This document shows positions 1 through 64,000 of a DNA stretch of 64,000 nucleotides, piece after piece. Every line of letters begins with the position of its first letter. Position 1 is the first letter of the stretch. The stretch is from Guillardia theta CCMP2712 (lineage: Eukaryota > Protista > Cryptophyta): contig NW_005434628.1 of assembly GCF_000315625.1 (NCBI RefSeq), positions 425,310 to 489,309 of the forward strand, read 5' to 3'. The translations under genes and the position numbers were made by a program. The notes beneath the pieces were generated by a model. It did no database searches. It was not told the DNA's origin and saw only the letters and a program-made list of their open reading frames with translations.

Positions 1-185
1 AGGAAATCTCTGCCGACAACTTTGAGCTTATCGTCCGCGCGCAGCTCAAAAGGTACGTTCAGCGACGGATGGCTGCTACCATGGTAGAGGCAGACTTGGA
101 CTCGTCCAAGGCCAGCCCCGTCCTCTTCGTCTTGAAGCAGCTCACCCTCAACATCGAGGAGGTGAAGTAGCAGCTGAACGCCTAA

Positions 186-230
<45 letters not shown>

Positions 231-1426
231 CTACATCTGGCTCCTCTTTATCCTACTCCCTCCTCCGTCCTCCCTTATCCTCTTCCTCCTCTTCCTCCTC
301 ACTGCTCTTCCTTCAGATCAGCGACCACCAGAAGAAGATCGACAAGGAGCAGCAAAAGCTCAAAGAGTCGGTAAGACTGACCAGCTGCTGCACAACCGAG
401 GATACCACCTTCCTCCCTCCTTCCCTCCATCACTCCCTCCCTCCCTCCCTCCCTCCCTCCCTCCCTCCCTCCCCTGTGACTCTGGGGCGTCAGGTCGCCA
501 ACATCAAGGATCAATTCCTCGTGAGGGGAGGGGTCAACCACCTCGAAGTCCTCCAGAGGAACGTGTCTGACTGCGACAGGAAGCTTAACGCTGTTCTCAA
601 GCTCCTCCTCTCTTCCTCCGACAAGTCGGCAGTGGGGGAGGAGGTTCTGAAGAAATTTTCCCTCGACAGCCTCCTCAGCCTCGTTCCTCAGCCTCCGACG
701 CACGAGGAGAGCAGGAAACAAGTTCCCATCACCACCCTCCTTCCCGTCCAGTCCTCCGGCCTCTCCCCTCTCCGCAAGGAGCGAAAGGTTCGAAGCCAGC
801 GCACGCCCAGCTCAGAGAAGAGTTTGCAGTCCCTGGAGGCGAGAAAGGAGGCGATGTCCAGCATCAGCATCTCCAGCGACTTCGTGCATCTGCTGCAGAA
901 CGAGGAGGAGGAGGAGGAGGGGAGGAGAAGGTCGAGGGAGATGCATGACGAGGAGGAAGGGGGACGGCAACAGTTTGTGACCCATCTGGACTCTTGCGGC
1001 CTCACCATGATCAAAGTTCCGCGCAACCTGATCAACACAAGACTACTGGGCGCCCCTGCAGACAGCAACGAGGTCTCTCCTCCTTCCTGCAACCTGCCTA
1101 TTTCTTCCTCCTCCTTCTCTTGTCTCCTNNNNNNNNNNNNNNNNNNNNNNNNNNNNNNNNNNNNNNNNNNNNNNNNNNNNNNNNNNNNNNNNNNNNNNNN
1201 NNNNNNNNNNNNNNNNNNNNNNNNNNNNTTCTCCTCTCCTCTCCTTCTCCTTCTCCCTCCTCCTCCTCCTCCTCCTCCTCCTCCTCCTCCTCCTCCTCCT
1301 CCTCCTCCTCCTCCTCCTCCTCCTCCTCCTCCTCCTCCTCCTTTCCTCACGTATCCATTCCCAAGGAACCTGGTCATGAACGAGGCTGCTGCCTTCCTTC
1401 CCTCAACCGTCAAGGTCTTAGAATGA
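1..1426 (+). CDS. 3' part of a multi-exon gene for an uncharacterised protein with a coiled-coil-like segment; 5' end lies outside the window
   Basis: Coding-like exons (EISADNFELIVRAQLKRYVQRR..., ISDHQKKIDKEQQKLKES, VANIKDQFL...) are separated by GT..AG introns containing CTG/CCT microsatellites. An N-gap at 1129-1228 interrupts the 3' end. Confidence 0.55.
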
Positions 1427-1839
1427 GCCCTTTGTCCCCCTGCCTCACTTTCTTACCAGTTGGATCCAGCAACGATCAGGATTCTTGATAAGGTGCCGCT
1501 ACTGTTGCTTCCCCTCTTCCCGTTATGCTTCATCCCCCTCCCCTTCAACTCCTCTGCCTTTCCTTGTTCTTCTCTCTTCCTCGCTCGTCCACCTCCCCCC
1601 CCCACAAAAAAAACTCGAGCTCCCTTCCTCTTCTCCACTGCTTCTTCCTTGTTTCTCCTCCTCTGCCTCCTCTTTTGTCTCCTCGGAGCTTCAACTCCTC
1701 CATCCCCTCACGACCTGCCTTCACCTCGCATGTCCTTCTAAATGCGTTTACCGTCCTTGCTCATGCTTCAACAGTCTGTCCTCTTCCCATCTCTTACCCT
1801 CCTTTCCTCCAATTTTCCTCACGCTCTCGTTCTGCTCTT

Positions 1840-4180
1840 TAGTTTCAGCAGCTGGACTAGGCTTGGAATCAAAGCACAATTCAAGGAAAAGCATATCAGG
1901 TGTCTCTTTTGCCCGAACACATCTCCGATGATAGTCATACAAGAGATGGTTGAGTGTGCGTATTCAGCTAGAGGTAACATCCCCGTATTTTACTCACTCT
2001 ATGTAAACAAAGGAAGCATACATGCCTTCATGTCGATCGTATTACTCCCCTACATGCTCGTATCGCCGTCTATGGTACATTCAACCCTCCACTCGCACTC
2101 ATTCCCCCAGACGCTTCTCCCTCACCCCAGCGCTGATCTCCGCCTCCCGCTGATGGCTCTCCTTGATATGCTTGGTCCGTCTGGGGCTGCTGGCTCTGAC
2201 TCTGGTCAGCTCCTGCATCAGCTGCCACCCGTCCGACCTCACTCTGATGGCCTTGCCCGCGCTCGCTGCCTCCTCCTCCAGCGTGCAGACGGGAGTATGG
2301 GCGTCAACGTAGGCTTGCTGGGATGGGGAGAGCTTGAGAGAGCGGGCAGCAGGGAGGGAGAGGGAGAGGTCAAGGAGGGAGATAGAGAAGGAGGGAGGAG
2401 GAGAGGAGCGTGTCATTGCTGTGCAGGGTGTGCGTGGGAGGGAGGAGGGAGGGGAGGTTGAGCTGGTAGCGTGTCAGATGTTTATCAGGTGCCAAGTTGA
2501 TCCCTCCAAGATACCGGGAGACGTATGTGGCTAGATACCGCAACGGTTCGTCGAAGTCCGAGAAACGAAACGTTGCGATCTGCCAATGTAGCTCTTTTAT
2601 TACGACCTTTTAGACGAAACGGTGCTTGTTCACCACCCAGACTCTTTGCTCCTTGCGCTAGCGGGCCTGTAAGCTCGAGCGAGGGGTCCGTGACCGTCTG
2701 ACCGGCTAGACGCGACAGCAGTAAAGAATCTACCTGAAGGTGACTTATCAGCTACTTTTACTCAAAGTTGAGTTAAAGTTCAGTACCAATTATTCCTCTA
2801 CTCTCCTGCTTGTCCGCACACTGACTTTTAACTTAACTCTGTTGAGTAAACGACTGATGTACCAGTCACATGGCTGTGAGCGACAGCCAGTAACTGACTC
2901 ACTGATCTTTACTCAAAGTTAAGTGAAAAATCAGTACGAGGACAATCAGGAGAGTCGAGGAGGCTTGACCCTGACACTGTCGCACAGGCCAAACGTCGCA
3001 CAGGCCAAACGGCGAGAAGAGAAAAGACAGCGAGAACCAAACACTAGTCAGTCTCGTTTAACTTTACTCAAAGTTAAGTTATACATCAGTACGAGGACAG
3101 CAGGAGAGCAGAGGAGGACTTGACCCTGACCGTCCCTGTCCGATCGCACAGGCAATACGGTGAGCAGAGAAAAGACAGCGAGACTGTCTTCAACACGAAT
3201 CTCATTTACAAGCCTCTTGTTGAGGGCGTCCTCCTCGCATCCTCCATCCCTTTCACGCTGAGTCTTCATCTGCTCTCCTGTTTCAGCAGCTGCAGTAGAT
3301 TTGCAATCAAACACGCACATACATCGGACCACTCAGTACATGTACAGCCCAATCACTGCAGGGCCGACGACGACAAGATCGGGACAAAGAGAGCTCGACG
3401 CCAACCATCAGGCTGGAGCATGGCATGAGCCCTCTCTGCTCGACCCTTGAGCACTGAACATTCCCTCGCACTTCCCGTCATCAGCTCAACTATGTCTGGG
3501 GTGATACAAGAGATGGTTGTGTGCGTATTCAGCTAGAGGTAACATCCCCGTATTTTACTCACTCTATGTAAACAAAGGAAGCAGACATGCCTTCATGTCG
3601 ATCGCATTACTCCCCTACATGCTCGTATCGCCGTCTATGGTACATTCAACCCTCCACTCGCACTCATTCCCCCAGACGCTTCTCCCTCACCCCAGCGCTG
3701 ATCTCCGCCTCCCGCTGATGGCTCTCCTTGATATGCTTGGTCCGCCTGGGGCTGCTGGCTCTGACTCTGGTCAGCTCCTGCATCAGCTGCCACCCGTCCG
3801 ACCTCACTCTGATGGCCTTGCCCGCGCTCGCTGCCTCCTCCTTCAGCCCGCGGACTGGACCCGCGCTCGCTGCCTCCTCCTCCAGCCTGCAGACGGGAGT
3901 ATGGGCGTCAACGTAGGCCTGCTGGGATGGGGAGAGCTTAAGAGAGCGGGCAGCAGGGAGGGAGAGGGAGAGGTCAAGGAGGGAGATAGAGAAGGAGGGA
4001 GGAGGAGAGGAGCGTGTCATTGCTGTGCAGGAGGGAGGGTCGAAGGTGGCGCTGCTGTATAAAGAGCAAACAGGTCGGAACGGAACGCTGTGCTACGTCT
4101 CTGGCTCTTTATGACTCAACGAAACGGTGCATGTTGTGTAGTCACCAGTTTGCTCCTGACCCTCAGCCTGTAAGCTTCCA
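1840..4180. repeat. Diverged tandem duplication (~1.57-kb offset) carrying a short minus-strand ORF
   Basis: 1935-2430 and 3504-4030 are near-identical, with weaker similarity in both flanks. ORFs 2099-2416 and 3664-4020 on the minus strand are near-identical, and the second has a 39-nt internal duplication. Confidence 0.85.
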
Positions 4181-5280
4181 TTCGATGGCCACGTGACAGC
4201 ACCGGGGTGCTTTTGCCAAAGGTCGTGTCCTCGCATCTTTTTGCGTAAAAGTCGGATATCACGGTCCGGGGGCCTGGTCATTTGTAGGGCCTGTGCGATT
4301 CATTGAATCTTATCCGAACAGCTGAGTGTTGTCGGACGTCCGGGCCGGCGACGGTAAGTAGCACCCGGAGCTTCCGGCGACCGCCGCACGTCGGACCGTA
4401 CTCTCCGAGTGACCCGGGCCGTCTGCCAACGTGTCACGGACAGTCGGACCGTACTGAGTGACTCCGAGTGACGGACTGGCGGCGCGGCGCCCCTGCGGCT
4501 GAGGCGGTTAAACTTTGGCGGTAAAAAAAAGGGTCCGACACTGACTCGGTTACGGGCCCGGCGGCCTCCGAGTGGCCGCGTGACGGCCGGGCCGGGCGGC
4601 GCCGGACCGAGGTTGGCCGGATCCGATCATCCTGCCCGGTTCGGCCGGGCCCGGCGTCGCCGGAGTCGCCGTACGGTATGAAGGCAGGCAGTATCAGGTT
4701 CACGGGTGGCAGGAGCGGTCAGTACCGTACCGTACCGCACGCCGCCGTACGGTACGCCCGGCTGGGATGATTCAGTCTACACGGTCAACACCCGGGGGCC
4801 TGGCAGCCGGCCGCTCCCTTGGCCGGGGCCCGCCGGGGCCGGCCGCCCGCCCGGCGGTGCCCGCTCGCCCCCGGGCCGCCGCCCGACCCACTNNNNNNNN
4901 NNNNNNNNNNNNNNNNNNNNNNNNNNNNNNNNNNNNNNNNNNNNNNNNNNNNNNNNNNNNNNNNNNNNNNNNNNNNNNNNNNNNNNNNNNNNCGGCGCGG
5001 TAGGACGCCTTGGGGTGCAGGGCTGGTCGCCTAGGTAAGAGGTGTGGAGTTGGCAGCGTGGAGTGCGCGAGGGCGGGGTGGCTCTTCCCTGCTCCGCGTC
5101 CGAAAGGGAGCGTGGTCTCTGTCGAGAGCGCACGGCCCTAGGCCGTGTCTCGCTGGGCTGGCTCGGTCTGGCGGAAGGGGGGGGGGCCGCCGGCGCGGCG
5201 GGGGCCGGGGCCCGCACGCCCGCCGGCCCGCCGGCCCGGACTCACTGAGTGAGTCAGGGCCTCGCCGCAACTTGCCTGGC

Positions 5281-5684
5281 TGACGGATCACATGGATCTT
5301 ATATAGAGCCCAGACTTGCCGAGCCCAAAAACTCAGAAATTGTAACTGTTCTGGAACGGTACGGTACTCCATTCCGACTATTCGATGGAATGACCAGAGG
5401 AAGCATCCTCGGGGCGGACAATACCCCTGGTTATCTGTATATAAGCATGGGGTCCTGTCTCCTTCTCTCTCTCTCTCTCTCTCTTTTTCCTTCTCTTCTC
5501 CCTCTTTCTTTTCTCCTCATTCTCTCTCTCTTCTCTCTTCCTTTCTCACCCTCTCTTAATCTTTTTCTTTCTCCTATCCTTTCAGTCTCTGTTATCTTCC
5601 TATCCTTGCTCTGCTTATAAATACTCTTATCTCAGAAGTCAATTACCTACCTGCTCTAACTTCGCTACTGCATACAATCCATCG
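5281..5684 (+). repeat. 5' LTR
   Basis: Matches 11213-11616 on manual comparison except at the first and last base. Starts TG and contains TATA-like TATATAA and a CT-rich tract. Confidence 0.97.
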
Positions 5685-5694
5685 GTTATGAGCC
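5684..5694 (+). promoter_or_regulatory. Primer-binding site of the half-tRNAi(Met) type
   Basis: GGTTATGAGCC abuts the LTR and resembles the copia/Ty5 PBS, which is complementary to the anticodon arm of initiator tRNA-Met rather than to its 3' CCA end. Confidence 0.8.
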
Positions 5695-5849
5695 TCGATC
5701 TCTACTACGCCAGGGCTGACTTCCTTCTCCAATACAGCCGCACTCAGTCTTGGAATTCTTGTGCTTTGGTTCACTTACTGCACTTTTCGACTCATCTGTT
5801 CAATCTACACAACATTGTCTGACTGGAAAGGCCGAATCTACAACATTGT

Positions 5850-6995
5850 ATGCTTTCCATCACTACTGAACCTGTTCAACAGAAACAAACTGGCAAACCA
5901 AATCCCCCAATGTTGCTCCTAACATTCTGTTTGCACATGATACCCCAACAACTTCTGGGGCCGCCAAATATTCTTCGAAGGTTCTTCGACGAACAACACC
6001 AGTCTATCGTCCGAACCCAATGAGTGTGACAACTGTGAACTCTCCCACCAGTACCCCGGCACAAGTTACGATTATTTCCTCGCCATCCAGCATAGAGTTT
6101 CCACCGCTTCCACGTAGCACTGACTATGACGCACTGGACAGTTGGAAACAAGGGGTAGAGAGAATCTTCCGACGTCATTCCATCCCGATGTCCGACTGGC
6201 TTCCCATCCTAGCGGACGATCCTCGCACTGATGAGCGACTGGTAAGTATCATTCGCAATGTGCAATTTGACGTAGGACCTGGAGCTTCACCCTCACAGTA
6301 CTGGGAAGGTGTCATCTCTAGAGTTTTTCGTTGCACTAAATGCCCACGACCATGGGACCGGCCCGGAGTTCTCAACACTACAGAAGACCCTTATTACGCT
6401 GAAACAGAGCAGCTCTCTTGAGCTATACCTACTTGAGTTTGAGAATCGCTGGCGAGAACTCGCAGTATGGGCATGTGACTTTAATCTAGAAGATGGACTA
6501 CCAACCCAGGATAACTTGATTACTCTACTCATTCAAGGACTGGACTCGAGGTGTAGTTCAGCAGTGGCTGGCAGAACTGATGAGATTGTGAATGCCGAGA
6601 CACTCACTGATGGCAATGGATTTGATTGCAGACATCTGTTCTGAATACAAGGTGGCTGGACTTGATGAGGAATCGTTCGCTCGGCTGAATAATCGTACCA
6701 AACGGACATACGGTCAGGGACTCAGGAGTGACACTCGCTTCGGGTCGAGACACCAACCGTAAGAACACCCAGCTGCATTCCCCAATCTCTCGCTTGTTAC
6801 TCACGGCTCACAAAACTGTCTGCAGATACTCGAAGACTAAGTCACCACTCGCCTCAAGGGTCATGGAAGTCGAGGATCGGAATACTTCCTCTGCCACCGA
6901 ACTACAGGAAACTACGTTCGCAGTATTTTCCCCTACAAAATTTATCGTATCATCGTGCTAATAATACAACGACCCTAGCGTCTTCACGACTCGGA
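5850..6995 (+). pseudogene. Frameshifted gag region of the copia element
   Basis: Gag-like helical segments are split over several frames: 6020-6421, 6309-6644 (LITLKQSSSLELYLLEFENRWREL...LLIQGL) and ~6610-6762. Confidence 0.6.
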
Positions 6996-9900
6996 TTGAA
7001 ATCATGGCGAATTACTCAGAGGAACTCGATTGCCCTGAAAACTACTGTCAGCCCCCTCAAAGACAAGGAACATCATCCTCTTTCAAGGCAGACGGCTACA
7101 CCTCTCACTCCAACCACTGGGCAACTTCCAGCGGAGACTGTGATGAACCTGACAGAACACTGTGTCAGTCCACCCAGTTCTTCAGATGTAACCCCTGAGC
7201 AACCAGGAATTCAAATTGTGTTGGATACGGGAGCCTCCGATCATTTCTTCAACTCTGACATTCTTAATTTCATCACTGAACTTAATTCTGAACCTCTGGA
7301 GTTGCAAGTTAATACCATTCTTGGCAGTACACAAAACCAGACTGTGCTCCCAACTCATAGACAGAGAGCTGACATATTCTCTGTGACAGCAAGGCTTCCT
7401 TTTCTTCCTGAGTTAGATCTATCAGGATTTTTCTCGCCAGACTTCATGGTGAATCTACTTTCAGCCGCCCGACTAGTGGAAAGTGGTTACTTTGTTATTC
7501 TCTGTAAAAACCATTCGGTCGTGTGCTGTCCTATAGAAAGTACCGGATCAGATGGTTCTATCCTGGTAATTCCTCTTCTCCGTTCTGGCAATACCTGGAT
7601 CTTCAACTCTAGTCACCAGACAAGGTACTTAATTCGTACATCCTTGCTAAACAAATTCTTGCTGTGGCTGTTGAATCCAGATACCTCAGAAGTGTCAGAC
7701 ATCGCCGAGGCAGCCTATGTGGACTCAAATAAGAATAAGAATGTGACAGATCAATTGTATCCTCCATTTGCACAGTTCTGCTGCAGCACGCCTACGCTCA
7801 ACAGAGAATACAAGGAAACTGAAAGATCTGCGACCAGCTCAGCTCCTGAGGGATTGCCTACTGCTTCCCCTGCCGTAACGATTGGCAACACTGACACAGC
7901 GAGTAACCATCACAGTACTGAACAATCTCTGTCTCAAAAGGCACAGTTTCTGCAGAAATTACATCTTAAACTGGGACATGCGAACATGGTTGCCCTCAAC
8001 AAACTGCACTACAGCACGGCTGAAGTTCCGGAGGTACCGCGGAAGTATCTCTGCCTGGATGAAAAATGCTTGTGCTGCCTTAGAATGAAGAGCAAACAGA
8101 TCCTGGCAAGTAAGCACAACGGTGAAATAACCAAATTGTGTGCGACACAGAGGAACTTTCAACCACTTGAGAAGCTACACGCTGACCTAGCAGGTCCACT
8201 GAACATTCGGACTCACAAAGGAGCAAGGCACTTTCTCGTAATCACTGACCAGGCGACACGATTCCGATGGGTTCTACTAGTTCCCAAAAAGGATGATGTA
8301 CCTGAACTCCTTCAAAGCTTCTTTCGAGACCTGCTTGCAGAATTTGGCACTAACGTAAAAATACTGATCCTACAAACCGACTGTGGCAGCGAATTTAAAA
8401 ATCAGAAACTCGTCACCATTCTGCAAAATGCTGGAATCAGACCTGAATACTCTTGTCCTTACACTCCAAGTCAGAATGGTATTGCAGAATCTTCGGTCAA
8501 GAGAATCAAAGAGATCACTCGAGCATTTATGGACACATCCAATTTACCCCAGAGCCTCTGGGGGTTTGCAGCGGTACACGCCGCACGTGTTGCAAATCTC
8601 ATTCCTCATCGGTTACTAAACTATCAGACTCCGTTTCAATTACTGTACGGATATTACCCATCACTCAACAAGCTTCCGGTGTTCGGATGCTATGCTTGTG
8701 TTCACAGGAGAAATAATAAAGGGTCACTGGTTGGAAGCACTGTTGAAGGAATCTATCTCGGAGATGCTGATCCACTGTTTAATACAAAGGGTTATCTCGT
8801 GTATGGACCAAAGTCAAAACGATTCTTCATCTCCACGTCTGTGGCGTTTGATGAAAGCTTATTCCCTTGCAGGCCAAAGAGCTCACGAAGGTTGACAGAT
8901 CTCAAGGACATAAGTACACTACTTACCGACAATGAACTTGAGTACCCTGACTACTCCAGCTCTGATCTATCAGAACACCACCAAGTCATGAGCTGTGAGC
9001 AACAATCTGGCAGTACTGATTGCTGTACAGATCTGATGAATCACGAATCTCCGAAATCTGTTCCCGGCAATGTGGATAAAGCAAAAGATACAGAACCACT
9101 GATCAAACAACGACATAGTTTGAAAACTCTGAGCAGAAAACAACTGGTCAATGCACTTGTCAGAAATAAGGTTCAACTCGAATTACCATCATACTTCTAT
9201 CCGGATGAGACACCTGGAACATGGACAGTCATGAGCTACAGAAGGGAACAAAGGAATAAGCAGACCTACCTTCTCACCAAAGTAGTGGACTGTCCTGTAC
9301 CAGATGACATTGGAAAGATAATTCCACTGAAAACTGACAATTCTGAGTTCTCCCTACAGAAAGTGTTGGACCTTCAATTTAACGTTCCTCAGTATCTAGA
9401 TGACATACTCTCTGTACAGCAAGGGCGTACAAGTCCAGGAGAATCAGTGAACCCCACATCTACTGCCTACTTCACCTCATCAACTCTCACTTACTGGCAG
9501 CAGATCAAGGAACCCAAAAGCATAAAGGAAGCATATGAAAGCGAACATAGAGACAAATGGATGAGAGCACTCCAAGATGAAATGACTAGCCTTGAACAAA
9601 AATTGGTGTATACTACTGAGTCACAGGTACCTCCAGGAACAAAAACTATTCCTTGCAAACCAGTTTTCAAGGTAAAAACAAATTCAGATGGAACCCTAGA
9701 CAAATTCAAGGCTCGTATAGTAGCGTTGGGATATCGTCAAGTGAAGGGTATTGACTATGAAGAGACATTTGCACCATTTGTAGACCTGAGCACTATTCGA
9801 TTGCTATTTGCATTGGCTGTAGAATACACCTATCACATTCACCATGTCGACGTAAAAACTGCCTTCCTAAATGCAAACATAGACAAGGAAATTTATACCA

Positions 9901-11183
9901 GACCTCCCAAGGACTTATTGAAGTACTTACGTGCATGGCTCACAGGAAGTGCCCCAATAGACCTACCAGAGGACGACAGAGTATTCTGGAAACTGCAGCG
10001 AGCACTATATGGTACCAAACAAGCCCCTAACTTGTGGAGTGTAACCTTGCGAAAATACTTGTTACAATTAGGATTTCGTGACGTCGGATTTGAAAAATCT
10101 GTATACATTCGCAGAAAACCAGATGGGGGTGTTCTAATCGTACTTGTCTGGGTGGACGATGTGTTACTGTTTGGAGACACCTTGGAACCTATCAATGAAT
10201 TCAAGACAGAATTGAATAACAGGTTCCCAATCACCGATAAGGGAGAAGTGGAATACTTTTTAGGGGTAGAGATCAAACGAGATCTTGAAACAGGAAGCAT
10301 CACACTTTCTCAAGAAAAATTCATCAACGAAATATTGACAGAATTCGAGATAGATGAGAAAATGAAAGCCTGGACTCCTGGAACTACAACCAAACAAAAA
10401 CTTAGTGATGATGGAGATTATCTTCACAAAGGAGACCAGACGAGATATCAACAACTGATAGGCAAACTCAATTACCTCTCGGTGTTTACAAGACCTGACT
10501 TGGCCTACACAATCTCAAGACTCTCACAACATCTGAGAGCACCTACCGTAACAAATTGGAAGGAAGCTATGAGAGTTCTTCATTACCTAAATCAGACAAA
10601 AAATATGGGAATAATTTTCAAACGGGCCGGAAGTCTACACTCACCATGTCCTGGATTAATTGCATACAGCGATAGCGATTTTGGAGGAGACTCCTCAGAT
10701 CGTCGCTCAACCATTGGCTTACTTCTGCAATACAATGGTGCCCCGATAGTCTGGAAGGCTAAGAAACTCAAACTTGTCACCCTTAGTACAGCCGAATCAG
10801 AGTATTGTGCAGGCGCAAAGGCTGGAGTAGAAATCATCTACATACGACAAATATTAGAGGACCTGGGTCTAGAGTGTATCAATCCAACTCCATTGTACAT
10901 TGACAATCAGGCTGCAATCTGCATTGCAAAGAATCCAGGAAAAAAGAGTTTGGCTAAACATATTGACATCAAGAGGTTTTTCCTAAGACAACTTGTGGAA
11001 GAGAATACCGTTAACGTACAATATGTACAGACCTCGAAGATGTTGGCTGACCTCATGACAAAATCACTTGGACGCTATCAACACATGAATCTGACTAAGC
11101 AGGTATTGGGCCAATTTGAGTCTTTCCAACATCCATCCCTTGATCCAATCTCAGAACTAAAACCTACAGACTCACCTGACTAG
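6996..11183 (+). CDS. pol: Copia Pol polyprotein (protease, GAG-pre-integrase HHCC, integrase, reverse transcriptase, RNase H)
   Basis: 1395-aa open frame with LDTGASDHF, HLKLGH..CLCC, LHADLAGP/QTDCGSEF/QNGIAE, FKARIVALG, HVDVKTAFLN, ALYGTKQAP, WVDD, YSDSDF, STAESEY, DNQAA, KHIDIK and ADLMTK. Confidence 0.97.
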   Translation: MKSWRITQRNSIALKTTVSPLKDKEHHPLSRQTATPLTPTTGQLPAETVMNLTEHCVSPPSSSDVTPEQPGIQIVLDTGASDHFFNSDILNFITELNSEPLELQVNTILGSTQNQTVLPTHRQRADIFSVTARLPFLPELDLSGFFSPDFMVNLLSAARLVESGYFVILCKNHSVVCCPIESTGSDGSILVIPLLRSGNTWIFNSSHQTRYLIRTSLLNKFLLWLLNPDTSEVSDIAEAAYVDSNKNKNVTDQLYPPFAQFCCSTPTLNREYKETERSATSSAPEGLPTASPAVTIGNTDTASNHHSTEQSLSQKAQFLQKLHLKLGHANMVALNKLHYSTAEVPEVPRKYLCLDEKCLCCLRMKSKQILASKHNGEITKLCATQRNFQPLEKLHADLAGPLNIRTHKGARHFLVITDQATRFRWVLLVPKKDDVPELLQSFFRDLLAEFGTNVKILILQTDCGSEFKNQKLVTILQNAGIRPEYSCPYTPSQNGIAESSVKRIKEITRAFMDTSNLPQSLWGFAAVHAARVANLIPHRLLNYQTPFQLLYGYYPSLNKLPVFGCYACVHRRNNKGSLVGSTVEGIYLGDADPLFNTKGYLVYGPKSKRFFISTSVAFDESLFPCRPKSSRRLTDLKDISTLLTDNELEYPDYSSSDLSEHHQVMSCEQQSGSTDCCTDLMNHESPKSVPGNVDKAKDTEPLIKQRHSLKTLSRKQLVNALVRNKVQLELPSYFYPDETPGTWTVMSYRREQRNKQTYLLTKVVDCPVPDDIGKIIPLKTDNSEFSLQKVLDLQFNVPQYLDDILSVQQGRTSPGESVNPTSTAYFTSSTLTYWQQIKEPKSIKEAYESEHRDKWMRALQDEMTSLEQKLVYTTESQVPPGTKTIPCKPVFKVKTNSDGTLDKFKARIVALGYRQVKGIDYEETFAPFVDLSTIRLLFALAVEYTYHIHHVDVKTAFLNANIDKEIYTRPPKDLLKYLRAWLTGSAPIDLPEDDRVFWKLQRALYGTKQAPNLWSVTLRKYLLQLGFRDVGFEKSVYIRRKPDGGVLIVLVWVDDVLLFGDTLEPINEFKTELNNRFPITDKGEVEYFLGVEIKRDLETGSITLSQEKFINEILTEFEIDEKMKAWTPGTTTKQKLSDDGDYLHKGDQTRYQQLIGKLNYLSVFTRPDLAYTISRLSQHLRAPTVTNWKEAMRVLHYLNQTKNMGIIFKRAGSLHSPCPGLIAYSDSDFGGDSSDRRSTIGLLLQYNGAPIVWKAKKLKLVTLSTAESEYCAGAKAGVEIIYIRQILEDLGLECINPTPLYIDNQAAICIAKNPGKKSLAKHIDIKRFFLRQLVEENTVNVQYVQTSKMLADLMTKSLGRYQHMNLTKQVLGQFESFQHPSLDPISELKPTDSPD

Positions 11184-11212
11184 GGACTCTACCATGTCTG
11201 GTCTCAGGGGGG

Positions 11213-11616
11213 CGACGGATCACATGGATCTTATATAGAGCCCAGACTTGCCGAGCCCAAAAACTCAGAAATTGTAACTGTTCTGGAACGGTACGGTACT
11301 CCATTCCGACTATTCGATGGAATGACCAGAGGAAGCATCCTCGGGGCGGACAATACCCCTGGTTATCTGTATATAAGCATGGGGTCCTGTCTCCTTCTCT
11401 CTCTCTCTCTCTCTCTTTTTCCTTCTCTTCTCCCTCTTTCTTTTCTCCTCATTCTCTCTCTCTTCTCTCTTCCTTTCTCACCCTCTCTTAATCTTTTTCT
11501 TTCTCCTATCCTTTCAGTCTCTGTTATCTTCCTATCCTTGCTCTGCTTATAAATACTCTTATCTCAGAAGTCAATTACCTACCTGCTCTAACTTCGCTAC
11601 TGCATACAATCCATCA
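11213..11616 (+). repeat. 3' LTR
   Basis: Copy of the 5' LTR, preceded by the purine run AGGGGGG and followed by the TSD CTGGC. Ends CA. Confidence 0.97.
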
Positions 11617-13063
11617 CTGGCAACTTGTGTGACCGACTGGATCGGACCGTACCGGCGGCGGCGCCACCGGGCCGGCGCGGCCCCGGCATCCGAGTCCGCC
11701 GGCTGATGCCGGGTGATCGGACTGAGTGGCTTGCGGCCCCGGCCCGGCGTCCGATCATGAGTCGGACCGTGCGCAGTCGGCGGCCCGGCCGCGCTGAGTC
11801 CCGGCACACTGCGGCAGTGGCGCGGCCCGCCGGTCCGAGAGTCCGCCGGACTCAGGCTCGGCCCGGGCCGGGGCAGAATCACCGCCGGTAAAACACTCGG
11901 TCGCCTCAGTCCACAGATCATCGGGTGACGGAACGGTCCGACACGGTCCGGCGGGCCGGGGCCTGCCGGGGCTGCCGGGCCGCGGTGCTCTCGGACTCGG
12001 CGGTCCGCCGGGCCAACTGAGTTCATTGAAGCGGCGCCCGGGCCCGCCGCCCCCGGGCCCCGGCGAGCCAGTGCGGCGGCCCAGCGCCCCCAGCCGGCGG
12101 GGCCCGGTCCTGCCGAACCGTCGTGACTGTGCAGTGCGGCGCCGCCGGTACTACACGGTACGGTACGGTCACCGTCGGGTAGCACAGTACTTCACGACCG
12201 TGACTGCCGGGTCAAGCCGGGCCGGGCCTCCGTCTCTCCGAGGGCCTGATTGTCCTCGTACTGCTTTTTAACCGTTGCCTTACCTTTGAGTAAAGATGAC
12301 TGCCAGGCTGGCGCTGACCAACTCCGTTTAGGGCGGCGCGGCGGGACCCTATGACTCGGTGATACTCACCGGCTGCCGGCCGGGCCGCCACTGAGTCACC
12401 ACCGTCCGGCGGCCCCGGAGTCCGATCCCTCGGCCGCCGCCGGGCGGCCGGGCCTGAGTTGTAACTGTAATGTAACGTATTGTGACGTGCCATGGCGGAG
12501 AGGGGCGGAAGTAAGATGCAGGATGTTTGAAAATGAAGGGAAGGGATAGGGAAGAGAAGAGGAAGGACAAGAGAAGAGAGAGAGAGATGAAGATGAAGGA
12601 GGAGAGCAGCGAGAAGGAGTGAAAGTTGTTGATAAGAAGAGGGAGAGAGGAGAAAGAGAAGGAGTGAACGTAGAGCTAACAGATCGCCTTGAGACTTCTC
12701 AAGCGTCTGAAAGGGAGTGGGTGATGGAAATGGAGGCAAGTTGCAGGTGGATCATCGGAAGGAGGAAGACCAGCACGTTGTCTATCAGAGGGTTCGCGGC
12801 TCTTCCGGGCAGAAGATGCAGGGGAGGATGAGGGACAAAGAACAGGGACGAGGGACGAGGGAGAGGAAGGAGGGAGGAGGGATCAGATGGGGCAGTGATG
12901 GGTTTCAGTGATATGTTGAGGCATGAGAGGGATATGAAGGAGGAGAGACTGAAGGAGAGACTGGCTGACTTCATTCTCTCAAACAGTCTCTCCTCGAGCA
13001 GCTATCCATGTCGTTCTAGTCCGCACCGGAAGCGCCAAGCAGGTGGTGAAGTGAAAATCTATC

Positions 13064-14044
13064 ATGGGCCCCAAGAGTGAGTACCTTCCCACCTCCCCTC
13101 TCTTCCCTCCTTTGTTTGTTCCTTTCCTTCTTTCCTTCCTTTCTCTCCACCTGCTTCTGCTGCCCTCTCTCTCTCTCTCTCTCTCCAAGTCTCTCCTCAG
13201 CACTGCTTGTCTCTCCACGACCCTTCCCTGCCTCCCTCCGCTCTCCCCGATCGAGTGACAGTTTCCTGCAGCCTTGAACACAAAGAGGTCAGGGTTCCGG
13301 CCGGAGCTGATCATTCTCCTCCTCCTTGTCGTCGCCGTCCCCCTGATAGGATGGCAGATCTACAGGAAGATCACGTTCAAGTTCGAGGAGCTGATGACGG
13401 CCCTCACCTCGCACCCCTGCGCCTACGTCCACCGGGACAAGACCGAGTTTGACCTGTCCAAGTTATCGAAGACGAGGTCCACGTGCAGCTCCTCCGACGC
13501 GTCCAGCTGCCTGGACTACCACCTGAGAAGACAGGACTCGGACTTCTACTTCAACGTCTGCAACAACGCCATGCGCAAGCCGTCCCAGTGCAACGACCTC
13601 TTCGGGCGCCAGAACGTCCAGAACGCAATCGGGTACCAGGTGGGGGATGGCGTCTGCTACTACATGGGCCAGCTCAGGACAGGCAGGTAAAACCCGCAAA
13701 CTCCTCTGCTCCTGCTTCCTCGAGCTGATGGGATTCAGGTGGAGCCTCCTCGACCAGCGGCACCCTGAGGTTGGGCTGAGGCTGCTGTACACGGGAGGGA
13801 GCCGATGCGGAAGGAACAGAGGTCAGAGGGAGAAGAGAAGGGATGAAACTGACGGTGAAGTCGCAGAAAGATCCACGGAGTTTCACTTTGAGTGCAACAG
13901 GAAGGCGGCCAAGGTGGGAGCGTGTTTCCTCCTCTCTCACTTCCTCCTGCACATCATCATCATCACCACGACCACCACCACGACCACCACCACCGCCATC
14001 ATCATCACCATCATCATCATTATCATCATTATCATCACCATGAC

Positions 14045-14079
<35 letters not shown>

Positions 14080-14812
14080 GTCTTCTTTGCTTTCTGCTCG
14101 TATTCCTGCTCTCTTCTCTCTTCTCCTCACCTCTCCGCTGCCTCGCCCTGATGACGTGTCATGCAGGGAGGACCTGTGGCCATCTTTGGAGACTGCGAGT
14201 TTGTGGTGACGTGGGAAACAGGCATGCACCGTATTTCTGATGTTTCTCCTCCTTATCCTCCATCAGAGCTGGCGTGCCCGATCCGTCAGATCACTCTCCT
14301 TCACTTCCTCCTCCTCCTCATCGTCGTCGTCATCCTCTACCTCGCCGTGGGCTTCTGCATCAATGTGCGCTACCGCGGGGCCATCCCCGACTACGACGCC
14401 ATTCCCAACATCCAACAGGTTCGTTTCCCAATCATCCGCTGCTTTTGTTGCTTCCCTTCTCTCACCTTTCGCTCACCTTTCGCTTGTGCAGATCCGATGG
14501 CTTGGAGCTGTCATTCTTGCCGTATCAGCCAAGGTCTACCCCACTTCTTCCTCTCTAACTCCTTCTACTTCGCTTCTTTTCTCTTCCACATGCTCACGCA
14601 GTCTCATTCAGGTCTTGGAGATCATCGGGGATTATCTCCCGTGGGCCCGACGGGCTGTCGGTTGGCTCTCGGACAAGGTCGGCCTGGGCTATGACCTCAT
14701 AGCTGAGAGGATGGGTGGGAGAGGAGCGGGCGAGCAGCGCAAGTCAGCGGGGCAGCGCAGGACCACGGGGATACTCGACCGAGAGGGCTACGACCAGGTG
14801 AGCAGCATGTAG
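13064..14812 (+). CDS. Mannose-6-phosphate-receptor-domain membrane protein (CD-MPR/ATG27-like), multi-exon
   Basis: Spliced exons give an N-terminal hydrophobic segment, FDLSKL, FYFNVC, C..G, LLYTGG..C, FECN and CEFVVTWETELACP. These are followed by a TM helix (LLLLIVVVILYLAVGF), AIPN and a YxxV tail motif. Confidence 0.85.
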
Positions 14813-15270
14813 TGCCCTCCCTGTCCGTCTCCATCCTCTCTCCTTTCTCTCCTCGCCTCTTCTTGTGACGGCCGTCGTGCCTCCTGTCTGCCTGTCTTTC
14901 TGAGTCTCCTCCAACCTCAGCAGCTAACTGAACTGGCAGCTTTGAACCCTCAACTATCTGAATGATCAGCACAGCGGGCAGGCAGGGGGCAGCATCAAAG
15001 TAGTAGAGGGCATGCCGGTCTGCCTGGTCCGCTTCCTTCTCGTTCTTTAGTCTGCCCCAGGGCACCAGGCGAGAGCTCGAGGGTTTGTAAATTCATTTGA
15101 TCTCAGTAACTCTTGGAATGAAAGAATACAATAACACTTGATTGACACTTGATTTAGAGGAGCAGGATGACTCTGTTCGACTTGTCCTGTTCATCCTTGC
15201 TGCCACAGATCGATAACCTCTGCAAGAATTGTATGGCCAACTGGCGATGCTCCTGCGAGCCTGAGGTACC

Positions 15271-17915
15271 TCAGTTCGGCTCCGAGTCCACGGCTGACCA
15301 GGCCTGGCTCATGGACCACGGGCTCAGGCTGCCCGACCCCTGGAAGGACTGACCTCTGTCGTGGATGGATCAGCTCCAATCCACCATGCACAGAAAACAC
15401 ACTCACCCATGGCCGATGCCGCGAAGCATGCCTCCTTGGTCAGTATCCTTGCTGGGAGACATTTTGTTTCTTCCCACGGGCATCATTCTTGCTTGCTGCT
15501 GCAGACTGTTCATGTTCATGCTGAAGGTAGCAGCATCTTCGCTCGGATGGTTGTATCCAGCATCTGCGATCTCGTCGTCCAGGGGAGTGAACTCGGTACC
15601 ACCATCAAGACCATCATGACCAGCGGTCGATCCCATGTGGCCGAACGGACTCCCGTACTGCTCGCCATGAACAGGTTGTGAAGCCGCGAGGTTCATCAGC
15701 CCTTGCATTGGAGAACTTCTGTTCCCAAAGTTGGGTCCTTGACCGGACCCTCCAACCACCTGCCCTCCTTGCATTCCTGGCGACTGCACTGGAAATGGCT
15801 GCAAGGAGCAGCCGTCATTGAGCAATCGTGCATGCACAGAAGTCCAAACCTGCTGTAGGTATTGCTGCTGGAATTGCTGCAACTGTACTTCATCTAGATA
15901 GGCTCGTAAATACTGTTCGTCGCTACCCATCGGCGACGGCATCCCCTTTGCAGCACCCAAGAGCGCTGCAAGATCTACTCCTGCTAAAGATTCAGACGAG
16001 TGAAATCAACACCCATAATCGCACCATTCCCAGAGCCAAAACGCTGAAACGCCGATAAAACAGCAGGCGGCATCGGAGCGCGCAATTCCTCGACGCCATG
16101 TGCATAAGGGCAGTGCGGTCCTTTACAACAGCGACTCTGCAAGTGGAAGAGACAGAGTTTGGTCTTATAACGATCCATCTTGACTGGAGAGAGGAGCCCA
16201 GGAGGAGCGATTGGAGCTGCAAAGGCCCCAGTTAGTGAATGCTCATCGCTGCACATCAAGAGAGGTGAAGGAAAAATACGTCTATAAGCGGGTCCTGAAC
16301 CTGCTAAGCGTTTGAGGTCTTCAGCCCCATGAGCGAATGTGCAGGATGCTCCTTTGGTGCACATGTTGTTTTCCCAAAATTTACATATCACCTGCGAGAC
16401 ATTCAGACTCGAGAGGTAAATTAGAGGAGGTGTGGAGAAAGACGATAGTACTAGCACAGGTGTTTGGAGACATACCGTCTTATATCCCTTGGGTTGCATG
16501 TTCATCATCGAGCCTCCTTGCCATTGTGCGTCATTCTGCACTGGGCTGGTCTGACCTCCATGGAACCCGGGGCCCATCATGTTCATATTCACACCAGGAG
16601 GCTCGTTAAAGTGCCGCTCTAATCCCTGCAGCTGACTCTGCTGAGCAACATTGCCCGGGGGCGCCATGGCTCCCGCCATAGCACTGTTGAAAGGCGCTAT
16701 CTGCTGCATGCTCGGGGATGCATTGCCTGGCATGCCGAACATGGGGTTGTTCAACGGGCTTCCAGCTCTATTCACACCTCCAAACATGTTCTGGGGGCCC
16801 TGGATGACAAGATGAGAAACACGATTGAGAAATCACATGTGCATACGAACCATGGGGTTCAGACCCTGGAAGTTGGGTACATTTCCTTTCATGATCTGAG
16901 GATTCTGGTCATGCATGATATTGGGTCCTTGTTGCATCGGCATTGGTTGCAACATGTGCATTTGTTGTTGAAGATTGTTCTTGTTCTGCATCTGCATGTT
17001 CTGCATCTGCATGTTCTGCATCTGCATGTTCTGCATCTGCTGCTGGTGCATCTGCATGCCCGGCTGCGGCATTTGCATCTGCTGCTGGGGTCTGTCCATA
17101 TCACCGTACATCTGCAATTGGCGTGACGCACGCGAAACATTCATTTGCTGCTGCATTGGCGATGTTTTGACTGGTGAGTTTGAAGCACTCCCCTGATTCG
17201 ATCGGTTCCTGTTCGGTGAAGCGTTGGGGTCAATGTGGCTCGAGGCAAGAAGGTCAGCTAAGTCATCCTGGTTCTGAACGAACTGCGGGGAGTTGAAATG
17301 CACTAGGGAGGGGGACTGAGAGTTGGGAGCTTGAGAGTTCTGATGTAGCTGTGCAAATCTTTGCTGAATTTCGCTCTTGGTGAAAGGCATCGGGAGGGGC
17401 TGCATTGCATTCATCGGAGGGTTTGAGATCAGCCTTGGAGGGAATCCCTGTTGGTATTGTTGTGGAGAATGCCCTTCGGAGAACTCGCTTCTGACATGCA
17501 TACCTTGCCCTTGCAACTCGTTTGAGCTCTCAGGCGATAGACTATTTCTGCTCTGAAAATCCTGTGGGGATCCAATCGGGCGCTGTTGTCGATTAGTTGG
17601 GGCGGCGGCGTTACCATGCAAGTTTGAGTTAACGTTCATCATCTGAGAGTAGGCTTGCTGCATGTTGGGTGGCTGTGCACGTTGAGCAGGCAGCCAGTGC
17701 TGGGCTGAAGGTTGGGATGTAGTATTTACAGTGTTGGGATGCTTGTTTTCCGCTATCGGCTTCAAGAGCTGCTCTTCAAGCTCGGGTCCACTTCGGAGGT
17801 ACCCTGGTGCACAATGTGTGTTTGACTCAGAGATCAAACCTGGATGGCTCTTGAGGTGGGGCGAATATGCTTGCTGGTCAGAAAGGGCTTTGAATTTCCC
17901 ATCCACCGGCTGCAT
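15271..17915 (-). CDS. Tandem CCCH zinc-finger RNA-binding protein (TTP/ZFP36-like fingers) with a Q/M/N-rich low-complexity region
   Basis: Fingers YKTV|ICKFWENNMCTKGASCTFAHG and YKTKLCLFHLQSRCCKGPHCPYAHG (C-x7-C-x5-C-x3-H spacing). The last exon is predicted to end at TGA 15271-15273; the start is uncertain. Confidence 0.8.
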
Positions 17916-20079
17916 GTGAAAGAATAATGTTGGCCCGAACGGTCGTGCTGTAAGCAAATCAAGTCAGACGAACACAAGGCAGGGAGTAATCACAAAAGAG
18001 TGGTTCTCTTGTTATTTCATTTCAAATCGTAGTTGGTCATAGTCAAAATGATATTGAGGCATGTAAACAATCGGCAGAAAAACAAAACACTGCAAACGTG
18101 TTCAGCTTCGAATCAGGTATCACGCACAGCATCATGACCCTCATTGCTACAAAAAGACAAGCATCCACACAATCAGGAGTACAATACGAATGGCCATAGC
18201 TGATTTTCAAAAAAATCAACAGATTAGAAACTCATAACACAAGATCTGCTTTCAGAATGCTTCACAACAAAGCGCTGCGATCTTAAAACAAATGTTGACA
18301 GACGACAAAACGACGACTCCTCGACATGAAATCAACGGGGCTGAACGCTAAGAAGAGATAGTCGGATGGAGGGGTCGAAGACATGACGATCACAGAGAAC
18401 AGTATGCCATCCTGCCCCCGCTCTGAGCGCAGCAGCGGCGCATCGCTGCAGCGGAGGCGGCGGAGGAGGAGGAGGCTCAAGCTACCCCCCGCAGGGTGTC
18501 CTAGGTCACATAGGAGAGATTCTAGGCGGTTCTAGGACTCCTATTCACTCCAGGCGTCAGGATTCCGTCAAGGGGCTCTTGATGGGAGAGGTGGGTGGTA
18601 ATCTGAGAACAAAATCCATTGAATTTTAGTTAAGTTAAGTTATGATTTGCTACTAAGTTTCTTAAAAGGTGTTATACCTGTAAACAATCTACTGAAAATT
18701 CAAGGGGTAAATGTGGGCTCGATGAAAGCACTGGAAAACGTATCACCCCTGTCTGTGAAAATATTTTCAGGTAACAATTGCTGGTACCAAATTTCCGTAC
18801 AAGCAGTCTGTATATTTGTATGGATTTTATAATATATATAGATGAATTTTCTGAGTATTTATGTACCATGTGCATATTTATGGTACTATAAATTAAAACA
18901 AAGATATTAAGCGGTTATCCGACGAACGCGACTTCCTCTGCCTTCTATCAGGTAATATAGTCAAAAAGATTTGTGGTTGTATGTGATATAGTCAATATTT
19001 CTCATTTTGCAGTGAACAAGCTGTCAGGTAGGGCATTTTCAAATATGTTCTCATTTAATAATTGACACCTGTACGGCAATTCATGATGAAATACCCTCCA
19101 CAAGGTGTTGAGCTCCAGCAATAGGTCTATAGTCAATGAAAGTCTAAATATATCATTTTTTTTAGCCTTTATTGAGGAAAACGGAGGACCCTACCCCAGT
19201 GAGAGACATTCTATACCCCTCCTTTCTACCGCGCTCCTCTGTACCCACCCCTGGTCTCCCCCCGGAGGCACCGATCAGTCGGACGGTCCGGGTCGGACCG
19301 TACGGCTGGTCACTGTCACGCCGTACTACCGTACTGTCAGACCACAGCCCGCCGGCCCGCCGTCACCGGGCGTGACCGCCGCGGCGGCGGCGGAGTACGC
19401 GCTGGATGGTCCGAGTCTCTCGGAGGCTCGCCGACCATCGCACTGCGCAAGACGTCTCCGAGTGATCGGCCGGGCGCCCGGGCCGACTCTGTGACTTGCA
19501 AACGAGTCCCGGTACTGCGGTATGCGCGCGGGGACGGCCGGCGTCTCCACAGCGTTGCCTTTCTCAATTGACCTTGGAGCTCTAAAACGTTTCGCGGTGA
19601 GGGTGGTAGATTCAAATCCACGCATACCACGCCTCATGTGGGGGCGGGGTGGGTCTTCCGACCGTGTTCCGAATTCAAATCACGAAGAGCCAAGCAGAAC
19701 TTTTTCAGGGGTAGGGTCTTCTTGAGTACAATTTCTTGGTACCAGTTAGTACAGTCCGAACCATGTGACTTTGGTACTCTTTTGGTACCATTCGGGGTTC
19801 TCCCCTATGTATTGTACACATCCGGTACAAGTATAACCCCACTCCCATGAAAAATCTTCAAGCATGCTGGTGAATTGCTTCATCCCTTGAACCTGGGGCC
19901 TGTCCGATCAAATCATATGGGCATACATAAGAAAACTGCAAGCCTGTATGTGGGGTCGGCCTGAACCATCTTGAATTCAAATGAGAGGGGGTGATGGAGG
20001 CGGGACTCCTTCGGATCCGAGAACCCCTCCGTTTGAGTCATTTTGGGTGGTGGGGTGGGTATGGAGCACCCTCAACTAC

Positions 20080-22100
20080 CCACCTTTGAAAGAGTTTGAA
20101 AGTCTACATTAGGGGGTGGGGGTAACACCCATTTCTCATTCCCCAAGCCCCCTCTCCCTGGACGAGCAAGAAGCGATGAAATGGTGCCTTCCTGACTCAC
20201 CAGGATGAACTTTGATATTGAGAGACTTCGAATCCAACCCAACTGAGATAGAAATGAGATGAAGATCTCATATCATACCTGTAAGAGATGATCGAGCTTC
20301 TTTCTCAACTCTACAGGTTGGGCCAAGGTTTGAATCATCCATCCTGCAATGGAATATGCACCCTAGGTTCAAACAATCCGCGGGTGTACTTGCAAATATT
20401 CTTCGAAGACAAGATGAAATTTTTATGATCAGGTAAGGAATTGATAATCGATACACCATTGAACAGAATCAACTCTGATTGACCCTTTATTCAAATTGCC
20501 GTAGGTTGCACGTTGCGCTCAAATGCATGACTGTGATTTGTGAGAAATTTGTATCCAGCTGTACCTTGAGCGACTTTTCTGTCTAGATATGTGTTCTCAT
20601 GTCATCACTTGCTTTCAATTCTTCTAGTCTTACAGTCAGGATTCATGCACTTCACCTTTCTATGGAGGCAAGTCTTACATGCACTCAACCGTTCAACGAT
20701 ACATGAAGAGACGTTTGCACAGAAGATGACTGTTCCTGCCCGCATAGATGACTGTAGAGAACCGTTGTTGATCATGAATCACTATATCTATGATCATATT
20801 TCGATGATTTTTCCGTTTCGCTTCAATTTTTTCCTCTGTCATGATATTTTTTCACAAGGATTTCGATTGCACAGAAACCTAGTCAGAAATGAAGCAATGT
20901 GCAGATGATGCCTTTGCGTATCAATAAATGAGACGTTCATCGGATCAATCCTGTCTTGGTGTCGCAATGCTACCGTGCAACTGTAGTGTTCTTGTCGCAT
21001 GGCTCTACAGAGGAGTGCCTTGTTCAACAGAGCAAGCACTCGATGATTGCAATCGAGTCGCAAACACTGTGAATCAACAAACAGAATTGCACATTCAGGT
21101 TATCATATCTTTATTAGAAGAGTTACAATCAGGGTACAAGCACAACCGACCTCCCTGTAATCCTGAAGACGTTCCATCTTTTGCCTGGCGAGGGTGTATC
21201 TGCGTTAACCAAGAAGCATGTGACATGTGGCCACATCTTGAATGCTCTACGGTCAGGAATATCAACATCTTCAAAACGGCTCTCTTGTTTGCTGTGACAT
21301 CAACTGCTTGGTAGCGGCTCATCCGATGAACAGAATCTGATGCAAGTTCACACCAGTAATATTTACATGATGCATCAGTCAGTGTGATGAAATTGGTGAT
21401 TTGCAAAATGTTTCATCGTTCCAACACATCCTTAAGAATTGGATGAAGAATCCTTCACGAACCACGGGACTTACTTGTCATCATTCGATTGTACTGAGGA
21501 TCATCTTTGTTTCAAGCATCGAGCTGCTCCGACCGTGACTGCTAAAATGCGCTGTATCTGTTCATTTAGAACTTTCCGTTGAGCTTTTCCTTCAGTTTTG
21601 CATGTTCTTCCATGCAGTGAGATGACCATGTCAATATTTTGCCTAGACCTGATCGACTCCCGAGTCCTGAACTTATCTTTGTTTGTGCCCATTTCATGTC
21701 ACAACCTTTTCACATCGGGACAGTTCTGCGATGTGTCGAAAACCCCTTCGTATGCAGCCATTGTCTCGAGAGTTTTGTATGCTGGGCGGCTTACTGGTAC
21801 GTCTACGTACTCCTGGATACCGGTTTGTAATATTGGTTGGGCACTTGCCAAAGTCTTCACCCGTTCATCAATCTCATACAAGTTGCCAAAGGCTGCAAAT
21901 CATTCCAACCTGCATCAAGAACACGTCATTTGGATCTCTTCCCGTGATAATTTCGATGAAAAAAAGAGATAATGCTCACCTGACTTGTCTTGCTCTGTCA
22001 AACGCTGCACATCCTCATATCTGTACGGCTTCGCAGAGTTCACAGTGGCGGGAAACTTTCAACATTGATATTTTTTATTTTGATATTTGATATCGTATTG
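20080..22100 (-). pseudogene. Decayed, CpG-poor coding-like relic (copy 1 of a dispersed family)
   Basis: Broken ORFs with stops. 20080-20260 aligns by eye to 56148-56335 (e.g. CCCTGGACGAGCAAGAAG vs CCCTGGGCAAGCAAGAG; GAGAGACTTCGAATC vs GAGAGGCTTCGAATC). Confidence 0.4.
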
Positions 22101-22184
22101 GCGATGCATCATGATTGAGCTTCGGAGGGCCAGCCACGCCTGTGAAGGCCATAATGGCCATCAAAGCTGACTTGCGATGGCATG

Positions 22185-22910
22185 GGAGCGTGACACACAA
22201 AGATTTCAGGCCGCAGGAGCGTGACACACAATGATTTCAGGCCGAACACCTCCTCAATTTTCAAGTTGTTCCATGTAGGTTGGACTTGCTCCAAACTATA
22301 TGGAACAACTTGAAACTTGGAGGAGCGTGACACACAATGATTTCAGGCCGCAGGAGCGTGACACACAATGATTTCAGGCCGAACACCTCCTCAATTTTCA
22401 AGTTGTTCCATGTAGGTTGGACTTGCTCCAAACTATATGGAACAACTTGAAACTTGGAGGAGCGTGACACACAATGATTTCAGGCCGCAGGAGCGTGACA
22501 CACAATGATTTCAGGCCGAACACCTCCTCAATTTTCAAGTTGTTCCATGTAGGTTGGACTTGCTCCAAACTATATGGAACAACTTGAAACTTGGAGGAGC
22601 GTGACACACAATGATTTCAGGCCGCAGGAGCGTGACACACAATGATTTCAGGCCGAACACCTCCTCAATTTTCAAGTTGTTCCATGTAGGTTGGACTTGC
22701 TCCAAACTATATGGAACAACTTGAAACTTGGAGGAGCGTGACACACAATGATTTCAGGCCGCAGGAGCGTGACACACAATGATTTCAGGCCGAACACCTC
22801 CTCAATTTTCAAGTTGTTCCATGTAGGTTGGACTTGCTCCAAACTATATGGAACAACTTGAAACTTGGAGGAGCGTGACACACAAAGACTTCAGTTTCAG
22901 GCCGAACACC
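22185..22910. repeat. 137-bp tandem repeat (5 full units), each made of two ~30-bp direct sub-repeats plus a ~75-bp hairpin
   Basis: Period 137 (22261/22398/22535/22672/22809). Sub-repeat AGGAGCGTGACACACAATGATTTCAGGCCG; hairpin arms CAAGTTGTTCCAT...ATGGAACAACTTG. Confidence 0.97.
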
Positions 22911-23390
22911 CCCGGCTACGAGTCGAATCAACCTCCACTGCTCACTGGCCAGACTCTATTTAACCCAAGATCCACCAAACACTATCTCTCAGTACACCTG
23001 AGATCCTTACCCCAACCTTATTCACCTCAACGATACACAGCTGTGCAGTCTCTAACACCTTCACTGATGATGATAGAACTCTCAGAAGAACCACACAACA
23101 CCCGGGCCACCAACACTTCCTTTATTCACAGCGGTCACCTCCCGGCTTCAGTCCCTTGCAACCGTGACGGGAGTCCAGTGACGGCAAGTACAATGCACAG
23201 CGCCCTGGACACGTGTCCTCCTCACCCCCTTTTCACTGCCAGACCCTCAGGCTCGTCGATTCCTTAATTCCAGACCTATGTCAAAGCCCACTTCCATCTG
23301 ACTCAGTGAGTCGCTGAGCTTCGTCTACCGATGAGACGCAATACCCTGAACTTCTCGCCGTCTCCAAGAACTTATCGGCGGCGAGTTCTT
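22911..23390. mobile_element. 480-bp insertion with a 5-bp target-site duplication, interrupting the last satellite unit
   Basis: ACACC at 22906-22910 and 23391-23395; the satellite unit resumes at 23396 (TCCTCAATTTTCAAGTTGTTCCA). Confidence 0.7.
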
Positions 23391-24878
23391 ACACCTCCTC
23401 AATTTTCAAGTTGTTCCACAGTGAAATGTTTTTTGTGGCCCTGAATCATTTCGGGCGCACTGACTCGTGTTCCAAGTTCCGACTGAAGCCTGGCATGCCA
23501 TGTTATGTTAAGTTATGTTGACCTCCGACTGTTCAAGTCAAGTTGTGTCTGACACTGGGCCAGTGACAGTGACTCAGGCTACCGTAGTACCCGGGGCCGC
23601 CCCGGCGCTGGCAAGCAGGCACCGTGACGGTTCCAAGGCCGAGTCACTGAGTCAGCGCCGGGCTGGCGCGGCGCGGCGCGGCACTCAGCCTCCGACCGGA
23701 CTGCCAGGCTCGGGCTCCGCCCGGCCGCCGCCGCCCGGCCGCCGCCGCCCGGCGGAGGCTCAGTGAGACGGTCACCGGCGTCGGCACTGCTGATTAAAGC
23801 GGCCGGGATCAGCATGCCAGCCATGCGGCCAGTCCGATCAGATAGCCCCGCTGAGTTAATTGAACCGCAGTGACAGGCGGGCGGCCGCTGTGAAAACTCA
23901 AGGTCCGACCCGGCCGCCCGGCCGGGCGAGTCGGAGCCGGACTCTCCGGGACCAGGCTGAGGCTCGGAGGCTTCAAGGCTACCGGCGTACTCCGGTGAGT
24001 CAACCGTTGAACGGTGAGAGTCAAGTTCCGAGCCGCAGGCCGGGCGGCCCCACGCGGCGGCAATGCCCGGCGGTACCGGGCCGTACGGTACCCGCCCGGT
24101 CCGTGTCATCGGAACAGCGCCGCATTCCGAAGTTCCTTCAGGAAGTTCGGCCGGGCGGCCACCGTCGTGACAGCGATATCCGATCGGATGATCCCGGCGG
24201 CGGCTGGCCGCGGGGGGCCGCTGCCGCGCGGGGATTGTCCTGCGCGCACGGTACTGTATCATAGTATGCCTCGGCGGTCAGGCTGCCTCTGTGAGTACGG
24301 TCCCGGACTGTACCGCCGAAGTTCGCCGGCTTGAACTCCGTTCACCCCCGACACTCACGGTCACCCCGGCGGGCCCGGCCGCCGCGCCGGCCGCCGGCCC
24401 GTCGCCGCGGCCGCGTGACTCTTACTGCCGCGGCGGCGGTTGTTGCCGGGCCGCCGGCCCGTGACCCGGTGCTAAAACTGCCGCTGTGCGGCAGTGCGGC
24501 AGTGCGGCAGTGCGGCGCCGCGCCGGCACTCGAAGCTCGGGTAGGTGAAAAGTTTACTCAAAGTTAAGTTAAAAAGGGTTGGATCGCTAACATTGGGTGG
24601 GTACTGACTGCTTGGTGATGGCCCGGTACCACGGTGATGACCACGTGAATACTGGGCAGTATGGGGTAGGGCAGTCTCGAGTAAATGCGAAAGGGGGTGG
24701 GGTAGGGTTGGGGCTCTTCTTGTTAGCTCCGCACGTGCGGGGGCTGAACGTGCGGGCGACCAACATGGGGGAGGAATGAGGAGGGAGGAGGCGATGCGAG
24801 GAAGAGCGACAACGACGACAGCAGAGGGAGAGGGCTAGGAGGAGGAGAATCAGTGCTCTAGCTCCCTGAGGACGAACA

Positions 24879-27800
24879 ATGGCGGCTGACAAGAAGAAAT
24901 CGCACAGAGCTCGGCAAGCCGGGTCGAAGGCGAACAAGAAGAAGGCGAAGAAAGAGAGGAGGGAAGGGAAGACGCTAGCTAAGGGTCAGAACCCAAGGGC
25001 CTTCGGAAGATCATCTGCTGGTATCACCGCGCGCATCCAACAAGCAAGGAAGGCCGAGATTCATGAGAGGAAGCTGCATGTGCCGCTCACCGACCGCTCC
25101 TACCTTGCCGAAGATCCGCCACCTATCGTGGTGGCTGTCGTGGTAGGCTTGCAACCTCTTGCTCTTGCTCCTGCTCCTGCTCCTGCCCCTGCTCCTGCTC
25201 TTTCTTCCCCTCTTTACAGCGTCGCATCTCTGACTCCTGGTTTCCAGGGACCTCCCAAGGTTGGCAAGACGACTTTGATCCGATCGCTGGTGAAGCACTA
25301 CACGAGGCACAACCTCAACCAGGTTCTCGGCCCCATCACGCTAGTGTCCGGCAAGAATAGGAGGCTGACCATCGTCGAGTGCGCCAACGACCTCGCCTCC
25401 ATGATGGACGTTGGAAAGTCAGCGGACCTGATCCTCCTTATGGTGGACGGGAGGTACGTGCTGCTCGTTGGTGCTGCTGTTCGTGACGTGTTGCTGCAGC
25501 TTCGGGTTTGAGATGGAGACTTTCGAGTTCCTCAACATCCTGCAAGCTCATGGGTTCCCCAAGATCCTTGGCATCCTGACGCACCTCGATCACTTCAGAG
25601 ACAACAAGAAGCTGAGGAAGACGAAGAAGCGCATGAAGTCGGTAAGGACTTGGGTGGCGCTGCTGCGCTTTCTCTGACGCTCTCTCGCTCCCCAGCGCTT
25701 CTGGACGGAGGTGCATGACGGGGCCAAGTTGTTCTACTTCAGCGGGCTGGAGAAGAGCGGGAGGTGAGGAGGGGGGATTGGGGGAGGTGAGGAGGGGGGA
25801 TGGGGGGGAGGTGAGGAGGGGGGATGGGGGGGAGGTGAGGAGGGGGGATGGGGGGGGATGGGGGGCCGCCTGTCACGAGAGCCGATGCGATTGAGATGAA
25901 GAGACTTGAAACCTTTTCTGACACCTCTAGACTGATTCTCCATGCGAGTGGAGATGCTGATTTTCTTTCTCTGATCAAATGCTCGATGCCCGTGTGAACG
26001 ACTGCTGGTTGAGCGCAGCTGTGGCCTGCTTTGACGCGTCTGTGTGGCAGGTACCCCAAGACAGAAGTTCACAACCTAGCAAGGTTCATCTCTGTCGCCA
26101 AGTTCCGCCCTCTCATCTGGAGAAACCATCACCCGTACGTCCTTCTCCTCCTCCTCCTCCTCCTCCTCCTCCTGGAAAGGGAACGTGCGAGACTGCTTCC
26201 CCAATGATGCAAAATATTATTAGAGCTGTCGGAATGTTCCGTGACGACTTCTTTTCCGCTTAGTGTATGAGGGGAACAGCCGCATGCCTTTCCTTTCCTC
26301 TTCCTCTTCCTCCTCCCTCTTCCCTCCTCTTCCCTCCTCCTCCTTTCTCACTTCCTCTGGCAGGTACGTGATCGCGGACAGGTTCGAGGAAGTGACGGAC
26401 CCGGAGAGGGTCCGGCAAGATCCGCGCTGTGACCGGACCATGTACCTGTACGGCTACTGCAGGGGAACCTACCTCAAGCCCTCCCAGCGCGTCCACGTCC
26501 CCGGGGTCGGCGACTTCAGCCTGGAGGCAGTGACGCAGCTCGAGGACCCCTGCCCCCTGCCCACCAAGAACGGGGAGAAGAAGAGGAGGACGCTGAAGAC
26601 TGCGGAGCGGAGCATCTATGCTCCCATGTCGGACGTGTCCGGGATCCTGTTCGACAAAGACGCTACCTACATTGAGATCCCGGACAAGCACGTGGTGTTC
26701 TCGAAGCTCTCCTCCCTCTTCCCCGGGGGGATCTCGCACGAGATGGATCTCGACGAGCAGCAGCAGCAGGAGAAGGCAAGGGAGGCGCTCATGTCGGCAC
26801 AGGCTCAGCACAGTGCCGAGCATAGCGAGGGAGTGCAGATGGTGAGGAGGCTACAAGACGCGGAGAAGACGGTGGACGAGAGGCTGGGGGAGGCGACGCT
26901 GCAGCTGTTCGAGGGGAGCAAGAAGATCACGTCGAGCGAGTACGAGCGACTGAAGAGCGAGGAGGTAGGGAGAGGAGAGGAGGAGAATCCAGGGAGTGAC
27001 TTTTGCACAGGTGAAACAGGACAAGGATGCTATGGAGGACGAAGATGAGGACGAGGACGAGGACGAGGACGAAGATGAGGACGAGGAGCAAGGCGAGGAA
27101 GAGGAAGAGAACGAAGAAGACCAAGACGAAGAGGAGGACGAAGAGGAGGAGGATGAAGAAAGAGTGCAAGAAGGTGAGCGGTTGATGTGAGATTTTATGG
27201 TTTCTGACGAACGTTTCATGGCAGTCGACGATGACGATGATGATGAGGAAGCGGAAGAAAGTGATACGGAGGAGGAGAAAGGTGCTCGGAAGAAGAAGGA
27301 CCTTCCAGGGTACGAGAAGGTTGAGTTCCAAGGGAGGATGAGAAGGAAGGCTGTGTTCCTGGATGAGGAGGAGGAAGACGATGACGACGACGACGAGGAA
27401 GGAACAGACGAGGAGGACATGAGCGAGGAGGAGGAGGTCTCGTCTGCTAAAAGAGCGAAGGGGAAGGGCAAGAAAACGCCTGCGAGGCACAGCGAGGAGG
27501 CGAAGGCAGGCAAGGAGGAGTACAACAAGAGGAAGAAGGGGGTGAAGCAGCCCGAGGTGATCGCCTGGGCCGACGAGAGCAACGAGGAGGAGGAGGAGGA
27601 GGAGGAGGAGGAGGAGGACAAGTACGGAGACGAGGAGATCAGCTTCTCGCAGCCTGGGACGAAGAAGCTCAGGAACGAGCAGGCCGAGGACGAGGAGGGA
27701 GAGGGGGATGAGGGAGAAGGGGAGGGAGAGGAGGAGGAGGAGGAGGAGGAGGCTCACTCCAAGTGGAAAGCTGTGTTGGGGAAGCGCTGGCTGATGAACG

Positions 27801-29898
27801 CAAGGGTGAATATCGAGGCGCTTGTGTATGGGAAGAAGGGGAAGAGAAAGGAAAAGAAGGAGGAGAAAGCTCGGGGGGGAGAGGAGGAGGAGGGATCGGA
27901 CGAAGATTTCTTCAAGCCCGTCAAGGGAGGGAGGAAAGCTCGAGGGAGGGAGGAGGAGGAGGAAGAGGGAGAGGAGGAGGAACTGGACGAGGACGAGGAG
28001 GACTTGACCAAGTTCAACCACGATGAGGAGGAGCTCGCGTGCTGGGAGGACGCCAAGAGGATCGCGGAGATCAGGAGGAAGTTCGTCAACGACGAGACGG
28101 ACGCGGCAACGGTGAAGGAGGCGTTCTACAAGGAGGAGGGGGGAAAGGAGGACGGGGAGGTGGCGTATGGGGACTTCGAAGACCTTGAGACGGGGGAGGT
28201 GTTTGCGACGGGGATGGGGGAGGTCCCGATGAATGTGGATAGCGGGGATGAGGAGGAGGGAGGCGGGAAGAAGAAGAAGAAGGGCGGGAAGGATACAGTT
28301 GGGTCCCTGGATGAGGAGAAGCTGGAGGACGAGGAAGGAGGAGAGGAGGAGGATGGGAAGAACTTGTCGGAGGCAGACAGGCAGGCGGAGCTGATGAAGA
28401 AGAAGCTGGAGAAGAAGAAGCAGTTCGACGCGGCGTACGATGGGATCGAGGAGAACGAGGATTTGATGGCGGCCAGGGCGGAGCTTGATGCCCAGAAGAA
28501 GCTCAACTTGGAAGAGTTTGAGGAGGAGGACGCAGAGACGAGAAGGCAGTACGTTGGGTTCACCCCTGGAGCATACGTGCGGGTGAAGCTGACGGGAGTC
28601 CCTTGCGAGTTTGTCCGGCACTTCGACCCCAGGAGGCTGATGGTGGTCGGGGGGCTGACGGCGCAGGAGGAGAGGACGGGGATGGTGCAGGTGAGGCTGA
28701 AGAAGCACAGGTGGTACAGGAGGGTGCTGAAGAACCAGGACCCCCTCATCGTCTCGCTGGGGTGGAGGAGGTTCCAGACGATGCCAACGTTCTCGCTCAA
28801 GCACGTGGCGGCGGGGGAGGACAGGAGCAGGATGATCAAGTACACTCCCGAGCACATGCACTGCTTCGCCCAGATGCTCGCTCCCCTCACCGCCCCCGGC
28901 ACCGGTTTCGTCTGCTTCCAGTCGCTGTCGCAGGAGGCGGCCGGCTTCCGCATCGCAGCGACGGGAGTGGTGACGGAGATTGACGGAGGGGAGGGCAAGA
29001 TCGTAAAGAAGCTGAAGCTGGTGGGGGAGCCTATGAAAGTTCACAAGAACACCTGCTTCGTGCGCAGGATGTTCTCCTCCTCCCTCGAGGTCGCCAAGTT
29101 CGAAGGCGCGTCGATCAGGACGGTCAGCGGGATCAGGGGGCAGGTGAAGAAGGCTGTGAAGGGGGAGGAGGGAGTCTTCCGCGCCACGTTCGAGGACAAG
29201 GTGCTCATGTCGGACATCATCTTTCTCCGCACGTGGGTGCAGGTCCACCCTCCTCGGTTCTACAACCCGGTGACGAACGCGCTGGGGAAGTTCGAGGGAG
29301 GGGGAGAGGAGGGCTGGAAGAGGATGAGGACTGTGGGGGAGATCAGGAGGGCGAAGAAGGAGCCGGTGCCGGTTAACAAGGACTCATTGTACAAGCCGAT
29401 CGAGCGCAAGCCGCGGGTGTTCAACCCCCTCCGCATCCCCAGGGGCCTGCAGCAGGAGCTGCCGTTCGCGTCGAAGCCCAAGGAGGAGAAGCAGAGGAGG
29501 AAGAAGCTCTACGTGCACAAGCGCGCGGTGGTGATGGAGCCCGAGGAGAAGCGACTGCACGTGCTGATGCACAAGATCAACACCATCCGCAACGACAAGA
29601 CCAAGAAGAGGAAGGAGGCAGACGCTCGCAGCCGCGCAGAGCTCGCGAAGAAGCTCGAGAAGAAGAACGAGTCGCTGAACCAGGTAAGAAGCAGGGAGCT
29701 GGGGAAGAGTGGGGGGGGATAAGTGAAGATGAGTGAAGGGGAGGAGGGAGCGAGTGAAGAGGAGCTTATGGCGATGTCAGTCAGAACTAACGCACATGGT
29801 GGCAGTACCGCAAGGACGAGAAGAAGAAGCGCTTCCGAACGGAGGGGAAGGAGGCAGCCCGTAGGGAAGCGAAGAAGAGAAAGACGATCTCGGAGTGA
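24879..29898 (+). CDS. BMS1: Ribosome biogenesis GTPase BMS1, multi-exon
   Basis: [16 protein letters not shown]|[46 protein letters not shown], long acidic middle, [41 protein letters not shown] and FEDKVLMSD. The last exon ends at TGA 29896-29898. Confidence 0.97.
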
Positions 29899-30083
29899 GA
29901 AAGAAGCATGTAAATACTGACAAGAGAGGCAAGTCAGATGTAGATTCACAAGGATTGTAAGGATGGAGAGAATGAATGTACATATCCCCAAGGACTCCTC
30001 TCCTGCTTGCTCAGTCTTCCCTCCTCCCCTTCCGTCTCCCTCACTCCATCTCCTTCCCTTCCACCTCCTCTTCATTCCGTTGT

Positions 30084-30338
30084 TTATCGGTTAAGGAACT
30101 TAAGAAGGAACCCAGAAAGGCCGGTGGTGATGACAACAGGGAGCGCGACAGTGAGAGGATCGCTGCCCTTCCTGACGCCGTTGTCCTCGCCCTCGTTGAT
30201 CTTGCGGAATCGCTCCTCAGCATCGCACACGTCCTTGGTCTTCGACTGAAGGCACTCCTCCATACGAGCCTTGCGCTCCAGCTACATCACAGCCGTCATC
30301 AACGAGGAGGAGAAGGAGCAGGAGCAGAAGCAGAAGCG

Positions 30339-30385
<47 letters not shown>

Positions 30386-31239
30386 AGAGCAATACAGTAA
30401 GTAGACAAGCAAGGGTATTAAATAGAGATGAGCGAGCAGGAAAGAGACAGGAGATGTGTAGGACGAGAGAGAAGGAGACGGAGAGGAGGGGGAAGAGAGG
30501 GAGAACATTGAAGGGAAGAGTGATGGAAGCGAGGGAGGGAGAGAGATGAAGGGGAAGAGGTAGATGGAGGGAGAGGGGGAGGAGGAGGAGGAAAGCTAGG
30601 ATTGAGCAGCAACGTACCGACTTCATCTTTTCGCTCTCGGATGCGTAAGGGTTCTCAACAATGGCTGTCTGCCTGTACTGCTTCTGGTTGTCGCGGAGGA
30701 CAGAGAAGGAGTTGGAGTCCATAGCCATCTGCTCCCTGCTCAGCTCCTCCTCTCCTTGCTCCTCCTCCTGATGTATCTCCTCCTGCTCCTCCTCCTGATC
30801 TATTTCTTGCTCCTCCGCCCATTTCTTCACTCAGATGCTACACTACTATCATGAACCATCCCACTCTTCCTGCAACCTACTCCGGCACCTCCACAGCCAC
30901 CAACACCTCCTCTTTCTCCTTTCCCTCCTTCCCTTACTTCCTCTTGCTCCCCTCTCTTCACCTCACTCCCTCCTCTCCACCTCACTCCCTCCTCTTCCAC
31001 CCTCATCGCCGCACCTGGGAGTTCACACTAGCATCAGCGGGAAGGAGAGGCTGTCCGAGAAGAGCAGCAGCAACTGCCAAACCAGAGGCGGAGAGCACGA
31101 CAGGATTAGCTCCCTGCTTGCCCGCCGACATGCGCACGGAGCAGCGAGCAGGAGCAGATCTGGGGGTGAGAGTGAAGGCAGGGGCCTGGAAGGCCGAAGC
31201 ACATCCGATAGCGAGGGAGAGCACAATCATCTTCATCAT
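30084..31239 (-). CDS. Small nucleus-encoded plastid (probably thylakoid) protein of unknown function, 3 exons
   Basis: Exons 31239-31015, 30728-30618 and 30281-30084 splice in frame. The signal peptide ends ASA-F, followed by a transit peptide, a second hydrophobic signal ending ADA, and a C-terminal TM helix. Confidence 0.75.
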
Positions 31240-32804
31240 CTATCGAATGCTCCGTCAGCAAGAAGTACAGCAGACACATGTCTCCTTCCTCCTTCCTTCA
31301 TCATGATCATAGATCATCGTAATCGTCACCATCATTCGCCTCCCTCCTGATTTCCCACTGCTCCTCCTGTTCCCCTGCTTCATCAATTCCTTGCAATCCT
31401 CCTACTACAACATCCTTTCACTCCTACTCTGTTCTCTTAAGCATGTGTACCAGCCAGCATAGGATCCCAGAAATCTCGGAGGATCAATCCTAAGCACAAC
31501 AAGCACGTCTTCTCCTTACAAATGCTAGGTCTCCGACTCTATTCGCACTAAGTGCTAACGTATAGTTATCTCCGAACATGTTCTGTCCCCACTGCTCGGC
31601 AGAACAAGCATGCGTGAAGCAAACAATGCTCCCTGTCACTTCATGCTGTGTGGTTTCATATTTGAGTCTATGATGCGAAAACAAGATTCTTCCTTCCGAC
31701 CCTTCATTTCTTTTCCCCGATTCTCGTTTCCGCACTTCGCCTCCTGACCCTTATGTCTCTCTTGCTTTTCAAGCATTCTCCTCCCGCCTTTCGCTGCAGC
31801 CCTTGGACTTCTACCAAACTATCTTCTCCTCTGCATCAACATTCTCCGTTCTTCCTACTCTACGTCTCGATCTCCTCATCCTCCTCGCCTCTTCGCCCTG
31901 CTCCTTTCCCTCAGTAATCGTTCTAACAAGCATTTCGCTTTCTGACACGAATCCCTGCGGCCTTTGAAGGGTAGGGTAGTGACCCCCACCCTTACTTTCA
32001 GCTACCCTGGAAATATTGAAGCACTCCGCTTTCATTACATTTCCTTTGAACCCCCGCATTGAAACTATCATGAAACATTAATAGTGGGTAGGGTACTTGT
32101 CATGGTATGGTCGGGTACCAGCCCCTACCCCACCTGCTGAATGACCTACCCTTGGTATTTTACCACCCCACCCTCCGACTATGGAAACGTAGGTATAACA
32201 AGACGAGGGGGCCAGGCATGGATGGAAAATATCAAAACCTGGCGTGAGTACCCCTACCCCCCTTCTCTCATGGAACACTCCCAAAGCACCCCCTTGTGGA
32301 GAGCTCTTAAAAGGACCCTACCCCCACGTGCAAAACCTCAAAATTCGTACCACCCCCGAAATCCTCACCCCCTTTGCCCACGCTGCCCTGATCCTGGTCC
32401 GAGCAAGAATGTAAATTCGAATTGCTGCCCAAATTTTCATGGTACAAGACTGTATTGAAAACTTTCAGTCAAGTAGGAAGATTTGGGTCAATCGGGAACT
32501 GTTTTAAATGAAGTAAAGAAGGATGTAAGAAGGTGGCCGGGGGTGGGTCAGGTGGGGTAGTCAGCATGGTCTTGCCAACTTCCCTTGCGTCTTTCGTCTG
32601 AGCTGGCGAACCCTCGTGACCGAGGACCTTGCTTACTGCTAAAATGTTTTAAGAAAATTTCAACTGATGTTGAAAAGTTTGAATATTGGAGGGAGAAGGT
32701 TTGAAAACTCTGAGTAAATTGAGTGTATGAGGGGGGACGGGGTGAACTGGTTGGTGTTTGCTTTGAGGCAGGCTTGGTGGTATGAATAGAGGGGCGGATT
32801 CCGC

Positions 32805-33688
32805 ATGGCAACGCCCAGGTGAATGCTGAGGGAGCAGGGAGGACAGGGGAGGGGAGGGGAGGAGAGCAGAGGAGAGGAGAGGAGAGGATTAATGGTCGGA
32901 AGAGGACAGGACAGAACTGGACAGACAGACCTGGACACGAGATTGTGTATTAAGTTCAGATCATGTTGTTCAATGTCTTTCATGCTTGTCCTTGCTTGTA
33001 CGCAGGCTCCTGTTGGCCTCTGCCAAGCATTCATGAGTCTGCTTACATTCATGTCATGCCATGGCATTACGTCGTCATGTCACACCATCATAGCGTGTCT
33101 TCATTCACGCTTTGTCCGGCTGATAATCTCATGTTTTCAAATTATCTACAGCAAGGGAGGGGTAAGAGTTCGGAGGCCTTTGAACAAGTGGGAGAAATCG
33201 TCGAATGAAATCTTCGTGAGCAAGAACCAATCGTTCCACGCTCTTCGACGACGCGTAGACAAGATGTAGAGCTGAATGCATTGCAGTGTTACTGCTGACT
33301 TGAACTTGCTGGTTGTTAGACTGGAGGCGGAAGGCAGCGTCTGCCTGCATGCGACTGGGGGAGCGATCGTGAGGGCGATCGACATGGCGCACGAGGTAAG
33401 CCAGAGACAAGTAGGGCAGGACTGGAGTGCATGCAACGATATGAGGGGATGTAGAGGAGAGCAGATGATGCGATGTGCGACAGATCCGAAGGTTGTCGCC
33501 GTCAGAGCTCAGCCTCTTCCTCAACACTTCTACAGAAATCGCTACCGATGAAGTGTGCAGAGAAGGAGAAGATGTGAGATGTGAAGGTGAAATGCTCATT
33601 GGCATTCATGGTGCTGCAGGCAAACAAGATCGAGACAGCCACGAGACTGATACCTGCAGTTCACATAGGAATTTCCCATAAAAGATGA
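32805..33688 (+). CDS. POP7: RNase P/MRP subunit Rpp20 (POP7, Alba fold), 5 exons
   Basis: Spliced product MATPSKGGVRVRRP..NEIFVSKNQSFHALRRRVDKILEAEGSVCLHATGGAIVRAIDMAHEIRR..LNTSTEIATDE..RLIPAVHIGI follows the Rpp20 pattern (DIYVS, LHGLGAAI.RA, TST..DD, AIHI). All introns are GT-AG. Confidence 0.75.
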
Positions 33689-35434
33689 ACCGTCGCGCTG
33701 TGACGGCCGCAGTGCCGCCCGGCCTCAGCAGAGTCCGATACGGTCACTGCCGTACAGACGGGAGTCAGGCTCGGCGCCGGGTCGGCCGGGACTCCCGAGC
33801 CTGAGTCCGGAAAGCCGAGTCAGGGCCCGGGGGCATGGCAGTGACCGGCGGTGCGGCGATCGGACGGCCCTCCCGGCCGGGCGCCGGGCCGGTACGGTAC
33901 GGTAGTACACTGAATGCCATGATGGCAGCCCGGTACCGGGGCCAGGCCCGGCCCGGCTGGTTTCAATGCTCTCCAGGCTTTAAACTTTCCAGTCACGGGC
34001 CGAAAGCCCCGGGCCCGGGCCCTGTCTGGCACGCCCTCAGTCACGGGGGCGGCCGGCCCGGCACGGGCGGCCGCCGCGCCGCAGGAGCGCGGGCTGGGCC
34101 CAGCCTGAGTCACTCACTGTCATCAGTGATGCCGGGGCCACAGTTTGCGGCCGGGCCCTAAGTTTATTATTAGGATTAGTTAGGAAATAAATGTTTTAAG
34201 ATTTGTGTGCTTTTTATTTGGGAATGTATTTTGAAAATTTATAGATAATTTTTCAAATAAATATTCCTCATTTCTCTATTAAGGCATTGAAGCTTACACG
34301 GCCAACACCGGTGCAAACTAGTAGTAATCAAAGGGATATTGGTGGGTAGTTGAGAGGAGGGGTACCAAAGAGATTTTATTAGATGGCCCCCCACCCTACC
34401 CACTTTGTACTATCCCCCCACATCTTATACCCCTAAAGATGAGCTCAAGATTTCTATCACCCGTTCTTTCAAATCATAATACCCCCCACCATTGACTTGT
34501 CATCTGTCTGCTTACTCACCCCTACCCCTACAAAATCTATACCACCCCCCTTCGCATCATGCCATGGAATGGGCTCCGTGCAAGTTAGTTATGACTACCC
34601 CCACATTGGACCCGAAATTGGAGGGTGGGTACTTCAATCCTCACACTCCCAGGGTACAACAGTGAACATGGCCTGGAGCGCTATTCCTCCATGGCGCGAA
34701 ACCTCCACCCTGCCTCCATCTCCCATCTCCTATCATCATGCATCCTTCCCGGTTCCTTGCATCCTCCTCGTCACTTCTCTCCCCCCTCTTCACTGTGCCT
34801 TGCCCTTTTCCCCCTGCATGGCTCCTGCTCCCTTGTCCTTCTGACTCAATTATCTTCTTGTCCACCTGGACTTTCAGCTCCTGAAGCTTTCCTTGCCCCC
34901 TCTTGTTTCTCGTGCTCCAACGTGCCCTCTTTACGCCCTTCCTTCATCTGGTCCATCGTGCTGCTCTGCCCCTCTTGCTCATCGATGCCTGTTTGCTGCC
35001 CATTGTCAATCTCCTCGATCACCTTCCCCAGCTCAACCCCGTTCGTCCTCCTCTTTTGGTTTTCTTGGCTTCGTTTCACTGCAGGAGCGCCTTCTGTCCT
35101 GCTATGATGATCTTCTCAACCAGACCTCCTTTGTCACCTTGCGCTCCTATATTTTCAGGCAGTCTGAACTGAAGAACAAGCAGCAGCATTCAGCCCGAGT
35201 GTTGTCTTCTGCATAGCGTTAACTCATTTGTCATGGCGTGTCTACCTTTGGTCTGTCTGTCTGATTTCTCCTTGTTTATCTCTTTCCTGGTGTATCTCAG
35301 AATGAGAAACTCCCCCTCTCAATCATCACCTCCGTGTCTAGCGATGTTGATGCTCATCGTTGTTAATCTCATCTTGATTTCATGCTTGCTTTGTTGTCTG
35401 ACTCTCATTGAGCAGGTCACCGTTTTGGCTCAAG

Positions 35435-36483
35435 ATGGAGATGGAATCTAGTCAGAGGGAACACTACAGCGTTCACGATGATGTGCCGGGAGTCTTAACG
35501 GAGGCGTATGTAATCGAAGCGTCCTCCACAGGTCAGAAGGGTCAGCTCTATTACTTTGACGCAAGTTTGACCGCAAGTATTCAGATTTGGAATGTCAGCG
35601 GAGCATGTACGGATGGCTCGTTCAAGGGGCCAACACAGCGCGGGATAGTAGCGAGGTTCCTTGAACCACTACAAGTCGGACGATGACTGCTGTTGTCGCA
35701 GATTCCGGCTCCGTCCCGAGCCCCGTCGGGGTACGAGACCGATGAAGGAGCGAAGGTGGAGACAATCATCTCGCGATGCCCGAGCTCGCAATGCAAGGAA
35801 GCGGAGGAGGAGGAGGTGATGGACTGCATCATCTGCTTGGAGGGAATGGACGATATGAGCAAGGTCTCTACTCTTCCCTGCAAGCATTCCTTCCACGAGC
35901 CCTGCATCATGAGGTTACCTCGTAGCGTGCTAGGACCTCTGGCCCTTAGAGCTCTTACCAGGTGGATGGAAGCGAGGGGCGAGCTCCGGCTATCACGCCG
36001 ATGCCCGCACTGCAACCAGGAAGTCGATGAGCCTGCAAGCAAGCCTGACATCAGCAACATAGAGGCCGAGCTGCTCTCAGCCATAGAGATGGTAAGGCTG
36101 TGCTTCTTGGCTTTACCCTTGTCCGACCTTGCTTCCAACTTGAGCCTGAGACTTTGTCGAGTCAAGCTCTCGCTTCCATGTCTTATTCCGATGATCCTGC
36201 TCTCATGATGTCACAATCAGCATGTGCTCGCTCTGATTTGGTTTCCTGGCAGGAAAGCGTCTTCTCGATCTGCTCAGGCCACTACTGGTGAGACCTCATT
36301 TGCTCCTTCTTCAAACTCGCTCACACACGTTGTCATAGCAATCAAACATCGCTGAGGTTTTCCTGTTCATCTTTCAGCTGCAAGCATGTGCTGATTCTAT
36401 TTGCAGGCGAGCATTTTACATAGTCTTCTTTGTATTCTTCGTCTTAATCATCATCAATGTCATCTTTCTCTTTCTGAGCTAAC
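35435..36483 (+). CDS. RING-H2 finger protein with a C-terminal TM segment (putative E3 ligase)
   Basis: CIICLE..LPCKHSFHEPCIMR|W..CPHC, and a hydrophobic last exon FYIVFFVFFVLIIINVIFLFLS*. Gene ends are approximate. Confidence 0.8.
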
Positions 36484-36840
36484 AAGATCAAACTCAATAC
36501 AAATAATCCTAAGGTAATACAAACGGCTACGCGGTCGAACCCCAAGCCCTAGAAACTGACTGTCCTGCCATGGCGCATCCTGACTGACTGGCTCCTCGGA
36601 TGCCGGGTCAGCACAGCGAGACTGCTTGAGAGCAAACCATTGCTAGCAAGATCAGTTTGGTGGAGTGTAACGATAGTTGACGAGGGGGAGAAGTGAACCC
36701 AGTAACTCAGGCACGCGCATCTAGTCTCCTCCCCTCCTCCTCTCTCAAGACTTGACTTCAGCTCTCTGAGTCTCGCAGCCTCAAGATACGTGCGATTCGA
36801 ACCCTCCTTCGCCCCGCCCCAACCAAGCGATGGCTCCCTC

Positions 36841-38255
36841 GCACGTGCTGCTCGGCAATCAAACCCGGGGGGGGAAACGCCTCAAGCAAAGATCGACAAC
36901 AAGGAGTTTTCATTGAATATCTACATACATGCGTCTTCATAATATACATACTCTACTCTTAGCAAATAGTATCCTCCTCTCCGCCCAGCTCCGGCTTCAG
37001 GCCTTGGCCTCCCTCTCGTCGACTCTCGCGTCGCTCGCGACGGCAGCAGGCGCTCTTAGCTGGATGAGGTCCCCTGTTGCCCCGACCACCGTCCTGCCCG
37101 CTTGGATGAGGCGTATAGAGGCCTGCAGGGAGGCGAGCTGCTTAGCGCGGGAGGGGCCAAGGGAAGGGAGGGAGGAGGGGCGGGGGGTTGAGGGGAGCGA
37201 GGTGTGAGTAACGGCAGTATCGCAAGTCATTGCCTTGCTGGGGGAGTTCAGGGGAGGATTCGGTGATGGAGCGGTAGAAGGAGAGAGGAGGGGAGCGGGG
37301 AATAGGCAGGTAAGAAGTTGCGGTGGGAGAGCGTGAATGTGGGGGGGGGAGGCTGGGGAGGCTGGGGAGGGAGCCGTTCTATTAAAGACCACGGTTGGGG
37401 AAAGGTGGGGGAATTCGAGAAGTGGGGGAAATCTCCTCAAAAGCATGACTGCTGACTAAGAGGTATCGTGACACATGGTCCGTGACCCACCTGGTTGACA
37501 TGTTCTCCTCGCATCAACTATAGTTTTGACTCCCTGGGTTGGCGGTCGGTCCTCGATCTCAAGATAAAGCCCGAGTCAACGGCCCTGTGATCGTGACGGT
37601 CACAGATGCTGACATGGTGCCGTGACGACTTGAATCACGGATGCGGGTAGGCTTACAGGCTATTGGGGGATAAGTCCTCCACTTTTCCCCATTGCTAAAA
37701 CCAGACGCTCCTCCCCTTCGCCATAAGGACACTCCTTTGTCGTGCTCCCCTCCTCCAGCGCTTCCTCTCTCCTCTTCATAAACCCGATCCCCGAAGCAAC
37801 CAATACTCGTCCCCTCCCCTCCCTTCCCCTCCCCTCCCAGCCCCACCCGCAACAAACCCATGATCTGCGATACTGCCGTTATTCACACCTCGATCCCTCC
37901 CTCAACCCCCCGCCCCTCCTCCCTCCCTTCCCTTGGCCCCTCCCGCGCTAAGCAGCTCGCCTCCCTGCAGGCCTCTATACGCCTCATCCAAGCGGGCAGG
38001 ACGGTGGTCGGGGCAACAGGGGACCTCATCCAGCTAAGAGCGCCTGCTGCCGTCGTGAGCGACGCGAGAGTCGACGAGAGGGAGGCCAAGGCCTGAAGCC
38101 GGAGCTGGGCGGAGAGGAGGATACTATTTGCTAAGAGTAGAGTATGTATATTATGAAGACGCATGTATGTAGATATTCAATGAAAACTTCCTTGTTGTCG
38201 ATCTTTGCTTGAGGTGTTTTCCTCTTTGCCAAGTTGATTGCCGAGAAGCACGTGC
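36841..38255. repeat. Inverted repeat with ~390-bp arms (36841-37230 and 37860-38255) around a ~630-bp spacer
   Basis: The arms are near-identical reverse complements; ORFs 36929-37207(+) and 37883-38164(-) encode almost the same peptide. Confidence 0.92.
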
Positions 38256-39509
38256 GGTCATTCGGAAGTTCATAGCCGCTGTGTACGGTACCGAGTGGGC
38301 CCGGGGCGGGGGGCGGCTCGGACACCGGCGCGGCCAGTGCCGCATGTTGGCCCCCGCTGAAACTTAAGTTCCGAAGTTCTGAGTACCGCTGAGTCCGATC
38401 CGACTCACTGTGTCACGGCGGGCCCGGCGGGGCCCGGGGGCCGGGCCCCGCCGGCCCCGATTCATATTACGCCGAGTCTGTGGCCCTACCGTACCTCGCT
38501 GAGTCGGAGCAAACTGCAAGCCTGAGCGGCAGCACCGTCCACAGCAGAACTTCGGATCCGAGGGCATCGTAATTCATACTAGAGTCAGTAGGCTCAGCAC
38601 GGTCCCGCCCGGCAAAGGCCTTTCTTCCCATAATACATTCCATGGGCGGCCAGCACTGATGGCCTCTTGCAAGACGATCATCGCGGCGTTCAGTGCGCTT
38701 TCTGTGGTGGCTGGCGGATCGCTCGGCGAACCGTTGAAGGGAACGGCAGCCGCTGGATGGTCACTCGGCCTCGCAAGACGTCTCAGGTGATCCGACTTGC
38801 AAACGCATCCGGTCCAGGATCCGAAGTTTCGTCAGCTCAAGGCCTCCCTGTCCTACGCTGCCATCATCGCGGGTGCATCCCGGACGGTACTACGGTATGC
38901 GTCTCATTCCTTCGGCGGCGGCCACAGCGACATCGCTGGCATGGCCGCGCGAGGGCCTTGTCCTGCGCGCCACAGGGGCCCCGACAGCAGTCGGCAGGAT
39001 TGGGGTTGGTTCTCGCTGTCTTTTCTCGGCTTCTCGCCGTTTGGCCTGTGCGACAGCCTGGCAGTGCCCGGCAGTGTCAGGGTCAAGCCTCCTCGACTCT
39101 CCTGATTGTCCTACGGTACGGAGTGATTTTTAAAAGTTAACTTTGAGTAAATCAATGATTAGTAGGCCCGGCTGCGCGCCCGGCCGGCCGGGCGCGGCGC
39201 GCCGGGCCCCGGGGCTGAGCCTCGGATGCCAGGGCCGGGCCAGGTCCGGACCGGGCAACTGGCAAGCGCCCTCCGGGCCGTCGGAGAAATTTGGCGAGAG
39301 AACAAAAGACAGAAAACTGAAAGTTGCCCCTATCCCTTAAAGTTGCTGCCCCCCGCCGGAAACTGACAGTGATAGCAAAATTTGAGCTGTTTGGTGCAAG
39401 GAAGGCTTGCTGCCCTTGGCAGTATTGATAGTATTCTTATGAGATGGTCTGAGGCGGACTTATTGTGTTTACCGGGCTCCTTCTTAGCTCTCAGCATTAT
39501 AATCGGGGA

Positions 39510-41996
39510 ATGGCTGAAGCGACGGAGAAGAAAACCCCGAAGAAAGGTGAGGGAGGGAGGGAGGGAGAGAGAGAGAGAGAGAGAGAGACGGAGGAAGGGA
39601 GGGAGAACGAGCGAGGACGGAGAGGGAGTGGGGAAAGAGGAGAGGGGAGAGAGAGGANNNNNNNNNNNNNNNNNNNNNNNNNNNNNNNNNNNNNNNNNNN
39701 NNNNNNNNNNNNNNNNNNNNNNNNNNNNNNNNNNNNNNNNNNNNNNNNNNNNNNNNNNNNNNNNNNNNNNNNNNNNNNNNNNNNNNNNNNNNNNNNNNNN
39801 NNNNNNNNNNNNNNNNNNNNNNNNNNNNNNNNNNNNNNNNNNNNNNNNNNNNNNNNNNNNNNNNNNNNNNNNNNNNNNNNNNNNNNNNNNNNNNNNNNNN
39901 NNNNNNNNNNNNNNNNNNNNNNNNNNNNNNNNNNNNNNNNNNNNNNNNNNNNNNNNNNNNNNNNNNNNNNNNNNNNNNNNNNNNNNNNNNNNNNNNNNNN
40001 NNNNNNNNNNNNNNNNNNNNNNNNNNNNNNNNNNNNNNNNNNNNNNNNNNNNNNNNNNNNNNNNNNNNNNNNNNNNNNNNNNNNNNNNNNNNNNNNNNNN
40101 NNNNNNNNNNNNNNNNNNNNNNNNNNNNNNNNNNNNNNNNNNNNNNNNNNNNNNNNNNNNNNNNNNNNNNNNNNNNNNNNNNNNNNNNNNNNNNNNNNNN
40201 NNNNNNNNNNNNNNNNNNNNNNNNNNNNNNNNNNNNNNNNNNNNNNNNNNNNNNNNNNNNNNNNNNNNNNNNNNNNNNNNNNNNNNNNNNNNNNNNNNNN
40301 NNNNNNNNNNNNNNNNNNNNNNNNNNNNNNNNNNNNNNNNNNNNNNNNNNNNNNNNNNNNNNNNNNNNNNNNNNNNNNNNNNNNNNNNNNNNNNNNNNNN
40401 NNNNNNNNNNNNNNNNNNNNNNNNNNNNNNNNNNNNNNNNNNNNNNNNNNNNNNNNNNNNNNNNNNNNNNNNNNNNNNNNNNNNNNNNNNNNNNNNNNNN
40501 NNNNNNNNNNNNNNNCCTCCTCCTCTCCTCCTCTCCTTCTGTTTCCCCTTCGCTCTCCTCATCGCTCACTGCAGGCTCAAGTTTGCTGCTGCAGTCACTC
40601 TTGGCTGCTCCATTGGAGACATGTTCCATGCCAGTACAGTCCCTTTTCTCTTCGATTCTCTTCCTCCTCCTCGTCCTCCTCCTCCTCGTCCTCCTCCTCC
40701 TCCTCGTCCTCGTCCTCCTCCTCCTCCTCCTCTTCCTCCCTCTCTCTCTCCTCCCTCCCTCTCTCCTCCCTCCTCTCTTCTCCATCCCTCCCCTCCTTCC
40801 TGCCTCTTCTCCTCACATTTTTCTGTTTTGATTTTCCCCTTACAGGCATTCACGTACACGCTCGACCCCTGCTGGAGAAGAACATCTCACCAGGTGCCAA
40901 CCTATTTCTCTTCTCCCTTATCGTTTTCCCCTCCTCCTCCTCTTCTCAGTTATGCTCTCAGAGTATCACAAGTGGATTGATCCCGGCATCAAGTATTCAT
41001 CGCAAGGTATTCACTCACTTATTCCTGCTCCTCCTGCTCCACCTGGTACTCCGCTTCCTGCTTCTGCTTCCTCTTCCTCCCCGCCCCCCCCCTCCTCGCC
41101 TCCTCGTCCTACTCAGCTTCTGTCAGCTGTGGGCGTCTTCCTCGCTTGGATCCTTCAGAGAATCATGAGCGCGATCCACTGCTCGCTCCGAGGAGCCTTC
41201 CTCTTCGTCTCATCCTCGCAGGTGATGATGATGGCTAGAGGGAGAGAGGGAGGAGGAGGAGGAGGAGGGAGAAAGGTAGAGGAGGAGGAGGAGGAGGAGG
41301 AGGAGGAGGAGGAGGGGGGGGGGGGGGAAGGGCGACGGTTTGTAACTCCGCTGTCGCAGGACGCGCTTGTTAAGCTGGGATATATCTCCTCCCCCGTGCT
41401 CGAGAAGGTAAGGAAAACGGAAAAAAAGAGTCAGGAGGAGGAGGAGGAGGAGGAGGAGGAGGAGGAGGAGGAAAAAAGGGCTGGTGGGGAGGGGGGTGGG
41501 GGGGAAAGAGGAAGTTAAGGAAGGGATTCAAGTTGAAGGACAAAGGCGGTGGGGTAGCGAAAATGAGGGAGTGGATAGTCGGAGGTGTGGGAGAGAGGGA
41601 GAGGGAGAGAGGAACGTGAAGGAGTGAGGAGCTGTTTGCTTCAGGATTCGACTCTCTTCAGCGGGGCTGTCATGCTCTTAGCTCTCATCGGCTTCCTCAG
41701 TCAGGTTGACCCGCCTATCCCTCCATCTTCTTCCTCCGTCTTCATCCTCCCTCCTCCCCCTCGCCCCCCCCTCCTCTATCCCTCAGTAACTTCCTCCCTC
41801 TCCCTCTCCTTCCTCCCCCTCCCTCCCTTCCTCCTCATTTTGCTGACGCTTCTTCAGGCCTCCTACGGCTTTGGCCTGCCCTTCCCCCTCAACCTTCTCT
41901 TCCTTCCGGTGACTTGACGCGACTCGAGCGAGCATGACGGGTGTGCAGGTTTACGTGCTGGAGTTTGTGATCACCCAGATGATCGGGAGTGTGTGA
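39510..41996 (+). CDS. Uncharacterised multi-pass membrane protein, multi-exon, partly in a gap
   Basis: Short exons LKFAAAVTLGCSIG, EYHKWIDPGIKYSSQ, VGVFLAWILQRIMSAIHCSLRG, GAVMLLALIGFLSQ, YGFGLPFPLNLLFLP and VLEFVITQMIGSV*. Putative first exon MAEATEKKTPKK lies before the gap. Confidence 0.65.
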
Positions 41997-42242
41997 GGAG
42001 AGGAGGAGAGGGTTAAGGAGGAGAGGGCGGAAGAGAAGGAAGAGCGGAGAAGGGGAAGGATGTAGATGGAGGAGGGGGAGGAGGGAGGGGGAGGAGGGAG
42101 GGGGAGGAGGGAGGGGGAGCAGCAGCAGCATAACTTTCTCTTTGTCTCGCTCTTGGAAGGTTTCAAGCTCGATGGGCTTATCTATCTTCTACTCATCCCC
42201 CTCATCCCCATCATCCCCATCATCTTCGTTGCTGCTGCATGT

Positions 42243-43170
42243 TTAACCTTGGAACGGAACAAATTCCAAGCAATCAATGCTCTCCCACTCCATGCCCCCA
42301 CGTCCTTTCTTCCCTCCTCCTCCTCCTCCTCCTCCTCCTCCTCCTCCTCCTCCTCCTCCTCCTCCTCCTCGTTCTTCCTCTTCCCACGAGCAAGCAAACT
42401 CAGCTATGCAGCAGTAGGGTGTGTGACGGATCCTGGGACCTTTCGACTCCAGCGACAGGTCACGAATCCCCTCCCTATGAGCTACAACGAGCAAATCTCG
42501 CGTCTGTCCTCCTCCTCCTGCTCCTCCTCCCGCATGATCGCTTGGCATGCTAGCGACGTCACGGCAGATCTTCTCCCTTGTCTCTGGTCAGCAGTAGCAG
42601 CTCACGCCTCCTCCTCACTCACAGAGTCGCCTGGAAGTTCTCCGCATACTCCAGCGATCCCACGAGAGGCAGGGCAGGCACAAGCCTTCTTGCCTCCTCC
42701 TCCGTCCTCAGCCGCCATCGCGTTCCGTTGAGCGTCCAGTGCACCCCCACTCGGTGGAGGGGGTAGCTGTCAATGGCTGCCGCGCAGGTGCAGAGCCCGG
42801 GAACAGAGAGGACGCTCAAGTTGAGCTCCTGGGCGTTCAAGTTATGGGAAGGGGCGAGGAGAGCAGGAGCGAGCAGGAGCAGGAGCAGGAGCAGCTTGCT
42901 GGTTACCTGAGCGAAAGCCGAGGCAGTCTGCAGAGCTCTGAGGAGGGGAGAGGAGTAGATGACGTGGAAGAGGGAGGACGAGGAGCCCTGTCGCTGCTGC
43001 AAGTACCTGTGAAATTTCCTCGCTACCTGCTGCGCATGTTGGCCGCCAGCTTGTGTGAGCGGAGGGTCGAACCAGACGTCTTTGCTCGCGCCTGTCCTCC
43101 CCCAGTCGCTCCCTTCCACCTCATCCTCCCGTTGCCCGTGCCGTACGATCCAAACTCTTACTCTGACCAT
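42243..43170 (-). CDS. Histidine phosphatase (phosphoglycerate mutase-like) family protein
   Basis: WIVRHGQRED, DPPLT..G..AQ, IYSSPLLRALQTA, LLVVAHREG and PYCCIA. Confidence 0.9.
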
Positions 43171-43561
43171 GCCTCCTGCCCCTGCACCTTCACCTTCTGT
43201 ACTCAGGCGTCCTTTTCTTTGGTTCCGTCAAGCAGCGTCTCCTTCCTGGTCCTGCGAGCTCTGTCAAGGCACAAGAATGAGCTCAGAACTTCTTCTGTGA
43301 GATTTCGTGAGTTTGGTCGCAGAGGTTCGAGTTGCCCCAACCATCACCACCAGTACCACCAGCACCTCCTCCTCCTCCTATCAGTAGTTACTTCGTCCGC
43401 CCCTCCTCGATTAAATTCATGTTCGCCCTCACCCATTCCCTTCTCTCTCCCCTCTGCCTTTCATCTCCTCCCCTTCTCTTCCGTCCTCCTGTCTCCTATC
43501 AGCTCTCAAGTTTCGTCAGTTGGAGCCCACCAGCTCTTCACTTCTCTTCCTAACCCTCTGA

Positions 43562-44206
<645 letters not shown>

Positions 44207-44311
44207 TGAGANNNNNNNNNNNNNNNNNNNNNNNNNNNNNNNNNNNNNNNNNNNNNNNNNNNNNNNNNNNNNNNNNNNNNNNNNNNNNNNNNNNNNNNNN
44301 NNNNNNNNNNN

Positions 44312-47300
44312 GAAGAGCAACGGCTGCAGCAGCAAGGCAAGAGGATAGGAGAGTCTCTCACTTTGTAACTCAACTCACCTGTGCTTGTTGAGGAGATTGT
44401 TGTATGAGCCTGTCCGCGGCAGTTTTCCATTGAGAGCTTCCATCAGCATCACCCTGAGCTCCGGCTTGCTCTGCAAACTTCCAAGGACCTGGGCCAGACA
44501 AATCAGCTCCTCGACCTTATTGTCTCCCACTCTTGCATCCTCCCTCGACCCCCTTGTCCCTCTCCGTTCTCCCGTGTGCTCCCTCCCCTCCCTCCGTTCG
44601 CCTCTCCGTCCTCAACCCATCTCCTCCTCACCTGTCTAATCTCGCTCTCCAGCATAGGGCGGGGAAGCAAGTCACTCTCGAGGATCTCGAGGGCGGAGGG
44701 TCTCGTGTGCGGGTCGTGGTGGGTCAGCCAGCGGATCAGCTGGCAGACGTTGGACCTGTTGGCCTGCACCTGAAGCCTCTCGAACCCCTCGGGAAACACA
44801 TCCATCCTCCTCAGCCGGTCGATGCTCGTGATCCTCTCCAGTACGTTGTCAAACTTGCACCACATCTCGAACAGCACGATCCCGATCGCGTAGATGTCTC
44901 TCTTGCTCTGGTCCTTGTACGGCTTCCCTCCTCCGTTGATGATCTCGGGAGCCAAGTACAGCATCGTCCCAACATGAGCCGACGACTCGTCGTTGTCCTT
45001 GTACGCATGCTGCTGCCCCCCCTTCGCGTCCTCTGTGTCCTCCTGCTCCGCCAGCTTCTGGCTGTACCGTGCCAGTCCGAGGTCACCGATCTTGATGTCG
45101 CCGCTGAAGTCCAGGAAGATGTTCTTCGGCTTCAAGTCTCTGTGCACGATACCCTTTGAGTGTATGTACGCCAGCCCGGAAACGAGCTGCCGGAACAGCT
45201 TCCAGGTCGCCTCCCCCTTGTCCGCCAGCCCCTCCTCAATAATCACCTCCGACAGCGTCTTCTGGCAGTACTCCATCTGGATGTAGAGCATCTGTTGGTC
45301 GCGCTCCCCCGCCTCCTGCAGCCTGTCGAGATGATCTCGGTGGCTGCCGCTGTGATCGTTGACAGACTCAATCCATGCCTGGTAGTAGCGGACCACGTTC
45401 TGATGATGGAGCCCTGGTGGACAGTTAGCAGCAGGCAGCAGCTGCGAGCGAACAAGAGGTGGAGGCAGGAGGAGCGATGCGGTGAGAGGAAGGGAGAGGA
45501 TGACATTGAGCGCACTCAGAACATCACTTCATCGTCATCATAAAGATCGACTTTTCGTCTTCCTCATCACCAGCGATAGCAGCAGCAGCAGCAGCAGCAA
45601 GCTGATCATTCTCACCTGAAAGCGTCTTCACCTCCCTCAGGAGTTTCTTGTTCAGCTCAGCATTCGACGGGTCCAGCCGGATCTTCTTGATCGCATACTT
45701 CTGCCCATCCAGCCGGTTGCGGCACATCCAGACGGCCCCGAACCCTCCCTCCCCGAGCCACTGGAGCTCCTCGAATTCTTGCTTGTACCTCGAGGACACC
45801 GACAAGCCGAAGTTGCCGAAGTTGTCAAGCGTGTGCTCGCCCGACTCCTCCGAGACGTTGGACATGGGCTGAGGAGAGTTGCACAGCGAGTTGTGAGACC
45901 TGTTGGACGACTTCTCCTCCGACGACTTCTCCTCCGACGATTTCTCCGACGACCCAGCCCTCCCCCCGCTGTCGGCATCAGAAGCAAGCTGCAGAGGAGA
46001 CATCGACTGAGAGTGGCTGGAGTTTTCTGAGGGATGCGACATGGGATAGTCTACTCCCACGCTTCCAGACACGAAAGGGTCTGTCATCAGCTCAGAAGCA
46101 GATGGCCTCTGGTCTGGATCCCTCGTGAAGCATCTGGAAAGCATGACATCAGTACGCCGACATGCCCATCACCTCCCGTCTCCATCCCTCATCTCCTCCT
46201 TCCCTCGTCTCTTTCTTCATCCCTTTACACAGGCACGTCTCACTCTATCTCCTCCACGACTACCCTGTGCAAACCCCCCCCCCCCCCCCCCCTCCCTCTC
46301 CCTGGGCTCGCTTTTGGTCCTTTTTCCTCACCTCAACAGGAATCTATGGCATTCTTCCGAGAGCCCCGACGGGATGAGAGGAGGCTCTTCGTTCCTCAGC
46401 ACGCATCTTGCCACCGCCATGTCGTTACTTAGCGACGAGTAGGGCATCACTCCAGTCAGCATCTCCAACACAGTACACCCGATCGACCACACGTCCGCTG
46501 CGATCGTGTACTGCCTCTTGATAACCTCTGGCGCCATGTACCGGGTCGTTCCATGCATGCTCTGCAGCATCGCATGCTCTGCATCCTTCACCACGTTCGG
46601 CAGCCACTTGGCCTCCCCAAAGTCGCTGACCTTTAGCACGCCGTTGATACCCAACAGCAGGTTGCGGGCTTGATGTCTCGGTGCACAACCCCGTTGGAGT
46701 GCATGAACGCAACTCCACAGAGCAGCTGCTGCGTGAAGGGCCGGACTACATCCTCGTCCAACGGCCCCATCATGCGCAGCAGAGCAGCAACACTGCCCAT
46801 GGGCATGTACTCAAGAAAGATTCGGAAGATGCCGGTATCCATCTCGGCTCCATAGACCTGAGTATCTCAGTTATCACTCGCACACTTCAGATCTATCACG
46901 ATTCTCCCTCCCTCACCTCAACGATGTTCTTGTGATTCAGCTTACGTTGACACTCAACCTCGGCAACTATCTTGTCCACCTGGCCCTGCCTCATCGCGTC
47001 CTTGCGCAGAGTGAACTCCTTGATCGCAAACACGCTGCCTGCATGAGGGAGAGCACCAGGTGTGTTGAACTCTGCCATCGCCATGTACACCGTCCCAAAC
47101 CTCCCGATGCCCAGCACCTCTGGTGCCATCATCGTCTTCCCGTCCTCGGACATCCTGTAAGTCATAACCCGTTTCCACCTGAACCTCTGGCTCATGAGCT
47201 GCTGCTGCCGGAAAAATAACGAGGACTGTTTCATTCCCTCCTGCTGGGCCCCGTTGCCGTTCTTCGGCTTCTCACTCGTCCTTGTGGGTGATGCCTCCCC

Positions 47301-47774
47301 AGGCTGTTTCCGCTCCTGCTGCACACTTCCGTTGCTCATTGCCTTGTCCAGAAATTCCTGCGCAGCCTTGGCTAAATCGAAGACCATCTCCTTCCCGACT
47401 AGGTTTCGGACTAGGTTACGCAGGTTTGCCTGCAACTCCTTCACTTGCTGTTCGGAGACTCCTCCCACCGCCTCCACGTCCAGCTCTAGGGACTGCGGTG
47501 TGCGGGGGTACTCCGGCAGCAACGACATCCAGATGTTCACCTCAGGGCCGTCTGACTTGTCCTCGTGCGCCCGCACGCGGAGCTTGAAGCTCCTGCAGTT
47601 GGAGACAGAGTCTTTCTTTCCTCCTCCTCTTTGTCGGAACCCATTGCTAACGTGCTCGAAAGCGTCCTGGTATCGTTGGGCCACAGTCCTGAGCTCAATT
47701 CTTCTGGTCGAGAGCTCGTCACCGGACTCCCCTCCACTTGTGTGACCTCCATGTTCAGCTTCCGCTCTCTTCAT
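44312..47774 (-). CDS. GCN2: eIF2-alpha kinase GCN2 (RWD, kinase 1, eIF2a kinase domain); 3' part lost in the gap
   Basis: RWD-like N-terminus (LPEYP). Second kinase SRYKQEFEELQWLGEGGFG..RNRLDGQKYAIKKI..LREVKTLS..HQNVVRYYQAWIE..LYIQMEYC..HRDLKPKNIFLD..GTMLYLAPE. There is a 1-nt frameshift near 46665. Confidence 0.9.
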
Positions 47775-50700
47775 GGCGGCAAGATCCGAGTGAAAACGTC
47801 AAAGTTGAATCGGATTTGTCATGCAGGACCAGAGATGTCGCAACGTCAACAAACCCGAACAACAACTGCAAGATTGACGATTCCTCTATCTTTCGGGAGC
47901 AGAAGGATTCAGATCCATTCAAAGGTCACGCTTGACTACATGTCCACCCATTCCTTTCAAGCTACCATCTTCCTGCAACAACTCCTATTCCGAGCCCTCC
48001 TCAAGTCTGGTGAACCAGGGGAACGCAGGTTCCAACTGGGAGATTCAATCAGAACAGCAGCCTCTGACGATCGCTAGTCTTCTGCTTCACTGACTTTCCT
48101 GTGGAGCTTTATCAGCTCCCTGCATGCCGCTGCGACTTTCGACCTATCCCGCTGCCCGGCCTCCCCGCCATTATCACAGTTATCGACGCCTCGAGGCGAA
48201 GTTCTACCTGAAGCAGGTTTTAACTTTAAAAGTTTAAATTGGGTATAGTTTTTAGAGGGTTGTTGTTGGAGCCGAGAAGAAATCGATTTAGTACCTGATA
48301 AAAACATTGGTACAAAACTAAATACAAAATTATGGTACTGTATCAGAAACCTTTCTGGAACCACATCGAGTGTTGAGCGGCCCAAAACATTTTAAAAGGC
48401 CTCCAAAATCAGTCTAAGTAGAAGGAGAGATAGGTTCCTTTTTACAATCAGGTTTTTTAATGTACTAATTTTGAATTTTCAAAATACTTATTGAACAACT
48501 TGGTAGATAATGATTGAGTTTAAAACAAAGTTGTTGTTTTTAAAAGTCAGTCAAGCCCTTGTATGTCTCGAAAGGATTGGGGGAGCAGGAGCTTGGTGGA
48601 GTATGGTAGGGTGGGCAGTGAGAAATTGTTGGTAGGGGTGGTATGGAATGAGACTATACCATACCAAGTCAAGGGTAGTCTATGGGAAATCAATGGGTAA
48701 TCGATGAACTGTGAAGTTGCAGGAGCACTGGTGGGGTGGTTCTGAAAGAATCGATGTGGTGGGGTACCCTTAAAAGAGAATGATTGGTAGGGGGTGAGTT
48801 TTGAGCATTATGGGGTGGTAGGGGTACTTCGGTACTGGTTTCCTCGGGAAATAGTTGTGACAGCTGGGGTGTCTTGACTGGGAGAATACCGAGAAAAGGG
48901 GGGTAGGGTGATTCAAGGTTGACTGGTAGCAGGGCTGGGGTGTTTGGACGGAGGGGTGTAGTCCAAGAGGTTATGGTTTAGGTGGGTAGGGTAGTTGGAA
49001 TGAACGGCCCTCCATTTTAATAAATACTTTTATACCCCTATTAACCCTACCCTCTATTCCTGAGGGGATTAGCCTAGTTTACAGGGGTGTTTGGCTTGTT
49101 ACGATCGTGGGTAGGGTGGGAGTCATTTGCAGGATTACTGGGAGAGAATGGGTGGGGTAGTATGAGGTCCAATAAGGGGTGGTGCCAAATGCAACACGGT
49201 GTCCTCGTGGGCAAGGGAAAGAAGGGTGGGTGGTTGTAGATTTAGGGGGTACAAAGAACTATGATTTCCATCAAAATGGGTAGGTGGGGTGTACATTGGG
49301 GGTAGGGGGTGGTACTGCAGGTTTTCTATGAGTGGGGTAACAGCAGGTGGGGGTCATCATTGAACAGCACAAATTGCCGCCGGAGGGTCTTTGAAGGGGC
49401 ACCAATTTGAATGTTTGAAATATTCTTGAGAAATTGATAATCATGCTCCAAGAGTTGGAAAAAGCTTTAGAAATTGGAAGAATAATTTCAACGATGAAGA
49501 GCCAATAGCAAATCGATCGAAATTCTGAAGAGAGTGGGGTAGGGGGTCCTTTGGTTTGCCTTAAGACCCCATCTACCATACTAGAAAGAAGGGGTATCAA
49601 GGTGGAAGGGATGAGGAAATGGGTGGGGTAGTGAGGAGGTTAGAACGAAGCAATGCTGGACAGAAATAGAACAGGAGATGAAGCAGCCGGGGAAGAATGG
49701 CAGCAAAGATTGAGGAAGATTCTGGTGAAGAAGTGAAGATATACTAGGGAAGGAGGTGGACAGTAGGTTGCAAGGAGGAGAAGGGAAGAGCAGCAGTCTT
49801 CTAAGAAGAACGGGAGCCTCGTCAACAAAGTGAGCATGAAATGCGAGGATTTCGCGAATATCACACAGCATGAGAAGAAGTCGTGGGGTGGGAGTAGGAA
49901 GAATAGATAGACCATATCATGTCATGTGCCTCTGTGTCTGTCAGCCACCGCTTAGAAGTGAGCTTAGTAGAGTAAGTGAAAGTGGAAGACCAATAGTTGT
50001 CTACTGGCAGACGCAGGATGAAAGGAGCAGGAGGACTAGAAAGAACATTTGATGCATTACTTTATTGTGATTCAAAATCAAATGAATCGTTTGGTAACTT
50101 TTGCCACCAATGTGGTCACAGTTGGCATCGTCCAGATAGATTTATTTTATCTGTATCAACAATCTAGTGTGGACATGGTGTGTGAGGTTATGAAGTGTCC
50201 TTTTGCAATTGAAAAGCTGGACATGGGAGGAAAACATAGATGCATTTTCAGAGAGGATTTTGTGTAATGAGCCCAAGAAGAGTTAGAATACGTGGATAAG
50301 AAGCTGAAGGCTGAATCATCTGAGCTCATCCTGCAGACATTGCAAACCTTCTGGCGGCACGCCAAGAAACTTGTCAAAGATTTTTCAGAATTTAAGTGAA
50401 GCCTTCGTGGAAGTTGGGGGAATGGCGAAAACGGACTGCAAGGGTGGCAGAAAGGGCATCCTGAGCAAGGTAAGGAGAGGTGAAGGGACATAAAAAGGGG
50501 GGGGGGGGGGGGGGGGGGTCCGTGGGTAGAGGGGGGTTAGGGGTAAGGAAAGGGAAAGGTAAAACGGTTNNNNNNNNNNNNNNNNNNNNNNNNNNNNNNN
50601 NNNNNNNNNNNNNNNNNNNNNNNNNNNNNNNNNNNNNNNNNNNNNNNNNNNNNNNNNNNNNNNNNNNNNAGGGGGGGGTGGCCTGGGGTTGAAGGAGGAA

Positions 50701-51339
50701 AGAAGTAACGTTGTTGTGTGATTTCTTTTGGTTTCTGATCCTGAGTTCTGCAGTTGTTCTACATGCCTTCTCCTTATGCAATCTCCGGGACCCCTCCCCA
50801 CTTCCCTTCCACACTCATCCCTACCTTCCGCAGCCCAAGCTTCCCTCAGCTTCGGGCCTCAGCAGCCACCCGCTCCCTCCGTCGGCTCAATGGTGGTAGA
50901 GGGCTGGAGTCAAGGAAGTTTCTCCCTTTTTTTTGTTGAGGATTGTACAGTTTTTGTTCTTGTTGATATCGAGTGAGTCTCCTCAACACGTGGCAAGCGC
51001 GACATGTGCGTGTGTCATGAATGTTTTTCCTTCTTGACGGGTTTTGGTTGGATCTCACTGAAGGTTGTTGTTAACAAAAATGATTAAAAATGATTCGCGT
51101 GTTTCCCATCAGTCTTCCTGCACACATGGATGCACGTGCGAGCACGAAGGCGGGAGAAAACTGTTGCAACATCAAAAGTTCGCAGGATGCCAGAGACAAC
51201 TGTGAAGAGCCGGTGCAACCCATAAGAAACTTGGATCGGCCGAGTAACAAGCGAACTACTTGCACTGGCACGGAAACGGGAGGGATACTCCCTATCCATC
51301 TGAGACTCGGAGAATCATTCCTGCACCCGAGCATGCCTC

Positions 51340-51893
51340 ACTCCGAGGTAACCCCTCCCTCGTCCACGTCCACGTCCTCTTGCTCCTCGTCCTGCCTGTT
51401 TTGCCTCAATGTCACTTGTGGGACTGAAACAGTAGAGCACAAACCTGTCCGTTTTCTGGCAATTTCCCTTGCTCTGCTAGCTTCGCCCGCAGAGACGACT
51501 GACTTCCATCTTCCTGGCCCGCATGCCCGAACCCGTTTACCTCTGTTCCTCCGCTCTCCTCCAGAGTCCCAGGCTGAGAATATTGTTGGCTCTGATGGTT
51601 CTCCACAGCAGCTGCTGCACCCTCAGTCTCCTGGCTCTTGGCCGGAGCCTTCTGGTTGGTCTGGCGCCTTTGAACGGTGCTCTGCCTGGGAGGAAGCGAC
51701 TCCTGCTCGGCTGTCTTGCCGTCTGCTGCTCCCTCTTCTTTCCCCCCTGAGCCGTTGGTCGCTACTCCCTGGGCGCTGCTCTGCTGCTGCTGCCCTTCAG
51801 CTGGGAGAGGCTTGGCAGGCTGCATGCGGGGCTGATTCTGTCTGGGTTGCTGCGGTTTCCCTGGAGCAGTCGTAGCTGTAGTGCCCTCGGTTG

Positions 51894-51945
<52 letters not shown>

Positions 51946-54310
51946 ATTCCGTCCCTGGGGTACCGTTGCCCCTCCTCTCCCTCCTGCTTGTGCCTGGGGG
52001 GCCGTTGCCCCTCCTCTCCCTCCTACTACTGTAGCTCCTCCTCTCCCTCCTGCCTGTGCCTTAGGTACCGAAGCTCCTCCCCTCCCTCCTGCCTGTGCCT
52101 GGGGTACCGAAGCTCCTCCCCTCCCTCCTGCCAGTGCCTGTGCTGAGTTCGGCATTGAATGGTTAGGTTGCTTGTTCATCGGATTAGTGCCGTAGCTGGG
52201 GGCTGACTGAGGAGAGTTATTTTTCTGGTGGTCGTCCAGGCCCGTGACAGAGAAGTTCACGCCCTGCTGCTCCCTCTGCACAACTCCAGCAGCTGCCCCT
52301 CTCTGAGCCACGCTGGAGCTGGACTGACCTCCTCGAAAACCTCCTCTCGGAATGACCTATGGCTCTAGACTTAGAATGAATAGCAAAGAGAACAAAGTGC
52401 ACCTGCTGCTGTCCTGCTTCCCCTCGCATCATCTGGGGAGGACCAGGCGGCATGACGGGACCATTCATCCTCTCATTCGCGTTGCCGGCTCCGTTATTGA
52501 CTGCCCCACCTCTTCCTCTCGTCGGCATTGGGGCTCCCGATGGTCTCGTGCCTCTGCTGACTCCCTGGCCCCGTGGATACCGTCCTGCTTCCAGCGACAT
52601 TCAGACACGGAGGGCAAGGCAAGCGATCTACCTCCAGGCCCGTCTCGAGCGAATCCGAAGTGAACTCCCAGGGATCTGAGCTCGTCCGACAAGTTTTCGA
52701 TCACCCTCTCCTTCTCTCGCTGCTCACGATAAGTCTCGATGGTGTAGATAAGAAGCGCCTTGGCCTGCATGTGAGCAGTGAGCCGACGAGCACCAATCGC
52801 CCTTGACTACCTTTGCTACACAACCTCTCACTCCTGTGATGTGAACCTGTTTCGCACCACCGTCCACCTGTATCCTGCATCCTGACATATCTTCCAACTC
52901 TTGGACTTGTTCGCCTTTGCGACCGATGATGAAACCAGCCTGTACATGTTTGTCATGCGCGTTCATCCCACATCCAAATCAAGCACCTCGTTCTCCATGA
53001 AGCCAACAGAGTCTGTCACGATCTCAAGGAGTTCACGTGCGGCTTCAGCTTCTTCTCGCTTCTCCGCCCACACAGTGACCACCCCGTCAGGTCGAGCCTC
53101 GATGTGGTGGATACCTTTTGAGATTCAGCCGCGGTTGAAATGAAACTCCCCTCAGAACTACCTGGAAGAGACTTTGCCTTCCGAATGTTTGCACCCTTCG
53201 CTCCGATCACCATCTTCAACTTGTCCGGATCTACTCTGAATGGGAGCTGAGCGAAGTCAGTTAACCACGACCTGGAAGCCATATCCTACCGAGTATCCTC
53301 GGCTCATCTGGTCTTCAGTGGTGGCGAGCTTCTTTTGTAGAGCCGAAGCTCTGGAATTGATCTGCAAGGATCACGGTTGAGTGGAGAGCTTGTTGAGATG
53401 GTGGGGCCGAACCTCGGCAAGTTGTGGCACCCTTCTGAAGTGCAAGTTGATCACGGACTCTGCAGTTTCCACAGCTCTGGAGAATCCCTGTTTGACGGAT
53501 ACCAGATGTTGAGTGACATACAACAAAGCAAAAACTCGGGTCACCAGGCCGATCAAACTCTTGCCGTTCGGGGACAAGTGAAGGGCGAACAAGTCAGCCT
53601 GCAACTTATCAGCACCATCCATCTCGTATCGTTGACCTACCAGCTTCGCAAGCTTGGGAAGATGGTCAGACGTAAGAAGCATGTCCTTCTCGAGGCCAGG
53701 GGGGACATGAAAAACTCCCTTGACCAAGTTCGCCGGAGTATGAGCATACGACGGTCTGATTCTTTCCTTCTCCACCACCTACAGCTGGTCATCTCCAGGT
53801 CTTCGCGCCATCAGGTTGGTCACCTCGTGGGTCCCCACGTCTCCCTCATCAGGGAAGGTTATGAAGTAAAATCCTCCTTTGTTCTTCTGAACTTGCCCTT
53901 CCCACCTGGTCAGGCGTCAACGCAACACGCCTCTCGTCCAACAGTTGCAGCGGACCAGCTTTCCTGCCCTTCGTCGGCAAAGTAGACTTCAACCATGGTT
54001 CCAGGCTGCGGATCCCAATTCTGAAATTCTTGAACATCCATGTTCGGCGGGACCGCTCGCACTCTCGAGGCGTCGATCCAGCAAGGATCGGCTTCTCCCA
54101 GGTATCTGCAATGTTGCAGGCAGTCACACACTAAGAGTAACAAACATCAAGGTCAAAGTAAGAGCTCGACGATTCTTTTTCCAGTGAAAGCAAAACAATA
54201 ACCGTGGCAATGAATGCTTTAGAAACTCACCTGACCAAATACCGCTTGTTTCCGGCTTCAATGTCTAGAACCGTTGCCATGAAGTAGGCCCGATCACTGG
54301 GCTCAACGAT
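51340..54310 (-). CDS. FMR1: Fragile X (FMR1/FXR)-like RNA-binding protein: Agenet-Agenet-KH0-KH1-KH2-RGG
   Basis: Agenet1 IVEPSDRAYFMATV..RVRAVPP; Agenet2 GTMVEVY..W...V.KNKGGFYFITF..EVVEKERIRP; KH0 FHVPPGL..VINLHFR; KH1 VIGAKGANIRKAKSLPG; KH2 IIGRKGEQVQELEDMSG; GGRGG repeats and polyQ. Gene ends are uncertain. Confidence 0.75.
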
Positions 54311-56147
54311 CTGTGAACAGAAAGCATTTGTCAGTCTCAGAATCCTATCGAACCTGTTCCAACAAGAGCAAATATAGCGCCCTCCAGCTGCGCCGAACCA
54401 GCTGGGAGCTCTCTCACGAGTGTCCCAGTGATATAGACACAAGACACCTCAGCGAGGAGCTTCTAACTTTCTGCTCATCACGTCGATCTCTCTACATCTG
54501 CCCCACTGAACGCGACGGAAAGAATCGCTTCACTTGAATGGTCAACCATTTCTTTCATCCTGAATCACACCCCAAGAGCCCAAACACCATGTCCTCAAAG
54601 TCTTCCATCGCTCTATGGTCGTCCATGCTCGCATATCGGCATGGTTCCTCATCCATGAACTACATCAAGCCCTTGTTCCATCCTACTCGTGCACCTTCCC
54701 CTGACTAGCACTTACGGCCCTCCCCATGTTGCTAGTCTCATCTCGTTTCTCTACTCTCTTTCAAGAGCATCCTATCCTTGGATTCCTCGATAGACGGCTA
54801 TGTACTTGAAGGACTCAATCTTACCCTCTTCCGCCTTCCTTCACATCCTTTGGCCTCCTCTCTCCATTATTTTCAACTGGTATGCCCTGCGCCTTCTGCT
54901 GGTCCTGCTCTCACTCCTGTTCCCGTACTCATGTCCTCAACTCTGCCCCAGCTCATCTCTTCATTTATGACCATCGTCTTCAAGACCATAGCTTCCTCTC
55001 TCCTCCCTGCTCTCTCACCTCCTTGCTCTCGCATCTCCCTCCTGTCTCTCCTCTCTCTGATCTCCCTTCTCTCCTCTCCCTCCTCTTTCATCTACCTCCT
55101 CTCCTCTCTCTCCTCTCTCCCTCTTCTTCCTCCCTCCTCCTTTCTCACCTCCACCCGTCCCATCGCCTCCTCCGCTGCAGCCATGACGAAGCGCCGAGGA
55201 CCCTGTGGACCCCTACCTACTCATTCGATATTATTGGGTGGGGTAAATAGGTTCCTAGCTGGGGGTGGGGGGTGGGGGGTATGGGATAGAATGGGGGTTG
55301 GGGCATATTTAACAAGCTTTGTTGTTATTTAACCTAGAAGTCAGTTAATTACGTAACAATAGACTTAGTTTAGCAAGTATTTAGTCTATTTGACTGCCAC
55401 TGCAGTGCGGGTCGCGGCTGCTGAGTCCGACACGGTCACGCCGGGCCGTTAGCCGCCCGCCCGGGCCGCCCGGGCCTGGTAGCCTGAGACTCACCGTCCG
55501 CCGTTCCAGGGCTCCGACCATCGGACACTCACTGACGGACTCTGAGTCAGGGCCTGGGCCGAGCGCCTCGGGGGCCGGTACGGTATTCTGCCGGGAGTCG
55601 GTCACCCGGCGGCCGCGCATGCCGTTCACAAGGCCATATGCAGGCTCTAGCAAAATTGGTCTTTTTTTTCTCCTTGGGAAGGGGTTCATATATACACTTC
55701 CATTCAGCTACCCCGGGTTTTGCTCTCTTAATGGGGGGTAGTGAGACAGGGATAAAGTAGGGTGGGTGATTTGAATTATACTGGCGTGGTACCCTGTCCC
55801 CCGCCTTACTTTTTGAAGCACTTCATTTTAATTGTTTAGTCAGCGCTTCAATCGTACACATCTATGTACGGATGAAGTGCCTCTGGTACAGTCTGTACTA
55901 GTCTTTTAAAGTGGTTTCGACAGGCGTCTCGAATCAGCCTCCACCCTAGTGACTTCCTTTGTCTGGAGGGGTAGAGGACCGAAAGATTCTCTCATACCCG
56001 TGCATTTCACTGTATCACGGTACGTGGGGGTGCTAATGGAAAAGAAGGCATTTCGATTGCCGTTGGAGCTCACCACGCCAATACCCCCGGTTCCCCTTCA
56101 TCACCTTTACGAAAGGTGGGGTGGGTAGCTAGCAAAGAATACAAATC

Positions 56148-57760
56148 TACCCTTTGATTCAAGAGTTTGAAATTGGGAAATAGGGGGTAGGGTGCTATCT
56201 CCACTCTCCTTTCCCCAAATCCCCCCTCCCTGGGCAAGCAAGAGATGGCTGATTGATCCTTCACCCGCATGCAACGACAAGTCATCATGGTGAGAGGCTT
56301 CGAATCTATTGCTGCTTGAATGTGGATGAGAATTTAATCGTCTAATGTATCCATGTAGATAGACTAAGACCTTTTCTTAGTCTCTGACTTTGAAAGAAAG
56401 TTTTGAATTCCGCTTCTCTTACATGACTGCATGACAGAGAAAGCTGTCTAGGAATGAAGATGGCTTTAGAATACATTGCAAAAGATGAATACACCTTTTC
56501 TGCTCTCTTATTCATTGTTTCAAGCATGAGAGCCGTATGTACGAGAATTCAGAGAGGAAGTATGGTTTACAATGCTGCGCCATCAGTTTGCAAATGAGGT
56601 GCTTTCATGCACTCCAATCTTGCAAATATGCTAGAAATATTTAAGTATTTGCAGTTCAGATCCTCAAAAGCAACATCTTCACATTATTTCTGCTTGAGCA
56701 TGCATTCAAAATGCTCAAGGATCAACATGCTCCACGTAGCTGCGGCGACATGGAAAGTCTGTTTCAACCACAGGATAAGAATCCTACAGCAATCAATGTG
56801 GCTTACTGGAGCTACAATCATACATTGTGCATAATTAGGTTTATTTGCAACTTTTTGATGTATCTCTGCTATGCAGGCACAACGAAGAAACCAATATGAA
56901 GCTTATTGTGCTGACCATTGCGCATGTATTTGATGCTACTTGCGGTTGTCATTGTAATTAGATTGTTGCAAAGAATGATACCTCATGAATGTATAAAGAT
57001 TTCTGCAATCAGATCACTACCACTTGTGATGTCGATCCCAAGCTTACAGTGAGTCGGAATGGTCTACAGGGGAAGCGATGTTTTCATCATCATTCAACCC
57101 CTGCATGCATTCTGCATTTATGTGAAATGAAAGAAAATACAGAAATGCTCTTTAGCACGGCCTCGAATGCAAGACTGAGATCACTTTATTTCACAATAGA
57201 ACAAATAATACATGTGTGCATACTGTGTTGACGGTTCAAATGTCCGACATCACAGCTAGATGAACGCTCAAAACTAATCCCACGCATCAAGAAATCAACA
57301 CACTCTGCAAATCTCAGAAGTGGAGACTCTCGACGGTGTTCAAGGCTTAAGATGTCTTGATTGCCTCTGGCGGCATCAGTGTTTACATGCAATCAAACAT
57401 CCTCACTGCAGTAGGCGAAATGCATGCAGAAATCTTGTGAAACAATCTATGCAATGCTTGATGTCTAATATAACAAGTGGGCTTGACTAATTACGTGGAT
57501 CTGCAACCGTGATGATGCAATCTCCATCAAACAAATCTTCAAGGCATCGCATGTGGAAAATATGCAATTCAAAAATCATTAATCGCAAGGAAGTATCTTA
57601 TGATTATTCTGCGCTGCCATAAGGTTGGTGTCAAGTCAAAATGACAAGCGATCTCCTACACTGGATTCAAACCTCATGTTTTCATCATCTTGTTCTTCAT
57701 AATAACCTTTTGAACCATGGATCTCACAACGCCATTGCTGCACACTCTGTTGTCACCGAA
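56148..57760 (-). pseudogene. Decayed, CpG-poor coding-like relic (copy 2, related to 20080-22100)
   Basis: Its left end aligns to 20080-20260 in the same orientation; it has many stops and abundant TG/CA dinucleotides. Confidence 0.35.
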
Positions 57761-58801
57761 CGCATCACCACGAACCTAGCGGTCTCAGGTCTCAAACTGT
57801 GCTGACTAGAGAGCTTCAAACCTAACAAAGCCTTGCATGCTGAGATCTGATGCTGGCTACAGCAGCGGATGGTCTTACAGCGGCATCGTTGGAGGGCTTT
57901 GGTGCTACGTGCCGGCGTGTAGGGGAGACATGAGTCGGGCGTGTACGAGGTTGAAAACATTTCAACCCTCTGAAATGAAAGTTAAAATACATGTAAAGGC
58001 CTAGCAGAAATGATAACTAAACTGCACTGGTACTCTTTGGAGGTATCTCTTGCTGCCGTTGAAAACTTGTTTGAATTCACACGCCACCCCAAAAAAACTT
58101 TCTCGAAAAGAAGAGTGGAAATTAACGAAAGGGCTAAAAGTGAACGGCATGAATGAAGAAAAAAATCTACTTGAAGTTTCAGTCAAATATGTCTCCTAAG
58201 GCCTGGCATTAGGCATGTTTACAGAAGGTACAACCGCTCAAAGACCTTTCGGTAGAAGATTGATACACAAATACATTGGAGTCCTACTAAGGTCTTCACA
58301 ACAAAGTCACTAATGAGGCGGCAGTGGGTGTCACGAAATTGACCTTAGCTCGGGAAAGGATGCAGAAGATAGGATCGTGGGCAGGACATTTCTGACATTT
58401 AGTTGGGATGTCATCTGTAGATCCGTGAAGGCGATTCAGAACCTGTTTCATGTGACACATCGGATGGCAAGATGATCATATGTGGGCTGGTGTTCCCTGG
58501 AGGATTTGAAACGCAAGGTTGCAAAAAACAACGATTCAGTCACGGGCATGCTGAAGAAGATTCTGGAAATAGGGCAACATGGAAATAGGGCAACATGCGA
58601 TAGAACACCAGGAACAGGAACAGGACCCTAACCTCGGAGACGTAAACACTGGCGCACTGAGTCGGAGCACTGTGCAGTGCGTCAATGGCGATCGGCGAGC
58701 TGGCGTTCGTCACACTCAGGCTGATCAAGCGGATCTGAAAGCGATGCGAATTTCTGGAGAAGCGAATGTTCCAAAAGTGCATGGAATCTGTGTCACTCTG
58801 G

Positions 58802-58841
58802 TTTAGGGTTTAGGGTTTAGGGTTTAGGGTTTAGGGTTTAG
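58802..58841 (+). repeat. Telomeric repeat tract (TTTAGGG)5+
   Basis: Directly visible. Confidence 0.97.
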
Positions 58842-59608
58842 AGGCCGCCCCTTCCCGAGGCAGGCCGCCCCTTCCCGAGGCAGGCCGCCCCTTCCCGAGG
58901 CAAGGCCGCCCCTTCCCGAGGCAGGCCGCCCCTTCCCGAGGCAGGCCGCCCCTTCCCGAGGCAGGCCGCCCCTTCCCGAGGCAGGCCGCCCCTTCCCGAG
59001 GCAGGCCGCCCCTTCCCGAGGCAGGCCGCCCCTTCCCGAGGCAGGCCGCCCCTTCCCGAGGCAGCCTGGCCCCTTCCCGAGGCAGGCCGCCCCTTCCCGA
59101 GGCATGCACATCCGCGGCGCGTAGGGGGAGCACAAGGGGACCGGAGGAAGCTGCGAGCAAGAGGTTTGTATCGTTCAAAAAGCTTTCTAAGCATGGTACT
59201 ACAGTATGATGAGAGCGTTCGCAACCTGCTGTATCGGAGATCATGCCAATACACGCAGGGTGAGCGCTCTGGAGGCCACGTCGAGGAGGCCGCCGACCTC
59301 GTCGAGAAGGTGAAGAGCTTCACCAAGCGTTATCCGAATAGTCGGACAGCTTATGCTTGCAGAGCTGAGGGGGGATGCACTCCCGACGCTATCGCTGAAG
59401 CCATCCGCTCGACATGTTGGCAGGCGAGACGCGACCTGTTTGAAGACTCTCTGAGCGAATGGAGCTCAGAGTCGAGAGCATGGTTTATTCAACAGATGGA
59501 GGAGGCCAAGAAGCAGAATGTCGAGACATACATCGGCACCGAAGGCACCGAGGGGACCTCCTTCATCTCCATGAATCTCCTAGGGATTTCCTCGATGTTT
59601 GTTCGACA
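58842..59608 (+). mobile_element. Telomere-associated element copy A, 3'-truncated
   Basis: 13 x ~20-nt AGGCCGCCCCTTCCCGAGGC (58842-59103), uORF, then an ORF1 N-terminus closely similar to copy B, cut off directly by TTTAGGG repeats. Confidence 0.85.
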
Positions 59609-59647
59609 AGGGTTTAGGGTTTAGGGTTTAGGGTTTAGGGTTTAGGG
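59609..59647 (+). repeat. Telomeric repeat tract AGGG(TTTAGGG)5
   Basis: Directly visible. Confidence 0.97.
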
Positions 59648-62387
59648 CGCCGTTATTTTCGGCAGCAGCGCCGTTATTTTCGGCAGCAGCGCCGTTATTT
59701 TCGGCAGCAGGCGCCGTTATTTTCGGCAGCAGCGCCGTTATTTTCGGCAGCGCGCCGTTATTTTCGGCAGCAGCGCCGTTATTTTCGGCAGCAGGCGCCG
59801 TTATTTTCGGCAGCATGGCTCCTCGTCAGGTGTAGGGGAAGCCGCCAGGGCGCCAAGGAAGCTGCAAGCAAGAGGTTTGTATACTTCAAATAGCTTTCTA
59901 AGTATGGTCCTTCAGTATGATGAAAATGTTCGCAACCTGCTGTATCGGAGATCATGCCAATACACGCAGAGCGGACTTGTGGATGCCTCTGTCCTCGAAG
60001 CTGATCTCGTCGAGAGAGTGAAGAGCTTCGCGAAGCGTTATCCGAACAGCAGGACAGCCCAGGCTTGCAAGGCTGTGGAGGGATGCACCCCCGACGCTAT
60101 CGCAGAAGCCATCCGCTCGACATGTCAGCAGGCACGACGTGAGCTTCTGCAAGAAGCGATGACTGGATGGAGTGACGCATCCAGAGAGTGGTTTATGCAG
60201 CAGATTGAAGAAGCCAAGAAGGAGAAGGTCGAGACATACACCGCCTCAGCAGGCAACGAGGTGACTCCCTTCATCTCCATGACTCTCCTGGGCATCTCCT
60301 CGGTGTATGTCAACCATGAAGAGAAGCTGAAGAAGAAATTCGAAGAGATCGGACTGATCGTAGACTCAGTGCAAGAGAGTAAAGCAATCATGTGGAAGGC
60401 TCCGTATAGACCCGAGATAGCGAGTGCTGAGGAGATCCCGGTGACTGTTTCCTTCCTCCGCAATGCACAAGCGGAGAAGCTCTGGCAGGGAAGAGAGGAC
60501 TTCGCGATCGATGGTCGCAAGTTCACAGCTGTACATGTGAGCATCGTGCACGATCGATCTTTCAAGATTCGAGCCAAGAGAGGACCCTGGGGCAAAGGGG
60601 GCAGCTTGGCAGAGCTGACTCACCTACTAACCTTGGGCGGCATGACAACGGCTGAGATAGCTGCCGTCTATCGCTATCAGCTGCTGCGCCAGTCCCTTGC
60701 AGCGGTCCAACTCCAGCCGCTGGCAGGCATGCTGGTCGCTGGGGCGCCAGGCCAGCAAGTCCACAAAGGCTTAGGTCAGAAAGGCTTCGTCGCTGTAGGG
60801 GCCAACGTCATCTGGAGACAGAGGGAGGTGGAGTGGATCGTCTCCTCGAGCTGCCCAGAGGCGAATGATACAGCATTTCGAGCTTTCCGAGAGAGCGAAG
60901 CGATGGAGGGAGTACACCTGACTCTGTTCAGCGAGGACCCGAAGATCAGAGAGGCGCTCGCAGTCGAGTTGACAGCCGATCGCTTTGTGTCCAGAAATAA
61001 GTTGAAGAAGGCATCAAGGATGCAGAAGAAGGCAGGCGGCAAGGACGGCAAGGAGATCAAGATCATCATCAAGTCGACGGCGGCATCTGGTCGCTTCACG
61101 AGGAAGGAGATGGAGGGGCTGTGCAACGGCGGCAACACGTCCATCGCAAGAGTCAAGAGAGTCTTGTTGGAGATCGCTAACAGGCTCGAGATCAAAGTTG
61201 AAGGCATCGACATGGAGGAGGATTTGAACACTAAGTCCTGGAACGGGTCCAAGCTATGCATCCTCCTCGGCTCCACGGAGGATGCTCGACGCATGATGAA
61301 GGAGCTGCCCTTCTATCTCGAAGGCGCAGCAACCAAGCTCGAAGCAGTCGGCTTCGACAAGGAGCCTGAGGCGGCTGGTCAGCGGGGCACCAGCGACGCA
61401 GCGCAGCGACAGGAGGAGAGCGAGGGAGAGTGGCTGGAGTTTACAGACCTGGAGAGGATCACAATGGAGGCAGCATCTCCGTCAAGCCAAGAGGACATGC
61501 AGCTCGTCAGCGAGCTGTCAGCAGTCATCGAAGATGCAGCTTCTTTGAACGAGGCAGGGACGAGCGAGCCGATCAAGCTGGTCCTGGACAAGGCCGTTGG
61601 CAACCTCCACGACACCTTCTACTCTCCGGGGAGCCTGGAGTTCATGTCGCTGGGAGAGTGGGCGAAGATGCCAGAGGAGCAGGGAGTTGGGCGCAACGTT
61701 CTCAAGGAGAAGCTGGGGAAGTGGCTGCAGAGCAAGCGCTGGACTCGCGTGCAAGGAGAGAGCAAGAAGGCAAGGAGGGGCAGCGCGTTCTCGCCACGGG
61801 CAACGGCAGCTGCTGAGCTTGAGCAGGAGGCGGAGAGCGACGACATAGAGCGTCGATCTCTTAGCTTCCTGTTCATAGCACTGAGTAAATTCGCAGAGAT
61901 GCATGTGCTGGCCTGCTCGCTGAAGGTGGACAAGAAGGACCGACTGCGAGTGGAGATGAGGGAAGATGACGAAGAAGAGGAAGACATGGAGGAAGAGCAA
62001 GGCGAGGGCGAGGAAGAAGACAGGGCGAGCCCGTACCGAGCTTGAGCTGAGCTCAAGGTAAGGAGAGAAGGTAGGAGGCGACCGAAGGCCAAGGTGAGGA
62101 GAGGCAACTCTCCTGACTGAGGCTGAGGAAGCTGAATGGAGGAGGAGTAGGTGGCGACCGAAGGCCAAGGTGAGGAGAGGCAACTCTCCTGACTGAGGCT
62201 GAGGAAGCCAAGAGAAGACAGAAGAAGTAAAGAGTAGAAAGACGCCTCAGAAGCAGGGTTCGCATTGTAGGCCGTGTACTCCCAGTGCTCGAGCGCCTCT
62301 TTAGACTAGGATCAAATTGCATAAGCCCACAACGAGGCCGAGCAACATTCTAGCATTCTAATAAACTCACATAATAATAATAATAAT
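59648..62387 (+). mobile_element. Telomere-associated element copy B, ~2.74 kb, ORF1 only (non-autonomous non-LTR-retrotransposon-like)
   Basis: 8 x ~21-nt GCGCCGTTATTTTCGGCAGCA, uORF, 722-codon ORF, a 3' region with a ~56-bp direct repeat, AATAAA (62360-62365) and an (ATA)n tail joined to AGGG(TTTAGGG)n. Confidence 0.8.
59877..62045 (+). CDS. ORF1-like protein with RRM-like segments and an acidic tail
   Basis: Intronless 722-aa frame (first in-frame ATG at 59904). RRM-like pattern LLGIS..EEKLKKKFEEIG..VTVSF..AEKLW..FAIDGRKF. No RT, endonuclease or CCHC motif was recognised. Confidence 0.75.
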   Translation: MYTSNSFLSMVLQYDENVRNLLYRRSCQYTQSGLVDASVLEADLVERVKSFAKRYPNSRTAQACKAVEGCTPDAIAEAIRSTCQQARRELLQEAMTGWSDASREWFMQQIEEAKKEKVETYTASAGNEVTPFISMTLLGISSVYVNHEEKLKKKFEEIGLIVDSVQESKAIMWKAPYRPEIASAEEIPVTVSFLRNAQAEKLWQGREDFAIDGRKFTAVHVSIVHDRSFKIRAKRGPWGKGGSLAELTHLLTLGGMTTAEIAAVYRYQLLRQSLAAVQLQPLAGMLVAGAPGQQVHKGLGQKGFVAVGANVIWRQREVEWIVSSSCPEANDTAFRAFRESEAMEGVHLTLFSEDPKIREALAVELTADRFVSRNKLKKASRMQKKAGGKDGKEIKIIIKSTAASGRFTRKEMEGLCNGGNTSIARVKRVLLEIANRLEIKVEGIDMEEDLNTKSWNGSKLCILLGSTEDARRMMKELPFYLEGAATKLEAVGFDKEPEAAGQRGTSDAAQRQEESEGEWLEFTDLERITMEAASPSSQEDMQLVSELSAVIEDAASLNEAGTSEPIKLVLDKAVGNLHDTFYSPGSLEFMSLGEWAKMPEEQGVGRNVLKEKLGKWLQSKRWTRVQGESKKARRGSAFSPRATAAAELEQEAESDDIERRSLSFLFIALSKFAEMHVLACSLKVDKKDRLRVEMREDDEEEEDMEEEQGEGEEEDRASPYRA

Positions 62388-62481
62388 AGGGTTTAGGGAT
62401 TAGGGTTTAGGGTTTAGGGTTTAGGGTTTAGGGTTTAGGGTTTAGGGTTTAGGGTTTAGGGTTTAGGGTTTAGGGTTTAGG
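62388..62481 (+). repeat. Telomeric repeat tract, ~13 units with one ATTAGGG variant
   Basis: Directly visible. Confidence 0.97.
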
Positions 62482-64000
62482 AGGATCCCTTTATCTGAGG
62501 CAGGAGGATCCCTTTATCTGAGGCATGTAGGATCCCTTTATCTGAGGCATGAGAGGATCCCTTTATCTGAGGCATGCAGGATCCCTTTATCTGAGGCATG
62601 CAGGATCCCTTTATCTGAGGCATGCAGATCAGCGGGGTCCCTGCGTGGTAGAGCAAGAGTCGCCAGGAACGCAGGAAGCTCGGGAAACCATCGAGAATGC
62701 TTCGAAACATGTGGCCAATATCTATTGTGAACCCTGACGAGATCGTGCAGTACCGTACCTCCAGCTACCTCAAGAGGCAGACGGAAGCTGCCACGATGCC
62801 GTCATCAGCCGAACTGATGCGGAGACTGGATGAATTCGCAAGGCAGAACCCCAAAAGCAGGACGAGCAAAGCTCTGAAAGCCAAAGAAATATCCTTGGAA
62901 GCCTTAGCCGAAGCCATCAGTCAGACATGCAGCTTTGCTGAACCCTCGTCACTGGAGAATCCGAAAGGGCTCAGGCAGTGGGGTGACGATGTCAGGCAGT
63001 GGTACCTGTCAGAGTTCCAAGCTGACAGACAAAGGCAGATGGAGGCCAGATCATATGATGACCAGGGCACAAGTGTGCAGACGATTACCATGAAGGTACT
63101 TGGGATCCCTGCATACTTTTCCAGACAGGTGGAAAACTTATGCCTCAAGCTTGAAGAGCAAGGCTTGATCGTCGATCAGACGCAAGACAGCAGGAGCCTG
63201 ATCTTCAAGGCTCCCTTGAAGCCTGACCTTGTGCAGGCAGCGGAGATCCCAGCAGTGATCACATTTGTCCGCAATGAGGCGGCTGAGAAACTCTGGAAAG
63301 GAGAAGGTACCTTCAAGGTGGCAGGCAGGAGGATCCTAGCAGTGAACCCAGCAGCCAACCCACCGATCTCGTTCAAGATGCGGCCAAAGAAGGAGAACAT
63401 GGGCAGAGTTGGAATCCTAGCTGAGGTGGCCCAACTCCTGATGCTCAACGATTCGAGCACAGGTGACATATGTGAGATCTACAGGCAGCTATGCCTGAAG
63501 CAGGGATTAGCGATCATTGATCTGATCCCAAACGCGGGAATGACAGTGAACCTCCCCCCCAAGAGGAACCTACCGCCAAAGAAGGTGTTCGCTGCGGTAG
63601 GAATAGAAACAGTCAACCAGAACAGAGAGGTCGACTGGATCGCAACGTGCTCGAGCCTTGAAGCAGCGGACATCGTTCTTCAAGCATTCGATCGACATGG
63701 AAAGGATCGTGCAGGAGTCACTTTGGGACTGGTCTCAGAGAATGACAAAATACTGAAATGGTTCTCAGTGCAGATGGAAGCAACGGCGCTGCACAAGAAT
63801 ATGAAGAATGCGGTGCGACAAGAGGGCACGGCAATGGCAACGGGAGCAGAGATGCTGTACTCGGTACAAATCTCCTCTCCTGTGCCGTCAGGGAAGTTCT
63901 CCCGAAATGAGATTGAAAAAATCTGCGCAAGTGATGAAACGGGCAGAGCAAAAGTCATCCGAAAGCGAGTTCGGAGGGGCTGTCGGCCTTGCTTTTGTAT
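62482..64000 (+). mobile_element. Telomere-associated element copy C (diverged subfamily), runs off the window
   Basis: 6 x ~24-nt AGGATCCCTTTATCTGAGGCATGC, then uORF MQISGVPAW*. An open frame from 62652 is homologous to copy B (LAEAISQTC, LEEQGLIVD, KAPLKP, AEIPAVITFVRNEAAEKLWKG, REVDWI, SGKFSRNEIEKIC). Confidence 0.85.

Follow-up and report, generated by a model that had tools for sequence, protein, structure and literature searches.

A cluster of three similar cassettes, each headed by a short tract of TTTAGGG-type repeats, was found between positions 58800 and 64000 of a 64,000-nucleotide stretch of the Guillardia theta CCMP2712 genome (C46:425310–489309; hereafter the window), which is part of a scaffold of 583,384 bp. 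This raises the question of what kind of element the cassettes represent and how they came to lie in telomere-type repeats. We consider the region to be a head-to-tail array of telomere-repeat-specific LINE retrotransposons of G. theta, in which ORF1-only copies are presumably copied in trans, and we assign this reading a probability of about 0.85.

Organization of the array

The cassettes (A, B, and C) all point in the same direction. A two-unit telomere pattern gave 17 matches in the whole window, all on the plus strand and all within the three tracts, compared to none in shuffled window sequence (chance expectation 0), which bears out the preliminary description of three co-oriented, telomere-headed cassettes. 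The following features were assigned:

58800..58841, + strand: telomere-type tract of 6 units fused to unique chromosomal sequence, the inner boundary of the array
58842..59104, + strand: 5′ tandem array of copy A, 20-nt unit × 13.1, specific to the A subfamily, 96% matches
59105..59192, + strand: 5′ UTR of copy A, 79% identical to the 5′ region of B
59193..59609, + strand: ORF1 of copy A, first 139 codons only, 3′-truncated and capped by telomere repeats
59610..59647, + strand: telomere-type tract between A and B, approximately 5.6 units
59647..59815, + strand: 5′ tandem array of copy B, 21-nt unit × 8
59816..59903, + strand: 5′ UTR of copy B
59904..62045, + strand: ORF1 of copy B, intronless, 713 aa, without Pfam domain
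62046..62370, + strand: 3′ UTR of copy B with a conserved TTAGAC block and AATAAA at 62360–62365
62371..62388, + strand: (ATA)6 microsatellite tail that closes copy B at its 3′ end
62389..62481, + strand: telomere-type tract between B and C, approximately 13.6 units, one of them variant
62482..62627, + strand: 5′ tandem array of copy C, 24-nt unit × 6.1, specific to the C subfamily
62628..62696, + strand: 5′ UTR of copy C
62697..64000, + strand: ORF1 of copy C, initial 434 codons, with no stop before the window ends

The coordinates confirmed copy B to be a single intronless ORF followed by AATAAA and an (ATA)n tail that abuts a telomere tract. No Pfam reverse transcriptase (RT) or endonuclease domain was detected in B, in agreement with the earlier statement that it carries no such motif; its sister copies, at least 63 in number, likewise consist of one ORF lacking both domains, and copy A has no RT either. 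Its 3′ UTR contains an internal direct duplication (62071–62132 and 62147–62208). The 20-nt array unit of copy A recurs at another end (L020), the 21-nt unit heads many B copies with <1 to approximately 40 units each, and the 24-nt unit heads nine other C copies. Intact A-type ORF1 is P0015-like and 716 aa long; copy A itself would be an eroded end healed by telomerase. Boundaries between unique sequence and a tract, comparable to the inner boundary of this array, were found at approximately 12 further scaffold ends.

A and B had been described as close relatives and C as much more diverged. The distance of C was upheld, with 36% protein identity between ORF1 of B and C, but the closeness of A and B was overstated, since they are only 79% identical on DNA level and the A and B ORF1 families approximately 59–61% identical in protein. 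The ORF1-only members (A, B, and short C forms) were the commonest; they measure approximately 2.7 kb, compared to approximately 10 kb for autonomous C and D members, and consist of a 5′ tandem array, ORF1, a 3′ UTR, and an (ATA)n or (CTA)n tail.

The array had been described as a chromosome end, but it is located 94 kb inside its scaffold and not at the scaffold end. It adjoins a run of 3906 N (approximately 3.9 kb) starting at 64001, in which any ORF2 of copy C would be hidden, and beyond this gap the sequence is unrelated and the remainder of the full C element is absent.

Genomic distribution and orientation

The ORF of copy B was found in at least 63 genome copies showing 97–100% identity, 61 of them free of stops. 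As predicted, nearly all homologues detected in a genome search were located at scaffold ends beside telomere repeats and pointed outward: 31 of 32 minus-strand B copies lie no more than 25 kb from the scaffold start, and 13 of the 14 plus-strand B copies on scaffolds with known length lie no more than 14 kb from the scaffold end. Long true telomeres were present distal to copies, for instance 73 units closing C73. The sense strand was the G-rich strand in all 42 loci examined, the telomere strand matching the element strand, and the proposed SART-like orientation was thus correct. The same array grammar was found at more than 40 loci, each with a different unique boundary. Several other scaffolds contain internal or facing arrays, which is suggestive of misjoins.

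Identical junctions were found on three scaffolds (L008, L024, and L027; 99.4% identity across the junction), and they show that recombination or duplication between chromosome ends also spreads arrays.

The order A-B-C in the window could instead be an artefact of the assembly, produced by repeat-induced chimeric joining of reads. Such an origin would fit an older gapped scaffold assembly, a window that stops at the 3906-N gap with the rest of the full C element missing past it, and the hints of misjoins on other scaffolds. However, the A-B and B-C junctions lie within gap-free contig sequence, the grammar recurs at the many loci with different unique boundaries, a Logan contig of independent origin, from a different sample (L053), shows the same junction of tract and array, and 0.6 of the words of the junction between unique sequence and A were present in runs other than the likely source (run X2). 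We regard an artefactual order as unlikely; if any part is wrong, it is most probably the scaffold join over the gap.

ORF1 protein

A Pfam search of copy B ORF1 detected no domain, an Atlas feature search with ORF1 gave nothing usable, and zinc knuckles were absent on inspection of the sequence. In an AF2 model of B ORF1 (pLDDT 55), residues 381–491 matched RRMs (Z 7–9.6, rmsd 2–3 Å), and the Foldseek and Atlas neighbours of ORF1 were multi-RRM proteins with marginal scores. The RRM-like character ascribed to this ORF was therefore retained as a fold-level likeness of residues 381–491 in a low-confidence model, but not as a Pfam match. With low confidence, ORF1 (approximately 715 aa) looks like a multi-RRM, RNA-binding-like protein.

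B ORF1 is, by its substitution pattern, under strong purifying selection (dN/dS 0.13 within the genome and 0.15 compared to the 91%-identical L053 copy from another sample). Transcriptome-derived ORF1 homologues were found (P0013 and P0037), and putative RNA runs, so classed by a guess from the index, contained 56–74% of B words compared to 3–13% for adjacent unique DNA. Approximately 50 G. theta models annotated as 'hypothetical protein' (GUITHDRAFT_...) are transposon ORF1s.

ORF2 and RT-bearing relatives

In the C and D subfamilies, an ORF2 of approximately 2500 aa lies downstream of the homologous ORF1 in the same orientation. An RT domain (PF00078, up to 126 bits) was detected in the orientation of C- and D-type ORF1, at a distance of approximately 5.3 kb downstream, and an AP endonuclease (APE) domain (PF03372) scored over the cut-off in the same 2482–2504-aa open frames as RT. 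Downstream of D-type ORF1, single frames of this length, with APE, RT, and the C-terminal block described below, were present on C15, C64, C7, and C176. In C-type copies, a C48 peptidase domain (PF02902) located between ORF1 and APE scored over the cut-off, although weakly in one search, and none was detected by Pfam in D-type ORF2. The domain order of ORF2 was derived from the coordinates of Pfam and protein matches.

At the C-terminus of ORF2, in a frame shared with RT, a CCHC motif followed by PD ... E ... K-x2-KY motifs was recognized by eye (L045:3320–4282:-), and this block is a candidate restriction-like endonuclease (RLE). The block had no match in Pfam or in a sequence search of PDB, and its AF2 model had a pLDDT of 36. 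RNase H (PF00075 and PF13456) gave matches at one unrelated locus only. When the ORF2 N-terminus was compared by HMMER to 1.84 billion representatives, only three short fragments were returned, and a word-based search with the C-terminus gave one metagenome fragment; a complete ORF2 protein was not found in protein libraries.

ORF1 of copy C showed 98–99% identity to copies having ORF2 downstream, and on these matches copy C is part of the subfamily in which full elements have an ORF2 with the predicted order C48 peptidase-APE-RT-CCHC/RLE-like. The RT-bearing relatives share with the ORF1-only copies a homologous ORF1, the kind of 5′ array, and 3′ end motifs, with conserved 3′ end blocks common to both, and the ORF1-only copies can therefore be placed in a telomere-targeted non-LTR family as its non-autonomous members. 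Together with the terminal homologues, these RT- and APE-bearing relatives support the family that had been proposed from the window. The A- and B-type ORF1s showed 33–36% identity to ORF1 of the autonomous subfamilies seen, among which no autonomous partner closely matched to A/B was found, so that mobilization of B in trans is proposed solely from the shared 3′ motifs. A match to the TERT RBD showed that a TERT gene is present in the genome.

Element ends and junctions

The 62 non-redundant tracts contained 2–73 units (median 6). A canonical tail preceded 25 of them (21 (ATA)n and 4 (CTA)n, in sister loci), and approximately three quarters (at least 47) were followed by an element 5′ array joined at ...TTTAG(G). 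The element tail abuts the GGG of the repeat and the element 5′ end comes after ...TTTAG or ...TTTAGG; the junction phase is thus fixed within the telomere repeat, and the phases are compatible with a 1–2-nt target-site duplication in the 7-nt target repeat. As expected for LINEs, the elements lack terminal repeats and have exact ends, with AATAAA followed by a trinucleotide tail. At least nine copies were 3′-truncated and capped by telomere repeats. Copies truncated at the 5′ end were found at L004, L002, L017, and L054; at L004 a 5′-truncated ORF2 fragment lies directly 3′ of a tract, and L054, a metagenome contig, contains a B-like copy that is 5′-truncated and tailed in non-telomeric DNA.

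The arrays of yeast Y′ elements consist of tandem subtelomeric units with short telomere tracts between them. The G. theta arrays have the same anatomy, and they could thus represent a Y′-like subtelomeric gene family that was amplified and homogenized purely by recombination (break-induced replication or unequal exchange) and never retrotransposed; the junctions shared by three scaffolds fit this, and the 97–100% identity of copies could reflect gene conversion. On the other hand, the units end exactly, with a microsatellite tail after AATAAA, tract lengths and neighbour combinations vary by junction, 5′-truncated copies exist, one of them tailed outside telomeric DNA, APE and RT occur in physical linkage with homologous ORF1s and share their orientation, and the L010 and L047 chimeras resemble template switches. 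A purely recombinational origin was rejected on account of the exact tailed ends, the varied junctions, the 5′ truncations, and the APE/RT linkage, and we hold it to be very unlikely.

Attachment to chromosome ends by an endonuclease-free route, as in HeT-A/TART and Athena, would have a terminal 3′ overhang prime reverse transcription. It would be in line with the location of the elements at termini and the telomere-capped state of eroded copies. However, priming by the 3′ overhang of the G strand predicts antisense on that strand, whereas sense was found at every locus; in addition, ORF2 contains an APE domain and the junction phase is fixed. End priming of the HeT-A/Athena type was rejected because the orientation is wrong, and it has hardly any probability left in our view.

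Comparison with known elements

SART1 and TRAS1 of Bombyx mori are R1-clade LINEs specific for telomere repeats that telomerase still maintains; R1-type proteins have CCHC knuckles in ORF1 and APE and RT only in ORF2, and the elements end in poly(A). The G. theta family resembles them in its fixed-phase and, as proposed, endonuclease-dependent insertion into double-stranded telomere repeats and shares with SART1 a sense strand that is the G strand. It differs by an additional C48 and RLE-like block, a trinucleotide tail instead of poly(A), an ORF1 without zinc knuckles, and abundant ORF1-only members.

As with HeT-A of Drosophila (with TART/TAHRE), the dominant element is gag- or ORF1-only and presumably depends on the RT of another element, and head-to-tail terminal arrays are exposed to erosion. 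The orientation is opposite, the 3′ ends being distal and eroding in G. theta and the 5′ ends in HeT-A; besides, the G. theta elements lie within telomerase repeats and do not replace them, TERT being present, and the partner element encodes an endonuclease. MoTeR1 and MoTeR2 of Magnaporthe oryzae similarly combine insertion into telomere repeats, short tracts between copies, and a non-autonomous partner sharing ends, but they belong to the CRE clade with an RLE only, and MoTeR2 is without a gag-like ORF. Mammalian HAL1 also consists of ORF1-only LINE derivatives, which are dispersed and not telomeric. Zepp of Chlorella and Athena/Terminons are likewise retroelements that gather at protist, algal, or rotifer chromosome ends; Zepp, however, is a self-nesting L1 without telomere-repeat targeting, and Athena elements are endonuclease-less, Penelope-like, and run in the opposite direction.

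Cryptophyte Dualen LINEs known from transcriptomes encode a C48 peptidase, AP endonuclease, RT, CCHC, and restriction-like endonuclease, and a 2543-aa relative is reported (PMC5029228); in Dualen-1_GCr, C48 is N-terminal to APE. By domain layout, on which the comparison was made, the G. theta family shares with these Dualen (RandI) elements the host group, the giant ORF, and the domain order, with C48 in the C type and a candidate RLE block at the C-terminus, but it has a separate ORF1 and no RNase H was found; telomere targeting, 5′ arrays, and ORF1-only derivatives are unreported in PMC5029228. Within the literature searched, the suggestion that the family is undescribed applies to the telomere targeting and the ORF1-only partners, but not to the layout of the RT-bearing partners, which is the published cryptophyte Dualen one. 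No published description of G. theta telomeric retroelements was found in this literature.

Proposed cycle

Under the LINE reading, an endonuclease would nick the C-rich strand of double-stranded telomere repeats in fixed phase, and the freed 3′-OH would prime reverse transcription at the 3′ end of the RNA (TPRT), as in SART1. ORF1-only members would presumably be copied in trans by the autonomous ORF2 protein. The 5′ junction would form within the 19–24-nt 5′ array or at its margin, giving variable unit numbers. Since the element points with its 3′ end to the chromosome tip, erosion of the terminus would remove 3′ ends and telomerase would re-cap the stump; the resulting anatomy was observed, and the process is proposed from it. 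Fresh elements would then insert into newly added repeats, so that the array grows. Recombination between ends copies array segments too.

The A/B ORF1-only lineage may even be a long-lived, selected chromosome-end partner and not a mere parasite, so that ends would be maintained by telomerase and a retroelement together. The divergence from the autonomous ORF1s (33–36% identity), the purifying selection, the outnumbering of autonomous members, and an outward buffer that is eroded and re-capped fit this idea, which we nonetheless think unlikely. Linked to it is the possibility that the subfamily-specific 19–24-nt arrays arise or change their length in the course of reverse transcription or end joining, and are not inherited promoter monomers.

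Implications

To our knowledge, telomere-repeat-specific LINEs are known in few lineages, namely the R1-clade SART/TRAS elements of insects, the CRE-clade MoTeR elements of a fungus, and the Giardia elements. The G. theta family would add a further independent origin, in a cryptophyte and in a Dualen-like lineage with dual endonucleases, and it could reveal which of the two endonucleases confers telomere specificity. It also accounts for where dozens of G. theta scaffolds stop. A gag-only partner dominates the G. theta ends, in parallel to HeT-A in flies, and because the elements point the other way than in Drosophila, it is the 3′ ends that would be eroded and healed by telomerase, which offers a natural test of the interplay of erosion, telomerase, and retrotransposition. 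If the A/B lineage were indeed a selected partner, the G. theta system would be a mirror image of that of Drosophila, independently evolved in a dual-endonuclease LINE clade.

Organization of the Array in the Window

Three co-oriented cassettes (A, B, and C), each preceded by a short tract of 7-nt TTTAGGG repeat units, were found at 58800–64000. Their anatomy was confirmed as given in the preliminary description by a reading of 58000–64000, Tandem Repeats Finder and a pattern scan, and copy B was shown to be a complete cassette:

58800–58841, + strand: inner telomere-type tract, six units; unique sequence stops at 58799
58842–59104, + strand: copy A 5′ tandem array, 20-nt unit ×13 (Tandem Repeats Finder)
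59193–59609, + strand: copy A ORF1, preceded by a short leader and broken off at 59609; 139 codons remain
59610–59647, + strand: second telomere-type tract, joined to the broken copy A ORF
59647–59815, + strand: copy B 5′ tandem array, 21-nt unit ×8 (Tandem Repeats Finder)
59904–62045, + strand: copy B ORF1, 713 aa
62360, + strand: AATAAA in the copy B 3′ UTR, preceding (ATA)6
62371–62388, + strand: copy B tail, (ATA)6
62389–62481, + strand: third telomere-type tract, about 13.6 units
62482–62627, + strand: copy C 5′ tandem array, 24-nt unit ×6 (Tandem Repeats Finder)
From 62697, + strand: copy C ORF1, with no stop by 64000

The two-unit telomere pattern matched 17 times in the 64-kb window, always within the three tracts and on the + strand, and never in shuffled window sequence. 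Copies A and B showed 79% DNA identity across their common part, and B and C 36% protein identity. Besides, the 3′ UTR of B contained a 62-nt direct duplication (62071–62132 and 62147–62208), present in one or two copies per family member.

Position of the Array in the Scaffold

The 87-Mb genome of Guillardia theta CCMP2712 is assembled in 669 scaffolds, and the window corresponds to C46:425310–489309. The array had been placed at a chromosome end, but it was not located at the scaffold end, as C46 continues for another 94 kb. A run of 3906 N starts exactly at 64001, and the 3.2 kb past it is unrelated sequence in which no RT-like frame was found. Since the remainder of a full C element would take up about 10 kb, judging by sister copies, either copy C is truncated within the gap or C46 is misjoined there. 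The window itself contains five N-run gaps (1129–1228, 4893–4992, 39658–40515, 44212–44311, and 50570–50669), a patchwork that bears on the trust to be placed in the join after 64000.

The true end of C46 (L040:1747–4075; C46 581,056–583,384) consists of a degenerate telomere tract followed by another B copy, 98.4% identical, which is cut short by the scaffold edge. An old relic B-like copy (L039:3468–4146; C46 about 572,777–573,455) was observed 10 kb inside this end. It is 86–89% identical and 3′-truncated. Apart from 1.5 telomere units, it keeps a 5′ unit in degenerate form and 0.67 kb of sequence from the 5′ UTR and ORF1, after which the sequence changes abruptly to unrelated DNA. This relic looks like a former chromosome end, which implies that former ends are able to become internal. 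Internal arrays of opposite orientation were also seen, facing each other on C8 (about 1,162–1,178 kb) and diverging on C72 (about 422–458 kb), which suggests end-to-end scaffold misjoins or real rearrangements.

Distribution and Orientation in the Genome

A six-frame search of the genome yielded at least 63 candidate homologs of B ORF1, all 97–100% identical, 61 of them stop-free. Minus-strand copies lay within 25 kb of the scaffold start in 31 of 32 cases, and among the 14 plus-strand copies of known scaffold length, 13 lay within 14 kb of the scaffold end, the window copy being the sole exception. The telomere strand was the element strand at each of the 42 loci examined, the sense strand being the G-rich one, and long tracts were present distal to the copies at some scaffold ends (73 units on C73). 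Thus, the SART-like orientation and telomere association proposed for the array hold for the family.

Junctions with Telomere-Type Repeats

Several features of the loci point to retrotransposition and not to recombination by itself. A catalog of 62 non-redundant telomere-type tracts across the family loci showed lengths of 2–73 units (median 6). Canonical AATAAA followed by an (ATA)n or (CTA)n tail preceded 25 of them, the tail abutting the GGG of the repeat. A subfamily-specific 19–24-nt array of <1 to about 40 units, beginning directly past ...TTTAG(G) or inside a unit, followed at least 47 of the tracts, or about three quarters. Each subfamily's unit contained a GC-rich 6-bp palindrome (for example GGCGCC, GGATCC, GCCGGC, or GGGCCC), as seen at 58842–59104, 59647–59815, and 62482–62627 and in sister loci, and most units finished in ...GGCA or ...GCA. 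The units may serve as promoter monomers, bind a protein or supply microhomology that helps to join the 5′ end.

About 12 tracts were preceded by differing unique sequences and are inner boundaries of different ends. [quoted passage not shown] A TERT RBD match was present in the genome. At one locus (L004), a 5′-truncated fragment of ORF2, the long RT-bearing frame, immediately followed a tract. Outside the assembly, a B-like copy from Logan SRR20819194 (L053, 91% identical) showed the same tract-to-array junction as the G. theta copies, and one on a contig of ENA metagenome ERZ930064 (L054, 89% identical) was 5′-truncated and tailed in non-telomeric DNA. Two conserved blocks recurred at the 3′ end in B, A, short C, and autonomous copies alike; these blocks are the only evidence here for a putative shared RT recognition signal.

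Recombination appears in addition to retrotransposition. One junction, in which seven repeat units are combined with a run of 11 T and a truncated 5′ unit, was found at 99.4% identity on C184, C289, and C225 (L008:1–1473, L024:2549–4022, and L027:2739–4202), which suggests that recombination is also at work; either array segments were copied between ends or the assembly contains duplicate haplotigs. As a further sign of retrotransposition, two chimeras look like template-switch products and are candidates for this: 1.5 C-type 5′ units joined straight to the last 45 nt of a B 3′ end (L010/L047, C321), and a C-type ORF2 N-terminus that continues in frame into an internal stretch of B ORF1 (L045, C8).

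RT-Bearing Members

ORF1s at scaffold ends included a C type (98–99% identical to window copy C), a subtype (92%) and a D type (41–42%). The genome's best Pfam RVT_1 matches were located about 5.3 kb downstream of C- and D-type ORF1s on the same strand. On C15, C64, C7, and C176, an Exo_endo_phos (APE) domain lay between ORF1 and RT in the RT's own open frame (2482–2504 aa). In C-type copies, one search matched Peptidase_C48 in the interval from ORF1 to APE and another matched it weakly; RNase H was not detected in the Pfam domain search.

The ORF2 C-terminus (L045, L004) contained a CCHC motif and then PD ... E ... K-x2-KY, about 2.3 kb downstream of RT in the RT frames. The latter motif is a signature of restriction-like endonucleases (RLEs), and at the motif level the block is a putative RLE; no usable support for this came from Pfam, from sequence searches of the PDB or from an AF2 model. 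The layout of ORF2 in C and D members agrees with that of "cryptophyte Dualen" LINEs, which were reconstructed from transcriptomes in a paper that does not mention telomeres (Lescot et al., PMC5029228).

Short C elements, consisting of ORF1 and the C 3′ end, were found about 2.66 kb apart on C72 and indicate internal deletion as a route to ORF1-only forms. B ORF1 showed 33–36% identity to C and D ORF1s, which argues that the A/B ORF1-only lineage is old and not a fresh deletion.

The ORF1 Protein

Homologs of ORF1 were confined to G. theta, where about 45 models are annotated as "hypothetical protein", and to Hanusia phi, the Logan sample, the ENA metagenome and a Heterocapsa-labeled transcriptome. 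The last, P0013 (EukProt, labeled Heterocapsa arctica), is a 461-aa protein that shares 99% identity with B ORF1 of G. theta, and its dinoflagellate label probably reflects prey RNA or cross-contamination. Its presence offers incidental evidence of ORF1 transcription. Of the B words, 56–74% were present in runs guessed as RNA by the index, compared with 3–13% for adjacent unique DNA; together with the transcriptome-derived homologs this suggests that ORF1 is expressed.

No Pfam domain was found in B ORF1. In a poor AF2 model (pLDDT 55, from a nine-sequence alignment), residues 381–491 superposed on RRMs (Z 7–9.6, rmsd 2–3 Å), and nearly all Foldseek and Atlas neighbors were multi-RRM proteins, which makes the term "RRM-like" plausible. 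The 28 distinct B ORFs in the genome gave a dN/dS ratio of 0.13, and their comparison with the 91%-identical L053 copy gave 0.15; by this measure ORF1 is under purifying selection.

Significance of the Family

No published description of this G. theta telomeric family was found in a search limited to the literature. The finding is real, and the preliminary description was essentially right: the cassettes are a telomere-repeat-specific non-LTR family, dominated by ORF1-only members and interleaved with telomerase repeats. What is new here is the presence of autonomous partners whose dual-endonuclease layout is Dualen-like, together with the fixed phase of insertion, the signature of 3′ erosion and healing, and the selection on ORF1.
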